Assembly: GCA_000182565.2 (NCBI GenBank) | Contig: KQ257462.1 | Direction: 5' to 3' (one strand) | DNA: 64,000 bases | Origin: Spizellomyces punctatus DAOM BR117 | Lineage: Eukaryota | Shown here: positions 1 to 64,000 of the stretch, one piece after another | Layout of the letters: every line of letters starts with the position of its first letter | Numbering within the stretch: the first letter of the stretch is position 1 | Notes under the pieces: model-generated | The model's database searches: none | Seen by the model: the letters and a program-made list of their open reading frames with translations, nothing else | What the model was told of the DNA's origin: nothing | Program-made: the position numbers and the translations under genes

Positions 1-1794
1 GTATCAGTTGAGGCAGAATCATCAGATTCATCAACGATTTGAGATGTATCAGAGTCACTATCTGTTATTTGCGGCGGCAAGGGGGGGATGCTAGAAAAGC
101 TTTCATTTTCATCCAATATGGAAGACCATTCGCTGGCCCCCTCGTCTTCGAGATTGGGTGCGGGGTATCCAGTCAGCGAGGTGGTTGCATCCATTGGATC
201 GCTGTCAAGAGGTTCGGCCAGGGTGGAAAGATTGCTGGTGTGGTCCATGAGGAACATAGCTAAGCGGGATTCTGAGTCAGGGTCTTCACCATTTGTTGTT
301 TCCAGCTCATTTTGAGGAACGGATGGGGATGTGTCGTTTTCTGGGAAAGGATTTGTCGGGAATGGGGATTCAAGGGCCATATCTTCCGGTAAATCCATGA
401 CCATGCACGTATCACCAGTAGCTACTCGCTCCACCTCAATTGGCTCCTCGTCAACATCAAGAACACTGTCGTAATCAGTATCATCCATTCTGACGGGCTC
501 GACATCAGAATCAGAGTTGTCGCCAAAATCCTCCTGTGAAGCCTCGGACGCCGTGTCCCTCTGCTGATTAGACGTTGTATCGGGTACCGAGGGGCCAGTA
601 TCGGGTACAAGCCGTTGCCGTAGCGTTTGCAATACATCCTCGCGACGTCGTTTGAATGGGTTGCATTCATCTGGCGTGGATGACGGTATGTGTTTGAACA
701 ATGAGGGCTGAATGAAGCGGGCAACCCACCCCCTGGACGATGAAACATTAGAATAATTTTAAATGGAGACCGTGGCTATAGATATGCTGCAGTACCATTG
801 CCCGTCTACTTCGCGAGAATAAAGAGTCTCGCCAGTTTTGATGTTCCATATTCGGAGAGTGCAATCTAAAAGGGTCCCATGAATCAGATTGCTGACACCA
901 TCTTGCGGATATCGCAAACAGAATATAACACCTATAGAACATGATAGCAGGTACCTCCCACATGAACTGAAGTCAATGGCAGGAACATTATGTTCGTGTC
1001 CCACAAGCTCTCTCTTCTCAACGCCGCCGAGTGGATCGCCATCTCTGTCACTGACGAAATTGCCATGGCTTTGATAGCTTGACCTCAGATTCCATACCAT
1101 AATAGTATGCGAATTAGCCGAAACAGCGAGTAAATACGACGGTCCGTGTATCGCAATGCCCCACGCCGAGTCTCGATGCCTTTTTTGACGTGCAAAAAGA
1201 AGGCCCGTCAACCATCACACCATGAGGGCACAACTGAACAGTGTCTTGTAACGCACTGCAGTACAATTGGGTGGCGATCTAGATCTGCGGTGAACCAGAC
1301 GTGGACGAGGTGGTTGTCGTCAACTGCTACAAGGACTTCTTCGGTTCCGATTTCTCCGACTCGAATGGCATTGATCGGTCCATCATGTTCCTGGTAGTGA
1401 GAAATAAAAACGCAAAGAGTCGATTAATAAAACCTCGCAAAGCGTATGAGCTGGCCGATATTTCCCCCAAAGAAATCCTCACGCACCTCACCAGAACCAC
1501 TCTTGAGCACACGATACGGTGCAATCGAGAAGCGCTTATCGAACCGATGCGGATTACGATAGACATTGATTTGCTGATTAACGGCTACAAAGAAAACGTC
1601 GCTATCCCGTACACTGGCGGCAGTCAAGTTCATTCGCTTCACAGCAAGTTGAGTTGTCAATGAGATCGTGTAAACTTTTATGACTACGGCATACCCACCC
1701 AGGTTGGCGCATGGTCCAGACCACTTATGCGTTGTCCTGCATATAGATCTTCAATAACAATGGGCTGATATGGGCATGCGAGAAATGTGGGCAT
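1..1794 (-). CDS. WD40-repeat protein, CRT10-like (multi-exon, runs off the window start)
   Basis: Exon ORFs 1424-1660 and 759-1211 give WD-like segments HRDSAWGIAIHGPSYLLAVSANSHTIMVWNL and GHEHNVPAIDFSSCGRYLLSCSI..DCTLRIWNIKTG. Probable ATG at 1794; GT-AG introns. Confidence 0.65.
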
Positions 1795-2935
1795 GACTTG
1801 CAGATCTGACCTGGGAAGCGGTGGAAGCTTGTGTTGTTGATGACGAGACGGGTTATAAACTTATGATCACGAATCGTCACGTGTTAAATAATTATAATCG
1901 CTACGATCAGCTTACGTTTACCCAACCAGAAAAGGATATGCAGGACGCTTGCAAAACGCAGCAAATTGGACGCCAATAAAAGGGAAAGGGAGCAAGCCTT
2001 TGAATGTATTCGTTGTGTGTAAATTCTAAAAAGATAGCGTATAATCGATCGACGTTAATTTAGACACGACTGGCCCTTGTCCATGCAATACACAAAGGCT
2101 CATTGGATGACTATATAATGAGAGAACCTGCATTAAAATGTACCATGTTCTTTGTCGCTCCTTACTGACAGGCAGTTGGCTGTCTGCGGAGATCCGCGTG
2201 CTACTATTCACCTTGCAGTCATCCTTATTGTTATCCAGGTATTCACCATCTCTGGCTGTCACTGTCAGGCGTTCAAAGAATCGCTAGTCATCGTTGTATC
2301 AAATCTGTCTCTCCAAAGTAATGGCAAAGATGCCTTAATTTCGATGCGATTTCCTCCGTAAAGATCATGTTCCTGCCCAGCATGTCGATTTACGTCATTC
2401 CTCACTACGTTTCGGCTTCATGTATGTCATCCTACCACAACAATATCGCCAATGGTTCTTCCGCTGAAGCGCTCATTCTGCAGCATCGAAATCAGTAATC
2501 TACCATGTCAATCGAACACCCACACTGGTTTGAAAAGTTGGCCTAGGCCCATCGTTGTGAACAATCATTTTGGATTTTTCCAGTGACCGTTATGCAAACG
2601 GAACACTTTGATTCGGTTCTACAGTACAAGGTGCTGCGCTTTCTTTTATCTAGCCTGGTCTCTCGAAAGTGAACACCGTTGGACCTTGCTCCACTCGAGA
2701 GCTGGACATCACATCACGTCGACAATTTTGGTGATCTAACGCGGGCGAGATCTTAGATACCCATCACAGAGCAATATCGCCCTCCTTGGCTGAACAAGAC
2801 GCTCACACAACCTGTCAGCGAGTAAACTTGATGCCACTTATATTATTCACATTTTTATAGCATGAGAGACCAGCCCCGCATGATTTTCTCCCCCATCCCA
2901 GATCTTTTGTGTAAGATTGTCCTATTTTACATAAT

Positions 2936-3620
2936 TTACATCAAACCAACCATGGACCCAACGACCAACACCAATGTCCCAGCACTCACAGCCAAAGCTG
3001 AAGCAGAGCTCTTGGTCGCTTGGGCAGGTCCCATCGAAGAGTTGCTGCCACCAAAGACTGACGACGACAACAATGTTCCATTCTTCATCAAGGTGATCTT
3101 GGGAGTAGCAGTACCATTCCAGTTAGTGGTCTGACCGTTCTCGCACAACTGAGAGGTTTCAAAGTAGACGACAGATCCATCAGGTCCGTCAGGAAGGAGA
3201 GCCTGGAAACCAAAGTCCATGTAGGCGGTGTCGGGAAGGAAGCCGCCATGCCACGTGACCGTGTCGGTGGTCGTATTGACTGTGCCACCCTCGCTGACGA
3301 CGGGTTGAGGAAGAGGGCGCTGTGTGATAGCCAGTTGCCAGTTGGGGACCAATTGGGGCTTGAAGCTCGTTACGTTCTGAGGGACCTTTACGGTAACGCT
3401 GATGGTTGCGGTGTGATTGCATCCATGTGCTGCAAGTTGAAAAAAGTGAGCAAGTTTGTAGTAGACGCTTGATGGCAGATACAAAATACTTACGAACACG
3501 GAGAGCCGTCTGCACATTCTTTCCGGGCACTCCAACAGGAGGCACACATGTAACGTGTCCATGTATGCTCTGCACGGCGGCAGTAGCCAGGACAAGGAGA
3601 GTTGCGATAGTCTTGAACAT
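2936..3620 (-). CDS. YcnI/DUF1775-like secreted or membrane-anchored copper-binding protein (2 exons; intron 3430-3493)
   Basis: Signal peptide MFKTIATLLVLATAAVQSIHG followed by HVT. Splicing joins LRV-PHGC. Also contains VTWHGG, DFGFQALLP, SQLCENG..NW and a hydrophobic C-terminal tail. Confidence 0.75.
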
Positions 3621-4331
3621 GATAACTACTAAGAGGTTTCTGTGTGTGTGTGTGTGTGTTGGGATGGGCAAAGAACGCGAGGGTTTTATGCAAGTGGGCG
3701 ACTGGAGGGAGGGAGAGGGCAAAAACCCCTCGCCTTTAAATAAGCCGCGACAAGGACTCTAAAAACACTTTATGAAACGATGGAAAAGGCGCCAATCATG
3801 TTTCAATGAGGCGTTTATGCGGAGGAGATCATGACTGTGCCACCACTATCTCTCCAATCGCAAATTTCTCGCACTTTTGGGGAAAGGCAGCGTTGTGTTT
3901 TTGGGCGTACGGCGAGAGACGGGGCATGGGGGGCCACGGCGGCCGTGACAACCCCACACACTCTTGTGGAGTTTGATGATGGACAAACACGAGGGTAGAG
4001 AGGGTTTGAATGGGGAGTGCATTTTGATAAACAAGGTGACAATGGGTTTCAATCCTATTGTGGACGTGTGATGGTGAAAGTGATCCATCACCTCTGTAGC
4101 CAGACAAACAGTTGCAAATTGTCGTACCTGAGCCATGCCCATTGCACAAACATTGCACTGCAGATGCACCAAGCTATCCGGCATGCTCACTTTTGTCGGT
4201 CCTGGTTGCTCCCGAAAAGAAAAGATCATGCTGTGACAGTACATGGGTGCGTGTAGAACTAGATTCGCACCAGAGAGCACCCAATATGCAATGCCATGAT
4301 CGCAGTGACACGATGGTGATCGACCACCCCT

Positions 4332-4473
4332 TGTGGCTGGTGCTTTCATTTAACCATTTCTGACTGTTGTCGTTGCCATGTCCCTCTGAACGCAGCAGAC
4401 CAAGACGAACAAATCACGATTGCTTTCATACTGGGCAAGACGGCCACTAGGTCAAGTTTGCATGTCCCCAAGC
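4332..4473. repeat. Diverged direct repeat copy A (partner at 7670-7849)
   Basis: Shares an exact 20-mer ACGGCCACTAGGTCAAGTTT (4440-4459 = 7816-7835) plus flanking similar blocks (TGTGGCTGG..CATTTAACCATTT..TCGTTGCCATGTC; GACGAACAA.TCA.GATTGC.TTCA). Confidence 0.8.
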
Positions 4474-4553
4474 ATCCTGCGCATGGGCAGATATTTATAG
4501 ATATTGTATGTAATAGTTACATTTCAGAAAAAAAGAATCCGATTGAAATCATA

Positions 4554-4581
4554 GTGCGGAGCCGGTGGACTTTGGCACTAG
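4554..4581 (+). repeat. Left TIR of Fanzor copy 1
   Basis: 28-bp perfect inverted match to 6860-6887. Confidence 0.95.
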
Positions 4582-4664
4582 TACAGTGATTGCAACCAAT
4601 TCAATCATAATTTTACTCGATTTAGGCACATGAACTATGGTTCGATATGGTTCGATGCAAACGA

Positions 4665-4804
4665 TGCTCCACCATTGAAAAACGGGTCCAATATGTGCGG
4701 CAATAAATGATTGAATATTCTGCAGTTGCCACACGGGTCCAATATGTGCGGCAATAAATGATTGAATATTCTGCAGTTGCTCCACCATTGAAAAACGGGT
4801 CCAA
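4665..4804. repeat. Internal duplications in the 5' region of Fanzor copy 1
   Basis: 48-bp identical copies at 4682-4729 and 4733-4780; 27-bp identical copies at 4665-4691 and 4778-4804. Confidence 0.9.
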
Positions 4805-4825
4805 CGTGCGCAGTTGTCATATTTC

Positions 4826-4832
4826 TATATAA
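4826..4832 (+). promoter_or_regulatory. Putative TATA box of Fanzor copy 1
   Basis: TATATAA about 70 nt before the ATG at 4898. The same motif lies upstream of the copy 2 ATG (35842-35848, minus strand). Confidence 0.5.
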
Positions 4833-4897
4833 CCCCCCCCCCATATCATTCTCTGCCCATTTCCCAGGCGTTCATCCATTTTTCTATTCCAATCATC

Positions 4898-6796
4898 ATG
4901 CCACCAAACAAGAAGCAAAAACTCGACAATCGACCTACCTGTCTGCATTCATGCAACAAGACTTCCTTTGCAAAGGCTTTCTTACCTAATGAGACCTACC
5001 GGCAGCGTCTTCTAGATTACATCGCCATCATCCATCAACTCGCCGACCATGCTTCCCACGCGCTGAAATTCTATCTCCTTTCAGCACCAACCTTTCCCAC
5101 GGTAAATGAAGATACAATCGAAGGCATCCTGTATCTTCTCAACAAGGGGGAGGCTTGGCATCCAAGAAAGGAAGCGAAGAAGGCATGGCGGGATAGTTTG
5201 CTGCCATACGTTCAACGGTACTGCCAAATCGTCGGCTTCGTTCATCCAAATCTACGAGGCGAGCAGCAGTCAATCAATTACCTGACAGCGAGTATGATGA
5301 CAAACCTGAAAGTCAACGTTCAAGAGCATTTTATGACGATGCTGCTCCGATATATCAATCTACGGCTGGACGTGAAGGGACGGAAAGGGCAATTTCCTCC
5401 AAAGAGTGAAGTGCGGAAAGCTTTCTTTGCTCGGCTACGCTACTTGAAGTCGATTTTCCTTTTTGATGTCGTGCCCGAGTCACTGGATGACTTGACTGCT
5501 GAAGAGAGTGAGCTTCTAGAAGAGATGTGGTCATTGGATCTCCCATTCCTTCCCAACAATCCCCTTGCCTACGCCATTGTTGCTGATCCGATGTCATTTT
5601 TTCCCGCGTACTGCAAACTCTCTGGGCTGTATGAACGATATGGCTTCCGACGGTTCAGTGCAATACCTCTGCGCCGCTCGCTCATTCAAAGTCACGTGCG
5701 AATCGACACCATCATCCTGTACCAGCATATCCTTTGCATCACACGTCCAGAAGCAGAAGCGGTCGAAAAGGATGATCTGTGGTTGCGGGTCTGTAATCTA
5801 TGTACCAAGGCTTTTCGGTCTCGCCGCGGTATGCAGTTTGAAGGCTCGATCACGACGGATGGTACCTCGGTGTCGGTTTACTTGAAACACCCTGATGCCG
5901 ACAAGTATGGAAGGCGCGGGGGTGGGAAAAAGTCAGCAAAAACGATGGAGGCGGAGGTTAAAGCGGTATATGTGGAGAACAACTTGCCTGCTTGTCGAGC
6001 AGCAGAGAACATTGTCGTTATCGACCCAAACAAGCGCGACATTCTCTACTGCCAAGACAGCAATGGTGCGACAATGTTTCGCTACACCGCCAATCAACGC
6101 TGCAGGGAGACTGGCAGCCGGCAATTTGCAAAGAGACGAGAAGCAATGAAGAAGGAAGCGGGAATTGACCTCATAGACTCACGAATACCATCCCCCAAGA
6201 CGATGAATCTCATGGACTTCATGCGTTACCTTCTCGTTCGCCGCGCTGATTGGGATCGTCGCAAGGAGTTCTACTCCCATCCTGCCCACACGCGGTGGAA
6301 GTGGCACTCTTTCATCAATCGGCAGCGAAGTGAATCGGACCTCATAAGCAACATGCGCGACAAGTTTGGGAACTTCACCGTTGTGATGGGTGATTGGAGC
6401 GATGCCGGCCGAACTGCAAAATTTCAGACCTCATCAAAGACAAAAGGCTGGCGCATTCTGTTCAGGCGCAATCGCATCAACTGCTTCCTGATTGATGAAC
6501 ACAAGACCTCATCTGTTTGCCCTCGCTGTTTGGCCTCATACAACGACTTCCTTGAAAAGGACTTCAAACAACGACCTCATTCAAGACCTTGGCGGCGACG
6601 AGAAGGCAAGGTTGAAGATGTCCATGGCTTGCTGGGTTGTACCAACCCTAACTGTTTGCAGCAAGACTGGACGACAATGCGCTACTGGAATCGAGATACG
6701 CTGGCAACGTGCAATATGCTGACAATCGTGCAATCAATGTTGGATGGGCACGGTAGACCAGAAAGGTTCAGCAGAAGCGTTCCAGCTATAGCGTAG
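4898..6796 (+). CDS. Fz1: Fanzor1 RNA-guided DNA endonuclease (TnpB-like, SpuFz1 family), 632 aa
   Basis: Intronless. ATG at 4898 (MPPNKKQK, NLS-like) aligns with the start of copy 2. RuvC-I VVIDPNKRD (D376), RuvC-II LIDEHKTS (E534), zinc finger CPRC..CTNPNC, RuvC-III WNRD (D600). Confidence 0.95.
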   Translation: MPPNKKQKLDNRPTCLHSCNKTSFAKAFLPNETYRQRLLDYIAIIHQLADHASHALKFYLLSAPTFPTVNEDTIEGILYLLNKGEAWHPRKEAKKAWRDSLLPYVQRYCQIVGFVHPNLRGEQQSINYLTASMMTNLKVNVQEHFMTMLLRYINLRLDVKGRKGQFPPKSEVRKAFFARLRYLKSIFLFDVVPESLDDLTAEESELLEEMWSLDLPFLPNNPLAYAIVADPMSFFPAYCKLSGLYERYGFRRFSAIPLRRSLIQSHVRIDTIILYQHILCITRPEAEAVEKDDLWLRVCNLCTKAFRSRRGMQFEGSITTDGTSVSVYLKHPDADKYGRRGGGKKSAKTMEAEVKAVYVENNLPACRAAENIVVIDPNKRDILYCQDSNGATMFRYTANQRCRETGSRQFAKRREAMKKEAGIDLIDSRIPSPKTMNLMDFMRYLLVRRADWDRRKEFYSHPAHTRWKWHSFINRQRSESDLISNMRDKFGNFTVVMGDWSDAGRTAKFQTSSKTKGWRILFRRNRINCFLIDEHKTSSVCPRCLASYNDFLEKDFKQRPHSRPWRRREGKVEDVHGLLGCTNPNCLQQDWTTMRYWNRDTLATCNMLTIVQSMLDGHGRPERFSRSVPAIA

Positions 6797-6814
6797 CGTA
6801 GATTGGTTAGATTA

Positions 6815-6904
6815 GCTTATCCGAACCGGTTGTCGCCGGTTCATTCCCTGGTGCGGGTGCTAGTGCCAAAGTCCACCGGCTCCGCACTAAGTAATAGGGG
6901 GAGG
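6815..6904 (+). ncRNA. Predicted Fanzor omegaRNA, copy 1 (scaffold ~6815-6889, guide ~6890-6904 AGTAATAGGGGGAGG)
   Basis: 75-nt block conserved with copy 2 (8 substitutions). Hairpin GAACCGG-ttgtcg-CCGGTTC (6823-6842); GTGCGGG can pair with TCCGCAC. Similarity stops abruptly after ..CCGCACTA. Ends are inferred. Confidence 0.85.
6860..6887 (-). repeat. Right TIR of Fanzor copy 1
   Basis: CTAGTGCCAAAGTCCACCGGCTCCGCAC, the inverted copy of 4554-4581. Confidence 0.95.
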
Positions 6905-7669
6905 TGTTCTAGTCAGCAACCCTTTCAAAATCTTCAAGGGAGTACTCCTCAGTGTTCGTCATACTAACCCAACGGGATTCCTCCGGTATATGAATCATCT
7001 TCACAATATCATCTGCAAACGTAACATTAAGTTGACACTTTGCAAATCTGTTTTTTCTCCCGGCTACACGTTGGAAGATTCTGTCAATGCGTCCTATGTA
7101 TTGGGTAGGTTGGAAGTAGTCCAAGGTAACATTCTGAGCTATGCGTTAGCAACTCAGACAGATGTACAAGCCCCTTTAAAACTGGAAAATACCTTGTTAG
7201 AGGGGTCTTGAAAACCCCTTGCCGAGATTTTGAAGAGTTCTCCCATGGGTTCGACGCAAAGGCCAATATAGCTCCCCTGATGCTCGTTTTGCTTTGGTTT
7301 AAATAGCAGATACATGGTCAACGTTTTGAAAGTAGCTGGCTGAGCCATTGTCTCAGGTGACGGCTGCAGGGCACCATTTTCATCAAGAGACATGCCCTGA
7401 AACGTAGTAGATAGCGACATTCTGAGTTGGTTGAACCGAGCGGAGTTCTCTTAGCGATCTCACACGCTGATGACTGACGGTGACCAAGCTGTATAACTGA
7501 ACGCTCCGAACGACAATGGACACAGGCTATTGAAATATCGTCCAAGCAAACTGGAAGCAGTCAATAAACAGGCTTCCAGCCGATGTTGTACCTGACGCTG
7601 GCAGACTCTCAGTGTTCTGGCAGATCAACGTAAAGACATTTCGTCCGTTTCTGAAAGCCCCAATGTTCC

Positions 7670-7849
7670 TGTGGCTGGCACTTCCATTTAACCATTTATT
7701 CCTTTTCTCGTTGCCATGTCAACAATTTGCCAAACGCTTTGCAAGCAGTTCATTGAGCAGGATTGTTAACTACCTTTTGGACGAACAAGTCATGATTGCC
7801 TTCACTATAGGCAAAACGGCCACTAGGTCAAGTTTTCATTTTCCCAAGC
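7670..7849. repeat. Diverged direct repeat copy B (partner at 4332-4473)
   Basis: See copy A; this copy has roughly 40 extra bases in the middle. Confidence 0.8.
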
Positions 7850-9363
7850 CGATTGGCCACTCGCCAATAACCCGGTCTTTTGCCAGGAAGCCTCGTCATG
7901 ACAACTCCCTTTGTAAGTTCCAGAAAATTGTAGCGGTTGAAACTTTATGAAATATACATGTGAGCTTACTCGTTACAGTGAACATTGTTGGACGAAGTGG
8001 TGTTGTCAAATACCTTGGTGAGTGAGAGCTCGTTAATGTGACATTGGCATCGTGCATTTTTGCTAACGTGGAGACTTAAAGAGTCACACAGAGAAAGCGA
8101 TAAGAAGCAGGACGTACAGTACGTTCCCCATCCCCAACGACGGTTTTTGCCAAATGAGGTACGAAACGAATCTTTTGGTCTAGTAGACTGGTAAGTGTGG
8201 CCAACTGAACTGACCTTTTATATCGCAACAGACCTATGTCCCCTCCGACTTGAACAATGAAAATATTGAAAAGTACATCAAAGACAAGCAAAAGCAAGCA
8301 CCGGAAGACGTTTGCGAAAAGTATGGAATAAATCCTTTGAAGGTGTATCGGGTACGTACCGTGTAGAATATTTTACCGTGTTTGTTGGATCATTCGTTTG
8401 ACTTGGGCTGCCGAATAGGATACGACGTTTCTATCGAGATTTTTAACGCGAATGGCATACATGAAGCCAAAAAGTCAGACAGGTATGGGCTTGGGTAGTC
8501 TCAAATCATAGCGACGGAGACAATATCTCAAATTTCTCTACCCAGGATTAAGCACGGCAAATCAACGAAAAATGACAAAGGCAATCAAACGCGCAAAGGC
8601 AATGGGTATGTCATTCACTTTAGTTCCATATAGTTAATGCAGCAGGCGAGATTGAAATGTTCATCTGTTCCAGGTCTTCTGCCTTTCACATATAATACTG
8701 TTGGATCACGAGCAGACTTTTAGAGGGCGGATTGTCCTTTTTATTTAATACATTGTAAATGCTTTGCGTGAACTTTGGTGCAATACTTTCTTTATCTTGT
8801 GTTCATTTCTCCTCCTCGTACGAAGGCATTGCCTATCCTATGGAAGTTCTACATGTATGGCCGCCGAAGGGCTGATGGCAAAAATCCCTTAGGATGTTCC
8901 TTTTGAATATTTGTTCTCCCATGAATTGTTCTATCTGCAGCCCTGATAGTATGCTACACATCCATATTCTGTGATGAACCGAAAGGAACTGTTTGCATTC
9001 ATAGTTGAAACTGTCCCATCCTATTGGGTCTTGCTACGTCGCCTCAGTATACAAGTAGCACTAAACAATGCATTGTTCTCCGTGATGGCACGCCCGCCGT
9101 CCCGAGAGCAAATCCTGTATCATAAAATCTTTGCATAGTGACAGCGCAGGGGCCTCTTGCCCTTTCCTCTTGCATTGACCGCGTAACCCGTATGACAACT
9201 GGTGACGTTCCATTGGCCTTCATTACGTAGCGCGTTCCGCAAAGATCTGAGCTCAGTATCCTTCAAGCCTCAAGCCAGTCTGCTATAAAAATGTACTGTA
9301 TTGCCCAGTTTGTCCCTTTTGATGTCAACACTTGTGTGTTAGATCGCACACATTGAGAACAGA

Positions 9364-11371
9364 ATGCCAAGCGCCAAACGTAAAACTGCAGACGCAGAAA
9401 TTGCTATCTCGACTTCCCCAGAGGACCCTGCGGAAAGCACAAACGCCAAACGCACCCGTCGTTCAACGAGGGCAGCAGCAGCAGCCGGAAAGGAGAAATT
9501 GGCTGCAATGACTGAAACAAAGGAAAAGACCAAGGCTAAAACCCCTCGTAAGAAGAAAGCAGACGAGGAAGAGACGAGTCCAACTAGTCCGACAAAGAGA
9601 ACAAGAAAGAGAAAACAGGATCATATGGGAGGTGATGATGGGAGTGCACCGACAAGTCCTACGAGCCCCAAAGGGAGAACAACCAAAAAGCCCAAAGAAG
9701 AAGAATCCGGAACGGCAGACAGTGGCAAGAAAGACACACAGAATGGAAATGGAGAGGCGAAACATGAGGGTGAGATGAAAGAAGAGCAGGAGAGCAGCAC
9801 GGGGAAGGGCGGTGTTAAAATGGGAAGCCCACAGAAGAAGGATTTGCAAAGCCCTAAAAGTGAGGCGCCAAAGAGCCCAACAAAGGAGAACGTTAAGAGC
9901 CCCAAAAAGGAAGTACCAGAGAGCTCAAAGGAGGAGGAGTTGAAAAGCCCTAAAAGAGAGACGCCAAAGAGCCCAACAAAGGAGAGCGTCAAGAGCCCGA
10001 AAAAAGAGGCACCGGAGAGTCCAGTCAAGAAGGAGAGCGCCGAGACGGGCAGCGCACTTGGAGACTTGGTACCCCCGCCTCCTGGTAAAGGTAATCTAAA
10101 ATCTGATCCCTACTCCTCTCATGATGCCACATACCAATCATCCAAGCATTCCAAAACACTCTTCCAGGCGTCCTAGAGAAAGGTCACATCTTCTTTTTCT
10201 ACAGGCCCAAGGTGGAAAAGTCGGAAGCAAAAGGCCTTGACGACGTCCAACGGTTCTACATTGTCCTCAAACCCGATGTATACCAATTTAAATCTGAAGA
10301 TGACAAGGAATCCCATGTTTACCACGGCCATCGAATCCGGGAAATCATTGTGACTCGCAAAAAACTGCCAGAGATTGGTAGTCGGGCTCGATATTGGGGA
10401 TTTGTTGACCACGTTGTGGATGATGTGAAAGATTTGGAGCAGTACCTTCGAGGGGAGACTTATGAAACGAAGACGAGAGGTTAGTGGGGTTTTCCGCTCA
10501 TTGTTGTGAAAGCTGGAAAAGGCTGACAGGTATGCCCAAGGTACCCGGCATCTCGAACCTGCGCGACCTTGTGGTAAGATAGATTGGCGTGTAGAATAAA
10601 TTCCTCTCTCCCGTATAATGACTTTTCTTGACTTTACTGTCGATAGGTGAAGGGGTATATTCAATTGTGGATCATAACGGTCATACCCATTTAGCCTATG
10701 TATTAACACTGCCAGAGGAACCAAGTAAGTCAGATGTCACGGTTTAGACTGGTACCTTGGACTTCCCTAACGTACTACAGCTGAGGTACAAAAGACCTTC
10801 AACATTGAAAAGGAGGGATCTTTCATCTTGTCGATCAAAGTAAGCAAAGAATCTCCATCAAATGCACAATGACTTCCATGATACGATATTGACGTATAAC
10901 GAATTAGAATCCGGAAACACCCTCTCCACCCTGGGCCGGCCTCGGAGAGCGCCAAAAGTCGAACCTACCACCCAAATTCCTCGAACTCTTCCGGGGCCGT
11001 AGATTCATACCCGCCAACCCGCCTGCACTTCTCGATTTCGATCATGTTGAAATTCTGCTGATTGGTGCTGCGGAAGATGTATCCGAGGATCTTGGGCAAG
11101 CTGGGAAAGGTTTGTTTGTGAACTACCGTTACAATATTTTGCAAGACAATGAGGTCTCACGGTTTTACCTTGCAGAACTTGAAGAAATGGAAGAGGAGGA
11201 ACACAAGGATGTAGTGAAGCTACAGGACGACAAAGTCTTTCAAGAGTACGTACCAAACACTTTAAAACTAATTCTTTCTTGTGACGTCTCTGATTATCTT
11301 TTCTCATGCACAGCCTCCAATTGGACAAGACGAAATTCAAGACAGAGCCATTATTTGGAAAGTGGGCTTAG
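9364..11371 (+). CDS. Conserved fungal hypothetical protein with a Lys/Ser/Pro-rich N-terminus (multi-exon)
   Basis: Exon 1 is low-complexity with KSP repeats. Later exons read ILEKGHIFFFYRPKVE..DDVQRFYIVL, RYWGFVD, YETKTRG, EGVYSIV..HTHLAYVLTLPEEP, EGSFILSIK and end ..EPLFGKWA* at 11371. Confidence 0.7.
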
Positions 11372-11923
11372 GTTGCGCTATTGATTCATATACCTATCCT
11401 GTCTTCCCATGCATAATTACACGAATCACACATTGTTCTGGTACACTTAATTTTTGGACATTTCAAATTGAAGCGATATTATTGTGGAAGGGAACTGTTG
11501 ATTATCCATGTACAGTTTCCGTCCAAATCCAAAGTTAATACGCATATCTGCTGTCTGCGCTACGAACCAACGAGTAGGGAAATTGTGGAGCAGGCGAGTG
11601 AGGTGATACAAAATGATCTCGCAAGGTCAAGCTCGTTGAGTTCGGTAGCCCATTCGTAAATCTTGTATTGATGCAAGAGCTGGGAACCATTCCCTCATAT
11701 ATATAAAGGATTATGAATGTTCCTTTTCAGTGACAGGGCTGACATAACGCTCTACGGTCATCAAGAGAAAACCAAATCACGGTACTCTGTGATTTCAAAG
11801 ATAATCTTCTGATGTACTAAAGATGACAGACGGCCCCAAGTGTCTCCAGCTATGCAGATACCATCCGTAACAAGATTTGGCGGGTCGAATCAACAAAAAA
11901 CATTTTCTTCTCCGTAACCCAAG

Positions 11924-12005
11924 TGCACGCTGTGAGATTCGAACTCACGCCTCTTTCGAGACTGGAACTTGAGACCAGCTCCTTAGACCGCTCGGACAAG
12001 CGTGC
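11924..12005 (-). tRNA. tRNA-Leu (anticodon CAA), intronless, long variable arm
   Basis: Minus strand reads GCACGCTTGTCCGAGCGGTCTAAGGAGCTGGTCTCAAGTTCCAGTCTCGAAAGAGGCGTGAGTTCGAATCTCACAGCGTGCA: acceptor stem, D loop, CT-CAA-GT anticodon loop, TTCGAAT T loop. A T6 Pol III terminator lies at 11895-11900. Confidence 0.95.
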
Positions 12006-12157
12006 TTGTTAAGATTGCAGGTCATATATATTTTCTCTCCATATCACCACTGATCCCATATTGTGCAATTTCTTGTACAAAGAAGAATGGTGACATGAAC
12101 AGCTGTTATCTTGTAGAACCCACCAAACATATATCAATGTAATGTCGTGTTACTCAT

Positions 12158-14048
12158 TTACAGAATTGGCCCTTCCATTGGCCCTTCCCCATTGAATCCC
12201 ATTGCAGTCTGCATATCCTCGTCCCCCTGCTTCCTTGTCTGGCAATGTGATCTCTCTTCACCCTGTATCTCTTCTCCCAATATCACTGTCTTTTGACCCG
12301 GTTGTTCCTCTATCGGCAGAACAGGACTGAGCGCAACTCCCGTTCCTTCCAGTTGGGCAGATAGAGGGCTTCGAGGTAATTGATCCCCTTCTGAATCCTT
12401 ATGATCCAACTTATTTCCTTCCAGCGGCCAGAGTTCTTCCAAAAGCGGGCGCTTCCGGACAGGAGTAGGTGGCGGTTTATCAGCAAGGGCACTTGCTCCA
12501 GTTTCGGACTTGCGTCGCACTGTATGATGATGTACCACACCCGGATCTCCACCTTGTCCACATACTCTAATTTCCTTGAACCACGCATCCTCTTCCACCT
12601 CCGCCAGCGAGCATCTTTTCCCCGGATCTCGTTCCAATAATCTTTGTATTATCCCTTTCATGTGATCTGGCAGTCCTACGATGGCAGGGTGATTTGGGGG
12701 AAACCCTTCTTCGGTTTTAACTGGATGGGCACCCTCTGCCAGCCACCCATCCATTTTCTCATATCCCCAGAACATCAAAAGAAATAGAACTCCACAAGAA
12801 TACACGTCGAGCTTTTCCGGGCTGGAAGGATTCGGAGATATCGGTGATGCACCGGACGAAGTGGCTTCTGGAGCGGACCACAAGTCGGTGACACCGAATG
12901 ATGTCAGCATGTGTATAACATTTTGAGTGTCGGCCGCGGATCCAAAATCGGAGAGTTTTAGCGTTCCATCGGATGTGAACAGGACGTTGCCTAACGATGT
13001 GCACAGCGATGGAGAAGCAGGTTAGAGACAGACCACCCAAGGCGCGTGCAGACACTGCAACCACCGCACATTACCAGGTTTTATATCGCGATGCACAATG
13101 TGGTGAGAGTGCAAGTACAAGATTACGCGAATGAGTTTCTTAAAGTTGCATTGAAGTTCTGCGAGGGGCATTGCACCTTGAAAGAGAAATCGTCATGACA
13201 GACCGCATGCGACCATTCCCAAGTGAAGCGTACCGACGGAAGAAATCATAATGTCTTCAAGACTTCCCCCCGTAGCAAACTCCATTACCGCGTATATTCG
13301 TTTGTTACCGTCAATTGTTTCAAGAGCCTAGTAGCATATAGTCATGAGACATCAATCATTCTAATAGCATAACAGGTGCATTTAGTCTCCTCGTACCTTT
13401 ACCACATTGATGTGGTCCGACACCTTGGTCATTGTCGATATTTCCCTTTCAACTCGCGCTTTGAACTGATACTTTGTCTCGTTCTTTCTCTTTTCGTGGA
13501 CTTTAACTGCAACCACAGATCCATTTGCCATTTGTGCTTTGACAACTCGTGAGAACCCTCCCTGACCCAGTATCTCGGCGCTGCTGCTTTTTACTTGTCG
13601 CTTAAGGTCTTTATCACTGAGCGTCGCCAAGAGAGTCAAAGAAGGCAGCGATTTGTTGCGTGCTTGTCTCGGAGAACCTTCCATATCCTTGAGGTCCGCG
13701 AGACCATCGTTCTGGGACTTTGCACCAAAAGTCTTCCCTACCGTGCTGGTTTTGTACAGCGTCCCACTCGCTGCTCTTGATAGAGTTTTCCCAGCCTTGG
13801 ATATCGTTCCACCCGCTTTTTTCGAAACCTTTCCTCCAACATCTTTAACACCACCGTAGAACTCGTCAAACTGTGCACATTGAAGTGATACACGAATATA
13901 GTTGGAGGGAGATATACAAAAAGGATTTTCAGTTCGCGGGGAGTGAATCCTGACCAGATATTTGTCGCCAAGCGAGGTTGGACAGTAATGTTACCTTTTC
14001 TTTAAGGTCCAAGTCCTTCAGCCGTCCACGGAGCTTGTCAAAGGACAT
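12158..14048 (-). CDS. Ser/Thr protein kinase (multi-exon)
   Basis: Motifs GQGGFSRV, VAVK, EIST, HRDIKP, GNVLFT..KLSDFG, WSAPE, DVYSCGV. Probable start MSFDKLRG at 14048. Confidence 0.85.
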
Positions 14049-14552
14049 GGTGGTCCTCGAAATACGGACAAAGGGGCTCCAAGTCCAGACATAGTGGGTT
14101 GATGCTAAAGATAGAGTTGTGAGTTCGCTAGGGGCCACGCGTGTTTCTTACGGGTTCATCTGAGGGTTCATCGCGTCTTGCATTTTCACAACTGTGCCAC
14201 TCATTGGACCACGTGATAGAATTGGTAAGCAAACAAGTTTCTGCCTCGACGGTATAGAGCTTCTACCATGGTTAAAGTGGATAAATATTGAATGACATCC
14301 CCTTGATGGTTGTCAGCAGAACAAGTACTGATATTATCAAAATATGCACTCTCTACTACAACAACCCGCAGATCGTGCTTTGCCTTGATATACCAGGATA
14401 CCCTACTTATCGATCCTGGATATCCCTCCCTTACTCAAAGGCCGTAGTCCCCCTTCCTCTCGCTAACTAAAAAAAAATGTCACGTATCGTACTACTTTGG
14501 CCAGTCGTCTTTAAACTCGATTGTGAAGAACAGATTCGGTTTATCTCTCAGT

Positions 14553-15431
14553 TCAGCAGTGGCGGTTACCGTCGTGATAATCGCCTCCCGACTTTGCATC
14601 GGAAAGTTGCACCGTGCGTCCAGCCGGCCCCCCGTTAGAGGAGTGACCGTGGCCCTTTCTGCCGCTCGTGGAATCCAAATTGTGTAGCTTCGTCATGCAG
14701 TCCTGGAAGCGTCCCACATCGGTAAGAATTATGATGATGAGGAACGCGGGGCCGTACATCGGGAAGTTCCAGTTGTGGGTTACGGGTATCACTTCGCCGA
14801 GAGCTATGAACCCAATGCAGATATTGGCGGTATAGGCGATTGATCGCGCAAATCCATTCATGTATGTCGTCAGCTTGGTCACCATGCTCACGTTTGTCTT
14901 CGTGGCAGTGGTAGATTCCACGATCTTGTACTGAGTGATCAGGAACAGAACTGACTCGACTGTGCTGTAGTACACCAATACCACCGTCTCCATTGTGGTG
15001 CTGATTGGCGACGGGATCGTTCCGTAGTTAGCTTTCATATTGGTGGCCCAGAAGTAGCTTGCGGTGCCGTGAATGACTATCTGAGTGAGCGTTACGCCCG
15101 CGGCCAGTAGCCAGACTCTCGGGTGGAACGGCTTGCATATGAGAAACGTCCGGTACGCCGAATGATATGTCAGGCAGGCGAAGAAGAAGTCGTAGAATGC
15201 AGTAGCACATATAATTCTGGTGGCAAATCCATCCGGGTTTCCCAGCCCCAAATAGCTCCAGGAGCTACTAACGAACGACATGGAAACGATATAGGAAAGG
15301 ATGGCAATCAGAATCGACGTTTTCATGTGCACGTTCTTCGTCTTGACAATGTTCTCCCAAAACGATAGCAGTACAGTCACCCCAGCAAGGGCACTTCCTG
15401 AACCTATAGCTGAAAGCTGGAGTGGGTCCAT
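14553..15431 (-). CDS. Intronless multi-pass membrane protein, about 7 TM segments (GPCR-like topology)
   Basis: 292-aa ORF from MDPLQL with about seven hydrophobic stretches and a polar C-terminal tail. Confidence 0.65.
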   Translation of the reverse strand: MDPLQLSAIGSGSALAGVTVLLSFWENIVKTKNVHMKTSILIAILSYIVSMSFVSSSWSYLGLGNPDGFATRIICATAFYDFFFACLTYHSAYRTFLICKPFHPRVWLLAAGVTLTQIVIHGTASYFWATNMKANYGTIPSPISTTMETVVLVYYSTVESVLFLITQYKIVESTTATKTNVSMVTKLTTYMNGFARSIAYTANICIGFIALGEVIPVTHNWNFPMYGPAFLIIIILTDVGRFQDCMTKLHNLDSTSGRKGHGHSSNGGPAGRTVQLSDAKSGGDYHDGNRHC

Positions 15432-17733
15432 GTTTTGTGTCGACCGGGTTACTTGGGTGCAGCAACGATATTGTAGTGCAAAAAAGACTTGCAAACTCTA
15501 CTTATATTCTGTGGCTAGTTTTCGTTGTAGTTGGAGCGGAAACGGGGCCAACTCATGGCCTTTATAAACCCCTCGCATATGATAGCATGTATCTTTTTAC
15601 AAATATGCAAGCCTCGTTAACCTTTCCCTGAACATAAATGGCGCATTGACATTCCTTAGAAGGCACCTGAATGTCACCTAAATATTGACGAATTCACGTC
15701 AAAATCCTGGTCTTGCTTTCTTATCCTCGGGGTACGAGAACCTTTGTGCGTAGTCTGCGGAGCAATGTTTGGACCAATAGTGGAGCGTTCTTTGACATGA
15801 TTTGTTAAGATTGTTGCACCATGGGAATAATAGCAAGGTAGAGTAAATCCAAAAGAAGATAAGCGATTCCAAATTAACGTTACCTAAAAGGCGCATGAAT
15901 GTCACATAAACATGGTCACATTGGGTAAAGAAAAACGTTGTCTGGTGCTAAGCTTGGCTACCTATATTTAATTTGTGTAACCCCATATTCACACCAATGG
16001 TAGGCTTTTCATTCCCGAGTTTGTGCTTTTTTTTTTTTGCTGAGAGACATGTGCTTTCTCCCGCATGGACGGATTATGGCTATTCTTAGAATGAAAGAAC
16101 TCGGATATGAACATTTCCGTGACAGACAAACGTCACCCGCGGAGCCATCACGGACACGGATTTGTTTGTCTCCAATAATAACTACAGAATAATGTGCACA
16201 AAGCCAGGGTCGTCCCTTGGATGCTCACATGCAAGCTACTTTTGTTTAGGTATCCGGAATGTTGACATGATAGCTGCTCGAACTAACTCAGCGAGCTATT
16301 ATAGTTCTGTTGCACAAAGCTGGAGGACCTCAAGAGGACTTGGATAATAGTCAGCTTCTCGTGCTTTCTAAAACGACACAAAAACTGAACCAATAGGAAA
16401 CACACGACCGAAATTTCAAAATACTGGGGCGTATCATGCCTTTGCTGATGGCATAACCAAACTGATTAACTCAATTGGTCAAAAAAGCTGTTGGAGGTTG
16501 GTTTGGTGACCCTCTTTACCTTGGATAGTCAGCAATGGCGAGTTTGGCATGTTGAAACAAGCAGATTATACAAGCATGCTTCCTCGGAACGCCTCAAATC
16601 AGATGCGGAAGGAGGCTGCCTTATTTCCGGAGTGTTGGTTGAGATTGAGAGGACGGACATTTTGAAGCACACAATGAGGTAAATATTACTTTTTATGCCA
16701 TATTCATGGTACATTTTCAACAAGATAGTTCTCACCTCATATTCTCAGCTTTACGTCGATGCTTTGCTGCAGTTATGCGTCTCTTCTTCTGCGGCCACTG
16801 CAATCGCTGGTCGCATTCTAATTCAAAATATACTGTATATACTTCAAAGAGACATATCCAACCATAATCTGCATTCACTACCAGAGGTTATACTAATCAA
16901 TTCATCGATTTCTTCAATGGAATTGCTTAAATCATTGTTTTCGCCTCGCAGGGTGTAGGATGGATAGACCGACCACCACGGCAGCGGCGTCACCATGCCG
17001 GACACAATACGTACGGTACAACCCCCAGTTTTGCTGATCCATTCACATCACATGTCTATATGTGGCCAGCACAAGCTTTCCATACCGCAAACCGATAGCA
17101 TAGTGGGCGATGCAAAGCAGAACTTTTTCAATGCAAGATTGACACACTATACGGAGAGGGCCTCATCCATGGGAGATTGCGATCCTCCATAGAGTATTGT
17201 GCGCCTCTACAATCGGAAACATGCAGAACATGTTTGCTGGATGATGATCCCGCGGAGTAATTTATTGCTGCACGTCAACAAATTATGTTAAAGAGGAGTA
17301 CAGGGGGATCATCCGGAGAGCCACTTGCTAGAAAATACTATAAGCGAATGGAAAGGTTAGAATTCCACCCCACGAGAAAGGTGCGACATTTGACAGTGCT
17401 GTTATTTGGAACAAAACTTCATTCTGGGGCAACAATGTTAGCTATAAACCAGCAAACAAAAACATCGCGTTCATACGATAGAGTACTGCGGTAACTGGCT
17501 CGCATAACAGAACTAGCTTATTCTCTAGAGGCATCTTTGTCGATACTAACGTGGACTACTCTACATACCTTCCTCGTGGGGATGGTATTCTAAAATTACA
17601 ATTGGTGTGGTGGAAAGCACTCAGTGCTGGAGCTAAAGTAGACGGGTGGCTGTACTCTTGATTTAGAGGAACCTTGCTGAGAGCGCGTTCTTCAACAGAT
17701 TCTACCGCAAAATTCATCAGGACAGGAATCAAC

Positions 17734-19968
17734 ATGACTATGGACCACAGCAAGATCACCGAGCTCTCAGCGAAGCACCCAAAACTGAACGTCTCGTACA
17801 CGTATGGGACTGCGGGCTTCCGTACAAAGTAAATTGTGCTCGTCACCTTTTCACCATCTCCAATTGGACATTGGTTTGACTTGCACACTTTTCTGTAGAG
17901 CCGACGTTCTAGACTCAGTTATTTTTCGGGTCGGGCTACTTGCGGTGCTTCGGTCAAAGAAGCATGCCGGCAAGGTCATCGGAGTGATGATAACCGCGTC
18001 TCACAACCCTGCCCAAGACAATGGTGTCAAGCTCGTTGAACCCATGGGGGAAATGCTAGCTCAATCGTGGGAACAGTATGCAACGGAGCTGGCCAACGCC
18101 TCCTCGGACGATGCCTTGATTGCAGCACTGCAGAATGTTGTGGAAAAGGAGCAAATTGACCTTTCGAACGAGGCTGTTGTTATTGTCGGCAGAGACACCA
18201 GGTAACGATTGTTGTCACACGAGCGCATCTATCGCGATCGAACCTATAATTTTGTTGAATATGGACAGGCCGAGCGGTGAGGCGTTGGTTGCTGCTTTGA
18301 CCGACGGTGTGCAGGCACTTGGGGGGAAAATCACCGACTATGGATTGACGACTACTCCCCAGTTGCACTACCTTACACGCTGCTTAAATACCCAAGGCAC
18401 GCCAGACGCGTACGGAGAGCCCAGTGAGCAGGGTTACTATCGAAAGCTGGCAGAAGCATTTAAGCGGATAGTGGTAGGACCCTCGCCGAGTCACCGATCC
18501 CAGTCACTAGCAGATGCTCATTTTCTCAAGCCAGTCCGGCAAGCCCAAGTTGTCGACGATTTACGTAGATGCCGCGAATGGCATTGGTGCACCGGCTCTT
18601 CATAAGCTGGCAAAAGTGCTGACCGATGACCTCTTATCCGTGCAAGTGGTGAATGATGACACGGCTACACCAACGAAGCTTAACCACCAGGTAGTGCGGA
18701 CTATCGTCGGCCAATAATTCACATGTGTTAATAACTTCACTACGTCAGAGCGGTGCTGATTTCGTCAAAGTCAATCAAAAGAAGCCGGAGGGCTTCGATC
18801 TGAAGCCCGGCATGCGATGTGCGTCTCTGGATGGTGATGCTGATCGTATTGTGTTTTGGTACGCGGACAATGGTAAGAACCAAGTCGTAACCAAACGCTA
18901 TATCTACCGATATCAACCGAGTGTTAGCCGGAACGTTTAAATTGTTGGATGGAGACAAAATTGCGACGTTGGCGGCCGAATTCATCATGGGGCTTGTGCG
19001 AAAGGCAAAGGTCCCAAACATCAACGTAGGTCTGGTACAAACCGCGTATGCAAATGGTAGTGCGACTGCATATGTCAAGGATACGCTGGTGGGTTATAGC
19101 TTTGCGTGGCTTCTGCAAAGTCATGGCAATTAATGCAACTATGGCTACTAGAAAGTACCTGTTGTCTTTACGCCAACGGGTGTGAAGCATCTCCATCACG
19201 CCGCAGAGGAATTCGATGTTGGGGCGTATTTTGAAGCCAATGGGCATGGAACGGTCTTGTTCAGCCAGCAAGCTATCAAGGCGTTCCACTCCACCACTGG
19301 GTGAGTTAGTTCCCGAGGGGGTCTTTCCGATGAGCTTGCTAACGAAGCTTCAAATCGGATGACAGAAAAACTGCGGAAGAAACGGAAGCGCTTGAGATTT
19401 TAAAGGCATTGACTGACCTGATCAACCAAACGGTCGGCGATGCACTATCTGATCTTCTGATGGTGGAGGCAATTCTGACCTCTCAAGGGCGGTCATTGGC
19501 GGACTGGGATTCTGCGTACTCTGATCTGCCAAGTAGATTGGAGAAAGTCAAGGTGTGTACGCTCCACCAGACGGATATGGTACACTCCTGCCAACACTGA
19601 CGCGGGCGACAGGTGCAAAATAGATTGAACTTTGAGGCCATCAAAGCGGACACAGAGCTTGCCAAGCCAGAGGGCTTGCAGCAAAAGATCAACCAGCAAG
19701 TTGCGAAATTTAAACATGGCCGGTCCTTTGTCCGGTAAGTTATCGTACGAGTGTTTATTGTGGACATGTTTCTGATCTTTGACTGCGGAATATTAGTCCG
19801 TCGGGTACAGAGGATGTCGTTCGCGTCTATGCGGAAGCTGATACACAAGAAAACGCGGACCTGTTGGCAAACATTGTCTGCGGGCTCGTGTACGACCAGT
19901 ATGGTGGCGTTGGAGAACGCCCCGCAAAGTTCAAAAAAGTGGATCAACAAGGGAATATCATAGCTTAA
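17734..19968 (+). CDS. PCM1: Phosphoacetylglucosamine mutase (multi-exon)
   Basis: Motifs [102 protein letters not shown]. Confidence 0.95.
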
Positions 19969-20055
19969 GCAGCCAACAGCCGAGATAGAGATTGTTATTA
20001 GCCGTTAGAGTCCGGAGAAATTGAACAGTGCTGCATAGTTGCGCTATTTACGGCA

Positions 20056-20991
20056 CTATAACTTTGCTGTAGTCTCTGTGGTCTTAAATCTAGGTTCTAC
20101 GCCCTCAATAATGTAACGCGCTATCGCATCCCACGACCCATCTTTGCACGCCTTTTTAAATAGTCCCATGTGACCAACCTCCTTAGCGCCTAGCTCTTTG
20201 GGTTCTACATAATAAAAGCGCACCTTGGCATTCGGCATTAAAGCAAACCACTCATCAAACGCCCGCCTATCCGCACATAAGTGATCATCCGTCGCCGCTA
20301 TACCGATAGCAGATTCAGGTTTAAATGCGTCATATGCGTCCTTCACCTCTGGTTCAGTCGTGCAATACTCGGGACACCGTGTCCACCTTGCCCAATCCCG
20401 GCCGACTCCCAACGGAATATCATCGCAAAGTTTAATTTTCTTGGCCGGAAAGTATCCCGCAACTGCTCCCAGCACTTCTACCATCCAAGGAAACGCAAAT
20501 GTCACTAAAGGTCGAGAGTGATAACCCCAGAATGCGTTATTGCTTGCCGCAAAAATGTATCGGGTTACGAGATGCTTTAGAGGATTCAGGGGGGCAATGT
20601 GCGCTCCCACGCTGTGACCAATGATAACTATGCCCCGATCTGGATACAGAGTGTGGAGGTGAGCGGTTGCCGCGGGTTGATCGTACGTGGCCCAATGAAT
20701 GTGGATATGGGTATTCTTGAGTGCGGCCAACCCGCCTTCCTCTGGAAGGGAATCGCCATGCCCGCGGTAATCGTAAATCAAAACGGGGCAAGAATGAGCT
20801 GATGCCAGATACTTGGCAAAGTTGCTATAGAAGCGTCGGGGCACCCCGGTCGCCGAGTTTATGAGGACCGCTGAGGGTAATGTGGTGGAAGTGGAAGGTT
20901 CGGTAGTTTGCGGGGCAAACAACGTAGCTTTGATGGGAAATGCATCAATGTGCGCTGGAATGGTGATGTCTGAGATTACAGGTTCTGACAT
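20056..20991 (-). CDS. Alpha/beta-fold hydrolase (intronless, bacterial-type predicted esterase)
   Basis: VLINSATGVPRRFY, YDYRGHGDS, nucleophile elbow GHSVG, acid ATDD, catalytic His GHMGLF. Confidence 0.85.
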   Translation of the reverse strand: MSEPVISDITIPAHIDAFPIKATLFAPQTTEPSTSTTLPSAVLINSATGVPRRFYSNFAKYLASAHSCPVLIYDYRGHGDSLPEEGGLAALKNTHIHIHWATYDQPAATAHLHTLYPDRGIVIIGHSVGAHIAPLNPLKHLVTRYIFAASNNAFWGYHSRPLVTFAFPWMVEVLGAVAGYFPAKKIKLCDDIPLGVGRDWARWTRCPEYCTTEPEVKDAYDAFKPESAIGIAATDDHLCADRRAFDEWFALMPNAKVRFYYVEPKELGAKEVGHMGLFKKACKDGSWDAIARYIIEGVEPRFKTTETTAKL

Positions 20992-21342
20992 TGTTGGCGA
21001 AAGTGATAGATTGCGAGTAGAAGATGGCGGAATGGGGAGGCGACAGTGTTCTACTTCAAACGCGCTTCGCTCGCGCGCTACAACTTTTACCCAGATCGCG
21101 ATCACATTACTTAATACTAACCAACTAATTAACATCCAATGAACAAGAAACTATGAAAACACCCATGGAAGAAACTCAAAAGCAGATCTAACCGCTTCCG
21201 TATCCTTTCTACGTTACTTATATCTAACTTACGTATTACGTTTGCAACAGAGGAACTTACAACGTGCCTTAAAGCTGCCACCTGTGGAGCAGAATATATC
21301 AATACCTTCATAGTTTTACTCAATTTTTATTGCTGTGAAACT

Positions 21343-24300
21343 TTACCATTTCTTTTGCGCCTAATTGATATGTGTGTGTGTGTGAGAGAGGGAGATAAAA
21401 GAGTAAACAAGCTGACGGCGTTCAACATAAACCGACGCTGCTATGGTCCTGCCCGAACTGAGCGTAAATCACCTGTCGTTCGTTGTATTCCTTTATAGTG
21501 TCCAAAAAATTCTTTGATGAATCTGCTAGATCCCCAAACTTGTGTTCAAGCTGTCCCAGTTTTTCCCCTCGCTCATCCAATGCCTATTGACAACCCAGTT
21601 TAAATCAAATGTTCCACAACAGTACATACTCTGCCCACTTACTCGTTTGGCATGACCAAAGGCGGACCCTTCCTCGCCGGATAATGATCCCACAGGTTCA
21701 ATTTTTGGTAAGGGATGAACTAGAAAGTTATAAATCAGAAAACTGAAAGCAATGTTCTTAAGGGTCGTCAGCAGTCTTACATAGAGCATCATGTTCTTTA
21801 TTTGAGCTAGCGGAACTTAGTCTCACACCATGAGCTCGCGCCCATGACGTCGCTCGTGTGAGATCGTATATCCGGGTTTCCACGTCTGGAAGACTACGAT
21901 AAACAATAATTAATGGTTGATATACATGACCGACATTAACACAATTGCTTACTGAGATTTATCGCTCATAAAGCTGAACATACGGAATTCCCGTTCCCAA
22001 GTCCAGCACAGCGTTTTACCATCCTTTGCAATGCATGTCTTCCGGAGACGACTGCATAAAACGAAAGGCAACCAGGATGAATAAAATGTAAGCCATGTGC
22101 ACGCAGCCCGCTCTTTACCTTTCGTCCAAATTTGCTATTGGCAAACGATTCTCCCACAGGAGCTTCAATCCAGGCAGCTCAAACGCTTGTATGAGCCCCG
22201 TTCCGGTAACAACGACAAGGACCGGATCTCCTATACCAACAAGAGTTGTAACAATCCCATTCTACCAGAAACAATGGATATTACTTACCATGAAGAAAGC
22301 TCAAGGAGGCTTTGAGGATTGGCCCATTCTCGTCCGATGGATTAACAATAGCTGCCACAGCAGGTTTGGTCCCTGGCTCTACAATGTATACCACGATCGT
22401 TCGGGATAGTGCTGCTATGATGTAATTTTCACCCGGCTGGTTGGAGGCTCCACTGTGATGTGACGTTCGAGCTTGTCGAACGACACGACCATGGTCATCG
22501 AGCACTGTCACAAACACTGGTTGTTGTCTAGTTCGCCGGCGATCAAAGAGAACCCCTGTAAAGCAGAACATTGATGTCGGTGAAAAATAATTTCAGGCTA
22601 ACATTGAGAATCACAAGTCGTGTCGTAGACTTACATTTCTTCAATGTCAGATCCCCCATTACGATGTCAGTGTAAACTCCGTACACGAGCTGAAGACCAG
22701 CTGCGGATAGAGCAAAGATGCAAGTCCGAGGTACAGTTTCTGAGAAATAGTGCGAGGGTTAACCCTATTGCGACCGAGGAATGCAATGATTTTGGGCAAA
22801 CCTTTATCGAAATAGGTATCGGCAACATGGAGTAAGTCATATTCGACCACTTCAGAGTTTTCACGCGATTCACCTAGAGAATGATGCACAAATGAGCATT
22901 TTAACAATTTATGATTCACCGTTCATGACATTCCTTACCGTATAGTGGTTCTACGGTCACCTCTCGTCCAGTACTCAATTGAACAACGTGTAAGCGACCA
23001 CCTTCGGTAGCCGTTACGAGACTACAAAGGGTACGAGGTCAGTGAAATTCAACAGGAGCAAACCCAACCATGACTTACAGATCCGCCCAGCTTGCAAACG
23101 CTTGCAGCCGAACAGGGTCCTTGTGTACAGCTTGCACCATCGGCTGCCAACTGGGTTTTTCGGGTGGCTCTTCTGGAAGAATTGTCTCGAGTGTGACATA
23201 GTCGTTACTTGTCAAGGAGTCCCGGAGCTCCGTTTCCTGGGCTTCAAAGGGAAAACTGTCTTTTACCAGAACGGAATCTCGAAAGTCGACATGCTGTGAG
23301 TTTCCAACCAGGCTCGCCCTTTCGTTCGCCAGGGGATCATGAGAACTCAATCGTTGCGGTAGAGCCGGTGGTTGCTCCGGCGCTGGTAATTTAGCCTCAG
23401 ATTCTTTCTTTGGGGAAGTATTACCGGAGACCGGACGTTCCCCTTCAGGTTGTTGGTCATCAGACCCTGTTGGGGACCGCTCTGCGCTTTGACCGTCGCC
23501 CGACGTCTCCAATGATACTGTCGGGGCTGATGTCTGATCGGGCGGGGTTGCATCAACAGCTGGCGCAGGGTCCACCCCATTGTCCGTACCGGTCTTGCTA
23601 TCAGCTTCCCCAACGCCTTGGGAATCTCCCGCCGAAGAGTGCTTACGCAATGGCCGTGCCACTCCCTCCTCCTCTTCCGATGTCTTGCCACCGTGCTCCG
23701 GTTCTTGACCCTGTGGCACTTCTGGCTCATCTGCAACAGCTTGCAAGCTATCACTAGCACGGGAGAGTCTCTGAATGTCCTCCGATTGCTTTAAAACTTG
23801 GTCAACTGTCTCGTCTAAACGTTGCATGAGTGCATCCATGTCCTCCAGTGGGCCGTTGGCGGCCTTTGCCGCCCTGATTTCACTCGCACTAAACCAGCGA
23901 TACATGGTGACCGTGCACCCTGCAGTCAGCAGAAGAGCACGTTGGTCGAGATCCATCGTAACCTGATTGAGATCGCCGCTAACTTTGTCTGGCGATAAGG
24001 TGAAGAGTAGTCGTGGCGAAGGGATGCCGACTTGCCAAAATCGAATCACTTTGTCGGCATGCAATGTGCAAAATACGTCCCACACGTACTTTGCGTTCTT
24101 GTTGATCAGTGTTCCGCCGTGCATTGGCAGCGTTCGAGGGTCTTCTGGAGGCGTGGCGCCTCCCCGCATCTCCCATCCTAGAGCTTCAGGACAATCTGAA
24201 TATGTGAAGTCGGTAATACGTTCGGCTGACGATATTATCACAGACCCGGACAAGCTTAATCGATCTTCTTGTCCCAAATAGAAGGCTTCAACTGTCCTTG

Positions 24301-25399
24301 AAGAGGTAACCACGACAACCGCCAAACGATGCTTGCCCTTGTCATCACCCACTAGAGCAAAGTCTACCGCATCCATGCCAATGGCGTGCATTACATCGCT
24401 CTTCATGTTTGCCATGTTTGTACATCGAGAAAGTCGACGGACAGCCAAACTCTCACCCTCCTCCTTCACACCCGTCATAATGAGTAAACTCTCGTCTGTT
24501 GTTGTTCCTCGCATCCATATTATTTTACGACTGAAGGGTTTGCTAGGATCTTGTGCCGGGGTTACCGATACGGGCGTAGTCTCAATAACTCGTACAGGTT
24601 TATGAATTGTATTCTTTTTCAGCCCATCTAACCATCCTTCCTTCAATTCCCATATTGCTGATCGCCGCCCAAAATTGGCCATGAAATAGAGTCCATCGGG
24701 ATGCCAACACACTGCTTGCAATGGTCCATCGCCGTCTGCCAGCTGCATGCGAAATTTTCGTCGCAGCAACTGCTCCTTCAGATCCCACAAAGCAACGAAC
24801 CCCGATGCATACCCGATAAGCAGTAGGTTCAAATCTGTTGGACTTGTTTCAAGGCCAGTTACTTGTATTTGACGTTGATCATCTTCTCCGGGTGCTTCCT
24901 CGTCACCGTAAAAAGGGTAGGTGATGGTGTACGGGGATTGCTTGCCCGTCGTACAGTCATAAACAATAACAGTTCCATTACAGCAGCCCAGATATATCCA
25001 CTTTGATTGTGATGGCACATTCAAGCTGGAAACACTGCCATATACAGGGACCGGTGGGAACTTCAACTTGATCGCCTGCAGGTCCCATACCAAGAGGTCG
25101 CTCTTTGCAGTGACTCCAATTACGTACTTGTCTCCAACTTTGAAAGCCAGAAAACGAATGGCAGAGGAGTAGCCTTCCGGTGCGAATAACGCATACTCCC
25201 ATCCCTTCCCGACTATTACCACGGATCCCACAGACGTTCCTATCGCCAATAGCGACTGGGCAGGATCATGCGCGATTGCTGTTGGATATCCGGGTATACC
25301 AAGGCGCGAAATCTCTGTAAGAGCAAATGCATCGTGGGGGCGCTCTTTCCGCCGTGCAGGTGCAGTATTGCTTCGAACGATCTTTCGGAGAAGATCCAT
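21343..25399 (-). CDS. Tomosyn/Lgl/Sro7-family WD40 protein with a C-terminal R-SNARE-like motif (multi-exon)
   Basis: N-terminal GIPGYPTAIAHDPAQSLLAIGT, LLLIGYASG, VCWHPDG. The last exons splice to ALDERGEKLGQLEHKFGDLADSSKNFLDTIKEYNERQ-AQKKW*. Confidence 0.85.
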
Positions 25400-26273
25400 G
25401 CTTTTAGTCACTCGAGTCTCAAGACTATGGGCACTATTTCTCGTTGGGACAAGGGATGAGCAACAGATGTCTTGGAGTGGCTCGAGTTCGGGAACTTGCA
25501 GTTTGAGGGTATCCGAGAGAGTTGGGGGCCACTCCTTCCGCGACGTCGTTAACTGCTAAAGGTACTCCTCAACCTCACTTGACACTTGGTGGCGTTTGGC
25601 CAAAAGGTCCGCCTGGGGGTTTAGTCGCGCGATGTGGGTTGATTTGGCTGCGCGACTCACTCTCTTCCTACCACTTTCCAAAGGAGCTTTGTCAACCGAC
25701 GACTTGCGACATGCAAGGAAGGCTCTCAACTAGTCCAAGTGGTAGATATCTGGTATGCAAGGAAATAGGGACGACGGACCATAGCCCGCCAGAGCTATGC
25801 TCAGGGAATCAGTGGATTTGGGCGTGTGTATAAGCAGTAAATCTCTTGATGTCCTGAAGAACTGTAGTGCAATGCACAGTATCAAACTTGGTGGTCAAAG
25901 AGGGCAGGTCCTCTACAATACTCTATAAGTTAGTTCTGCCGTTTGGGCGTGCCATCGGGACTATCATGACCTACTGCTTGTCTATCAACGATACATTCAT
26001 TAACAATGCATCCCAAAGCGTAATAGGCGTGTTAATATCGGGCCTTGAGATAGCCATATTTCATCTGAGATCCTTTGCTGCAGGCTTTTGAGCTGGCTTT
26101 CTGGCCAAAAGTCGACGGTTGTGTCGCACTTTGAACCTTCATGTGGCTGGCATGTTGATATATACGAGTTTAGGCACATTAATTTACGTGTTAAGTGACA
26201 TGAATCTGGGTATTACCCAATCCGATTCCCACGTCTCAGATGAACTATCGCCGTACTTTGCCGATGATAAGGA

Positions 26274-29200
26274 ATGCAGTTGCTAACGTCCAACTATGAT
26301 GATTTACTTCTTGGATATCAAGTTGAAGAGAGAGGAAAGGACGAAGGTGTTGGAGGATATTCCCCCGCTCACGAAGGGGAATGGGCGCCGGGTTGCTGGG
26401 AACTGTTTATCAAGGATGGGGAGAGCACGGAATGGGTTGACCATGCCAATCAGGATTTTGCCTTTCGACATGACGATGATGTGCTGTGGGACCTGACAGA
26501 AGACGAAGCGATATGCTTCCGGGATCGCGGAGCGGAAGGCGAGTTATCTTCAGTTGATGGGCACTTAAGTGAGCTTTGGGATGACGACTTTGCTGAAGTA
26601 ACACACGAGAGCTGTGTTGAAATGGATATAATTTGGGAAGGGAACGAGTTTTTGGATCATGAGAGCGAAGCGGAGAGTTCTCACCAGAATCAGGCGGTTT
26701 CATGTGATGAAGATGTGCTGGATACTACAGAACAAAAACATGACCATGGCGGTTCTACAATCCGTGCTAATACACTCTCCAGCAATATGGTACATTACAG
26801 TCCAGACGCACATGCCGAATGGTTCAGCGAAGATGGCTTGGAAGACACCGCAGAAAATGATAGCTGGGCGCCGCCCTCATTGAGTCGAGAGCATGATCAA
26901 ATCCAGTTCCGCTCTGAAGATGATGATATGCTGTTTACATACGAAGCGGACAGCAACAGCAGTTCTTTGAAATTCGAGCTATCGGTGGACAGCGATGTTT
27001 GGGCAGATGATCGATTATCGTACAAGGACGAGACGCTTGTACCGGATATATTAGGACTCACGGCAGGAAAGGAAATGGAAATGGATATAGATCCTCTGAT
27101 TTCCAGCCAATTGGAGAAGGACAAAAAGTTATCAAAGATCCCATTCGAAATCGTTCTAGTTGGAGATCCATGTATGGACCAGTTAGAGGTTGGGTCGCTC
27201 TGGAAAGCAACGGCACGTAGCCGGTGAGAATCAACCGATGAAGTGGTCTGCCCGTTCTGGTGCTGTAATAGTGCTAATTGCTTGATAGAGAGTGGATGCT
27301 GGAGCAAGTAGATGCCGTACTCAGTCGCATCCGACAAGCGCCCGAAACTGGAAAACAACATGTTCTCAAGATGATCTCTCGTAGTCAAAAAGTTTGGAAG
27401 TACGAGTCGACATTTTGTGAGGAAACAAGGAGTTCTGGAAATGGTCCTAAAGTCTGGAATGCAGGTATGACGATCAGATCCCAGTCATGAGACTGCAAAC
27501 AAAAAGGCACGTCTACAAAATGATTCCAGATGGGAATGGGCGCTTCGGTAAGTTCGACACTCTGAATGCTCTCAAATTTGAGAAGTAAAGGTTGAGGACT
27601 ATCATCGTATAAGACATATATGTGCGCATTCTGGAGTACTGTAAAGATCTCTTGCAAAAGAATGTAACTGCGACAAAAAGAGAGATATACTATCGTGATG
27701 TCGCTTTGTTCAAGAGTCAACGGGTTGTAGATCAGGTAATGGGATTGTGATGCATGTGATTATGCGAAGACGTGTGACAAACCTCTCAGATTGGTAGGCA
27801 ATCGAAGATCTTGCATGTACCTTCGCAGTTCAAAGGCATTGCCTCAATATGGTAAGGTTAAACTGTGGTCATCGTTGTACACTGACTCGCACGCAAGCAT
27901 CAACTTGAAATTTTTCAGGTTGCCTCGTCCAAAGGTCTGGTGCATGGGGACTTGCGCTTACATATGGTAGACAGAACTATAGTAGATTGTCTTCAAGGGG
28001 GCCATCAGGTAGGGTGATATTCTGATTAGTTCTGACCTTCAACTTTGACGACCATTGTCCCTTTGATAGGGAATTCTTATTCCTACGTCTGAACAAATAT
28101 CTCATATCCTTACAAACAAGGCTCTTTTTTTGTTCTTGATTATTTGTCCACTACTTGTTAAGTCCTTAACTAGTTGATCCATGGCTCTACATTTGGAAAC
28201 AGCAGCCAAGTTTGTGCTGGTGATCGAAAAGGAGGCAACATTCCGCACAGTCGTTGCTGACCGATTTGCTGCCATACATGGTCCATGTATCTTGATAACG
28301 GTATGAGCCACGGACGCACCGTGCACTGTGTCAACCACGATGTTACTTAGGATCGTTGTGAATAGGGGAAAGGATATCCTGACGTATCAACACGAAGACT
28401 TGTCAAAAGATTATCTGAAATTGAACGTACACATATCAAGACGCCGAATCTCGATGATGGCAATTTACCGAAGCCATGGGAACGGGACACGATCATGGAC
28501 GCACACCAGTTCGATCATTCTCGTCCGAATAGGCCGGATCTTGTTGACTTTCATGACCCTGATTCTCTGAACATCGAATTTCGAGTCGAACAGGGTGCAA
28601 CGGACCTGTTAGAAATGGAGGGCGAGAGGCCGGCGGTTATCAATGATCCATTGGAGGAGCCATATATAATTGGTGCATCTGCGGATTCGATCGTCAACAA
28701 TGATGTCGACTTGGAGACTGAAACTGAATTGGTAGAGCTGGCCGCTGCAGAACAACCTGGAGATTCAGTGAAAATCGAGACGTTTGATGTTTCTGACAGT
28801 CCAGAACGTGCACAGGTGGAGGATGGACCGGTCGAACGCCTTCCGGTTTTGGCACTTGTAGATTGCGATCCCCATGGAATTGAAATTTACTTGTGCTATA
28901 AGTTCGGCTCTAAGGTATGGAATTGGTGACAGGGGTTTTCAAAGAAATCATACACTATTGGTAGTTTGAAATCATACCAAATCGCGCAGGCAATGGCATT
29001 CGACTCTCATAATCTCGCCTGCCCTACCATCCGCTGGATCGGTCTCCGCCCAAGAGACTGGATCAACACCGACTACCAGATCGATTTTAACAAACTGCTC
29101 GTTTTGACGGAACGGGATCGGCGTCGAGCTTTGGGAATGCTAAGAAGAGGTTACATCAAACAATTTTCAGATATACGGTATAGTGCATCGCTGCTTAGAT

Positions 29201-29358
29201 GCCGTCAAAATGAGTTTGCTTTGATTTTTTTTGGACATTTTAGTACTGCCTTATCTCGCATACTATTTTATGGCCGCAAAGCCGAGATACAGGCGGTACC
29301 CCCGGATATACTCACAGGAACCTATTTGCCGAGAATTGTGGCAGAACAAATTAATTGA
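26274..29358 (+). CDS. SPO11: Meiotic recombination protein Spo11 (topoisomerase VI A subunit homolog; multi-exon; start uncertain)
   Basis: Motifs KRDIYYRDVALFKSQRVVDQ (catalytic Tyr motif), VASSKGLV, VLVIEKEATF, ITGKGYPDVSTR, LVDCDPHGIEI, IRWIGL, KAEIQA. Confidence 0.92.
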
Positions 29359-32300
29359 AGCATGGACCTAATATCTAGTTACTTTTTGTTAACTAAGGAA
29401 GATCACTATGACAATACGTAATTAGAATAATAAATGGTGTAGGATATTTAATTAGATGTCACCAATAATCCTAGGATTTTTTCCCGGGCGGATTTCCTTC
29501 TGATACTTTGGCCAAACTACTGATGGACAAGTTGGCCAAACAGGACCCAGACATTTACAGCATCGGCACGACGCAGGGTAGGTCACCAAGGACTAGATTT
29601 GCTTCGATGAGAATTGCGCATATGGCCCCAAGAATCAAAGTTTGACCGCCTCAGACTTGGAACTAGCAGTATGCTGTTGGCCACAAGTCGAAAGCTTGCA
29701 TTTTGCGCGCATTATGCACGATAATCACATCATCCAAGTCCTTGTGCTACCTACACGAACTCTTGATTCGCTGTCCAAGGGAGGATGTTTGCAGCCTGTT
29801 GGCTGCTGACAGATCATGATCTTTTAGAGGCGTCGGTTATCTACGCATCTTGGCTTATAAGCCGTGTCAACGTAGTTGATGCGCCCGAAGAGGATGAAAT
29901 CGGTAGCATTGTATGAAATTTCGGATCCTTGGACTTTTCACCTAACCCCGAATGGATGCTTACAATATAAATCATGGCTCTTCTGTCATTGTTCCACAAA
30001 GTGAGCGTTGCCTTGTAGGCGATATCGCGTAAGCTGCTGACTGGAAGAACCACTGAGAATACAGTGTCTGAATAGGATTTCAAAGGGAGTTTGGTTTGCT
30101 ATCATTTTCTCATTTTCATCCTTTTCATCCTTTATCACAGGCCCTTCCCCCGAAGAGGATGCCATCATCACCCGAAGGCTCCGGCGAGTCGTTGCTCCTT
30201 CCATTTCTGGCGCGCGCAAACGATCAGTCCCAGGCGCCCACCTCAAAGAGGTTATCACGTTGCATTACTACAACGGCCTTTAAAGTTATCCGGTATACTT
30301 TTGGACCGAGTACCCATGGCTGGAGCGAGTTTTATGCCATCCCGAGGCGGAAGGAAAGATGAAGAGAGAGTGGGGGGATGTGGGAGAGGGTGCCTTTTTA
30401 TAACCCTGGGGGACTGCGCTTTTTTTTTGCATTCGGAATTCTCGGCGGAAGATAACGTTATCCTGCGTACGTCATTCTTCTGAGCACGCCATGAAGGCCC
30501 AATCATCGTCGTCGTTTCCACCTCCTGGCAGACCTCCTGGCGTGCGTTCATTCCCCTTGCACACGGCGCGCGAGTCAAGATTATGTAAACGCGTGAAGCG
30601 AGTCATTTGTTTATCTTGATTTTCCCACGGTCCTTGCCAAACGAGATGAAGACGAATATCGTATGCACAGACAGCACAAGATGTCAAGTACTTGTTCTGC
30701 CCAAGGATAGGATAGTCTACTGCAAGGTCGGGTGTGCAAGTCACTCATAGACAAAGACTCCTATGCGTTTCATCGGCGTCTTCAGGTGGGATCTGAGGGG
30801 AACTCCAACTTGTACGTAACTGTGAGTACATACATCTCTACATGATATGCACTGACGAATTGATGTCGCATTGTATTTGGTTATGTATATCGACCATCCA
30901 GTCGACATCCTTTCAGGTTAGATATGGAATATCTAGATACGACGGTTGTCATATATCGTCACTGTCCATTGTCCCACCCAAAAACAACCCGACATCTCTG
31001 CAATTCAAAGAAGGTCAAATGATACCAGCGCAGTCCGTCTTCATCACTGACATATAATAATCCGATGAAAGGTCGACACGAATCATCCTGTAAATTCACT
31101 CCCTCCATCCGTTTCGGACAATTCCCTGACTGGGGCGCAAGTGATTCATATTCCAGAAATATTTGCATTAACTCTTCAGTCGGGACCTCCATTATCGTCA
31201 GGACGATTCCAGGGAAGTTCTCGGTGTTGCACAGTGTTGACACACAGTATGTCGTCGAGACGGATCTGGGAGACTGATTCGACGAATCTGTCATTGTCCG
31301 GGCAGTGACTGGTGTGACTGGTGGGGTTTCCAGATCGACGTAACCGAGTCAGCTCGAAGAGCATTGAGACTGTTGCCTGCAATAATGACGGCGGGTGACG
31401 TTCGCAAGTTGCTCAAAAGCTCAATAGGGGGGCAGGCTCCTTCTGCTTCGTTATAGGCGTATGGTGGCTCGCATTTCGAGCGAGGAGGGATGGAATCATC
31501 TTCAATGACGTTCTATTGCGCGGCTCTTTCCGGTGACGGATGTAGACCAGTGGCACAACTCTATGAGCACCATTTACAAGATGATGATAGCTGCACCCAA
31601 GTAGATTCCTCCAGCTCCTTCTTGAGAAATTGTAGTCCTGCGACCTTGAGACTTCCCAAAATCTTTGGAATCTTCCGGAGCTGCTATTCCGCCAGAGCTA
31701 AAGTGTCGGATGTAAACATTTTCTGATTATGGGAGCTTGGGAGCCAGAGATATCCGCTATCAAGGAAGTTTGGAGCTTGCCCTTCCACAACAATAAAAAA
31801 GTGTCGTCGTCACGTTATTCAGATGCGGAACAAAGTTGGCGAGCATGGAGAAGGATCGTTTCTCCTAGTAAGCGATCTTTGGGAGAAAGCGAACAAAGCA
31901 AGCACAATTGAGGATGTTCTTTGGGAATGGGTCAAAGTGCCCTAGATGAGCCAGCCTGTAGTGGAAGATTAACAACACGCAGATACGGTTAGCATACGCC
32001 TGGTGTAGTAGGAGCATCTAAGAAAAAGGTCGTGGAGCGAGTCAGCATTCTTTGTCAGATGCTTATGATAAGCCATATCACAGACCAGATATGTAACTCT
32101 ATGTGCCCGCACTCTTTTGGTGTTGAGCACCGGTTTCGCCTCAACCGTCAACCTACCCATCAATATGCCTTCGCAAAGTTCGATGGCCATGTATGTTTCC
32201 GAACAACGTACGCGAACGTAAGAAACATCGCTGCTGTGTACTTTGACATGATTGGATAACTTCGCTCCCGTCGAGCCTCATCAGTGACGGTTTGGCATTC

Positions 32301-33798
32301 GAGAAGCATTTTTGAGACGACTGCGTCGTAGCCAAATTTGGGCTCAACTTGGGATAGTCCGGCCTGCATTTTTTGGTAGTTGGTACATCAGGTCGGTAAG
32401 CAAACCTGACCATTCCCAGGACTGGTGAGGAGACTTTTGCTGAGCAGTTTAATTTCTGCCTTGGATTCACTAAACTTTATATCATTTTGTGGTGTCTCTA
32501 ATGTCCAACAAGTCTGCGAGGGCTGGTCGATCCCTGGAACTGACCTCGCCATCTGAACAGAATTTCTATACGAGTGCGAAAATAATCTGCCAGCAAAGCT
32601 GGCGTTCCGCACTCCGTGACATGAGCATCAAAACCCGAAGGTTTCTCATTGCTCAGCGGCTCCGTATCAAAGACCAGCTGGTCGACGTTTCTGTCCGTGA
32701 CGGGAACATTCCGCCCTGCCTACAGTACTAGCTACTAGTACTACCCCTATTAGTACGAAGATCAGTCGTTTATAACGCATACGGCGACGGTTTACCACTG
32801 TCGGAACGCGCATTGGACTTCCCGTACCTTTTCTGCTCCTGATCGGAAGTAAACCCAATATGACGTTTTCTTCTGGATATTAATTGTTTATGAAGGAACA
32901 GACATGTATCTCATGCTGAATGTAGTGTCCTCGATGTTGACATGTCTATCTGCCTGACAGGGACCTCCACATTCATTCACCATAGCTGAGAGCAATGTGA
33001 AAGCGAAGATACGTCGTTGGCAGGTCTATTTGGTATTGTGGCGGTTCACAGTATTGCAATTGCAGCAAATCCGGTCTTCTTCATTTTGCCTTTTTCTCCT
33101 TTCGCATATGGCTGCAAGCATGCTACACAGAGAGGTGATGCTTTGTTATATAATGGATATAATGGAAGATTTCACTTGACGAGGACGAGTGGATGGAACA
33201 ACTTGGCGGTGTGCCACGGCACTCCTACTGATACCGCAAATTCGGGTTCCTTCCACATACTTGGATTTGGTCTACTTTCTAATAATGTCTGATTCATTAG
33301 ATAATTAAAGCTGTTATGGGAGACAGAATTACATACAGTATCAAACCACTTTTTACCACTGGGGCAGATTTAACGGACGACATCTACGCCAAAAAAAAAA
33401 AGCATGCGCAGATGCATTACCTCTTGGCGCAACAAGCCCACCAGAACAAGACTTGATTGTTCTCCAAACATGCTCGCTCCTGACTAAAGTCACAAGTTAG
33501 CAGATTCGCTACCCTACTTCTCCGGTAAACTCCCTTCATCTTTTTTTAAAAGCAAAAATTCATTTGTTGGTATTCTTCTTCTAGGAGCGTGGAAATGCTT
33601 AGGCTTTCCGTAGCATTTTCTACATCATTGCCGCCATTACCTGTGCCGGTCTATTGGCATCCCTATTCTTCAAGCACATTCCTTTAAAGTAGAAATACAT
33701 GGGCTGATGACGAAGGTTAAATGCAGAATACAATAATAGGGTAGTGCTGCAACTAAGAGTCCATGTGATATTCAAACATGAACTATGGTGGTCTTCTG

Positions 33799-33888
33799 TT
33801 AAACGTTTATATCTAGTGCGGAGCCGATGGGTATTGGCACTAGCACCCGCACCAGGAATTGAACCGGCGACAACCAGCTCGGATAAGC
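33799..33888 (-). ncRNA. Predicted Fanzor omegaRNA, copy 2 (scaffold ~33888-33814, guide ~33813-33799 GATATAAACGTTTAA)
   Basis: Minus strand reads GCTTATCCGAGCTGGTTGTCGCCGGTTCAATTCCTGGTGCGGGTGCTAGTGCCAATACCCATCGGCTCCGCACTA, colinear with the copy 1 scaffold. Ends are inferred. Confidence 0.85.
33816..33843 (+). repeat. Right TIR of Fanzor copy 2
   Basis: 28-bp perfect inverted match to 35925-35952. Confidence 0.95.
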
Positions 33889-33901
33889 TAATCTAACCAA
33901 T

Positions 33902-35791
33902 CTACGCTACGGCTGGAACACCCCTGCTGAACACCTCTGGTCTACCGTGCCCATCCAACATTGATTGCACGATTGTCAGCATATTACAGGTTGCCAGCGT
34001 ATCTCGGTTCCAGTAGCGCATCGTCCAGGCTTGCTGACAGTTAGGGTTGGTACAACCCAGCAATCCATGGACTTTTTCAATCTTGCCTTCGCGACGGCGC
34101 CAAGGTCTTGAATGAGGTCGTGTTTTGAAGTCCTTTTCAAGGAAGTCATCAGATGAGGCCAAACAGCGAGGGCAGACAGATGAGGTCTTGTACTCGTCGA
34201 GAAGGAAGCAGTTGATCCTGTTCCGCTTAAAGAGGGTGCGCCAACCTTTCGTCTTTGATGAGGTCTGAAATCTCGCAGTTCGACCGGCGTCGCTCCAATC
34301 ACCCATCACAATGGTGAAGTTTTCGCCGTACTTGTTGCGCATGTTGGATATGAGGTCTGATTCGCTCTTCTGACGGTTTATGAATGCGTGCCATTTCCAT
34401 CGAGTATGAGCAGGGTGGGAGTAGAACTCCTTTCGACGATCCCAATCAGCGCGGCGAACGAGAAGGTAACGCATGAAGTCTATGAGGTTCATCGTCTTGT
34501 GGCTTGGGATACGTGATTCTATGAGGTCAATACCGCCAGCTTTCATCCGCTGCCGTTCTTTTGCAAATCGACGGCTTCCAGTCTCCATGCAGCGTTGATT
34601 GGCGGTGTAACGGAAGATGGTGCCCTTGTTGTCTTGGCAGTAGAGAATGTCGCGCTTGTTTGGATCGATAACGACAATGTTCTCTTGACAAGCAGATAAG
34701 TTGTTTTCCACATACAGCGCCTTCACCTCAGCTGCTAGAGCCTTTGCTGACTTTCTCGCTCCGCGCTTTCCGTACTTGTCAGCTTCTGGGTGCTTTAGGT
34801 ATACAGACACCGAGGTTCCGTCTGTCGTGATCGAGCCTTCAAAATGCATACCACAGCGAGACCGAAAAGCTTTGGTACGTAGATTACAGACGCGCAACCA
34901 TAAATCGACCTTCTCTACGGCTTCTGCTTCTTGGCGGGTGATGCAGAGGATGTGGGCGTAGAGAATGACCGTGTCGATGCGAATATGGCTTTGGATGAGA
35001 GAGCGGCGCAGAGGTATCGCGCTGAACTGTTGAAAACCTTGCTGCTCGAACAACTTTGACAGTCGGCAGTATGCAGGAAAGAAGGACATCGCGTCGATGG
35101 CAATGAGGTAGGCAAGCGGCTTGTCTTGATCAGGAAATGGCAGGTTAAGTGTCCAGATCTCTTCTAAAATCTCGTTTTCAAGAATGCTCAAGTCATCCAG
35201 TGATTCTGGCATAGTTTCGAAAAGGAAAACCGACTTCAAGTAGTGTAGCTGAGTAAAGAAAGCTTGCCGCGCATCGCTTTTCAGTGGCAGTCGCTGCTTC
35301 TGTCCCTTCACGTCGAGCCGCAGATTGATATACCGAAGGAGCATCTGCATGAAATGCTCTTGAACGTTGACTTTCAGGTTCGTCATCATACTCGCTGTCA
35401 GGTAATTGACTGATTGCTGCTCGCCTCGTAGATTTGGGTGAACAAAGCCGACGATTTGGCAGTACCGTTGAACATATGGCAGCAAACAATCCCGCCATGC
35501 CTTCTTTGCTTCCTTTCTTGGATGCCAAGCCTCTCCTTTGTTGAGAAGATAGAGAATTGCTTCGATTGTATCTTCATTTACCGTGGGAAAGGTTGGTGCA
35601 GATAGGATGTAGAATTTGAGAGCGTGGGAAGCGTGGTCAGCGAGTTGATGGATGATGGCGATGTAATCTAGAAGACGCTGCCGGTAGGTCTCGTTTGGCA
35701 AGAAAGCTTTTGCAAAGGAAGTCTTGTTGCAGGTATGTAAGCAAGTAGGTTTGTCGAGTTTTTCAAGCTTTTGCTTTTTCTTTGGCGGCAT
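33902..35791 (-). CDS. Fz1: Fanzor1 RNA-guided DNA endonuclease (TnpB-like, SpuFz1 family), 629 aa
   Basis: Intronless; MPPKKKQK NLS-like start. RuvC-I VVIDPNKRD (D376), RuvC-II LLDEYKTS (E533), CPRC..CTNPNC zinc finger, WNRD (D597). Colinear paralog of 4898-6796. Confidence 0.95.
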   Translation of the reverse strand: MPPKKKQKLEKLDKPTCLHTCNKTSFAKAFLPNETYRQRLLDYIAIIHQLADHASHALKFYILSAPTFPTVNEDTIEAILYLLNKGEAWHPRKEAKKAWRDCLLPYVQRYCQIVGFVHPNLRGEQQSVNYLTASMMTNLKVNVQEHFMQMLLRYINLRLDVKGQKQRLPLKSDARQAFFTQLHYLKSVFLFETMPESLDDLSILENEILEEIWTLNLPFPDQDKPLAYLIAIDAMSFFPAYCRLSKLFEQQGFQQFSAIPLRRSLIQSHIRIDTVILYAHILCITRQEAEAVEKVDLWLRVCNLRTKAFRSRCGMHFEGSITTDGTSVSVYLKHPEADKYGKRGARKSAKALAAEVKALYVENNLSACQENIVVIDPNKRDILYCQDNKGTIFRYTANQRCMETGSRRFAKERQRMKAGGIDLIESRIPSHKTMNLIDFMRYLLVRRADWDRRKEFYSHPAHTRWKWHAFINRQKSESDLISNMRNKYGENFTIVMGDWSDAGRTARFQTSSKTKGWRTLFKRNRINCFLLDEYKTSSVCPRCLASSDDFLEKDFKTRPHSRPWRRREGKIEKVHGLLGCTNPNCQQAWTMRYWNRDTLATCNMLTIVQSMLDGHGRPEVFSRGVPAVA

Positions 35792-35924
35792 GATGATATC
35801 TGTGGGAAAAGATGAAAGCCTGGGAAAATGGGCACGACAACTTATATAGGATTTTTTGGATCAAACCATAGTTCATGAGTCTAAATCGAGTAAAATTATG
35901 ATTAAATTGGTTGGAATCTATGTA

Positions 35925-35952
35925 CTAGTGCCAATACCCATCGGCTCCGCAC
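35925..35952 (-). repeat. Left TIR of Fanzor copy 2
   Basis: Inverted copy of 33816-33843. Confidence 0.95.
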
Positions 35953-38900
35953 TATGATCTGCGTCAGCCATCCCTCTCTATTGTAATATCTTGGTATTTT
36001 GGATCGAACTTGCCAGTGCTCTTGCTTGCAGTGCTTCAGTTTACTGGCCTTTCTTCTTCTTACGGACTTACTAGGAACTCACTGATGTTATGCTGCAATA
36101 AACCATCTTTATTCTTTGCCGCTGCAATACGACTAGTTCCATGGGTCTTCTAATTAAAACACTACATGGGTACTAACTTAAAGCGGCCTTAACTTCATTG
36201 GTAAATAATTCCGGACGCTGACCGAGGCACAGGAACAAAACCTTGAGGTGGCCTGAGTGAGCACCATCGATCCATTCGGGAATGGTAAAGAAGTCGAAGA
36301 GATATGTCGAACAGAAGAGTGACTATCAACCAATCATTTAACCAAACAGTAAGATGAATGCTTTACCAGAGTTTGCCAGAGTGGTTACGAACTTTCCGAC
36401 GTCTGAGAGATCTTTTGAATCGCAGGATCCGAGGAGAGGGTATCATTTTGGACCAGCCGATCGAAGATGTCCGAGTTCGTTACTGGGCAGAGAAAAGAAC
36501 CCTTGCGCAATCTGCCCTAAAAGATCGCAGTCAAGAAGAGCAACTGTTCGAAGGATATGAGACGCAAGGAAATACATACGCGAAACCCATTACAGAAGAA
36601 GGAAACGTCCTTGGCGATTTCGTCGAGTCTCTTCGTCTGTGCAACCTGGTAGAGATTGCTCTTTTCCGTTGTTCTTGTTGCGTGCATGTGGGACTCTCAC
36701 AATCTGTCATCAGTGGGACACCTTGCTCCAGAAACAATCTATGGACAGAGGAAAGCGGGAGAACAAGCACGACGTCCAAGTCATGTCATACATCTGCAGG
36801 GCGAAACTTTGATCGGATTCATAGGAATCGATCGAATGCTGCCCACCACGACTAGCCAAAGCCGCCAATATGTCTAGCTCTCTTAGTTACGGGCATTTAG
36901 GCTATTTTGACCAAAATCAACTGAGGGCAAGTCTTTTGCGATCCTGCGTATGCGAACAACCGCCGTTCGTCACTCGAGGTCAACAGGGTACTTTCGAAAA
37001 TAACTGCATTGTAGTTTTGTTTTCCCTTGACAATATTGATACAAGAGTCAATTGTGATTTCGATGCCTGTCTTGGGATATGCAAAGGGATCTGATACCTT
37101 TTTTTTATCAATTCGAGTATCCCTTTTCCGCCCACCATGTCCGAATCCGGTTAACATCGCTGAGCCTTATCGGTATGCCGTTACATTTTCTGCAGTTGTA
37201 CGCATGTAAGAAGGAAGAAAGCAATAATAAGAAACCGACCCTTCTCGCGACAGGTTCTATGGTCATCCGCAATCTCCCGACCGAGCCGCTTCGCAGTCGT
37301 ATTGGCACTGTTTGTCGCCGGCATGACGGACTTCAAGGACCTCGAGGTATCCAAGATTGAGCACAGAAATAAACGAAATTGACAGGAACAAAGGTCAGAT
37401 GATAAATGACATGACCGGCGTTGATGCAGTGTTCTTGTGTTAGACCTGAAGAAGACGGACGAAGACCGCATATTCGAGGCACTTGCATCTTTCCCACATA
37501 TAAGACCGTCTTTCATGAAGGGCGAATGGTCCGCGACTCTACCGTTTTGCAGTTGCCAGTTACCCCGGGTGCGCATGTTGCTTCATTGGCGCTCGAAGTA
37601 AGAAACAAAACAATACTGGAAGCAGTGTAGACTGTTTTCTTGCACTTCGTCAGGTTGATCCTTCTCCATCACCTTGTACCAGAACGCCGGCAAACTCCCG
37701 CTCATTTCTTCACTGTGGGCTGCCCTGCTTACCCCCTAGCCCCAAACGCCAACAAAATGCCATCATATTACCGATGATGAATTCCTCACCGCAACGGGCT
37801 TCGCTGAAGCTTGCAACTGTACATTTAACATATCACCTACAATCCGGTCTCACTCAAATAAGGTTACGCCGATTTCAATTCGTTGCGGAATTTTCAGTGA
37901 CTATCAAATCGGCGTTTGAGTAAAGCGAGGGAATAGGGATTCCACATGCATCCTGGAATCATATCGTTTTCTTTTACCAAGACTCAATTGTAGTGTGCTG
38001 GAAAACCGGCAAATCATTAGTGAAGGCCGCTCCAACGTTATGGTGAGGACGTTCTGACCATGACAGGCGAGATGCCCTTGTCGTTGGAAGAGTGGTTTAA
38101 ATAAGTGCGCCATATATTCATTTCCACTACTGATACGGAATGATGCAAGGCTGGGGAAGAAGTCAGTGGTTTATAGGTGTAGATATTATTACATCAGACC
38201 ATTAGATGCTGCTTGTGTGGGAAACCTTCAGTGTGCAGCCTACGTTAAAGGGACATTCTGAGCTGTTCCTGCAAAGATGCGGCATCCATCTTTCATCCGT
38301 TCACTTGCTGCGTTCTACCAAGTTTATCTCAACTGACGCAAGGTGAGACCACATAGCACATTGTTCTGTCGTCGAAGTGGGCAATTACCATGTCAGCGCG
38401 GTGGACCTTTCCTCTTTTCTATGTCATCCAGGTTGGGAGACTTGCAATGTATCCGTTTATATTAAGATACAGCAGAGCATCTATTACCACACTAGCTTAG
38501 GGCTGGAAACATGCATGTCGTTCTACCGAAAGTATCCCTGGGCTGTTTTCCAATTCTAGATGCGAAGACTACACTTTCATTTCCCTTCTCATTGTAACAA
38601 GCACCCATCTCATCAATCTATTCGTCCCTCAACCAAAGTGCCTTTAACTCTAACCCTTTCCCCACCTCCGGTAAATATCCACACGTGGAAGATACAGTCG
38701 TCGGAATGCTCAAGCATCTCCACAGAGCCTTCAACGTCCACATCAAATCTAGTGTTTCTAGAATGTCGACAGAGAGGTCAAGCTGCATAGTGGCCTTGAA
38801 ACCGAGTGAATGAACCGCCGACCCTTTCGAAGCCTTGTTGGGGCGTGAGTCATTTTTTCCCTCTGGAACTGGTCGCTGGTGGGTCGGTAGACCAGTTAGG

Positions 38901-41900
38901 TGACGGCCAGCCACTATTGTTCTACTTGCATTGATATGATTTCGACACACCTTTGCCCTCATGTCTAGTCTGCAAGGTGACGTGTAAGGCAAGCTCAGTG
39001 TGTTTGCCTGGCATTACGGTTCGCTTCGCCTACTAAAGGTTTCCAGAGAAAGATGTTGCTTGGAGGGTCTTCATGGGTTGCGGCAATCTCAAAAGGACGC
39101 ATAATTTCTTCCTTTAAGATGGTAAGATGTTGTAATTCGATGAAAGGGTTCCGGGGACGCAGAAGGTTTTGGTGTGGGAGATGTTGACGGGGTGATCCTT
39201 TCGGCCCAGAATGAGTGTTTAAATTTGTACCTATCCATCATTGCCGCAAGATGAATAAGTTAATGACGTTGTGAGATTCATAGTGAAAGAAACGGGCCTC
39301 GTTCTTCTATCTTACCATAAGAATGAATTGATGGGAAATCACTCTCCAATGCACACTGAACACTTGGTACGCCGTGAGTTCCGTTTTGCATCTGGTTAGC
39401 TCAAACAGAGCGCCCCCAAGGAGCTTTGTTGGCATCACGAATCGTCAGCATACGCTACCTGTAACAGCTAGCAACCTTGCCAACCAGTTATACCAGATAT
39501 TACTGTCCACATCGCTAACCGTTCTTCGCTAAAGACGGAACTAATCACATCTGATTACGTTCCCAGGTTTACCTTCGCAAGCGACATGAATGGAAAGGCT
39601 CCAGGGAATGCCTATACCGCTACACTCGGATCACCAACGGACTCGTGAAATACCGATCTGCCAAGGGAAGTAGATATCAGATCTGGGACGGTACACATCC
39701 TGAGTTGTGTGTTTAACTACATCTTTGCCTGCTGTTAATTTTGTTGCTGATGCAACAATTTTGGTGGGGTCCACCCTTTAGGGTTTTAACGACCTCAGAA
39801 AACATAGCACTCCACTACAGAGATGGGTGAGAACACCTCAAGCACGAAAATCTCAACTTCAGCAATCCCTTCTTTGCCCTCCTCGGACAAAGCGTTAGAT
39901 TAATGCATAGCAAACAGCTCCTAGGAAGGTCATCGATAAACACTTTTGTCACGCCCGCCATTCTTTCACGGGTCTCGGGTGTCGTGAAAGATGTCAATGA
40001 GTGGGCTAAAAATCTCGAAACTCATCCGCTCGTCAAACCCTTGAGAGGGACTGCTTGTGTCGATCGTAAGTTGAGGTGCGGATTTCATCTTAATTAATGA
40101 CATCTAGCTCGGCAGGATTGCATGAAAAAGTTCCATTGGTGGCTTTAGAACACCTCCACATTTTCCTTATTGCGAAATTCCTATATGGTAATATCATAAC
40201 ACAAGCAGATCTTCAGTGGCTCAATATCGTGAAGGAATTTGGCGGATTGTTTCGCCTGCAATTTGTCCAGGTCCAAGCTGAGTGAAGTTGCTTTCGGGGG
40301 GCACTCAATCTCCGTTGTGGATTCCAGCTTGGGTTTTTAAGATCGCACATGTCAATTGGAAATGTGGATTAAGTGTGGGCGCCGCCTATGTTTGACCACA
40401 GGACATTCTCAAAGTGTTTAAAATAGTTTGGCTTCAAAGGCCAATCACCGATTTAAGATCAGATTACCCATCGACTTCTCAAACGGTTCGTCTATTTGTC
40501 CCTATATCTTTCTTCCGCTCCAGCTCCACCTGCTTTTCAGGTGCGCCATTCGTGAAAGTCCGCACTTAACCCAATATCTCACCACCACATTGCAACAGCG
40601 TTTCACGATGTCATTGCTAGTGATATGCTCGATGCAACATACTACAGATGGAAGCGTCTGCAAATTCGGTCACAGTCTCGTACACCACCGTTAATTCCCG
40701 AATCCAGTTACCCTCGTCGTGGAACCGGAGGGTCCGGTATTTCATTCCCTTCGCAATCTGCGGTAGATGAAAAACATGGACAAACATACGATCGACAATT
40801 TGAATGGAGGCAGCTACATCGAAGAAGGGCTCGATTGGCGCATCGGGCTAGATGCGGACAGATTGATCACTTTGCAGTATGATCTGAAGATTAGACAGGG
40901 AGGATGTCGCCAGGCCAAATGTGCGCTAGCAGGTTCGAGTCACTCCAGAACGCGGCCACGGGTGCCATCTCGGACGATATGGAACTCAACCAACGATCCA
41001 GTTTTCCTTTCTTCTGGAGAGTTAGATAGAAATATGAAGGCACATCTTCACAACAAAATGGCAAAAGGATCGAGCAAGATCAACACTGGTGCCAAAAGTG
41101 CCGCCACCGCAACCTTGATATGATTGATTCTCCGCGAGGATCACATTCCCTCTAACAGCAGCGCCAAACGTTAATTTGAAGTTGGAGAAAGAACAGTTTC
41201 CAGCATGCACGCATAATGGGATTCCTGGGATCGACAAGAGCCGAAAGACTTCAAGCTTTTGTCTCTAGGAAGGGTAAACTGATCCTTTAGCGTTCCCTCG
41301 GTTGTCTCCTAATGAGTCCTGGCGCGGTAAGCAACGTCAGGTTCGTCAGGATTTCAGTACCAGACTTTCCAAAATGATGAGGCTGCACGCGCACCTTTTT
41401 TTTTCAAGCTCGCCAATGATCGAGACCTGGTAGTGGGAGTATCCCTCGACAAGACGACGTTTTTACTCCCTTGTCGAATTAGAAGGGTAATAGCTTCAAT
41501 CAGAAATCACGTCTGGGTAGGGCAGGGTAGAGAAGCACTTGGAAGGGAGCGCTCAGCTATGCTCAGAACCTCTGTATGCGGCTGTGGAAGGGTTTCCAAG
41601 CAGACGACAAGAGCAAGCCAAGCGCTATCGACGGAGCTACACGCTGACTAGCATGCCATACAGCCACTGACAGGAGGACAGGAGGATACAGGCCTTATTG
41701 GCAAATAAATCCAAATATTCTAGAGTGCAGCTGGAATGGGAAAAGGGACATGCGGCAAACCGGTATTTGACTTTCGTTGGCCCGCTTCACCTTTTTCGCT
41801 TCATGGTGTTCCCCAACCTCGTTGAAAGCCAACGAGCAATAGTACTTGGATTCCCCACACCTTTCCTTCAACGGCACTTCATGACTCGTAAAGTTCGACA

Positions 41901-44900
41901 TCGTTCATCGGAGGATCAACGAACTTGCAAATTGAATCATGACTGGCCCAGAGCGCAATGAAGTCCCTCCTCCCAAGTACGAGGATTCCCTGAAGCAATT
42001 CCTAAACCACTACAAAATGGAAAAGGGATCTGATCTTGCAAGGCATAGACAAAATAAGGTTTGGTGTTTGGTAGGATCTCCTGTGGCTGGGGTCCCCTTT
42101 GCAGAAGCTTTCGGATAAACAAGAGATCCAGGTTGAATCGCTGGGACAACAGAACAACGATCAAGGTGGGGGGGGGGGGGGGGGGAGGATTCCAAGCAGC
42201 GCCAACTACTTACTATATGCCGGCTGACATGCGCAGCAGGAAGAAAGAAAGGGGGTTCAACGAGGTTGGCCGTCAGGAAGTCCTTGCAAATATTTCGTGC
42301 AGAATGAACCCCATCCCGCGCTGGCGGTCGGAGACAACCAACGTTGTTTTTTCTGTCCGTCCGGCATGACGGACGTATTATTTTCCACTTCGAGGAGACG
42401 GCCGGATGGAGTGCATATGTTGGTCAATTTTAGCATTGACTGCCCTTGTCAACTCGCATAACTCGCAATTTGATATGAAACCCTCCAACTGCCAATTGCG
42501 GTTGAGAGCCATCCTCCACAACTGTCCTTAACTTGCATTCGCCCTGATCTTCCACATCCTCTTTTCATACTCTACCAGGCCACAGAACAGAATGGCTTGC
42601 CTCGAGGAATCACAGAGTCCGGTGTCGGTATCATTCGCATTCAAGGCGTAAAGTAGGCACTATATGACCCTCTGGTGCCTATGACTACCTCCACCCGATG
42701 ATAGCATGATGGTTCTTACCCAAAAGTCTCTACAAAGGGCCATTTCTTTGCGCGATACTCAACTGCTGGTAATTCAACGAACTTATGAAAAAGAGTACAC
42801 ATCCAAGACGAGAAGATTTAGAACATTACTACCCACCGAAAGTAATTCATGCCCATCTTACTCTTTCCCGTATGTTTCCCGATTCAAAAACATCAAGAAT
42901 CAACAAGCTCTTTCTCCTTTTCTTCGCATTGCCTTCGTAGTCAATTTCCCAAGACTCTTCAGACTCTTCCATCCGCTGATGGATCCGCAGCGGCAGCCAA
43001 GACCGCATACTTACGCTTGCAATCTTTCTCGGTACGGAAGAGGGACGCGAGGACCTGACTCTTACAGTTCGGACGGCTCTTAAGGAAAACGGCCAGGAAG
43101 ATTCCACGAATATTTTCGAAGTTGCTTTCGTTCAACCCATCAGAAGTGAGGGGGCTGAGACGGACAGGTTTAAAGCGTAGATTTGTACCATCGACAAATG
43201 GCCGAGCTGCTAACAGCATAGCTCTACCACTTTCAGTTGGCGGTGAAAACTTGCCATGCCAACACTCAGGTATCAGTCTTGTTCAACACCTTAATACCAA
43301 ATATCAAATCACTACTGCGGTGATACTGTTCAAAATCAGTCGGTAATCCTTTACATGTTAATCCTTTGGTTTTCCGCGCCTTTCACGACGTCCATAATTC
43401 CGCAGTGGTTAACGCAAACCGAAATATTCAGGAGCTAGCTGCAGAGTAGCCAGAGACAAAAGGTACAGAGTTAAGCTGGTCTTAATGACCAAAAATGAAC
43501 ACCAGCTACGATATTTGAATGTAAGTTGACTAAGTCTGGTTAAACGTTCAATTTTATACCGTAGATGTTCTAAACTTCCGAAAGGTTAGAAGTACTGTGG
43601 AGGTCCGCCAAACAGCAAGAAGTAACCATTGGACCCTCAATAGTTAGGATGGATGGCCTAGCTAAATGATTGTCCATTGCGGTACTCATGATAGAATGTT
43701 ATAGTCCAGACCTAAAATCCGCGCAAATTCCTCAGCCCTACTCCATTGTGATATTTAAATTGCCTCCACCCGTTTCGACACAACCTCGACACACCTTGAA
43801 GAAAATGAGCGGCAGCTCTACCCCTGACATTCACAGGCATCGTCTCAAAAGTCGTTACAGAATTGTGCCTTTACCGAGGCGTCGAGATGGGGTAATGTCT
43901 GCTGGAAGGTTTCGAAGGAACGAAGACTAATTGACGATCCAAAAACGACGAACGTAGTAGTCCCTAGCAAAATGGCAAACGATGGTACCTTCGTGCCATC
44001 CCAATGGCATTCAGTCCAGACGGGTATATCGATCGTCATATGGGTGTCATCTCCTTTTCCTGCTGCCAGTCCTGGCCGAGCGGTGCGGATCACCTTAAGA
44101 AGCCTACTATCAAATCGTAAGTGGCGCCTCCAATATCCAGCAGCATACGCATGCAGTCGGCGATTGCAGGAAATTTTCAGTAGTGTACTGTGGAAACATT
44201 TTGGTCCGCAGTCATGATGATAATGATAGTATTACGGTGCTTTCTATCTTTTATGGAGGAGAAGGATTATTCTGGACGCTTGGCACAGAGAGACAGAAGA
44301 TTACGAAGGAGTACTTCTCCCAGTCTTCAACTTATATCTGAAAAGTGTCGCCGCCCAAATTATGGTCCGTCATTAGATACAAAAATTGCTCCTGAGTGAA
44401 TATCCGACCATTAACCGATTAGACCACCGCATGGCCGGGTGACTGTAACCGCTAAATATCGGGAAAAACCATCATGTTAACATGCTGGTGAATACTTGTC
44501 ATATCGATGGTATCCACAGTAAATGTGGCAGCAATTCGAACTTGTTGATTGTGGTTGCAATCACTTCAACTAAATGTCATCATACTGTCTTATAGCTTTC
44601 ATCAATAAACGAGATGGTTGGGATGAGCACGGTAATATACATGCGCCAAACTGTTCAATGTTCTTGTAGATAAGTTTTCCTGTTTTCCGAATTCCAGTTT
44701 TTAAAGAGTTCGATGCTTGCCTCACTGATAACGAACGGGGCCTGCGGAGTTCTTTACGTAAGCAGACGGTCATTCAGGGCACGTGGACAAACGTTAATGC
44801 CGACATCCTTTTGACACAGCCGAACAGTTCAAAGCAACTACCATACATTGGCCACCATGGCATCGCAATCTCGGCATAGGAATACTGCAGCATCCCACCT

Positions 44901-45053
44901 TGCAACCCCTCCAGAATCTCAAGACTATGAACTTGTATCCCGATCGGTGTCGCAGTCAAACCCGTCATCAACCCCAAGCACCCAGCCAAAGAAAAAGAAT
45001 AAGAAAGGTGGTCACTAAGTTATCCAAACGCTTCACGTCGTTTGTAACTGACT

Positions 45054-46388
45054 ATGAAAGGTACTCCTCTAGACAAACCATGGAAGCAACAACGTCTTCC
45101 TGCCTGGTTTCCCATTCTCACTCCAACACTTGTCGCAATTCCTTTGATTGTGACAGCGCTCATCTTCATTCCAATTGGTGCCTGGATATATCATACAGAA
45201 TCACAAGTCGGTGAAGTTATTTTCGACTATACAGACTGCTCAGAGTTGGCTGCGCCCACATTTGCTCCTCCGCCACAAGGGTCCAAATATCAACACGTTA
45301 GTGCATGGCAATACGACCCGACGACGAAAAAATGCAGCCTCCAACTGAACCTTACGTGGTCGTTACCACCTCCGGTTTTCCTTTACGTGCGTCTCACGAA
45401 CTTTTATCAAAATCACCGACTGTACACTAAATCCGTCTCCGCGGATCAACTTAATGGCAAGGTCTACATGGATGCCAAAGACATTCCGGGTGACTGCTCC
45501 TGGTTGCGCTATGCGAATTGTGACAGGGCCCGGCAGGAGAACTCGTGGAGTGGTTCAGGGAATATGGCTGACATGAACCCAGATTGCCGGACAGCTGTAG
45601 CGGATAGAGCTGAAGTGATTAAGAATGCGACATGGGGTGCACAGTATTATCCATGCGGATTGGTCGCCAATTCAATGTTTTCTGGTATGTTTGTAGTCGC
45701 TGACTTTGTGAAGCAGTTTATGTATCTCACCATAGTATTCTTCGTTAGACGATATTTCCGCACTTACCTGTATTAGTACTCCAGATGCCCCATCGTGTCC
45801 CGTTGGGACATACATCTTCTCTGAGCGCAACATTGCGTGGGAAGAAGATAGATGGCTGTACAACCCCAGTTCATGGTTTACAACCCCATCCCTTGCCTCT
45901 GATGTTCCCACAAATGTTATCCCACCTCCTGCCTGGCGAAGCGCATTTCCCGCCTACAAAAATGGTTACAACTCAAGTAATTACCCTGACATAAAAACTT
46001 GGGAAAGATTTCAAGTCTGGATGCGTAAGGCCGGGTTCCCAACGTTCCGGAAACTCTGGGGGCGGAACGACGAAATGGCGTTAAATCGTGGGGTGTGGCA
46101 AGTTGATATTGTTGATTCATTTGAGGTCAAGAGGTTTGATGGGACCAAGTCGTTCGTTGTATCTACTCTGGGTCCTTTGGGCTCTAGAGGTGGATTCGCT
46201 GGAATCGCATACCTTGTTGTAGGTGGGTTGGCAGCCCTATCTGCGTTCTTGGTATTTGTTGTCAGAGTCAGGTGAGCATGCCCGGCTCCTTTTATCGCTA
46301 TCGATTGTCCAGCTAACGGATGCGGCGCGGTAGGAAATTGGGTGACGAAAGCTATCTCTCATGGAATAACCCACCCAAGAGCGAATGA
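45054..46388 (+). CDS. Cdc50/Lem3 family P4-ATPase flippase beta subunit (multi-exon; start may lie further upstream)
   Basis: KQQRLPAWFPILTP plus TM segment, LTNFYQNHRLYTKS, YPCGLVANSMF, WMRKAGFPTFRKLWG, GTKSFVVST, GIAYLVVG TM segment, RKLGDESYLSWN. Confidence 0.92.
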
Positions 46389-46671
46389 TCGTCGTTCTTT
46401 GACTTTGTTGATGAACAAATGGATGATGTATATAGACAATTTATCAGTTTTTGGTACTGGTGCTGAGATAGGAAACCTTTACATTCAATACAACCTGTGT
46501 AAATTGACCTCAATATCTTACGCGATGACATCACTCACTGAGGACATGTAAAGTGCCAAGTGAAACCGCTTGAGTTATCAAAACCCCCGGCAGTTTGCTA
46601 AATTACAAACTAGACTGCGTCGCTTCCAACCTAAAACTATGTTATCTGGCATTTCCAAAAATTCTTTGGCA

Positions 46672-47807
46672 TTATTCCAATCTGATCTCGTCAATATCTT
46701 CTGGTGTCTCTTCGACTACGTCGTCGCCATCATTGAAGTCTTGGAAGAGTGGCTCATCGTTCTCAGACTTCTCTTCCGATGAGGCGGCAGCAGCGGTTTG
46801 TCCTTCGTCGCCGTCCTCTGGCCTTCTGAATCGGATATGTGACTCGTAAAAGGATATCATCTGGTAACCGAAATCAGGTTTAGCATCGCCTTCCGGTAGA
46901 GGTTACTCCGGCATACTTACCGCTTGGGGACACTTTTTGTTCGCAACCACGGACGAATGCATACTTCTTCTCCCGTCTTTCCATAAGATAAACACAACCA
47001 ATTCGGACTCTGTGTGTCCTTGCTCGATAGTTTCGACCTCAGCGACTAGGTCTTCCCATGACTCCGCGTTCGCAATTTCTGGGTCAAGTTCGACCTCTTG
47101 GTCATATACGCGCACTAATATAATACATTATATTCGTTGAGGTCTGCATTCGCTGTCGCGGCCAAGTAGGGCACACGGCACTTACCGTCGTCCTCATCTT
47201 CGTCTTTCGCGGGGGTGGATGCCGACTCTCCGTTCGGTTCGTATTTGGGCCTCTTTCCTTTTGGATCGTCGGATTCCACGGTCGTCCGAAGAGGCTTCCG
47301 TTTTGTCTAAGATAGCAGGTCAATTTTAGTATACCTTCGGGCCGCCATAAATCCCTTTCATAGAAGACCATACCTGCTTTGGAACAGGGCGCTCTGGTTC
47401 ATTGTCATCGGCACTGTTTGACCCATCTTTCCCACCTTGAGCTGCAGCTTTTGCAGCCGCAATTTGCGATCGTGCAACGGTACCCGTCTTAGAGGGTCCT
47501 TGATTAGCTTGCGACTTCCAGTACTCTTGGATTAGATCGGTCGCATGGATGTTTTCCACGGGTTCCCAGGTGTTGTCTTCCTCGGGATATCCTTCCCATT
47601 TGATCCGATATTGCTCCACTCCCTTAAAAGGTTGAAAACTCAGTTTCCTCGGCAAGAGTCAGACAGACCGGATGGACCCTGGGGACGTACTCTATGACAC
47701 CGATAACCAACGATTTTCTCCACTTCATACGTCTCTGGTTCCTCATCGCTCTCTTCCTCCGAGGGAGGGTTTCGTTCCAAGACGGTTTTCCCTTTGGATT
47801 TCACCAT
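46672..47807 (-). CDS. HP1/Swi6-like chromodomain plus chromoshadow domain protein (multi-exon)
   Basis: Chromodomain YEVEKIVGYR / EQYRIKWEGYPEEDNTWEPVENI; chromoshadow SWEDLVAEVETIE..ILWKDG..ANKKCPQ / MISFYESHIRF. Confidence 0.88.
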
Positions 47808-48162
47808 TTAGCAGAGCTATCCCCTATTTGGTGGGAGTGGGGGATATCAAGAGATTGGGAGATCGTGGTTAGTATCGCGTACAAGATCATCCCAGTAGGC
47901 TTGGGTCACGGTGTCTTTGGAGTGTGGGACTTTTTGAACATCACCGGAAAGAGTATATCCTCGCATAAAAAGACGACAAAGGCATTACATACCGTCAGCA
48001 AAGTTCCCCTCCTAATTGTAATGGCCTGCCGAGCAGCACACTCCAGAACAGAAGCCTGTCCGAAAGCTGTCCGCTTCGCAGCCCTACACGTGACGTAAGA
48101 CTGGGAGACTGCCCTCCCAAAAACCAGCAACGGGGCCTCGCATCGACGAACGTTCTGCAACA

Positions 48163-49014
48163 ATGTCCTCAATGAAACGTATCCTGATAACGGGCGCTGC
48201 AAATGGAATAGGACGACACATGGCCTCACATTTTCTCTCTGGGGGCTATTATGTGACTCTCGCCGATTCTGACTCCCAATCCCTCCAGACGTTGCGTGCC
48301 ATCTTGACTCAGCAGGCCTCAATTCCACCAGAAACTCTCGAATCTCACGCTCTTTTCCAGTATTGCGACGTAGCCAACGAGGCATCCGTGTCGGACCTTG
48401 TCGGAAAGAGCATAGAGAAATTTAAGGGAATCGATGCGCTAATAAATAATGCTGGCATCTCGTCCCCGTGGATTGGCCAGGACCCGAACATTCCCTTTGA
48501 TGCCGTCCCGGCTGAGCATTTTACACGGTTTTTAAATGTAAACTTGGTGGGTGCGTATCTCCTTTGCCACTACACAGCCAAGCATCTCCGCGCATCTCGT
48601 GGTTGCATTGTCAATATTGCTTCGACGCGAGCATTGATGAGCGAGCCGAATAACGAGGGATACGCAGCAAGTAAGGCTGGCTTATTGGGTTTAACGAGGT
48701 CATTGGCAGTGAGCTTGGGCAAGGATGGTGTAAGAGTCAACGCTGTGTCTCCGGGGTGGATTGACACGAGAGATCTGCAGACGGAAGAAGTGACGGGCGT
48801 CTTGCGAGCACACGGCAATTTAAAGGATATCCCAGCACCCCCAGAGTTGAGTGAGAAGGATCACAAGCAGCACCCTGTAGGAAGAGTTGGAACCTCTGAG
48901 GATGTGGCAAAGATGGTAAGGTTTCTCGTGGAGGATTCGGAAGGATTTATTACCGGACAGAACTTTGTATTGGATGGAGGAATGACCATCAAAATGATAT
49001 ACGAAGAGGACTAG
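48163..49014 (+). CDS. Short-chain dehydrogenase/reductase (SDR), intronless
   Basis: TGAANGIG, NNAG, NIASTRA, YAASK, VNAVSPGWIDT. Confidence 0.93.
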   Translation: MSSMKRILITGAANGIGRHMASHFLSGGYYVTLADSDSQSLQTLRAILTQQASIPPETLESHALFQYCDVANEASVSDLVGKSIEKFKGIDALINNAGISSPWIGQDPNIPFDAVPAEHFTRFLNVNLVGAYLLCHYTAKHLRASRGCIVNIASTRALMSEPNNEGYAASKAGLLGLTRSLAVSLGKDGVRVNAVSPGWIDTRDLQTEEVTGVLRAHGNLKDIPAPPELSEKDHKQHPVGRVGTSEDVAKMVRFLVEDSEGFITGQNFVLDGGMTIKMIYEED

Positions 49015-49168
49015 TTGCCGATAGAGATGAACGCTTAATATTCGTGTACATATCTGTATATAGGTCCCTGTATATATTCTCAGATTACTATCTTACTAAT
49101 AAGATGATACACGCTATCGTCCTCCACGTACGGCCTTTTAAATGCCCTGACATCGCACGTACCCGCGC

Positions 49169-51603
49169 TCAATCAGTGGATTTGAGCTCATCAATCTTTT
49201 CTCTTAATGCCTTCACTTCTGTAACCAAATACTTCAGAGTTTCTTCCAACCCTTCATTCGCTGGTAGATTGTCGCTGCCGGGGATCAATGTCTTTTCCAC
49301 CCTGCCCTCCTGGTTGCTCATCTTTGCCACTTGAGACCGGTGGTACAACTGCTGATCTTCCTCTTCAGTCTCCTCTTCCTCCTTTTCTTGATCTTCTTCT
49401 AAATTCCAGTTTGCTGCCGTTTGATCTGGAAAAAAGTGTTCTGCAGCGGCGATGACGGCATTGATTGGGAAGGCGACGACGATCCAAATCCATTGGTGGT
49501 ACTTCAGGTATGCACGTCGTGGTAAAATAAGACGCGGTAGAGGGAGCAGGGTCACTTCAACAAGATTGGTGGGAGGGGCAAAGGGATATTGCGTCGGGAG
49601 CAGATAGAAACCAAGCACCTTGGATGGACGTTGTCATCAATATAGGAGCTCATATGCCTTGCGCTTATGGAACGATGAACGCACCTTCAGCGTAAATTGC
49701 ACTACGTGTTGCTGAGTCGCTGCCTCCACGACGTTGCTATAACTCTGGTTAAAGAATGCAATGACTGTAGAATAGACGTTAGTCTCCCTTTGAAGTTGCT
49801 GTTTGCGGTATAGGTACTCACGCATGTTCAACATGATCACGGTAGCTAGGATCTGAAAGAAGACTAGGAGAGGGGCCCCTAAAACGTCGTGCATCTGTTC
49901 GGCGTCACCGAAATCCGGTGCTCTACGATAAGGCACCAAGAGATATAAAGAATGGAACAGAAAACAGACAATTTAAGAGCGCGAGCTTACTGCAAGAATG
50001 CTTTAGCGAGCATATACAGTCCCTTGAGGAAACCAGGGCTTTCGGACGGCTGAGCTCGTGCAAGGCCTGCAAACGCCTTGAACAACATGTGTTGATTATT
50101 CTCTCCCAGGACGCTAAAAGAGAAGTCTATGCGCATACCTGTACGAATCCAACAAGGACGAAAAAGAACATGACAAAGAATAATGCCGCATCTCGGAGCA
50201 TGGCGCGAATAATAACTACCATTTCGCCAAAATAGCGGAATCTTAAGGAAGGGTAAGAACCGCGTATCCCAAGCCTTTCGCAAAATGGAAACGTACCCAG
50301 CCAAAACATTTATCCCTCGTGTCCACAAGAAGACTGCATTGCACGCCAGCAAATCATATGATGTGTCGTTTGGACCCGAGAGTGTCTCTTTATTACCTTG
50401 ATAGTAACCAATCATGCGAAATGTGAACGCGAGAGTGAAGAGGACAATGCTGATCATGTCATTGCAATTGAACTTCAAATATATCGCGTCAGGCAACTGA
50501 AGCTCTAACACGCAAAATACAGAGGTACTCACAAGAGTCAAGAAATAAAAGGCAGATCCTTGATTCCAAAACTGTTTAACTTCCGAGATCGCAAACGACA
50601 CCACCAGTAGGTACATCAAGATCTCCATGCCATTGGGTTCGGGTGTTCGATAATTGACGACAAAAGAGTATACGGCCAACAAAAAGAAGTTGAAGAGCGT
50701 TTCTGCCGCGTATTGGTACATTGGCACGCGAAGGCGGCCTTCGGGCAAGGCTGCCCATCCCATTTTGACTTGCGACGGCCAAGTATATACTTGGACGTAT
50801 CCATCGTTATTAGCACGGTCATCATCTTGAACACCCTCTGAGAGAAAGTCAAGAATTCATGTCTAGCATGGAATGGTGCAAGCTGAATTGAAGACACAGT
50901 ACATAACATACGAGGTTGCGGTATTATGACTCCTCTCCAAAGATACTGGAAGGGTGGAGGATCAGTCGAATGTTTGTTTGAGAATGAAGAGCAAGTGGTC
51001 AGTTACCTCCACGCATTGTTGAACAGAAATCTCGTTGATGAACTCGGCGGCGTCAGTTTCCACAGCCACTTGCAATGCTGTTTAGATCAACCGAGATCAT
51101 TATGCGGATACAACAATGACAGGTACGAAAGAGGAGGATAGCGCCAGCGGATACCAACCACTCTCCATCGAAACCGGATTTTGAAGCGAATTAAACAGCG
51201 GTGTAAGCACCTCCACAAATAGCTCGTCTCTGCCATTACTGTCCCGAATAATGGCACGCACGAGTCGAATTGCCAAAACTTGACAAAAAAGCGCACGGCA
51301 TCTCAACAATTCTCCTCTATGTATACTTTTGTTTGCTCGTTGCTGCAACAATCGAAAGGCAGCCAGACATCCATAGACACATGCACGACGACTGAGTTTC
51401 CGCAAGTGCTTGATACTGTCTTCGTCGGCGATCTCATAACTGTTGATGATACGATTGCGCTCCATGGGTTCAGCAATCCGAGTTTGGGCAAGCTTTGAGG
51501 CAAATTCCATGCAACTTCTGGCCTGGCCGGTGTGATCGGTGCGATCTCCACGGCCAGAAGAACCCAAAAGGCGGCGACCTTCCTCTGCAGTCCTGTCCGC
51601 CAT
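49169..51603 (-). CDS. Yvc1/TRPY1-like TRP cation channel (multi-exon)
   Basis: RLRVPMYQ motif before TM1, multiple TM exons (YDLLACNAVFLW, YFGEMVVIIRAM, FFFVLVGFVQ), FFNQSYSNVVE, YPFAPPTNLVE and a coiled-coil C-terminus. Confidence 0.8.
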
Positions 51604-52137
51604 GATCGCAGACCGTTGTTGAAATTGAGTGGGTGGTAAGTAATGGGAGGGAGATGCCCTTTCTTATCGGGACGTCAGAAAGTGTTTTACGCTGAGAACT
51701 TGAGGGCTTGTGCTGGACACACTGATTTTTCCGCAGGCAATCCGTAAATGAATGCCAAAACTATTTGCCTCAAATCAAGGTTTTTAGCTTCCAGCATGAT
51801 GTCATCCCCCCGCGTTCAGACGGTCGGTTAATCATCGGAGGCTCTACCAGGTGCATTTCAAGATGAAAACTCCAATAACCTTCTAATAACTTTTCGGACC
51901 TTGCCAGTTTGATGAACACCAGCCTTTTTCATATGAAACTATCCAGCAGTCAAGTGAAGAAAAACGAGATGCCATTGAATAAAGTTACAGTCGCAACTAT
52001 TCAAATTCAAAGATATTTTCGAAAACTTGCAATTGAAACTATGGTGTGAGATACACCGTGTCTTGTACATTCTCCCTACTTACAGACCATCTTACTTGAT
52101 TCTAGCTACATGCTACCTAATGCCTCCTACTCTACCA

Positions 52138-54309
52138 TCAATTCACCAACACATTTGTACTATCCCGTTTGCGATCCCTATCCTCTAGAACTCCTTTACT
52201 GCCACATTTCCGCATCATACTCGGTGTGAAGACAGTTGACCGAGCCGAAGTAATGTAATCAAACAGAAGATTTGTGCGTGTTCTAGCGGAAGTAAGGTTC
52301 GAGATGCGCTGATGTCTCACAACATTGTCGGAATTTGTGGTTTGGGACATCCATTTCTTTGGATCTTGCGGTGTTGAAGGTTTGGCAACCTGTCGCTCAC
52401 GAAGATGGGCTTTGACAAGTGGGTAGGCGTCCTTGTACCTGTATTTCGAGAAGCGGGTCAGTTAGGAGATAGAGTGCCCGCGGGCGAATGATCGTCCTAC
52501 TTGCCACATGTATGGTACTACATGATCCCATGGCGTATGAGAGTGCCTCGTCGGTCCGACCAAAGTGCAGTTTCGCGCGTCCATCACAGCGAGTTTTAAT
52601 ACCCCTAAGGCACTCTCGTCATCTTTGCATACTCGCAACCGGTCATGGCTGCGGGACTTGAGAGTTGTCGAAAGTTCTTTGCGTGTCGTGTCCAGATAGG
52701 CTGCGAAAGCCGAATGATGGTTTTGAGCGGGATTCTGGGTAAAATATTTTAATCAGCAAATCTTTGTACTCATGCAGATTCAATGAGAGTCGTACTTGGA
52801 GTTTCCGTTTCCAGACTTCAGCTACCGTAGGATCCGGCGTGCTATTATGAGAGGATGTGATAGACGGGCGCTGCGTCGTGACCGATGTGACGCTGTCAAT
52901 CGGTAGTGTCTGGAAATATATGTGTTTAGTTAGTTGTATGATCGAGTCATTGAACGACTACAGCCGCCATGACATGCTCATGAAGGTATTATTTACCGCA
53001 GTTGTATCTTCTTCAAATAAGTTCTTGTCCGCTTCAATGTCTAGTTGGTTTTTCCGGACTGTACTGCCTAGTTTGGTCAGTTCCTTGAATGCTATATTGA
53101 ACTGATCGCCCACATCCTGGAAAATAAAAACCATGAGGTTGTCATTTTTCATACATCAACCAATTAATGTCTTTACGCACCTCATCGATCCCTTCTGGCT
53201 TTCCAAAGCAATATTCATCCTCATTCAACGCGTTGCCTAGTTCAGGCAAATGCTTCTGTCTCCAGAGCGCATTGGCCTGCATCCAATTTTGAGCATCCTG
53301 GAAGGAGGCACTTCTAGCCAAAAGGGATGGAAGACTTCCAGCGGAATCTTGGACCAACTGCAGATTAGCGGAAGGCGAACGGCCCTTATCTTCGTTTTCC
53401 TCTCCTTCTGATACAAATAAGGAAGTTGCGGAAAGAGCTTGACTAAGTGGTGGCAACACATGTCGCGGGGTCGTCAGATTCATTGCTCCGCTTTGTGCGG
53501 TTCTTGCTGGCCGACTTTCGGGGGCATATGAGGTCCGCAGGCCTTTAATGGGTTGGGAGGAGGCTGGATTTCGGCTGATATTTTTGATGACGCTCCAATT
53601 GATACCGTTTGTATTCGCCAGTGCGAGACGGCATGCGGCTTCTGAGGAGGAATTGGAAAGGGGATAATCAACCGTGAAAGTCAAGTAAACTGGAGCTCCG
53701 TGTCACTTAAAAGTACCTTCATACGCTTTGGCCCGCTCATCGGCGCGATGTGCCTTGTCTCGAAACGCGAGCACGTAGCGGGAACTTGGATTATTCTGGG
53801 CAAATGGGTTAACCTTGGGCTAAAATATTCAAACTCCTATGCAAATTACCTTCAGATGGATCTTGGTCGTGGTGGACTCTCGAATTTCCGAGAAAGGAAA
53901 TGTATTTTTCTCTATGCTTTCACCGTTAAATCCGCACTACAAGGTGATAGCGAACAGACCTTACTCATGACATTGGGTTTCCTTTGGACGGCAGCCTTGC
54001 GCTTCTCTTGCTCATCGTCCTCTCCGCCTTTCGTTACTTCTACGGTGGGCGCCAACCGCGCTAAAAGCGACGGACGCGGCAATTTGGCGGCTTCGGCCAA
54101 GGGAGGTAACCTACGTGAAGGAATCCACATAGAAATGACAGTTTGGAATATAATTGTCGGAAACTGCGCATCTACCATTTGGATCTCATCAATCTCTTGA
54201 CCTCATTCCTATGCACTATCGTGGGATCTACGGGTATTTCCCGACCTGCTGCACAGATACCTGCCACGATGGCGGGAGCCTCGGCCGGGAGGACTAAAGA
54301 ATAGGGCAT
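52138..54309 (-). CDS. Hypothetical multi-exon protein
   Basis: Chain of same-strand ORFs (53912-54178, 53142-53684, 52958-53152, 52138-52350) bounded by GT-AG sites. No family recognised. Confidence 0.5.
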
Positions 54310-54724
54310 GAATAAGTGACCTGATTGTGGGTTGCAACTGCATCAGTTACATGCCCCGTTCCTTTATGTGTGACATCTATGGTCGATGAGTGTACACCGG
54401 CGACATGAAGACAAGGAATTGAGGAATGGTTGAAATGGAGAGAGGGCCAGGGCAACATGTGCTACTTTCACGTTGCATTGAAATTTAGAACTTCCACAAT
54501 GAGGATCACATTTTAGGGTCAATTGTTCAAAACCAATGATTGGACTTTGAAAAACCGGTCATCTATACCCGCATTCTCGCCTCATCAATACAGTTATTGG
54601 AAGCCGCGGGAGTAGTGCGGTAGAATTCACAGTCATAAGCATGAGGTTCCCTTGGATTGTACGCTAAGGAGGACTCACTCCTCAATTTCTCTTTCGTGAT
54701 GATACTTTGTCCTTCTCCATTCTA

Positions 54725-56055
54725 ATGCCACCGCTTGGACATATCTGCGTCCTCCTCCTTCCGCTTCTCATTATATTCCACCTCCGTCCAGTCAATCCCG
54801 TGTCCATCCCTGCCCCTAGGCCATATTACCAGCCCTCAACATGCAACGGATTTGCTGAGCTTTGTCATAAACGATATGACGAGGTCTGCTTTGCGGTAAC
54901 CCACAACGCATTTGCAGTTGCGCCGTTGGTGGATGCGACGGCGACCATAATGAAGAGTGGTGTTAATCAAGATCCTGGGTACATCTTGGATTATCAGCTA
55001 GAAGATGGGTATCGGGGTTTCAAGGTGGCAGTTTGGCGAAATAAGACTGGTGAGGTGCATTTATGTCATGGTAGGTGGTTCCTGGCACCAGCAAGAGAAG
55101 CTCAAAAGGATTGAGACAGTATTCTTTCGTAGGTAAATGCGAAAACTCTTTTATCTTCTACGATGCCGGACCCTTTGTCAACTTCCTTACCACTATTCGA
55201 CGATTTTTGGATTCAAATCGAAACGAAATCGTCACATTATTCCTGGAAAATGTTGCCAACCTAGACGTAAATACCATGGCATCGCAATTCGATGCGGCCC
55301 ATTTGACACCATATGTCTATGTTCCGCCTGATGAGGGTCCAATTCGATGGTATACCATGCAAGACATGATTGTGGCGAACACTCGACTAGTCGTTTTCAT
55401 GGATAGGCACTGTGACATCACACAACAGCCATGGTAAGTCGGTATCGATATCGGTAAGCAAACTGGAACTGATGAATGGTCTCCCTCTACCAGGCTACTC
55501 CGACAATCAATGTACGTTACCCAAAATAATTATAGAAATTATTTTCCCGAACCACAATTCTTCAATTGCGAACCCTATCCTAACCCCCGCAGCGACCGCC
55601 GATCATTAACCCTTCTCAACCATCAGCTCAACATCCTCATAGCGGAAGGATCAAATGGCATGGATGATGTTTACAAACCCGACTACTATGACCGCCTCAC
55701 AACAAATTCACTCGATTCTATAGCTGCCCATATATCAACCTGTACAAACAAGAATGTCCAGGTCAACTTTGTAAGTGTTGACTGGGGTGCATCGGGACAG
55801 ACAATCGCGGCCGTCGATGCCTATAACGGGGTATCGAGACCAGTCAAAGTCCGGTCCTACGATGCTGTCATTCATGAAGCAAGTCGGAATATTTCCTCCA
55901 TTATGGAACGAGCCATGCGCTCTGCGCACCGGTACGTGGAAAAGGATTCGTTGATGATCGGTATCGACACACTACTTAAAACATTGGGCGTCGTACTTGG
56001 TATGGGAGTCTGGGGGGCTTTTACGATCCTCATGGCTTTTGGGAGATGGTGGTAG
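54725..56055 (+). CDS. Secreted or membrane-anchored PLC-like phosphodiesterase (PI-PLC X domain-like; 3 exons)
   Basis: Signal peptide; CNGFAELCHKRYDEV..THNAFA, NQ..QLEDGYRGF, HLCHG, NRNEIVTLFLEN, RLVVF, LLNH, NFVSVDW; C-terminal TM segment. Confidence 0.85.
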
Positions 56056-56480
56056 ACATTTAATATTTGACATTCCTAAGGATAGTTAAATCTGCGATTT
56101 GTATGTACCTAAGGCGACGGTGGATCAATTCATAGGGTGGCAAACTGCTGGAAATTATCATAGGTAGTATAAGGAAAAAGGGTACGGGGAGTAACTGACA
56201 AAAGATACGCATTTGAGTCCTACATTCCCTCACAGTTATATTCCGGCTGTTTTTGTTCGTCTCCGTATGATTGAAGCAAGCATTGGGCCGATCTTACTGG
56301 TGTAGCATGTCTCCTCTATACTTGCCAAAAGTTGACCCGACCGCATTACATCAACAGCAAGGATGGGGTTCTGATATGCCTTTGGCACTGGGTAGAGGTC
56401 AAGCAGACGAAAATCTCTGCCGTTGTCCCAAATCTGTTCAAATATATGTATCATTCTTTCACAGCACAGGCTTGTACGCC

Positions 56481-58333
<1,853 letters not shown>

Positions 58334-59418
58334 TGCGTGCGCTTACAAGTGACTGGGCGTCAAGTTGGTAGGTTGTCGATGAGGGAGAGGAAAGTGAAAA
58401 TTGTTGTTGCGTTGATGTTGGGTGAGATCGACGGAGCTGCAATGAGAAATGGTGCCCTCGGTTGTTGAAACCATTAGATGATGTGGTTCGCAGTTACTAA
58501 GCCTCTTGGTGATATTTGACTTATCATCCTGCTTATGTCAGCGATCTTGCCAATTGAATAAGCCATTTGTCTGAGTACAAGTGCAGATTCCCCATAGGGG
58601 TCTGCCGCCTATTATCTCTCTTGGGAGCATGGAGACTTTACGGATTGCCAAGTGGGTCAAGTGCACACATTTCCTCCGTCGTTTGCCCTGGCGGGAGCTT
58701 CCCAACTTTCTGCATTGCGATCATGAGCATATTATCAGTACTATCAAGAAAAATTCCTTAGTTTGGATGTCATCAAGCACTCATGCAACGTCCCTACATC
58801 ATCGTCTCCATTAATGGACTTACGCTCGACACCATGTGGTCCTTGTGCCAAAACACACTCTGCAGCTGGTTGGAAGTGGCAGTGCAAAGCGACAAGTGGC
58901 TTATGCATATGCCTACAACTCATATAACCATAAAAGTCAGAATTTCTGTCCGGTGGGACTCTCCTCCAAACCCATTTTTGACAGAGCAAAGTGAGTGGCA
59001 CAGTCATTGAATAGGACGGCACAGCAACGATCAACGAGGGCCGCTCCCACGCAAGCGACTCAACTCCTTTTGTTCTTTCTTCAGCCAACGGGGGATCTCA
59101 CAAAGGGGGTAAACGGTTGTTGGGCGAAATCTGGCATTGGAGAAAGGAAGGAAAACTCTTGCTGTGTCATTCGTCGTCCTTTTGGTATTGCAAGTGCTAG
59201 TCCATTGTGCTTCACCGTGCTCACAAAGCAGTGTCAAAACCGCCCATACTCTGCTTTTGCGATTCCCAAGAATTGGTCAAGGGCCAACCTAATTCCAAGA
59301 AAACCGTTTCTCTCAAACTCCAAGTTCGTTAGCCAGTCCGTGTGCTGTTGCACGCACTGCGTCAGTTGTTCTACAGTTCGGCTATCCTCCGTTTGTCAAT
59401 AAGCCCTGGTTGTGTACC

Positions 59419-62401
59419 ATGTCTGCCTCAACTGCATTGACGACATGGCGGTTCCCTCCACGCCCAGGAGTTGGAGCCTCTGGGAGAAACATCCAAGTGC
59501 GAGCAAACTTTTTCCCTGTCATGACCCTTCCCGGGCAGAATATCCACCACTACGATGTCAACATTACTCCCGACGTCCCGCCAGCAAAGAATAGGAGAAT
59601 TTATCAGTTGTGGGAGGACGAACAGTTATTGAGCGGGGCGTTGAACGGTATCAGACCTGTGTTTGATGGAAGAAAGAATGTGTTTGCGGCTAAAGCGCTA
59701 CCCATTGCTCCGGGGGAAGTGGCGTTTAACATTGATTATTTTGACGATGACGATAGTAAAAAGTAAGTACAGCACACGACCGATGCTGCATTTACTCCTC
59801 TTGGAGTCTTGCAACGTTTTTGCTCCTATTTGCATCACACTACCGGCTTCGATGGATTCGACAACTTCTGATTGGTGTCATTTTCAGGCGCGGGCCGAAA
59901 AAGTTCACATTGATCATCAAAAAGGTTGGCGAAATAAATATGCAGAAATTGTCAGCCTTCCTCGATGGGCGACTAGCTGACACGCCGAATGACGCCATTA
60001 TGGCTCTTGATATCCTCCTCCGTCACCGTCCTTCCCTTACTTACACCACAATTGGAAGGTGCTTCTATACGCCGGATTCCGCTGCGAGTATTGCCAATGG
60101 TGCCCAGTTGTGGCAAGGGTTCCATCAAAGTATCAGGCCAACCCGGGGGCAGATGCTAATCAATTTGGATGTATCTGCAACAGCCTTCTATCAGCCTGGT
60201 AAATACTCAACTAGATAATTTCAATGTAAGCGATAAGCTGACATTCGTTTTCCAAGGCCCTGTTATTGAGATGGTCGCCAAGATTCTTGGTAGACACAGT
60301 GGCGCGGATTTACGTGCACCACTAAGTGACCGGGACAGACTGAAGGTAGAAAAGGTGCTGAAAGGACTGAAGATTGTCGTCACCCATCGTGGACAGATCC
60401 GCCGCAAATTCCGAATTACAAAGATCACATCCACCCCCGCTAACCGTACCATGTTCTCCCTGGAGAGCACTGGTCTCGAAAACTCTGTTGCTGGATATTT
60501 CCAAGCCAAGTACAATCACCAGCTGTACTTTCCTCACCTCCCCTGCCTTGTTGTTGGTGACCCATCACGACAGGTATTCCTACCAATGGAGGTCTGTGAC
60601 ATTGTGCCCGGTCAAAGACACTTGAGGAAATTGAATGAGCGCCAGGTTCGCATACTTTGTTCATGACACCGTTGGCTCAGTACTTACCGCTACCCACCTG
60701 CAGACGGCGGAAATGATCAAGTTCACTTGCCAGCCACCTCACGTTCGATCCAATAAGATTTCAGCCGGTATTACCATTCTTCAGCAAAGAGACAATGATT
60801 ATCTCCGCGAGTTTGGTGTGCAGATTGGTCATGAAATGACAATTGTCAATGCACGTGTACTACCTGCTCCCGCTATTTCTTACCACCCAGCTTCAAAAGA
60901 GCCCGTCATCACTCCTCGGGAGGGAGCCTGGAACCTTCGCGACAAGATGGTTGCTCAGGGTGTTACAGTTCGATCCTGGTCTGTGATTGCATTTGGTCAG
61001 GAAACTGATTACCCTGTCGCTGCCATTCAAAAGTTTGTCACGCTTCTCGTGCAAACCTGCGAGGAGTGTGGTGTGTTCATTCAGAATCGCCAACCCCCAA
61101 TTTCCTACGCGAACCCCCTGGGCAATGTGGAGAAGACTCTGATTGATGCTTACATGTTAGCTGGAAATTCCTTCCAGGAGCGTCCTCAGATGGTTCTGTG
61201 CATCTTGCCCAACACGGGTGTGCCACTTTACGCTGAGATCAAACGGGTGTCTGACACCATTATTGGAGTCGCCACACAGTGTATACAGGCTAAGCACATG
61301 TTTGCGGCCAAAAGGCAATACTGCGCGAATGTATGTTTGAAGATGAATGTTAAGCTGGGTGGTATGAACAGTTACTTGTCAAATACTCAACTGCCGTTCG
61401 TGAGTGAGCGGCCGACCATTATTCTTGGGGCAGATGTTACGGTGGGTATTGTATTCTTCTACGGTCTTGAACATCAAGTTCTAAATTTATTTTTTTAGCA
61501 TCCGGCCCCTGGCTCTGCCTCCAACCAATCGATTGCGGCCCTTGTTGGATCCATGGATGCACAATGCTCACGGTTTGCCGCGGCGATCCGTGTCCAGAAA
61601 GGACGTCAAGAAGTTATCCAGGACCTCTCAGGCATGGTGATTGAGCTCCTCAAGACCTTTTACCAGACCTGCGGAGCCAAGCCAGAGCGTATTGTCTTTT
61701 ATCGGGATGGTGTATCTGAGGGACAGTTTGCTGAAGTTTTGCGATGCGAGGTAGAGGCTATCCGAAGGGCCTGTGTCTCTCTCGAACCGACGTACAGACC
61801 GACTGTGACGTTTGTCGTTGTTCAAAAACGTCATCATGCAAGATTTTTCCCGATCCGAAAGGAGGACTCGGACCGGAGTGGAAATGTCTTGCCAGGGACA
61901 GTGGTTGAAACGGGTGTGACGCATCCCTCCGAATTCGATTTCTACCTCTGCTCGCATCCGGGTCTCCAAGGGACGTCCAAACCCACTCACTACCACGTGC
62001 TGCATGATGAGAACCGATTTTCCCCCGACGCGCTCCAAGAGCTTACTTACCGCCTCTGCTACCTGTACTGCCGTGCCACGCGAAGTGTTTCCGTATGTCC
62101 ACCCGCTTATTACGCGCATTTGGTTGCTGCTCGAGCGCGATTCCACGCAACGGGCGAAGGATGGAGTGAGAGTTCAAGTGAAGGAAGTGTGTCAAGCAAT
62201 GGGAGCGCCCAGACTGTACCGAATGTGGCTGCTGTCCCTCTTGGTGGTATGATTGGTGTGCCGAATGGTAATGGGATTCCTGTGGTGGCGCCAGCGGCGG
62301 CGGGGGTTGGTAAAAAGTGTGCTGTGAAGGAGGGTGCGGTGCGAATGATGAATTACGGCGTTGTGAAGGAGGAGTTGACTAAAGTCATGTATTTCATGTG
62401 A
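59419..62401 (+). CDS. AGO: Argonaute (multi-exon)
   Basis: N domain (RANFF, HHYDV), L1/PAZ ([22 protein letters not shown]), MID ([17 protein letters not shown]) and PIWI with [22 protein letters not shown]. Confidence 0.97.
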
Positions 62402-62925
62402 GAGTGGTTTGTCTTTATTGCCATGTGGTGGACTTCTGCGTACTACCTCTTGTTTGACGGCGTTGGGATGAAAGGCGTAAGAGAATTGGACAATGGAATA
62501 AAAAGTGTCGCTTTGGGACAAAAGAGGGGTTAGTTGTTGTTTGTTGACTTTGGATTTTGTCTTGAGGATGTTTTTTTTTGTTTTGTTTTGTAGCGATACT
62601 TTTTATATGTTGTCATCTAGTATTGTTGTTTTTTTTTCTTGTAGCTTGCATCCTATGTTCCCTTTTGCGTTTGCGTTGTGTGGGCTTTATAGTCTTGTTT
62701 AATATTTTTGCTGCGTGGGGTTCTTTTTTGAATTTATGAGAGGCGTGGGGTTTGGGTCCGGACGTTCTATTTTATGTCGCTGTCGTATGGTAAGAGGTGA
62801 ATGGTATCAGGATTCCTAGTATAACCAGGTAAACGGAAAAGAACGCATTCCATCCTTTTTTACAGTACACTGCCCATGAAGAGCGTCCATGTAGTTCTCT
62901 TTTATATTTTCCAATTCAAACATGA

Positions 62926-64000
62926 TCATCCTAACCTAATCACAGATTTCTGGTCGGCACGTAACGGTTCGCGTACCATGGAACAAAGCATCGAGCGTGC
63001 ATATGGGGTACTTGAAAGGCCATGATCAGCGAACGCAAGTGAGAGTTTGTGTCTAGAGTATAGAGGTAAGAGCGTGAGAGGGGGGTAAGGAAGGAGATGT
63101 TTTGGAGGGAACTTACCTGGGGTCTTTGAGGAGGTCTTGAGATGTGTATCCGGGAATATTATACAAGGGTTTCTTAATAAAAATAAACAAATACATAAAA
63201 AACCGAAAAAAAAAAGAAAAAACCGAAATACAAAAACACAAACAGATTTCTCAGCCTTTAGAAAATGTGTCCACGCTTCCGTATTCCCCCAAATCCTCGT
63301 CCAATCACTCTGAGCCTGAACTGCCACTGTAGCGCGAAGGGCATCTAAACGTGCTTGGAGTTTCAGAGATTCTAAATGTGTTTGACGAGTTTGGTGGGCT
63401 TTGGAGAGTTGTTTTTGGGTTTGGAGGGTTTGGCGGTGGTGTATGCGGGTTTGATTGTACTTTGCAAAGTGTAAGTGAGAGGTTTTGGAAATGAGATTGG
63501 GAGTAGACGTACTTGAATGCGATGGAGGGTTTCGATTGTATACGCTTCTTGGAGGTCTAGTGAGGTTTGGATTTGGGAGAGGAGTGTTTGATGTTTTTTT
63601 GTGTGGTAGGTTTTTAGCATTTCTTGGGTTTTTTGGCGGGTTTGACGGGTTTGTTCCTATTTAACCCAAACACGTTTATTATTTTCGTTAAGATACATAA
63701 TTGTGCTGTATCGTTTTGTTGTTGTTGTGTACCTCCAATAAAAGCCGTTGCTCCTCTTGGTTCCGCAATCGAATCTCCTCAACACGCATGTCATGTCGAA
63801 TTTGCTCCATTTTCTGATGTCGCCATGTACGCACTCTTGCATGAAGATCCTCTAACCGCTCCATACGGTCCTGAGTTTCCTGTTCAGCGACAAGAGCCCG
63901 ATGGTGGTCTATGGTAGCTTGCGTGTAGAGGGTTAATGTATCGGAAATATGTTGGGTGAGTGTGGTTTGGAGGGTTGTTTTGAGGGATTTAAGTGTTGAG
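62926..64000 (-). CDS. CCDC148-like coiled-coil protein, 3' part (continues beyond the window)
   Basis: Coiled-coil exon ..RLEDLHARVRTWRHQKMEQ.., VAVQAQSDWTRIWGNTEAW and C-terminus SRHKLSLAFADHGLSSTPYARSML..RADQKSV resemble the CCDC148 C-terminus as I recall it. Confidence 0.6.

What the first reader, a model, noticed from the sequence alone, without database searches (positions are those of the whole stretch)
4550..6904. Complete eukaryotic RNA-guided endonuclease locus (Fanzor1), copy 1
Seen: an intronless 632-aa ORF in an intron-rich genome, with an NLS-like N-terminus, an intact split RuvC triad (D376/E534/D600) and a CxxC..CxxxxC zinc finger. It is enclosed by perfect 28-bp TIRs and a TA duplication and followed by a structured conserved 3' block. 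Known: this is the architecture of Fanzor1 (TnpB-derived OMEGA nucleases), including the RuvC-II Glu sitting just before the zinc finger while the usual position reads VMGDW. The class is already described (SpuFz1 family); this copy is a sequence variant whose activity is inferred.
Basis: partly seen in the sequence, partly recalled or inferred. Interest (0 to 1): 0.92.

Follow-up and report, generated by a model that had tools for sequence, protein, structure and literature searches.

The report
Intact copy of known Fanzor1 transposon
This is an intact copy of SPu-1, the already well-studied jumping gene of the soil fungus Spizellomyces punctatus that encodes the RNA-guided DNA cutter Fanzor1, so it is real but not new.

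Summary
Window 4552-6889 (+) is a 2,338-bp element with perfect 30-nt inverted repeats (28 nt plus TA) and the dinucleotide CA just upstream. It carries one intact 632-aa ORF (4898-6796) and a conserved, folded 75-nt block at the right end (6815-6889).

The protein aligns end to end with the solved Spizellomyces punctatus Fanzor1 (SpuFz1, PDB 8GKH) at E = 0, about 86% identity. All 4 catalytic/metal residues and all 6 TAM-reading residues are kept. The 3' block folds into the published omegaRNA architecture.

The exact protein is already in NCBI, UniRef and EukProt. Its family (SPu-1 elements) was described in 2013, and in 2023 it was shown biochemically and structurally to be an omegaRNA-guided dsDNA endonuclease with TAM CATA. 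That study counted 42 loci, 19 of them full-length, in this genome.

A second intact copy lies at 33814-35954 (-). dN/dS between the two copies is 0.14. Activity and expression of this particular copy remain inferred, because the RNA reads I laid were ambiguous.

Two side observations are unexplained: changes mirrored in both inverted repeats between the copies, and abundant RNAs from other loci that share only the protein-contacting part of the scaffold.

The parts
4550..4551 (+). CA dinucleotide upstream of the left inverted repeat. Together with TA 4552-4553 it reads CATA, the published SpuFz1 TAM.
   Evidence: Sequence. Copy 2 has the same CA at 35956-35955. The conserved CA is reported in PMC10432273 section 7; TAM CATA is in the passages.
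4552..4581 (+). Left inverted repeat: 30 nt perfect, or TA plus a 28-nt TIR; extends to 4584 with one mismatch.
4585..4646 (+). Subterminal 5' non-coding block shared with copy 2 (about 7 differences in about 65 nt, my count).
   Evidence: Alignment printed.
4647..4824 (+). Repeat-bearing stretch of about 178 nt, present in copy 1 and absent from copy 2. It holds a 51-nt unit twice (4675-4776) and a 34-nt unit three times.
   Evidence: A contig of run X1 shows a variant that skips 4704-4762 (table 5).
4826..4832 (+). TATATAA, a TATA-box-like motif 66 nt before the ATG, shared with copy 2. Its promoter role is inferred.
   Evidence: Sequences.
4898..6796 (+). Fanzor1 ORF, 632 aa plus stop (protein P0001).
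6815..6889 (+). omegaRNA scaffold, 75 nt: stem-loop 1 (nt 9-28), 6-nt linker (nt 29-34), stem 2 with an 8-nt loop (nt 35-75).
   Evidence: Fold. The architecture and the named nucleotides A29, C32, C34, U35, G37, C40, G70, A72, A75 of PMC10432273 section 10 all match by position.
6860..6889 (+). Right inverted repeat (30 nt), which forms the 3' half of stem 2 of the scaffold.
6890..6904 (+). Flank that would supply the 14-15-nt guide of this copy (AGTAATAGGGGGAGG). It is preceded here by ACTA, not CATA.
   Evidence: Sequence; guide length from PMC10432273 section 7.
33814..35954 (-). Second intact SPu-1 copy, 2,141 bp: ORF 35791-33902 (629 aa, P0002), scaffold 33888-33814, guide flank 33813-33799, CA at 35956-35955.

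Best explanation
Window 4552-6889 is one of the full-length SPu-1 (Spu-1) elements of Spizellomyces punctatus, the founding Fanzor1 transposon family.

Its single intronless gene encodes a TnpB-derived nuclease. By near-identity with the solved and assayed SpuFz1, this nuclease binds an RNA transcribed from the element's own right end: a 75-nt scaffold (6815-6889) plus about 15 nt of the adjoining host DNA (6890-6904) as guide. It then cuts double-stranded DNA that carries 5'-CATA next to a match to that guide, using the split RuvC site D376/E534/D600 with N378.

At this locus the logic is self-consistent. The occupied site shows ACTA before the guide match and so should be immune. A site without the element would read ...ATCA-TA-AGTAATAGG..., that is CATA followed by the guide match, and would be cut. 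This is the TnpB-like way of favouring retention or re-copying of the element.

Shown here: anatomy, identity, conservation of every named catalytic and TAM residue, the fold of the scaffold, and purifying selection.

Shown by others on a paralogue about 86% identical: RNA binding, TAM, cleavage and structure.

Inferred: that this copy is expressed and active, the biological role, and what enzyme moves the element.
For: Identity with the solved enzyme:
- E = 0, full-length alignment to SpuFz1 8GKH. By my hand count of the identity line, 543 of 631 query residues are identical.
- catalytic/metal residues 4 of 4, TAM-reading residues 6 of 6, and named RNA/DNA-contact residues 33 of 38 are identical in copy 1 (34 of 38 in copy 2).

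Element ends:
- perfect 30-nt inverted repeats, not expected by chance.
- CA upstream in both copies, so CATA at the left junction and ACTA at the right junction.

Scaffold:
- the predicted fold reproduces the published stem-loop 1, 6-nt linker and stem 2 with 8-nt loop. All 9 nucleotides the paper names in the linker and stem 2 (A29-A75) fall on the right letters; the 5' and stem-loop-1 nucleotides do not (see the Against line).
- three of the eight scaffold differences between the copies fall in helices (A>G and C>U in stem 1, C>U in stem 2). Each turns a Watson-Crick pair into G-U, which keeps the helix only on the sense RNA strand.

Selection and public record:
- dN/dS 0.138 (bootstrap 0.106-0.18) at dS 0.66 between the copies.
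- the exact protein is in NCBI, UniRef and EukProt. A cluster mate of copy 2 is named S. punctatus DAOM BR117 SPPG_09432.
- (papers): 42 Fz loci (19 full-length), 30-nt inverted repeats plus CA, 75-nt scaffold plus 14-15-nt guide, TAM CATA, cleavage and cryo-EM. SPu-1 was described in 2013 as about 2,100 bp, 633 aa, 33-bp TIRs and putative TA duplications.
Against: Nothing argues against family membership except that profile searches are blind to it. Pfam gives no OrfB_Zn_ribbon or other hit at E <= 1, NCBIfam gives none, and phmmer against PDB does not reach TnpB or Cas12 at E <= 1.

Against activity of this particular copy:
- Five of 38 named contact residues differ from the assayed enzyme (T22S, R415Q, K483R, S598T, M607T in SpuFz1 numbering), and the residue matching E498 is absent.
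- In RNA run X18 (about 6% of the run read), only low depth (4-23) lies on 4661-5182. At the listed variant places many of those reads carry letters of other copies (for example 3 of 3 at 5124 and at 5176, 4 of 6 at 4909).
- In the same run, depth is 0-1.8 over 5183-6574.
- 1,783 of the 1,807 reads laid fit only partly.
- No read set here shows the 88-90-nt RNA of this locus.

Two smaller points. The first nucleotides named in the paper (U5, C6, C7; U16-G22) are offset by one from copy 1, so the assayed locus differs by small indels in the scaffold 5' part. In the 90-nt fold the G-run of this copy's guide can pair with the linker (minimum-energy structure only, not the centroid).
Confidence: 0.87

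Rival explanations
1. The copy is intact in sequence but inert in the cell. It could be transcriptionally silenced, or weakened by its own substitutions. It would then be a recent, not yet decayed passenger rather than a working nuclease locus.
For:: almost no RNA reads over 5183-6574, and the few reads on the 5' part largely carry other copies' letters. R415Q and four other changes at RNA/DNA-contact residues, and loss of the E498 position; possible guide-linker pairing.
Against: All catalytic and TAM residues are kept, and the ends are perfect. dN/dS of 0.14 shows selection on the protein along the lineages leading to both copies. Only about 6% of one ordinary RNA-seq run was read, and such libraries lose 90-nt RNAs. 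The paper reports that paralogues share only about 82% identity yet keep the catalytic sites.
Confidence: 0.12
2. On the ends: the element is not a TA-duplicating (Tc1/mariner-like) insertion with 28-nt TIRs. Instead it would insert 3' of a pre-existing CATA without duplication (IS200/IS605-like), or be a 30-nt-inverted-repeat element whose TA belongs to the repeat.
For: Both copies sit behind the same ATCATA. PMC10432273 treats the repeat as 30 nt plus a conserved CA. No transposase lies between the repeats here, or in any Spu-1 element according to the paper's discussion.
Against: PMC3627910 reads the TA as a putative target-site duplication. TA on both sides is what a Tc1/mariner-type enzyme acting in trans would leave. 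A TA must remain at an empty site for the CATA TAM to sit next to the guide match. That rules out only the version in which the whole 30-nt-ended unit leaves with both TAs (my inference).
Confidence: 0.35
3. A host gene domesticated from a Fanzor and no longer part of a mobile element.
For: It sits among ordinary genes (kinase, hydrolase, WD40, CDC50, SDR, Argonaute) and is under purifying selection.
Against: Perfect inverted repeats, a second bounded copy 29 kb away with different flanks, DNA read piles many times the flank depth (ChIP library X19), and 42 loci reported in the genome.
Confidence: 0.01

Closest known systems
SpuFz1 / SPu-1 (Spu-1) element of Spizellomyces punctatus DAOM BR117 (PDB 8GKH; PMC10432273; PMC3627910)
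   Same: Same family and almost certainly the same genome. It shares the full-length alignment, the catalytic and TAM residues, the zinc finger, 30-nt inverted repeats with CA upstream, the 75-nt scaffold architecture, and a single intronless ORF of about 630 aa in an element of about 2.1-2.3 kb.
   Different: It is not the assayed paralogue: about 86% identity (632 against 638 aa), five changed contact residues, small indels, and about 178 nt of extra repeat-bearing 5' non-coding DNA. Which numbered locus of the paper's Supplementary Data it is could not be checked, because supplements are closed.
Ghost Spu-1 loci (PMC10432273)
   Same: Same kind of ends, the same CA, and an omegaRNA at the right end.
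   Different: Ghost loci lack the ORF (about 550 nt inside) and their inverted repeats differ at seven positions. This locus has the ORF and the Fz-type repeat with the 8-nt stem-2 loop. No ghost locus was found in the window.
Parasitella parasitica Fanzor1 (PDB 9CF0)
   Same: Fanzor1 with the same domain order; matched at E 9e-48 over two stretches.
   Different: Distant in sequence and much longer.
ISDra2 TnpB (IS200/IS605), the prokaryotic ancestor type
   Same: Works alike: a right-end-encoded omegaRNA whose guide is the flank, a TAM equal to the motif at the left junction, a RuvC plus zinc-finger nuclease, and a self-immune occupied site.
   Different: No sequence-level hit here. According to the paper it has the canonical rather than the relocated RuvC-II glutamate, a pseudoknotted omegaRNA and a partner TnpA. 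SPu-1 has no known transposase.
Tc1/mariner elements carrying Fanzor1 (PGv-1, PUl-4 and others; PMC3627910)
   Same: TA at both ends and terminal inverted repeats around a Fanzor1 gene.
   Different: Those elements carry, or share TIRs with, a mariner transposase. None is seen here.

Membership tests
Fanzor1, SPu-1/SpuFz1 family | Full-length sequence similarity to the solved SpuFz1 | tested here: met
   8GKH at E = 0, 1246 bits, query 2-632 on chain 396-1032. One search gives the same for copy 2.
Fanzor1, SPu-1/SpuFz1 family | RuvC catalytic/metal residues (D383, N385, E541, D606 in SpuFz1) | tested here: met
   D376, N378, E534, D600; 4 of 4 in both copies.
Fanzor1, SPu-1/SpuFz1 family | Relocated RuvC-II glutamate, with an inert residue at the canonical place | tested here: met
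   VMG498DW at the canonical place and E534 36 residues further on, just before C541. The feature is defined in PMC10530073.
Fanzor1, SPu-1/SpuFz1 family | Zinc finger CxxC...CxxxxC in the NUC domain | tested here: met
   C541PRC544 and C581TNPNC586, aligned to the same cysteines of 8GKH.
Fanzor1, SPu-1/SpuFz1 family | 30-nt inverted repeats with a conserved CA upstream of the left one | tested here: met
   definition.
Fanzor1, SPu-1/SpuFz1 family | 75-nt omegaRNA scaffold ending at the right end, with the published two-stem architecture | tested here: met
   In silico only: fold against the description. The wobble-type changes between copies fit the sense strand.
Fanzor1, SPu-1/SpuFz1 family | TAM-reading residues (R96, Q129, Q130, N133, R291, Y345) and CATA at the left junction | tested here: met
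   6 of 6 residues in both copies; CATA in both copies.
Fanzor1, SPu-1/SpuFz1 family | omegaRNA of about 88-90 nt expressed from this locus | tested here: inconclusive
   the reads on 6820-6853 come mostly from other loci, the library is not a small-RNA library, and its strand convention is not calibrated.
Fanzor1, SPu-1/SpuFz1 family | omegaRNA-guided, TAM-dependent dsDNA cleavage by this copy | not testable with these tools
   Shown for a paralogue in PMC10432273.
TnpB / Pfam OrfB_Zn_ribbon (PF07282) | Profile match to the Pfam or NCBIfam TnpB models | tested here: not met
   only YhcG_C at E 0.14; none. The link to TnpB rests on the published structure comparison.
Tc1/mariner transposon | DDE transposase inside the element, or a TA duplication proven by an empty site | tested here: not met
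   The Fanzor ORF is the only long frame; the other three ORFs of 80-106 aa between the repeats lie inside it in other frames and were not searched. TA is present on both sides, but no empty site is available, so the duplication is unproven.
Ghost Spu-1 locus | Inverted repeats and omegaRNA but no Fz ORF | tested here: not met
   An intact ORF is present.

The most novel reading that the evidence does not exclude
The two ends of SPu-1 may be kept identical by a copying step in its still unknown transposition cycle. The inverted repeats of copy 1 and copy 2 differ at 4 of 30 positions (repeat nt 14, 18, 19, 20). Every one of these differences is mirrored in the other arm, so each copy keeps a perfect pair.

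These positions lie in the part of omegaRNA stem 2 that the nuclease does not need (nt 56-58 and 62 of the scaffold). The nuclease therefore cannot be what keeps them matched. A fold-back or panhandle intermediate in which the left end pairs with the right end, or repeat-to-repeat conversion, would do it. Either would be a clue to what moves Fanzor1 elements in a genome where no transposase has been tied to them.
Probability: 0.12. Interest if true: 0.5.

Novelty: already known. Interest (0 to 1): 0.12.

Why it matters
As a discovery it adds nothing. This element family in this fungus is the prototype from which Fanzor1 was named (2013), and on which RNA-guided cleavage, the TAM, the omegaRNA and the cryo-EM structure were established (2023-2024).

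Its value is as a positive control for the scan: a reader of raw sequence recovered a complete eukaryotic RNA-guided nuclease locus with correct residues and boundaries.

Two minor practical points follow. Natural paralogues sample substitutions at engineered positions: copy 2 carries arginine at the position of C310, one of the activity-raising changes in the published SpuFz1-v2. And the mirrored changes in the inverted repeats give a cheap genome-wide test that bears on how these elements move.

Tried and rejected
Profile and RNA-family searches:
- Pfam and NCBIfam on the protein: no family. Only YhcG_C at E 0.14, far below its cut-off.
- Rfam: 0 matches in the whole window at gathering scores, and 0 at E <= 10 on the 3' ends of both copies.
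- I had wondered whether the scaffold is tRNA-derived. Copy 2 has a motif like a tRNA B-box, GGTTCAATTCC, and a D-loop-like stretch lies upstream. ARAGORN and Rfam give no support, and copy 1 breaks the motif, so I rejected the idea.

Searches for related loci:
- Ghost or partial SPu-1 loci in the window: only chance-level short matches and no further inverted pair of that kind.
- Whole genome of the window: not held.
- Metagenome contigs: 0 exact matches to the inverted-repeat pattern. For the protein, 593 pattern hits, none confirmed as a relative.

Flanks and targets:
- Flank ORFs on both sides: no Pfam family. The minus-strand frame that stops 20 nt from the right end is therefore not shown to be a gene, and I could not use it to calibrate the strand of the RNA library.
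- TAM plus guide in the window: only the occupied site itself, with ACTA.
- The continuation seen in the RNA reads after 6853: not in the window.

RNA evidence:
- No RNA holder was listed for the element.
- RNA contig run X22: nothing laid.

Other:
- Earlier notes of this scan: none on this genome. The eight notes found by words concern giant-virus and phage Fanzor/TnpB loci and relics, and did not change my reading.
- I did not run structure prediction, fold search, complex prediction or the large protein searches. About 86% identity to a solved structure made them unnecessary.
Full report
**What is there**

Window 4552-6889 (+) is bounded by a perfect 30-nt inverted repeat, 4552-4581 and 6860-6889. 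The pattern occurs twice in the window against 0 expected in 100 shuffles, and the pair extends to 33 nt with one mismatch. CA at 4550-4551 precedes it, so the left junction reads CATA and the right junction reads ACTA followed by AGTAAT....

Inside lies one long frame, ATG 4898 to the stop at 6794-6796, 632 aa.

In the whole 64-kb window a search for inverted repeats of 20 nt or more within 8 kb returns three pairs. Two of them are the ends of this element and of a second copy.

**Identity**

phmmer against all PDB chains gives Spizellomyces punctatus Fanzor1 (8GKH and six further entries) at E = 0 and 1246 bits. The alignment covers query residues 2-632 against SpuFz1 residues 2-638. By my hand count of the printed identity line, 543 of 631 query residues are identical, about 86%. 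The next hit is Parasitella parasitica Fanzor1 at 9e-48. Nothing else is meaningful, and neither TnpB nor Cas12 is reached at E <= 1. Pfam and NCBIfam find no family.

I took the offsets from that alignment and checked the letters by script. All 4 catalytic/metal residues named in the structure paper (D383, N385, E541, D606) are identical in copy 1, as are all 6 TAM-reading residues (R96, Q129, Q130, N133, R291, Y345) and 33 of 38 named RNA/DNA-contact residues. The five that differ are T22S, R415Q, K483R, S598T and M607T. The residue matching E498 is absent.

The exact 632-aa sequence is already in NCBI, UniRef, nr and EukProt, on a 717,070-bp contig. The 629-aa protein of the second copy clusters at 90% with SPPG_09432 of S. 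punctatus DAOM BR117. The window is therefore almost certainly from that sequenced strain.

**What is known**

Bao and Jurka (PMC3627910, passages) found the first eukaryotic TnpB-like protein in this fungus. They described SPu-1 as about 2,100 bp, with one ORF of 633 aa, 33-bp TIRs, putative TA duplications and 17 full-length copies.

Saito et al. (PMC10432273; section 7 read in full, passages of other sections) report the following:
- 42 Fz loci in the genome, 19 of them full-length, plus 134 ORF-less 'ghost' loci.
- Proteins sharing about 82% identity.
- 30-nt inverted repeats with a conserved CA upstream.
- An 88-90-nt RNA made of a 75-nt scaffold plus a 14-15-nt guide.
- TAM 5'-CATA, with every single TAM mutation abolishing cleavage.
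- Cuts 16-21 nt into the target, and a 2.7-A structure.

They found no transposase inside any Spu-1 element. The relocated RuvC-II glutamate is described for Fanzors in PMC10530073 (abstract and passages). The paper's locus lists are in supplements that I could not open, so I cannot say which numbered loci these are.

**The RNA part**

The 75 nt 6815-6889 fold at -32.7 kcal/mol (z = -3.41; 1 of 200 shuffles as good). The fold has eight free nucleotides, an 8-bp stem-loop (nt 9-28), six free nucleotides (29-34), and a long stem 2 (35-75) with an 8-nt loop.

The paper describes stem-loop 1, a 6-nt linker A29-C34, and stem 2 from U35 to A75 with an 8-nt hairpin loop. Its named nucleotides A29, C32, C34, U35, G37, C40, G70, A72 and A75 fall on the same letters in copy 1. 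The 5'-most named nucleotides are offset by one, so the assayed locus differs by small indels there.

Copy 2 gives the same dot-bracket. The two scaffolds differ at 8 of 75 positions (my count), against 44% raw difference at synonymous sites. Three of the eight fall in helices, and each converts a Watson-Crick pair to G-U (A>G and C>U in stem 1, C>U in stem 2). That fits an RNA read from the sense strand. With two sequences this is an indication, not a test. Rfam has no family for it.

**The second copy and selection**

tblastn and blastn of the element against the window find one more copy, 33814-35954 on the minus strand, 83% identical in DNA. It has an intact 629-aa ORF, its own perfect 30-nt inverted repeat and the same CA upstream. 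It scores like copy 1 against 8GKH.

Nei-Gojobori counts between the two ORFs give dS 0.66, dN 0.091 and dN/dS 0.138, with a bootstrap range of 0.106-0.18. The protein has therefore been under purifying selection along these lineages.

**How it most likely works**

By identity with the assayed paralogue, the protein binds the RNA made from its own right end and uses the adjoining 15 nt of host DNA as guide. It cuts double-stranded DNA carrying CATA next to a match.

The locus shows the expected self/non-self logic directly. At the occupied site the guide match is preceded by ACTA, two letters away from the TAM. A site lacking the element but keeping one TA would read CATA followed by the guide match. 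This is my inference. It is the TnpB-type retention or re-copying scheme that the paper's discussion also considers. What moves the element is unknown.

**Expression**

No listed holder of the element is on record as RNA. I laid one stranded RNA-seq run of the same species label (X18, about 6% of it read, 60-nt reads, at least 97% alike), an RNA contig set (X22), a ChIP DNA run (X19) and the best holder (X1) on 4400-7000.

- X22 gave nothing.
- X19 covers all 30 bins. Its piles reach about 475 in conserved ORF parts, against about 15-49 in the flanks, as a multi-copy family would give. It is a ChIP library, so this is only rough.
- In X18, 1,807 reads were laid, and 1,783 of them fit only partly.
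- Depth is 4-23 on 4661-5182 with the first mate on the minus strand. Many of those reads carry other copies' letters (4 of 6 at 4909, 5 of 10 at 4984, 6 of 15 at 5050, 3 of 3 at 5124 and at 5176).
- Depth is 0-1.8 across 5183-6574.
- Depth is about 7 on 6575-6748 and 38.7 in the unique right flank 6923-7000, with the first mate on the plus strand.
- A pile of about 1,420 reads lies on 6820-6853.

Of that pile, 1,029 reads run on after 6853 into a sequence unlike the element, 819 have unlike letters before 6820, and 615 of 1,420 show G at 6825, as copy 2 does. These reads therefore come from other loci.

I could not calibrate the strand of the library. The minus-strand frame that stops at 6909-6911, 20 nt from the right end, has no Pfam match. 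The flank reads may therefore be either a sense read-through from the omegaRNA region or the 3' end of a minus-strand neighbour. Expression of this copy is thus neither shown nor excluded.

**Things that remain odd**

First, the inverted repeats of the two copies differ at four positions, and each difference is mirrored in the other arm, so both copies keep perfect pairs. These positions lie in the distal stem 2 that the nuclease does not contact. Recombination or conversion between the repeats is an ordinary cause (PMC3004938, search listing and start of abstract only). A fold-back intermediate is the bolder reading.

Second, the abundant reads share exactly scaffold nt 6-39. The 3' break of the shared stretch, after nt 39, falls where the paper's dispensable distal stem 2 (C40-G70) begins. 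Nt 6-39 hold the 5' nucleotides, stem-loop 1, the linker and the base of stem 2, which are the 5' contacts the paper names; A72 and A75 are contacted too but lie beyond the break. By eye, the continuation matches the Fz-type repeat at only 9 of 24 positions. The reads are therefore not obviously the published ghost class, whose repeats differ at 7 of 30. The continuation is not in the window.

**Verdict**

This is a known element of a known family in the genome where that family was defined. Novelty: already known. Interest: low. The unresolved items are side leads, not properties that make this locus new.

Noticed in passing
window 33814-35954 (-), CA at 35956-35955: Second intact SPu-1/Fanzor1 copy: 629-aa ORF at 35791-33902, own perfect 30-nt inverted repeats, 83% DNA identity to copy 1, different flanks and therefore a different guide (33813-33799).
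   Followed up: yes
window 34879-34877 (copy 2 residue R305) and V295: Copy 2 naturally carries arginine at the position of SpuFz1 C310. C310R is one of three changes in the published higher-activity SpuFz1-v2. Copy 2 also has valine at the position of D300, and copy 1 keeps C and D.
   Followed up: partly
window 4552-4581 / 6860-6889 against 35954-35925 / 33843-33814: The inverted repeats of the two copies differ at 4 of 30 positions, and every difference is mirrored in the other arm. Each copy therefore keeps a perfect pair, which means the two ends evolve in concert.
   Followed up: partly
window 6820-6853: About 1,420 RNA-seq reads of run X18 cover only this 34-nt part of the scaffold (nt 6-39). 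1,029 of them continue after 6853 into sequence unlike the element, and a contig of X1 shows the same continuation. They come from other loci of unknown kind that share the protein-contacting part of the omegaRNA.
   Followed up: partly
window 4647-4824: Copy 1 has about 178 nt of extra 5' non-coding DNA that copy 2 lacks. It is built of direct repeats: a 51-nt unit twice, a 34-nt unit three times, and a 10-nt tandem duplication at 4637-4656. A contig of X1 shows a shorter variant, so the repeat number varies among copies.
   Followed up: partly
window 6909-7145 (-): A minus-strand open frame stops at 6911-6909, only 20 nt beyond the right end of the element. If it is the last exon of a gene, the element sits in that gene's 3' untranslated region. 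It has no Pfam match. RNA depth in 6923-7000 is 38.7 in one direction.
   Followed up: partly
window 6844-6849 with 6897-6902: In the 90-nt fold the G-run of copy 1's guide pairs with the linker and the first base of stem 2 (scaffold nt 30-35). This appears in the minimum-energy structure (-38.2 kcal/mol) but not in the centroid. It might lower guide availability for this copy.
   Followed up: no
window 60635-62401 (+): Two abutting open frames with Argonaute linker-2, Mid and Piwi domain matches. An Argonaute gene lies in the same window as two RNA-guided nuclease transposons; only the first frame was scanned.
   Followed up: no
window 11923-12005 (-): tRNA-Leu (CAA), 83 nt, the only tRNA gene in the window.
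   Followed up: no
window 33866-33856 (-) and 6838-6848 (+): The scaffold of copy 2 holds GGTTCAATTCC, which looks like a tRNA-gene B-box (consensus recalled, not from a call); copy 1 reads GGTTCATTCCC. Neither Rfam nor ARAGORN supports tRNA ancestry.
   Followed up: yes

Follow-up and report, generated by a model that had tools for sequence, protein, structure and literature searches.

The window, that is, the whole stretch of 64,000 nucleotides analysed, contains two copies of the non-autonomous element SPu-1 (also written Spu-1) of Spizellomyces punctatus, each encoding a Fanzor1 protein: copy 1 at 4554-6887 on the plus strand and copy 2 at 33816-35952 on the minus strand. In both, the CATA of the left flank is most probably the TAM and the right flank supplies the guide, an arrangement that would render the empty site cleavable and the filled site not; to this reading as a whole, in which the cutting of empty alleles and the restoration of the element are the presumed outcome, we assign a probability of roughly 0.85. 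It is built on the element anatomy, the TAM, the position of the guide and a family-wide left CATA, all of which are observed. In the working proposed for the element, Fanzor1 would read 5'-CATA as its TAM, with the element sitting directly 3' of CATA and the last two bases of this motif being the left TA. The omegaRNA scaffold would run through the right repeat and the right TA, and the next 13-15 nt of host flank would be the guide. An element-free chromosome with one TA would present CATA and then the guide match, that is, a substrate for the copy's own RNP, while the filled locus would be no substrate, its match being preceded by ACTA and its left CATA followed by the repeat. The TA would be duplicated at insertion, empty alleles would be cut in vivo and, by analogy with TnpB, repair from the filled copy would restore or spread the element.

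SPu-1 is the prototype element of the Fanzor discovery, with PMC3627910 and PMC10432273 as references for the family; the latter with its supplement, as well as PMC10530073, PMC10711439 and PMC13565253, are drawn on here in excerpt. In the S. punctatus genome, Saito et al. (2023, PMC10432273) describe 42 loci of the Fz type and a further 134 'ghost' loci that have no ORF, and copy 1 is present among the Fz loci of that supplement (file 5, near part 15). Both window copies have terminal inverted repeats of about 30 nt with a TA on each side. In copy 1 the left repeat (4554..4584, plus strand) and the right one (6857..6887, minus strand) correspond over 31 nt at 96.8% identity, including an exact inverted match of 28 nt at 6860-6887 with 0 mismatches (0 expected; none in 100 shuffles). 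In copy 2, sequence reading and BLAST placed the left repeat at 35922..35952 (minus strand) and the right repeat at 33816..33846 (plus strand). A BLAST comparison of the window with copy 1 returned only copies 1 and 2, with no short derivative, and each copy contains a single long ORF. Copy 1 is about 200 bp longer than copy 2 because of repeated segments in its 5' untranslated part (4640-4810), where, for instance, 4665-4691 is found again at 4778-4804 and, around 4690-4780, some 50 nt occur in repeated form.

The Fanzor1 gene of copy 1 (4898..6796, plus strand) is an intact ORF of 632 aa, the product of which was matched by phmmer to PDB 8gkh (SpuFz1) over residues 2-632 with E = 0 and 1246 bits. 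The gene of copy 2 (33902..35791, minus strand) encodes a protein of 629 aa, 83% identical to the former, which corresponds to ortholog ID14 of Saito et al., as the 400 residues compared and the length of 629 agree with row ID14 in the excerpt of supplementary file 4 of PMC10432273. Neither protein matched any Pfam family at E <= 0.1, and the motifs of the SpuFz1 type, namely VIDPNK, DE[HY]KTS, YWNRD, CPRC and CTNPNC (RuvC D-E-D triad and zinc-ribbon), are present in both. When the residues named in the excerpt of PMC10432273 were mapped by hand onto the alignment of copy 1 with 8gkh, the catalytic peptides VIDPNK, DE[HY]KTS and YWNRD (D383, N385, E541, D606) were located in the two proteins, together with the TAM-reading peptides WHPRKEA, GEQQS[IV]NY, CITR and ADKYG. 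The latter contain R96, Q129, Q130, N133, R291 and Y345, reported as the TAM contacts of SpuFz1 (PMC10432273).

As regards the left flank, copy 1 is preceded by ATCATA at 4548-4553 and its repeat starts at 4554, the TAM motif CATA being read directly at 4550..4553 (plus strand), with 4552-4553 as the left TA. The left junction of copy 2 reads, on the minus strand, GCAGATCATA followed by GTGCGGAGCC at 35958-35952, with CATA at 35953..35956 (minus strand) and its TA at 35953-35954. The original prediction had stated that both insertions are preceded by ATCATA on their own strand and continue at the right end with TA and a unique flank, a description that direct reading showed to be exact. Moreover, the motif claimed there as the TAM agrees with the published one: 5'-CATA is the measured TAM of the SpuFz1 orthologs (PMC10432273), including ID14, that is, copy 2, for which CATA stands as a published value in the TAM column of the Supplementary Table of the same work. 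For copy 1, the conserved TAM-reading residues of the predicted protein point to CATA as well.

As a two-site observation the shared motif is modest, since CA precedes 464 of the 6109 TA dinucleotides of the window (7.6%) and its presence before TA in both copies by chance has P = 0.006. A left repeat of 30 nt beginning with TA and preceded by a conserved CA has been described for Fz and ghost loci alike (PMC10432273). A tally of left flanks over other copies, proposed as a check together with the original prediction, was carried out by text search of the excerpted supplementary loci of PMC10432273, in ten block registers and anchored on the repeat (the 11-nt repeat start for the Fz type), not on the flank. 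Among the 31 left ends sampled from these loci and the window, 28 carry CATA and 3 TATA, with ATA in 31/31, so that most of the other copies do keep CATA. The Fz-type sample (n = 18: 15 of the 24 occurrences in file 5, one in file 6, one inverted left end and window copy 2) comprises 16 CATA and 2 TATA ends, and the ghost sample (n = 13: 12 of 27 occurrences in six of the ten registers, plus one more) 12 CATA and 1 TATA. Chance as the source of the family-wide CATA is ruled out by the comparison of 28/31 with the 7.6% background (binomial P = 1.6e-28).

A longer motif does not emerge from the same sample. The two bases upstream of CATA are variable, being AA at the canonical SpuFz1 locus in the excerpted supplement, and AT stands before CATA in 3 of 28 copies, the expectation being 8.6% (P = 0.44). 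A conserved ATCATA was consequently rejected and the AT common to both window copies is attributed to chance, as the original prediction had itself cautioned. An ATCATA is also conserved inside the element, about 50 nt from the left end, at 4604-4609 in copy 1 and at 35897-35902 on the minus strand in copy 2, and this internal TAM-like sequence (..AATCATAATTTTACTCG..) recurs in the sampled supplementary loci; no guide in the window matches the sequence after it. Metagenomes scanned with the 15 nt at the start of the repeat gave at least 120 loci, all of them chance occurrences among the matches listed, the best listed having 8 mismatches over the 31-nt repeat; no further copy was among them.

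The omegaRNA has been reported to consist of a 75-nt scaffold and a variable extension of 14-15 nt (PMC10432273) and, since the last bases of that scaffold are CGCACTA (supplementary file 3 of the same work), the guide begins directly after the right TA. In copy 2, the omegaRNA (33801..33887, minus strand) is formed by a 74-nt scaffold ending in TA (33814-33815) and a 13-nt guide (33801-33813). Compared by eye, 33887-33801 is letter for letter the 87-nt omegaRNA of ID14 in the excerpt of file 4 of PMC10432273, which ends in the 13-nt guide GATATAAACGTTT. The guide predicted for this copy was thereby recovered in full, the recorded RNA continuing with exactly those 13 nt. While the position of the guide beyond the right TA is given in copy 2 by this identity, it is given in copy 1 by homology and fold only: the predicted scaffold, including the right repeat and the right TA, extends over 6816..6889 (plus strand) by homology to the copy 2 omegaRNA and to the 75-nt scaffold as well as by its fold, and the predicted guide and target, AGTAATAGGGGGAGG, would occupy 6890..6904 (plus strand), as positioned from the scaffold end. 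In the excerpted table, the S. punctatus omegaRNAs diverge right after the scaffold TA at 5/5 loci. Both omegaRNA regions of the window form two hairpins, the second made by the right repeat, with the guide unpaired in the centroid structure and z = -3.3 each; no Rfam family reached its gathering score anywhere in the window. Within the window, the sole match of each guide with up to 2 mismatches is its own flank, and the three matches of the copy 1 guide with 3 mismatches all stand without CATA.

Concerning transcription, RNA run X17 showed a mean depth of about 8000 at 6808-6853, in the scaffold region of copy 1, against at most 72 over the Fanzor ORF. Nearly all of these reads are partial fits, with loose ends before 6808-6820 and behind 6853 that are unlike copy 1. 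The consensus of the loose ends behind 6853 in run X8 resembles a ghost right end in the excerpted supplement of PMC10432273, while X17's own reads differently. Because the loose ends differ from copy 1, it is probably not this copy but its relatives, of the ghost type or others, that give rise to the abundant scaffold-region RNA. First mates lie on the plus strand over the scaffold region, as against the minus strand over the 5' part of the ORF, and no sharp RNA ends were present among those listed for X17.

At the right end of copy 1, the TA at 6888..6889 (plus strand) represents the last two scaffold bases as well as a putative target-site duplication, and the right end of copy 2 reads, on the minus strand, CTCCGCAC, then TA, then GATATAAACGTTTAA at 33816-33799. 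TA directly follows the last repeat base in 11/11 right ends found without requiring TA, the flanks beyond being all different, and it stands at 31/31 sampled left ends. TG, in turn, follows the right TA in none of 18 junctions, 16 of them from the supplementary loci of PMC10432273; 7 of the 18 flanks came from search terms that did require TA. For a symmetric TA-duplicating transposase, such as those with Tc1/mariner-type targets, TG would be expected there as the mirror of CA. Such a symmetric preference around TA was not found, the difference between CA on the left (28/31) and TG on the right (0/18) having a Fisher P of 1.2e-10; and, since the right TA is devoid of the mirror TG, CA is not part of the inverted repeat. 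The flank motif is strictly one-sided, as in TnpB elements. The presence of TA on both sides was read as a target-site duplication, called 'putative', by Bao and Jurka (2013, PMC3627910), while Saito et al. count TA as part of the repeat (PMC10432273). A duplication of TA on insertion stays putative, because no empty allele was found.

The last point bears on a different interpretation of the left end, in which CA and TA would be fixed terminal bases of the element, so that the left end would be asymmetric, no duplication would take place and the TAM would travel with the element. The empty site would then be without CATA beside the guide match, empty alleles would not be cut, and there would be another function behind the agreement of TAM and left end. 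Such an interpretation can draw on the excerpt of PMC10432273, in which the 30-nt repeat starts at TA and CA is called two further conserved nucleotides, as well as on the lack of a documented empty site and on the fact that CATA, at 28/31, is about as conserved as many repeat positions between copies. Nevertheless, we consider it very improbable, because CA is without a mirror at the right end (TG 0/18) and because ghosts whose repeats differ at 7/30 positions still keep CATA in the excerpted loci. In addition, a TA at either end is a classic hallmark of TA-duplicating elements, and was so read by Bao and Jurka (PMC3627910), and for related Fanzor1 elements the duplicated site is treated as belonging to the scaffold and the TAM (PMC10711439, PMC13565253).

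Returning to CATA as a flanking TAM, the two sides of the element can be joined. From the measured TAM, the scaffold ending in CGCACTA and the 13-nt guide of ID14, it follows that a site with one TA would read CATA plus guide match, as anticipated in the original prediction, the duplication of TA itself being putative. The accompanying claim, that the filled allele separates the TAM from the guide match, was upheld at both junctions. The right one reads GCACTA, so that the TAM positions are occupied by ACTA, with a different base at each of the two sites that R96 and Q129 contact; at the left one, CATA runs directly into the repeat, and no guide matches the repeat. It has to be considered, in this context, that excision of Tc1/mariner elements usually leaves a footprint between two TAs. 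Since a footprint of this kind would not recreate CATA beside the guide match, alleles that were never occupied or were excised precisely suit the model better than typical excision products do. Accordingly, the phrase 'empty or excised alleles' of the original prediction is safe only where a site has never been occupied or has been vacated precisely.

No empty allele was found, either as a paralogous empty site in the window or as a read joint across copy 1. In DNA run X18, of the same species label, no read joint skips 4554-6889, at a read length of 38 nt, a reporting threshold of 2% and a depth over the flanks of about 25-125 reads when both directions are added up. The contigs obtained from runs X8 and X10 were short, belonged only to other copies and to a paralog, and did not span any junction, and there were no loose ends at the repeat boundaries among the read ends listed. 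The segment 7670-7849 was tried as a paralogous empty site of copy 1 and discarded, since its likeness to the left flank stops about 80 bp short of the insertion point. Upstream of copy 1, at 4332-4473, stretches of 51 and 70 nt recur in that segment, about 3.4 kb downstream, with 84% identity, and the downstream version is carried by X8 and X10 contigs; the likeness is probably that of paralogous neighbouring genes or promoters, and it is not an empty site. On the other side of the element, an X8 contig (window 6895-7193) covers 6895-7133 and skips 7134-7192, the CT..AC ends of which indicate a spliced minus-strand transcript ending 6 nt from the right TA. The predicted guide region of copy 1 consequently overlaps the 3' end of the transcript of a neighbouring gene.

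In comparison with the published SPu-1/SpuFz1 (PMC3627910, PMC10432273, PDB 8gkh), the window copies belong to the same family and partly to the same loci, with no structural difference in the material excerpted: the repeats, flanking TAs, upstream CA, scaffold ending in TA and 13-15-nt guide are as published. The elements have in common with the TnpB/IscB systems of IS200/IS605 and IS607 that the TAM is the left-flank motif (28/31 in the census) and the guide comes from the right flank, an arrangement in which the element-free site is the target and the filled site is protected. There, the transposase excises the element precisely, no duplication arises, and the empty joint has been shown to be cleaved (Meers et al. 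2023 via PMC10432273; PMC13565253). SPu-1, unlike them, has inverted-repeat ends, an apparent TA duplication that makes up half of the TAM, a right TA absorbed into the scaffold and no known transposase. With Tc1/mariner and IS630 it shares terminal inverted repeats flanked by TA on both sides; it differs from them in having no associated DDE transposase and in its one-sided flank (CA 28/31 left, TG 0/18 right). In fact, no transposase domain is present in any of the window's 16 long ORFs, all ordinary fungal genes, each element has a single ORF, and PMC10432273, in the excerpt, states that no transposase is known for Spu-1 and that none was found within Spu-1 repeats.

Parts of this picture have been proposed before. 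Restorative homing was raised as a possibility for Fanzor by Saito et al. (PMC10432273), Jiang et al. noted that the TAM agrees 'in some cases' with the insertion site (PMC10530073), and Yoon et al. described the duplicated site as part of the Fanzor1 scaffold (PMC10711439). According to a 2026 review, recognition of the TAM takes in the 5' TSD, and the scaffold contains the 3' TSD (PMC13565253). As far as the excerpts of PMC13565253 and PMC10432273 go, cleavage of the empty site is reported for TnpB and IscB only, not for Fanzor.

It could also be argued that CATA is the target preference of a transposase acting in trans, and that the Fanzor RNP does something other than cut empty alleles, such as acting in trans via ghost guides, regulation or defence. 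In this regard, the excerpt of PMC10432273 states that the role of Fanzor is unknown and proposes trans action through ghost omegaRNAs; RNA reads with ghost-type ends are very abundant on the scaffold region, and the DNA run gave no sign of empty or excised alleles. We hold this alternative for hardly probable, in view of the left-flank TAM and right-flank guide, arranged as for restorative homing by TnpB and IscB, and of the one-sidedness of the motif (28/31 vs 0/18, Fisher P = 1.2e-10), which is unlike a symmetric TA-duplicating transposase.

Cutting of empty alleles, if it takes place, would allow a further and rather speculative step, unlikely as it stands, in which CA would be a survivorship mark of Fanzor action and not a choice of the transposase. 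Insertions would occur at TA sites in either orientation, and only those with CA 5' of the left TA would have the empty or lost allele cut by their own RNP and recopied, and so persist and multiply. Should this be true, the one-sided motif (28/31 left, 0/18 right) would amount to the first trace in a eukaryotic genome of homing driven by Fanzor.

With respect to its standing, the initial observation is real and its reading of the anatomy is right, but already published, also for copy 2 itself: this copy is ID14, with recorded omegaRNA and TAM, and one of the two predictions had thus been measured on it. As the element, the TAM, the guide RNA and the conserved CA all appeared between 2013 and 2024, the result matters little as a discovery, while underlining that raw sequence can be enough for a correct reading of the TAM-plus-guide logic. 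What the present work adds is an explicit count of the flanks, the dismissal of the extra AT as chance and the one-sided character of the motif, although a full logo may stand in the supplementary PDFs of PMC10432273 or in its Extended Data Fig. 3a. Any model of transposition has to accommodate the one-sided flank motif, a modest constraint, and the points sharpened for Fanzors are the TA duplication, the mobilising enzyme and the in vivo cutting of empty alleles.

Some minor observations accompany these results. The window also contains ORF pieces encoding a Spo11/Top6A Toprim domain as well as Argonaute Mid and Piwi domains, located at 28366-28926 and 60635-62398; the presence of meiotic-break and small-RNA machinery in the same 64 kb bears on a possible meiotic homing or RNA silencing of the elements. 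In the excerpt of file 5 of PMC10432273, two Fz loci (near parts 8 and 20) have 11 nt of left flank in common, CCTTGTACATA, and differ further upstream. In the Fz locus near part 12 of the same file, the right TA of the full element is followed after about 17 bp by an inverted left-end fragment of 65 bp that has a CATA of its own.

Follow-up and report, generated by a model that had tools for sequence, protein, structure and literature searches.

Probable omegaRNA genes at the right ends of two SPu-1 Fanzor1 elements of Spizellomyces punctatus

A stretch of 64,000 nucleotides from Spizellomyces punctatus DAOM BR117 (contig KQ257462.1), hereafter the window, was analysed. Our results make it very probable that positions 6815-6904 of its plus strand, together with a twin at 33888-33799 on the minus strand, represent the omegaRNA gene of the SPu-1 Fanzor1 transposon. 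An omegaRNA scaffold with the right terminal inverted repeat (TIR) as its 3' part, followed by a guide of about 15 nt derived from the flank, had been proposed in an earlier note made from the letters of the sequence, and this is the layout described for the family in PMC10432273. The same interpretation is backed by the adjoining ORFs, which are close paralogues of SpuFz1. The RNA reading was thus supported yet already known, because the family has been published in S. punctatus, down to the 75 + 15 nt; the guide-RNA system itself is not new and the two loci are further members of the family. It brings no new biology, as the element has been on record since 2013 and papers of 2023-2024 covered the RNA together with its structure and activity. 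The case illustrates that a guide-RNA gene is recoverable from raw sequence, with its 75-nt scaffold, its repeat-derived 3' part and its flank guide. The modest points that may be added here are the occurrence of two scaffold variants in nature, each with an intact protein variant of its own, repeat changes that are mirrored within each element, the finding that every repeat variant lies in the stem-2 portion dispensable for activity, and apparent covariation of stem-loop 1 in uncultured relatives.

Fanzor was the first family of RNA-guided DNA nucleases to be demonstrated in eukaryotes; its best-studied member, SpuFz1, also serves as a genome-editing scaffold. Element SPu-1 was first described by Bao and Jurka 2013, with 33-bp TIRs and putative TA duplications (PMC3627910). 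Saito et al. 2023 (PMC10432273) recorded 42 loci with Fz and 134 ghost loci devoid of an ORF in S. punctatus, and described 30-nt inverted repeats for Spu-1, the left one being preceded by a conserved CA. According to the same article, native small RNA-seq gave RNAs of 88-90 nt downstream of Fz at four loci only, each composed of a conserved 75-nt region and a variable extension of 14-15 nt; the omegaRNA co-purifies with SpuFz1, whose TAM is 5'-CATA. The cryo-EM structure (PMC10432273; PDB 8GKH) displays a 75-nt scaffold with two stems, a 6-nt linker (A29-C34) and a 15-nt guide. The distal part of stem 2 (C40-G70) was reported there to make no protein contact and to be dispensable for activity in human cells, and the SpuFz1 RNA is described as having no pseudoknot (PMC10432273). 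Stem-loop 1 is conserved across three Fz1 structures, and the region beyond it was proposed to be little constrained (Xu et al. 2024, PMC11423790).

Two SPu-1 elements were delineated in the window. Copy 1 occupies 4552..6889 on the plus strand (2338 bp), positions at which its homology with copy 2 begins and ends, and copy 2 occupies 33814..35954 on the minus strand (2141 bp). A start of the element just upstream of the ORF had to be abandoned, as the left repeats put it at 4552 in copy 1 and at 35954 in copy 2. The claim that part of the scaffold is right TIR was borne out: in copy 1, the right repeat (6860..6889, +) accounts for the final 30 nucleotides of the 75-nt scaffold (nt 46-75) and is a perfect inverse copy of the left repeat (4552..4581, +; 30 of 30 nt complementary). 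Likewise, the left repeat of copy 2 (35925..35954, -) is complementary at 30 of 30 positions to its right repeat (33814..33843, -), which forms the last 30 nt of the copy-2 scaffold. Both copies displayed junctions of the type CA-TA...TA-flank, with TA at either end. The CA stands 5' of the left repeat at 4550..4551 (+) in copy 1 and at 35955..35956 (-) in copy 2; joined to the TA with which the repeat opens, it gives CATA at both left junctions, the TAM published for SpuFz1. A 13-nt end motif occurred at exactly four sites of the window (6877-6889 (+), 33814-33826 (-), 4552-4564 (-) and 35942-35954 (+)), all of them element ends, for a chance expectation of 0.69. Motif, repeat and covariance-model searches revealed no further copies or ghost elements in the 64-kb window, and no second ORF was found inside either copy.

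The repeats of the two copies differ at 4 of 30 positions, and each change is mirrored in the other repeat of the same element. Repeats are thus perfect within both elements, although 44% of synonymous sites differ between their ORFs. Mirrored changes of this kind point to distinct sublineages, with the repeats apparently under symmetric constraint, and to young insertions. The copies also differ in their leaders, that of copy 1 being about 185 nt longer (extra sequence within 4640-4850) and containing a perfect 51-bp tandem duplication (1.9 copies, 4682-4780) as well as a second repeated piece of 25 nt. A 14-nt exact match to the leader (4627-4640) was noticed at 33776-33789 (+), 25 nt past the right end of copy 2 and in opposite orientation; it was not retained as real homology, since one of 300 shuffles equalled its score and no longer homology accompanied it, and it is probably due to chance. 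The sole tRNA of the window is a tRNA-Leu (anticodon CAA) at 11923-12005 (-).

The Fanzor1 ORF of copy 1 (4898..6796, +; stop codon 6794-6796) codes for 632 aa and that of copy 2 (33902..35791, -) for 629 aa, and both are intact. The copy 1 protein matched the MBP-fused SpuFz1 of PDB 8GKH (8gkh_P) over residues 2-632 (E=0, 1246 bits), and Fanzor 1 from Parasitella parasitica (9CF0) at 9e-48. The Fz part of 8GKH corresponds to protein P0002 (SPPG_07727, 638 aa; 1493 bits), whose residues agree with all residue names checked from PMC10432273. Identities to P0002, i.e. SpuFz1, were 86.9% for copy 1 and 88.0% for copy 2, from which the window would hold two paralogues of the canonical SpuFz1 gene. 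A protein database search (E <= 1e-10) yielded 35 proteins, two of which were the window's own, 15 came from S. punctatus DAOM BR117, two from other chytrids (Gaertneriomyces and Phlyctochytrium) and 16 were others. Family membership rests on the PDB match and on PMC10432273, because neither an Rfam family nor a Pfam match was available: the Pfam scan of both proteins returned no family (label PF26935.1 lies outside the Pfam copy scanned), and Rfam gave no match at the gathering score in the whole 64-kb window.

Key residues were well conserved in both proteins. All four catalytic Mg-binding residues (D383, N385, E541 and D606 in SpuFz1) and all six TAM-reading residues were kept in copy 1 and in copy 2. 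Among the residues contacting the 5' strand and stem-loop 1, 15 of 17 were kept in each copy, and among those contacting the linker and stem 2, six of eight in copy 1 and seven of eight in copy 2. The changed contact residues are Q409, R477, T593 and T601 in copy 1, and E412 and T598 in copy 2, to which a gap at the S598 position is added. Some of the contacts named for SpuFz1 in PMC10432273, namely R415 and R419 with linker phosphates and S598 and M607 with stem-loop 1, are altered in the window paralogues. Alongside these altered linker-contact residues, the linker sequence differs at two positions between the copies. The ORF pair displayed a synonymous difference pS of 0.44 (Sd 183.5 of S 418), a dS of 0.66 and a dN/dS of 0.14; judged by these substitution ratios, both ORFs are under purifying selection.

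The scaffold of copy 1 (6815..6889, +; 75 nt) starts 19 nt past the stop codon and does not overlap the ORF; that of copy 2 lies at 33814..33888 (-; 75 nt). A near-identical sequence after the stop codon, with a 75-nt core carrying eight substitutions, had been claimed, and the gap-free alignment of 6815-6889 with 33888-33814 (-) gave exactly this number (67 of 75 positions identical; differences at 6825, 6827, 6844, 6846, 6870, 6871, 6872 and 6876). Set against the pS of 0.44, eight differences in 75 correspond to a binomial p of 4e-10, and the post-stop alignment of 88 nt, again with eight differences, to about 9e-13; by this comparison of aligned letters, scaffold conservation exceeds chance. 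Both scaffolds end in ...GGCTCCGCACTA (...CACTA) and homology stops at 6889 and 33814, respectively. The complete divergence announced beyond this shared end was also recovered, the next 15 nt of the two copies being unrelated. These 15 nt of flanking DNA (6890..6904, + in copy 1; 33799..33813, - in copy 2) are the predicted guides, with the length taken from PMC10432273. Conservation was not confined to the repeat, as the 45 nt upstream of it (6815-6859) showed four differences and are conserved like the repeat itself. The left end of the element is conserved as well, 11 of 95 positions being different. A tRNA-like reading of GGTTCA(A/T)T was discarded, as ARAGORN made no call there and the arms fail to pair as a T-arm.

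The predicted fold of copy 1 reached -32.7 kcal/mol versus -21.8 +/- 3.2 for its shuffles (z -3.4; one of 200 as good), and that of copy 2 reached -29.0 kcal/mol (z -2.3; three of 200 as good). For both copies the prediction consisted of two stems joined by a 6-nt linker, with eight nucleotides in the loop of stem 2. The scaffold is divided into a 5' single strand of 8 nt (6815-6822 in copy 1, plus strand), stem-loop 1 at nt 9-28 (6823-6842), the linker at nt 29-34 (6843-6848; AUUCCC in copy 1) and stem 2 at nt 35-75 (6849-6889). Two of the pairings proposed in the earlier note were found in this fold. The 7-bp hairpin GAACCGG/CCGGTTC is present and keeps its pairing in copy 2, where A-U becomes G-U and C-G becomes U-G, and GTGCGGG pairs with TCCGCAC (37-43 with 67-73) at the base of the second stem. 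The eight substitutions are distributed between the 5' arm of stem-loop 1 (two), the linker (two), the stem-2 loop (three) and stem 2 (one, G-C to G-U); the three located in stems all maintain pairing by wobble and the other five are unpaired. None of the 23 pairs was changed on both sides between the two copies. Such one-sided wobble changes are not compensatory and, coming from two sequences, would count as weak evidence of structure. All four repeat substitutions fall within C40-G70, which is protein-free in the structure published in PMC10432273.

Published nucleotide numbers could be placed on the scaffold with a slight shift. With 6815 as nucleotide 1, nine of them fit (A29, C32, C34, U35, G37, C40, G70, A72 and A75), and published U5, C6, C7 and U16-G20 fit only with 6816 as nucleotide 1. 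This one-base offset may reflect either small indels relative to the canonical RNA or a 5' end that is off by one, and the 5' end of the scaffold is accordingly put at 6815, presumably to within one nucleotide on either side.

Relatives were searched for in metagenomes. A scan with a 15-protein alignment led to 15 confirmed loci out of 235 pattern matches; an earlier scan with a single protein had given 45 pattern matches, none of which was confirmed. The region downstream of the ORF was inspected in seven of the 15 loci, the other eight being without C-terminus or downstream flank. Locus L003 duplicates L002 in the downstream stretch, and L007 and L009 (25-26% identity, AT-rich) were left out. 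A covariance model based on copies 1 and 2 matched L010 over its full length at 3326-3417, directly after an Fz remnant (17.3 bits, E 0.014; 17.4 bits and E 0.0034 with filters off), and L006 at 3189-3242, directly after the ORF (13.1 bits, E 0.046). All other matches either fell on copies 1 and 2 and their left repeats or were non-significant (E > 3); for L005, the model favours a hairpin different from the one aligned (6.2 bits, E 3.2, not significant). Sequence L010:2847-3417 looks like an ORF-truncated element of about 570 bp, comprising the last ~150 Fz codons and a full scaffold-like RNA, with CA before its left end. These sequence features make it a derivative of the ghost-like type from outside S. 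punctatus.

In all six folded sequences (the two window copies, L010, L006, L005 and L002) the hairpin begins directly after UCC. In this set, where the starts at UCC were set by eye and L002 stands one column off register, 78.6% of the cells of the 7-pair stem-loop-1 helix were paired, versus 59.6 +/- 5.2% in shuffles (none of 500 reached the observed value). The covariation score was 0.676 versus 0.301 (reached by one of 500 shuffles), and changes on both sides were recorded in five of the seven pairs, a count reached by 87 of 500 shuffles. This helix register was superior to all slid registers, the next best (+1) being 61.9% paired. The comparison across relatives concerned stem-loop 1 only, because no inverted-repeat partners were found for L002, L005 and L006. 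These alignments support covariation of stem-loop 1 in uncultured metagenomic relatives (46-57% protein identity, best segment).

Four sequencing runs (X1, X2, X8 and X10) out of ten found, none of them labelled small RNA, were compared with positions 6600-7050. Neither reads nor contigs from X10 and X1 matched this region, and in X2, a run of unspecified kind that may itself have given rise to the window sequence, a contig of 1118 nt matches 6820-7050 without differences. Run X8 is a long-RNA library with unspecified strand convention, used as raw 60-letter reads representing about 6% of the run. It provided 2726 reads on 6600-7050, of which 2705 fit only partly. Depth was 5-30x at the end of the ORF, 1035-2492x at 6808-6855 and 17-63x at 6856-7031 (about 40-60x over 6856-6983). 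The reads of the peak (6808-6855) diverge before 6812/6820, with heterogeneous 5' flanks, and again behind 6853, and 1011 of 1033 show the change 6819 A>T; they therefore come from other, related loci. They share scaffold nt 1-39 only, then differ in stem 2, and are about 50 times deeper than this locus. These reads are probably omegaRNAs of ORF-less ghost elements located elsewhere in the genome. Thirteen X8 reads run on behind 6869 with the copy-2 repeat type. Junction 6889/6890 is spanned at about 45x without pile-up of ends, and these reads could stem either from transcription continuing past the element end into the flank or from a host transcript next to it. In this long-RNA library, neither 6815 nor 6904 coincided with a molecule end.

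The conserved 90 nt could alternatively be a transposon end only (repeat plus subterminal transposase-binding sequence) or the 3' UTR of an mRNA, at loci that are silent or decaying and give no guide RNA. This would be in line with X8, a long-RNA library in which no locus-specific small RNA was seen, with the finding that no more than four genomic loci gave the RNA (PMC10432273), and with the similar conservation of the left end, for which no RNA role is known. However, positions 6815-6859, outside the repeat, are as conserved as the repeat and would form the stem-loop 1 contacted by the protein, and this same hairpin appears to covary in relatives. Moreover, the ORFs are intact, bear the mark of purifying selection and keep RNA-contact residues, and the perfect repeats of both elements suggest young, functional copies, all of which leaves a mere transposon end or 3' UTR with very little probability. 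Least credible of all was a scaffold switching between two folds, with the 5' arm of stem-loop 1 paired to CGGCTC of the right repeat as a regulatory conformer: this pairing, suggested in the earlier note, can be written, and better so in copy 2, where an A-to-G change removes an A-C mismatch (forced fold -22.3 kcal/mol versus -16.9 in copy 1), but it costs 15.8 (copy 1) and 6.7 kcal/mol (copy 2) relative to the two-stem fold, its pairs 12-65 and 14-63 have a probability of 0.0000, the solved cryo-EM structure gives two stems and a linker, and activity in human cells does not require the part of the repeat concerned (within C40-G70; PMC10432273).

An omegaRNA gene thus remains the preferred reading of both segments. 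Both window loci presumably produce the RNA, and small RNA, protein binding and cleavage would carry over to them from the close paralogues studied in the S. punctatus literature. A transcript from the plus strand of the element would read through the right repeat into the flanking DNA and be trimmed to about 90 nt, corresponding to the 75-nt scaffold and a guide of 14-15 nt. Behind the 6-nt linker, the base of stem 2 would be made of nt 35-39 paired with the five terminal bases of the repeat, and the guide would be the sequence adjoining each particular insertion. The ribonucleoprotein would then cut double-stranded DNA bearing CATA followed by a match to the guide. As both insertions are organized as CA-TA[element]TA-guide and TA duplications are putative for this element, the element-free site, CA-TA-guide, would be a CATA + guide target, as in the keep/re-copy model for TnpB; this suggests a link between target-site duplication and TAM. 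No T run was found behind either guide, which makes trimming down to the 15 nt protected by the protein a likelier origin of their 3' end than a terminator.

A wider joint reading combines dual coding of the right repeat with the programming of Fanzor mostly by ORF-less elements, and is offered here as a tentative and rather doubtful proposal. In its first part, both repeats would have changed together at four positions in different SPu-1 sublineages, the repeat-derived scaffold being under symmetric constraint from a putative trans-acting transposase, and the nuclease would hold no more than stem-loop 1 and the five terminal bases. In the RNA, the four repeat changes consist of the three in the stem-2 loop and the G-C to G-U replacement, all in the distal part. 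As to the second part, if the X8 peak reads are ghost omegaRNAs, most of the cellular Fanzor protein would be programmed by ORF-less elements.

Among known systems, the closest are SpuFz1 and its element Spu-1, with which the window elements share a single ORF, 30-nt inverted repeats, CA at the left, TA at both ends and a size of about 2.1 kb. Likewise, the RNAs agree in their two stems, the 6-nt linker between them and the 8 nt of the stem-2 loop (as predicted here), as well as in having a variable sequence past the repeat. Unlike the canonical SpuFz1 gene, the window contains two other paralogous loci, on a different contig (717,070 bp versus 566,506 bp for that of P0002). Their RNAs depart from the canonical one by variants in stem-loop 1, linker and stem-2 loop and by a numbering shift of one base within the first 20 nt, and copy 1 further departs from canonical Spu-1 by its leader, about 185 nt longer and with the 51-bp tandem duplication. 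Ghost Spu-1 elements (ORF-less, about 550 nt), as described in PMC10432273, display a similar scaffold at their right end; in contrast to them, both window loci have the Fz gene in full and a stem-2 loop of the canonical 8-nt type.

The omegaRNA of TnpB (reRNA; IS200/IS605, e.g. ISDra2) is comparable in that a guide RNA is located at the right end of the element and reads through into the flank, with the TAM at the left flank, the element-free site as target and a RuvC nuclease gene just upstream (PMC10432273). The SpuFz1 RNA differs from it in having no pseudoknot according to PMC10432273, and the window scaffold in having no overlap with the ORF. Unlike IS200/IS605 elements, which are marked by subterminal hairpins, a TnpA (HUH) transposase and a pseudoknotted scaffold that overlaps the 3' end of tnpB, those of the window display inverted repeats and a putative TA duplication instead of hairpin ends, and contain no transposase. 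Membership in the bacterial TnpB/IS200-IS605 omegaRNA family was therefore rejected on four grounds, namely the absence of ORF overlap, the inverted-repeat ends, the lack of a second ORF and the absence of a pseudoknot. By analogy, the RNA encoded at the right ends of these two SPu-1 elements would work like a TnpB omegaRNA while standing outside that bacterial family.

What the first reader, a model, noticed from the sequence alone, without database searches (positions are those of the whole stretch)
33799..35956. Second intact, diverged Fanzor1 element 27 kb away on the opposite strand
Seen: same layout (CATA, TIR, ORF, scaffold, TIR, TA) with unrelated flanks, so it is an independent insertion rather than a segmental duplication. 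The proteins are colinear and both frames are open, with divergence concentrated around residues ~160-260 and small in-frame indels. Inference: both copies are recent or under purifying selection and may be subfamilies with different RNA compatibility.
Basis: partly seen in the sequence, partly recalled or inferred. Interest (0 to 1): 0.85.

Follow-up and report, generated by a model that had tools for sequence, protein, structure and literature searches.

The report
Known Fanzor1 transposon copy, intact
This is a complete copy of the SPu-1 jumping element of a chytrid fungus, carrying the well-studied RNA-guided DNA cutter SpuFz1 and its guide RNA; it is real and looks functional, but the family and its many copies are already published.

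Summary
Window 33814-35954 (- strand) is a full-length 2,141-bp SPu-1 element. It has perfect 30-nt terminal inverted repeats, CA+TA (= CATA) outside the left end, an open 629-aa ORF, a 74-nt omegaRNA scaffold running into the right repeat, and unrelated flanks.

A second copy lies at 4552-6889 (+), 26.9 kb away. The two are 83% identical in DNA and 84% in protein.

The protein is 88% identical to SpuFz1, the Spizellomyces punctatus Fanzor1 with solved structures (PDB 8GKH). It keeps 4/4 catalytic residues, 6/6 TAM-reading residues, 10/10 listed RNA-contact residues and the 4-Cys zinc finger.

What I could add to the published work:
- dN/dS between the copies is 0.14-0.18 with dS 0.52-0.66, so the copies are not recent and the coding sequence has been under purifying selection.
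- The divergent block at residues ~150-275 also has raised synonymous divergence and is shared patchily among paralogues, which suggests recombination.

The "different RNA compatibility" idea is not supported.

The family is in print. Bao & Jurka (2013) reported 17 full-length copies. Saito et al. (2023) reported 42 loci, 19 of them full-length, ~82% protein identity, the conserved CA, and the CATA TAM.

Verdict: already known, low interest.

The parts
35955..35956 (-). CA dinucleotide just outside the left end. Together with the terminal TA it reads CATA, the published SpuFz1 TAM.
   Evidence: Sequence. The other copy has the same ATCA+TA. A conserved CA upstream of the 5' repeat and the 5'-CATA TAM are reported in PMC10432273.
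35922..35954 (-). Left-end terminal inverted repeat: 33 nt, of which the outer 30 nt are identical to the right-end repeat. It begins with TA, which is either a target-site duplication or the element's own terminus.
   Evidence: (I12).
35860..35921 (-). Conserved non-coding block next to the left end, 55 of 62 bases identical to the other copy.
   Evidence: (99 nt at 88.9%, including the repeat).
35842..35849 (-). CTATATAA, a TATA-box-like motif about 57 nt upstream of the ATG. It is conserved in the other copy (CTATATAA within 4825-4835).
   Evidence: Alignment. The promoter role is inferred, not tested.
33902..35791 (-). Fanzor1 (SpuFz1 paralogue) ORF, 629 aa, with no intron needed.
   Evidence: 88% identity to SpuFz1 (P0002, PDB 8gkh); catalytic D376/N378/E533/D597 kept; zinc-finger cysteines kept.
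33814..33887 (-). Predicted 74-nt omegaRNA scaffold. It has a 5' tail (U5 C6 C7), SL1 (nt 8-27 = 33861-33880, 7 bp plus a U-G), a linker, and SL2 (nt 34-74 = 33814-33854, with an 8-nt apical loop) that uses the right repeat as its 3' arm.
   Evidence: Folds. The numbering reproduces the published U5/C6/C7 and G20, the 7-bp SL1 and the 8-nt hairpin loop of stem 2. Expression from this locus is not shown.
33814..33846 (-). Right-end terminal inverted repeat (33 nt), ending in TA.
33799..33813 (-). The 15 nt of flank directly after the right end (GATATAAACGTTTAA), the predicted guide of this locus's omegaRNA. It is unique in the window.
   Evidence: 1 match at up to 2 mismatches. A guide of 14-15 nt beyond the 75-nt scaffold is reported in PMC10432273, section 7.
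4552..6889 (+). The other SPu-1 copy used for comparison. It is 2,338 bp with an ORF at 4898-6796 (632 aa), and is longer through a roughly 184-nt block of 51-nt tandem repeats at 4665-4811.

Best explanation
Window 33814-35954 (- strand) is a full-length, apparently functional copy of SPu-1. SPu-1 is the roughly 2.1-kb terminal-inverted-repeat element of the chytrid Spizellomyces punctatus, or a very close relative. It encodes the RNA-guided endonuclease Fanzor1 (SpuFz1 family) and, at its 3' end, that enzyme's omegaRNA.

How it should work, with shown and inferred steps marked:
- The ORF is transcribed from an internal promoter with a conserved TATA-like box (inferred).
- A roughly 90-nt RNA is made from the last 74 nt of the element plus about 15 nt of flank (shown for sister loci in print, inferred here).
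- The protein binds this RNA through SL1, SL2 and the 5' tail. It then cuts double-stranded DNA that carries 5'-CATA followed by a match to the guide (shown for SpuFz1 in print; inferred here from conserved residues).
- The element sits as CA-TA[element]TA-flank. A site from which it was cleanly removed would therefore read CATA plus the guide match, which is exactly this RNP's target.
- The likely biological role is to cut the emptied or unoccupied homologous site so that repair copies the element back. This is by analogy with TnpB, as discussed by Saito et al., and is untested in Fanzor.
- The element has no transposase. Its movement must depend on an enzyme encoded elsewhere, which is unknown.

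The two window copies are independent insertions from lineages that split long ago (dS about 0.5-0.66). Their coding sequence stayed under purifying selection (dN/dS about 0.14-0.18), and there are signs of recombination among paralogues.
For: Identity of the protein:
- phmmer against PDB sequences gives 8gkh_P (MBP-SpuFz1) at E = 0 and 1245 bits, covering query residues 2-629. Parasitella Fanzor1 follows at 8.6e-47.
- P0002 (SPPG_07727, 638 aa), which reads the same as the SpuFz1 part of that chain where I compared the two by eye, is 550/625 identical to this protein.
- Of 53 homologues at E <= 1e-20, 15 are named as S. punctatus DAOM BR117 proteins at 77-88% identity.

Functional residues, taken from passages of PMC10432273 and mapped:
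- D383/N385/E541/D606: 4/4 kept.
- TAM readers R96/Q129/Q130/N133/R291/Y345: 6/6 kept.
- RNA contacts: 10/10 kept.
- DNA-backbone contacts: 6/7 kept (R260 is Q255 here).
- All 8 Cys/His columns of residues 540-638 are kept.

Element anatomy matches print:
- About 2.1 kb, 33-bp TIRs and TA ends (PMC3627910).
- 30-nt IRs plus an upstream CA, a 75-nt scaffold and a 14-15-nt guide (PMC10432273, section 7).

RNA:
- Both copies give the same predicted two-stem fold.
- SL1 has 7 bp and C6/G20 fall where the structure papers place them.
- All 3 of 3 stem differences between the copies keep pairing: A-U to G-U, C-G to U-G, G-C to G-U.

Selection: dN 0.091, dS 0.52-0.66, omega 0.138-0.176 by four methods, bootstrap interval 0.104-0.182.

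Independence of the insertions: the flanks are unrelated.

Family transcription: RNA reads at >= 97% likeness cover the 5' 480 nt at 13-133x in the orientation expected for sense RNA in most stranded libraries.
Against: - Nothing here shows that this particular copy is expressed or active.
- The RNA reads are short (up to 60 nt) and 1101 of 1150 lie only partly on the stretch.
- At sites that differ among paralogues the RNA reads are a mixture. For example, 17 of 20 carry the other letter at 35558 and 0 of 61 at 35624. They cannot be assigned to this locus.
- The middle of the ORF (34252-35379) has a depth of 0 to about 1.
- At the 3' end the read orientation is mixed: 9 against 17.7 in the bin 33782-33875.
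- One DNA-backbone contact is changed (R260 to Q).
- Low dN/dS between two transposon copies can reflect selection on active ancestors before insertion, not selection at this locus.
- The local Pfam scan returned 0 families, although the homologue table lists a precomputed PF26935.1 for all hits. The family name is therefore not confirmed by a Pfam model run here.
- The homing role and the TA duplication are both inferences. No empty site was seen; none of the 3 joints spans the element.
Confidence: 0.9

Rival explanations
1. The copy is no longer a mobile element. It is a fixed locus kept by selection for a host-level or family-level function, for example supplying nuclease in trans to the many protein-less 'ghost' omegaRNA loci.
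For: dN/dS is 0.14-0.18 over a long divergence (dS 0.5-0.66). The paralogue tree is nearly a star, with long terminal branches (0.06-0.18) and very short internal ones (0.012-0.026), so most protein change lies on terminal branches. Saito et al. found no transposase within Spu-1 repeats and 134 ghost loci.
Against: Both 30-nt repeats are perfect within the copy, and the CA/TA context and omegaRNA are intact, as expected of an element still able to move. The star shape can also come from recombination among copies, which searches suggest. It can also come from truncated gene models among the 25 rows. With DNA for only two copies, branch-specific omega cannot be computed.
Confidence: 0.07
2. The two copies belong to functionally distinct subfamilies whose proteins prefer their own omegaRNA.
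For: The copies differ at 4 of 30 repeat positions, and the differences are mirrored at both ends of each copy. The REC-domain block at residues ~150-275 is only 63-70% identical and occurs in at least three sequence types among paralogues.
Against: The scaffold is 80/88 identical and no stem pair is broken. Three of the four mirrored repeat differences fall in the apical loop of SL2 and the fourth changes G-C to G-U. RNA-contact residues are kept 10/10 and 9/10. None of the contact residues listed in the passages I saw lies between residues 158 and 259. SpuFz1 is reported to work with ghost omegaRNAs that have a different stem 2, and SL2 can be trimmed. There is no well-supported subfamily split.
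Confidence: 0.04
3. The second copy arose by segmental duplication with inversion, not by transposition.
For: Both copies lie on one 64-kb stretch, and both have ATCA before the TA.
Against: Similarity ends exactly at the element boundaries. 3-kb flanks give only 11-19-nt chance matches with E >= 1.7.
Confidence: 0.01

Closest known systems
SpuFz1 (SPPG_07727), the Fanzor1 of Spizellomyces punctatus DAOM BR117. Cryo-EM structures 8GKH and 9CEU-9CEZ (Saito et al. 2023, PMC10432273; Xu et al. 2024, PMC11423790).
   Same: 88% identical over the full length. It has the same catalytic, TAM-reading, RNA-contact and zinc-finger residues. The omegaRNA architecture is the same (5' tail, 7-bp SL1, SL2 with an 8-nt loop built on the right repeat). 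The CATA context is the same.
   Different: It is 629 aa rather than 638 aa, through small in-frame indels. 75 of 625 aligned residues differ, most of them in REC residues ~150-275. R260 is Q. Its flank-derived guide is its own. It has not been tested biochemically.
SPu-1 transposon family (Bao & Jurka 2013, PMC3627910).
   Same: About 2.1 kb, a single ORF, 33-bp terminal inverted repeats, TA at both ends and multiple copies.
   Different: None in kind. The paper counts 17 full-length copies, 9 with intact ORFs. Saito et al. count 42 loci, 19 full-length. I could not see the supplementary tables, so I cannot say which listed locus this is.
TnpB/omegaRNA of IS200/IS605 elements (ISDra2).
   Same: It is an RNA-guided RuvC nuclease. 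Its guide RNA is encoded at the element's right end and reads into the flank, and its TAM equals the sequence next to the left end. This geometry makes the emptied donor site the target (discussion passages of PMC10432273).
   Different: It is a eukaryotic element with inverted repeats and TA ends instead of subterminal hairpins. No TnpA-like transposase is present in the element. The REC domain is larger. The omegaRNA lacks the pseudoknot, as stated in PMC10432273.

Membership tests
Fanzor1 (SpuFz1 clade) | Full-length sequence homology to characterised Fanzor1 proteins | tested here: met
   8gkh_P at E = 0 covering residues 2-629, and 9cf0_P (Parasitella Fz1) at 8.6e-47; 550/625 identical to P0002.
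Fanzor1 (SpuFz1 clade) | RuvC active site (D383, E541, D606, plus the Mg ligand N385 in SpuFz1 numbering) | tested here: met
   D376, N378, E533 and D597 are all kept.
Fanzor1 (SpuFz1 clade) | C4 zinc finger between the second and third RuvC motifs (Bao & Jurka motif D-X-[TS][TS]-X-X-C4-X-RD) | tested here: met
   C548, C551, C586 and C591 are kept. TSSVCPRC and NRD are present in the alignment.
Fanzor1 (SpuFz1 clade) | [quoted passage not shown] | tested here: inconclusive
   The sequence and predicted fold fit the published description (passages). The published omegaRNA sequence itself was not available to align. Rfam has no matching family (0 hits). Transcription of this RNA at this locus is not shown.
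Fanzor1 (SpuFz1 clade) | TAM (5'-CATA) adjacent to the left end | tested here: met
   CA followed by the terminal TA in both copies. All 6 TAM-reading residues are kept.
Fanzor1 (SpuFz1 clade) | RNA-guided double-stranded DNA cleavage | not testable with these tools
   This needs biochemistry. It is published only for the paralogue SpuFz1.
Fanzor1 (SpuFz1 clade) | Match to a curated Pfam model | tested here: not met
   0 families at E <= 0.1 in the local Pfam-A copy. The homologue table carries a precomputed PF26935.1 for this protein and all 53 hits, so the model seems to be missing from the local copy. I do not know that model's name.
SPu-1 transposon | About 2.1 kb, a single ORF, 30-33-nt terminal inverted repeats and TA at both ends | tested here: met
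   2,141 bp; 33-nt repeats at 97%; outer 30 nt identical; TA at both termini.
SPu-1 transposon | TA is a true target-site duplication (cut-and-paste insertion) | not testable with these tools
   No empty site is available and no whole genome is held. No joint spans the element in 4 runs.

The most novel reading that the evidence does not exclude
The ends of SPu-1 elements are kept identical by an active copying or repair process, or by tight co-selection, and paralogues exchange segments by recombination.

The evidence for the first part is the pattern in the repeats. The two copies differ at 4 of 30 repeat positions. In each copy the same 4 differences are mirrored in the left and right repeats, so each copy's repeats are 30/30 identical. 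That needs eight matched substitutions.

The evidence for the second part is threefold. The REC block has raised synonymous divergence (P = 0.014). It shows patchwork sharing among paralogues. The paralogue tree is close to a star.

If both parts are real, Fanzor elements would evolve as a recombining population. Their end sequences, one of which doubles as the guide-RNA stem, would be homogenised within each element.
Probability: 0.15. Interest if true: 0.4.

Novelty: already known. Interest (0 to 1): 0.12.

Why it matters
It matters little as a discovery. SPu-1 was the founding Fanzor element (2013). SpuFz1 is the best-characterised Fanzor1, with biochemistry, human-cell editing and several structures. 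Its roughly 42 genomic loci, about 82% protein identity, conserved CA and CATA TAM are all in print.

The small additions here concern how the family is maintained:
- A dN/dS estimate decides between the two options Saito et al. left open ("recent duplication or strong selection") in favour of selection.
- There are hints of recombination between copies.
- The changes in the two terminal repeats are mirrored.

The natural variants (R260Q, the REC block, the SL1 wobble pairs) may be of minor use to people engineering SpuFz1.

Tried and rejected
- Whole-genome census: no genome is held for this window, so there is no copy census, no empty-site search and no branch-specific dN/dS.
- Pfam: the ORF gave 0 families.
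- tRNA-like reading of the scaffold, prompted by a T-arm-like GGTTCAATTCC. ARAGORN finds only an unrelated tRNA-Leu at 11923-12005. Rfam gives 0 matches at gathering score over the window and 0 at E <= 10 over 33750-34000. Rejected.
- Ghost or solo repeats in the window: the repeat pattern at up to 3 mismatches hits only the four ends of the two elements.
- Metagenome relatives, first scan: the single-protein scan matched 174 stretches, none of them related.
- Metagenome relatives, second scan: the profile scan gave 23 loci at 26-57% identity. In the 6 I examined out of 23 (L001-L004, L006, L007) no convincing terminal inverted repeats bracket the gene.
- Metagenome relatives, end sequences: BLAST of both element ends against all 23 loci gave one 13-nt chance hit (E 0.18). 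Only coding parts align. The relatives I looked at have in-frame stops consistent with introns or decay. This route says nothing about SPu-1 ends.
- Copy-specific expression: the reads are too short and the paralogues too similar. No conclusion on this locus.
- Bacterial promoter and terminator scan: not meaningful for a eukaryote and at shuffle level.
- Script error: the first dN/dS script used a start coordinate one base off and gave nonsense. It was corrected.
- Tree: the first run ended before the careful search finished. The finished tree is, whose bootstrap had not fully settled (correlation 0.985).
- Literature: a search for Fanzor plus "purifying selection" found 3 papers, of which 2 were listed, and neither is on SpuFz1. 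I found no published dN/dS for these copies in that library.

Full report
**What is there.**
The - strand of window 33902-35791 holds an uninterrupted 629-codon ORF. It is bracketed by 33-nt inverted repeats at 33814-33846 and 35922-35954 (pair I12, 97% complementary). The outer 30 nt of the two arms are identical.

A degenerate version of the repeat occurs four times in the 64-kb window, two per element, against 0.00 expected from shuffles. So there are exactly two elements and no solo or 'ghost' ends in the window.

Read in the direction of the gene, the element is preceded by ...GCAGATCA and starts with TA. It ends with TA and is followed by GATATAAACGTTTAA.

**The second copy.**
A second element lies at 4552-6889 on the + strand (ORF 4898-6796, 632 aa), 26.9 kb away.
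- BLAST aligns 2,056 nt at 83.3%, plus the left-end block at 88.9%.
- The proteins share 527 of 625 aligned residues. The 11 gap columns fall in 9 whole-codon events.
- Copy 1 is 197 bp longer, mainly through a block of 51-nt tandem repeats (4665-4811) between the conserved left-end block and a conserved CTATATAA motif.
- Flanks are unrelated. 3 kb on each side of each copy give only 11-19-nt matches with E >= 1.7. In the global alignment, similarity stops at ATCATA (left) and TA (right).
- These are independent insertions, not a segmental duplication.

**What it is.**
Against PDB sequences the protein hits the MBP-SpuFz1 chain 8gkh_P at E = 0 (1245 bits, query 2-629). It then hits Parasitella parasitica Fanzor1 at 8.6e-47.

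In the 5.8-billion-protein collection, 53 proteins pass E <= 1e-20. Fifteen of them are named as Spizellomyces punctatus DAOM BR117 proteins, at 77-88% identity. P0002 (SPPG_07727, 638 aa) reads the same as the SpuFz1 part of the PDB chain where I compared the two by eye. It is 550/625 identical to this copy and 545/627 identical to copy 1.

The window is therefore from S. punctatus or a very near relative. The element is SPu-1, the founding Fanzor element.
- Bao & Jurka 2013 (PMC3627910, passages seen) describe it as about 2,100 bp with one ORF, 33-bp TIRs and putative TA duplications. They count 17 full-length copies, 9 of them with intact ORFs.
- Saito et al. 2023 (PMC10432273; passages, section 7 read whole) report the following:
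  - 42 loci, 19 of them full-length.
  - 134 protein-less ghost loci.
  - About 82% protein identity.
  - 30-nt repeats with a conserved upstream CA.
  - A 75-nt scaffold plus a 14-15-nt guide.
  - A 5'-CATA TAM.
  - No transposase inside the repeats.

**Is it intact in the functional sense?**
I mapped the residues named in the passages of PMC10432273 onto both copies.

| Residue set (SpuFz1 numbering) | This copy | Copy 1 |
|---|---|---|
| Mg/catalytic D383, N385, E541, D606 | 4/4 | 4/4 |
| TAM readers R96, Q129, Q130, N133, R291, Y345 | 6/6 | 6/6 |
| Ten RNA or heteroduplex contacts | 10/10 | 9/10 (T22 to S) |
| Seven DNA-backbone contacts (R268 counted in both lists) | 6/7 (R260 to Q255) | 7/7 |
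| Eight Cys/His columns of residues 540-638, including C548/C551/C586/C591 | all kept | all kept |

The local Pfam scan gave no family. The homologue table lists a precomputed PF26935.1 for every hit.

**The RNA end.**
From the stop codon to the right end, 80 of 88 aligned bases are identical between the copies. This is the best-conserved part of the element. By comparison, pS is 0.44 at synonymous sites and 31% of third codon positions differ.

The last 74 nt of both copies give the same predicted fold: a 5' tail, SL1, a linker, and SL2 whose 3' arm is the terminal repeat (longer folds, z = -2.8 and -1.9). Numbered from 33887, the tail reads U5 C6 C7 and G20 is the last loop base of SL1. These are the residues named in the cryo-EM description. 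SL1 has the 7 base pairs stated by Xu et al. 2024 (PMC11423790, passage). SL2 has the 8-nt loop said to mark canonical, as opposed to ghost, omegaRNAs.

Of the 8 differences between the copies:
- 3 lie in stems, and all 3 keep a pair (A-U/G-U, C-G/U-G, G-C/G-U).
- 2 lie in the linker.
- 3 lie in the SL2 apical loop.

There is no double compensatory change, so this is only weak covariation evidence.

Rfam holds no matching family. A tRNA-like reading was excluded.

**Selection and age.**

| Measure | Value |
|---|---|
| NG86 | dN 0.091, dS 0.660, omega 0.138 |
| LWL85 omega | 0.167 |
| YN00 omega | 0.175 |
| ML omega | 0.176 |
| Bootstrap 95% interval (NG86, 1000 resamples) | 0.104-0.182, maximum 0.207 |

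The copies are therefore not recent duplicates. The coding sequence on the path between them has been under purifying selection.

The usual caveat applies. Between transposon copies, such a signal may come from active ancestors rather than from selection at the present loci. With DNA for only two copies I cannot separate the two.

**The divergent block.**
In 60-codon windows spanning residues 153-273, amino-acid identity is 63-70%. dN is 0.20-0.25 and omega is 0.12-0.34. It is still below 1, so there is no sign of positive selection.

Synonymous divergence is also raised nearby: dS is 1.0-2.2 in windows spanning 183-333. Among 500 codons with identical degenerate amino acids, 149 differ. The richest 40-codon window (residues 219-277) has 23 differing codons, permutation P = 0.014.

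Across paralogues this block comes in at least three sequence types, combined differently with neighbouring segments. Copy 2's LNLPFPDQDKPLAYLIAIDAMSF is shared with P0010. Its upstream and downstream motifs are shared with P0009 or with the non-Spizellomyces-labelled P0012.

The careful tree of 25 proteins puts the 17 S. punctatus-type paralogues in one well-supported clade (100/99). Inside that clade it is nearly a polytomy, with internal branches 0.012-0.026 and terminal branches 0.06-0.18.
- Copy 1 sits beside SpuFz1 at 92/78.
- Copy 2 sits beside P0009 and P0010 at 81/64.
- Neither pairing is well supported, several rows are truncated gene models, and the bootstrap had not fully settled.

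Together these results point to recombination or gene conversion among copies rather than to clean subfamilies.

**Mechanism.**
Shown in print for the paralogue SpuFz1:
- The protein binds the roughly 90-nt RNA.
- It cuts double-stranded DNA with a 5'-CATA TAM next to a guide match.
- It leaves 5' overhangs.

Inferred here from conserved residues and RNA: this copy does the same, with the guide GAUAUAAACGUUUAA. That guide sequence occurs once in the window.

The geometry CA-TA[element]TA-flank means that a cleanly emptied site would read CATA plus the guide match. The likely role is therefore cutting of the empty or homologous site so that repair re-copies the element. Saito et al. discuss this model by analogy with TnpB. 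It remains untested for Fanzor. Whatever moves the element is unknown.

**Expression check.**
Of the runs found I laid four at >= 97% likeness.
- The raw RNA run gave 1,150 reads, and 1,101 of them lie only partly on the stretch.
- They are concentrated on 35474-35943 (13-133x) in the orientation expected for sense RNA in most stranded libraries.
- Depth is 0 to about 1 over 34252-35379, and orientation is mixed over the 3' end.
- At paralogue-variable sites the reads are a mixture of copies.
- This shows that the family's 5' region is transcribed. It shows nothing specific to this locus.
- No joint spans the element, so no empty site was seen.
- DNA reads from other copies begin and end at 33814, and RNA reads from other copies diverge after 35955/35956. 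This supports the element boundaries, including the CA.

**Comparison and verdict.**
The element is a member of a published family in every feature I could test. Cleavage activity and the status of TA as a duplication could not be tested.

- Independent insertion: right.
- Purifying selection: right.
- Recency: wrong.
- RNA incompatibility: unsupported.

Novelty: already known. Earlier notes of this scan on other genomes use SpuFz1 as their reference. None of them concerns this genome, and none changed my reading.

Noticed in passing
33814-33843 and 35925-35954, against 4552-4581 and 6860-6889: The two copies differ at 4 of the 30 repeat positions. In each copy the same 4 differences appear mirrored in both the left and right repeats, so each copy's repeats are 30/30 identical. 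One inner asymmetry (position 31, T against C) is shared by both copies. This suggests that the ends are homogenised or co-selected within a lineage.
   Followed up: partly
4665-4811: Copy 1 carries about three 51-nt tandem repeats (94-100% identical) between the conserved left-end block and the TATA-like motif. Copy 2 lacks them. This accounts for most of the 197-bp length difference.
   Followed up: partly
4332-4473 and 7670-7849: Two direct-repeat segments (51 nt at 84% and 70 nt at 86%), about 3.35 kb apart, lie on either side of copy 1 but outside its repeats. This could be a duplicated host sequence or the ends of another element. The cause was not resolved.
   Followed up: no
33902-35791, residues ~200-300 of the protein: Synonymous divergence between the copies is uneven. 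51-56% of identical-amino-acid codons differ in residues 201-300, against 14-36% elsewhere (permutation P = 0.014). This fits a mosaic origin for the REC block.
   Followed up: partly
60635-61498 and 61553-62401 (+): Two adjacent ORFs carry ArgoL2, ArgoMid and Piwi domains (Piwi E = 4.5e-77). This is an Argonaute gene, probably split by an intron, about 25 kb from the Fanzor element. It is an ordinary host gene.
   Followed up: no
11923-12005 (-): tRNA-Leu (CAA) gene, the only tRNA in the window.
   Followed up: no
9826-10017 within ORF 9364-10176 (+): 48-nt and 96-nt tandem coding repeats rich in K, E, S and P codons. The ORF has no Pfam match.
   Followed up: no
L002, L003, L006, L007 (soil metagenome contigs): Fanzor1 relatives at 44-57% identity have in-frame stops soon after the start of the match, possibly from introns or decay. 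They show no terminal repeats or 3' scaffold resembling SPu-1.
   Followed up: partly
33902-35791 (-): The local Pfam-A copy gives no hit for this protein. The homologue table lists a precomputed PF26935.1 for it and for all 53 relatives, so the local library seems to lack that model.
   Followed up: no
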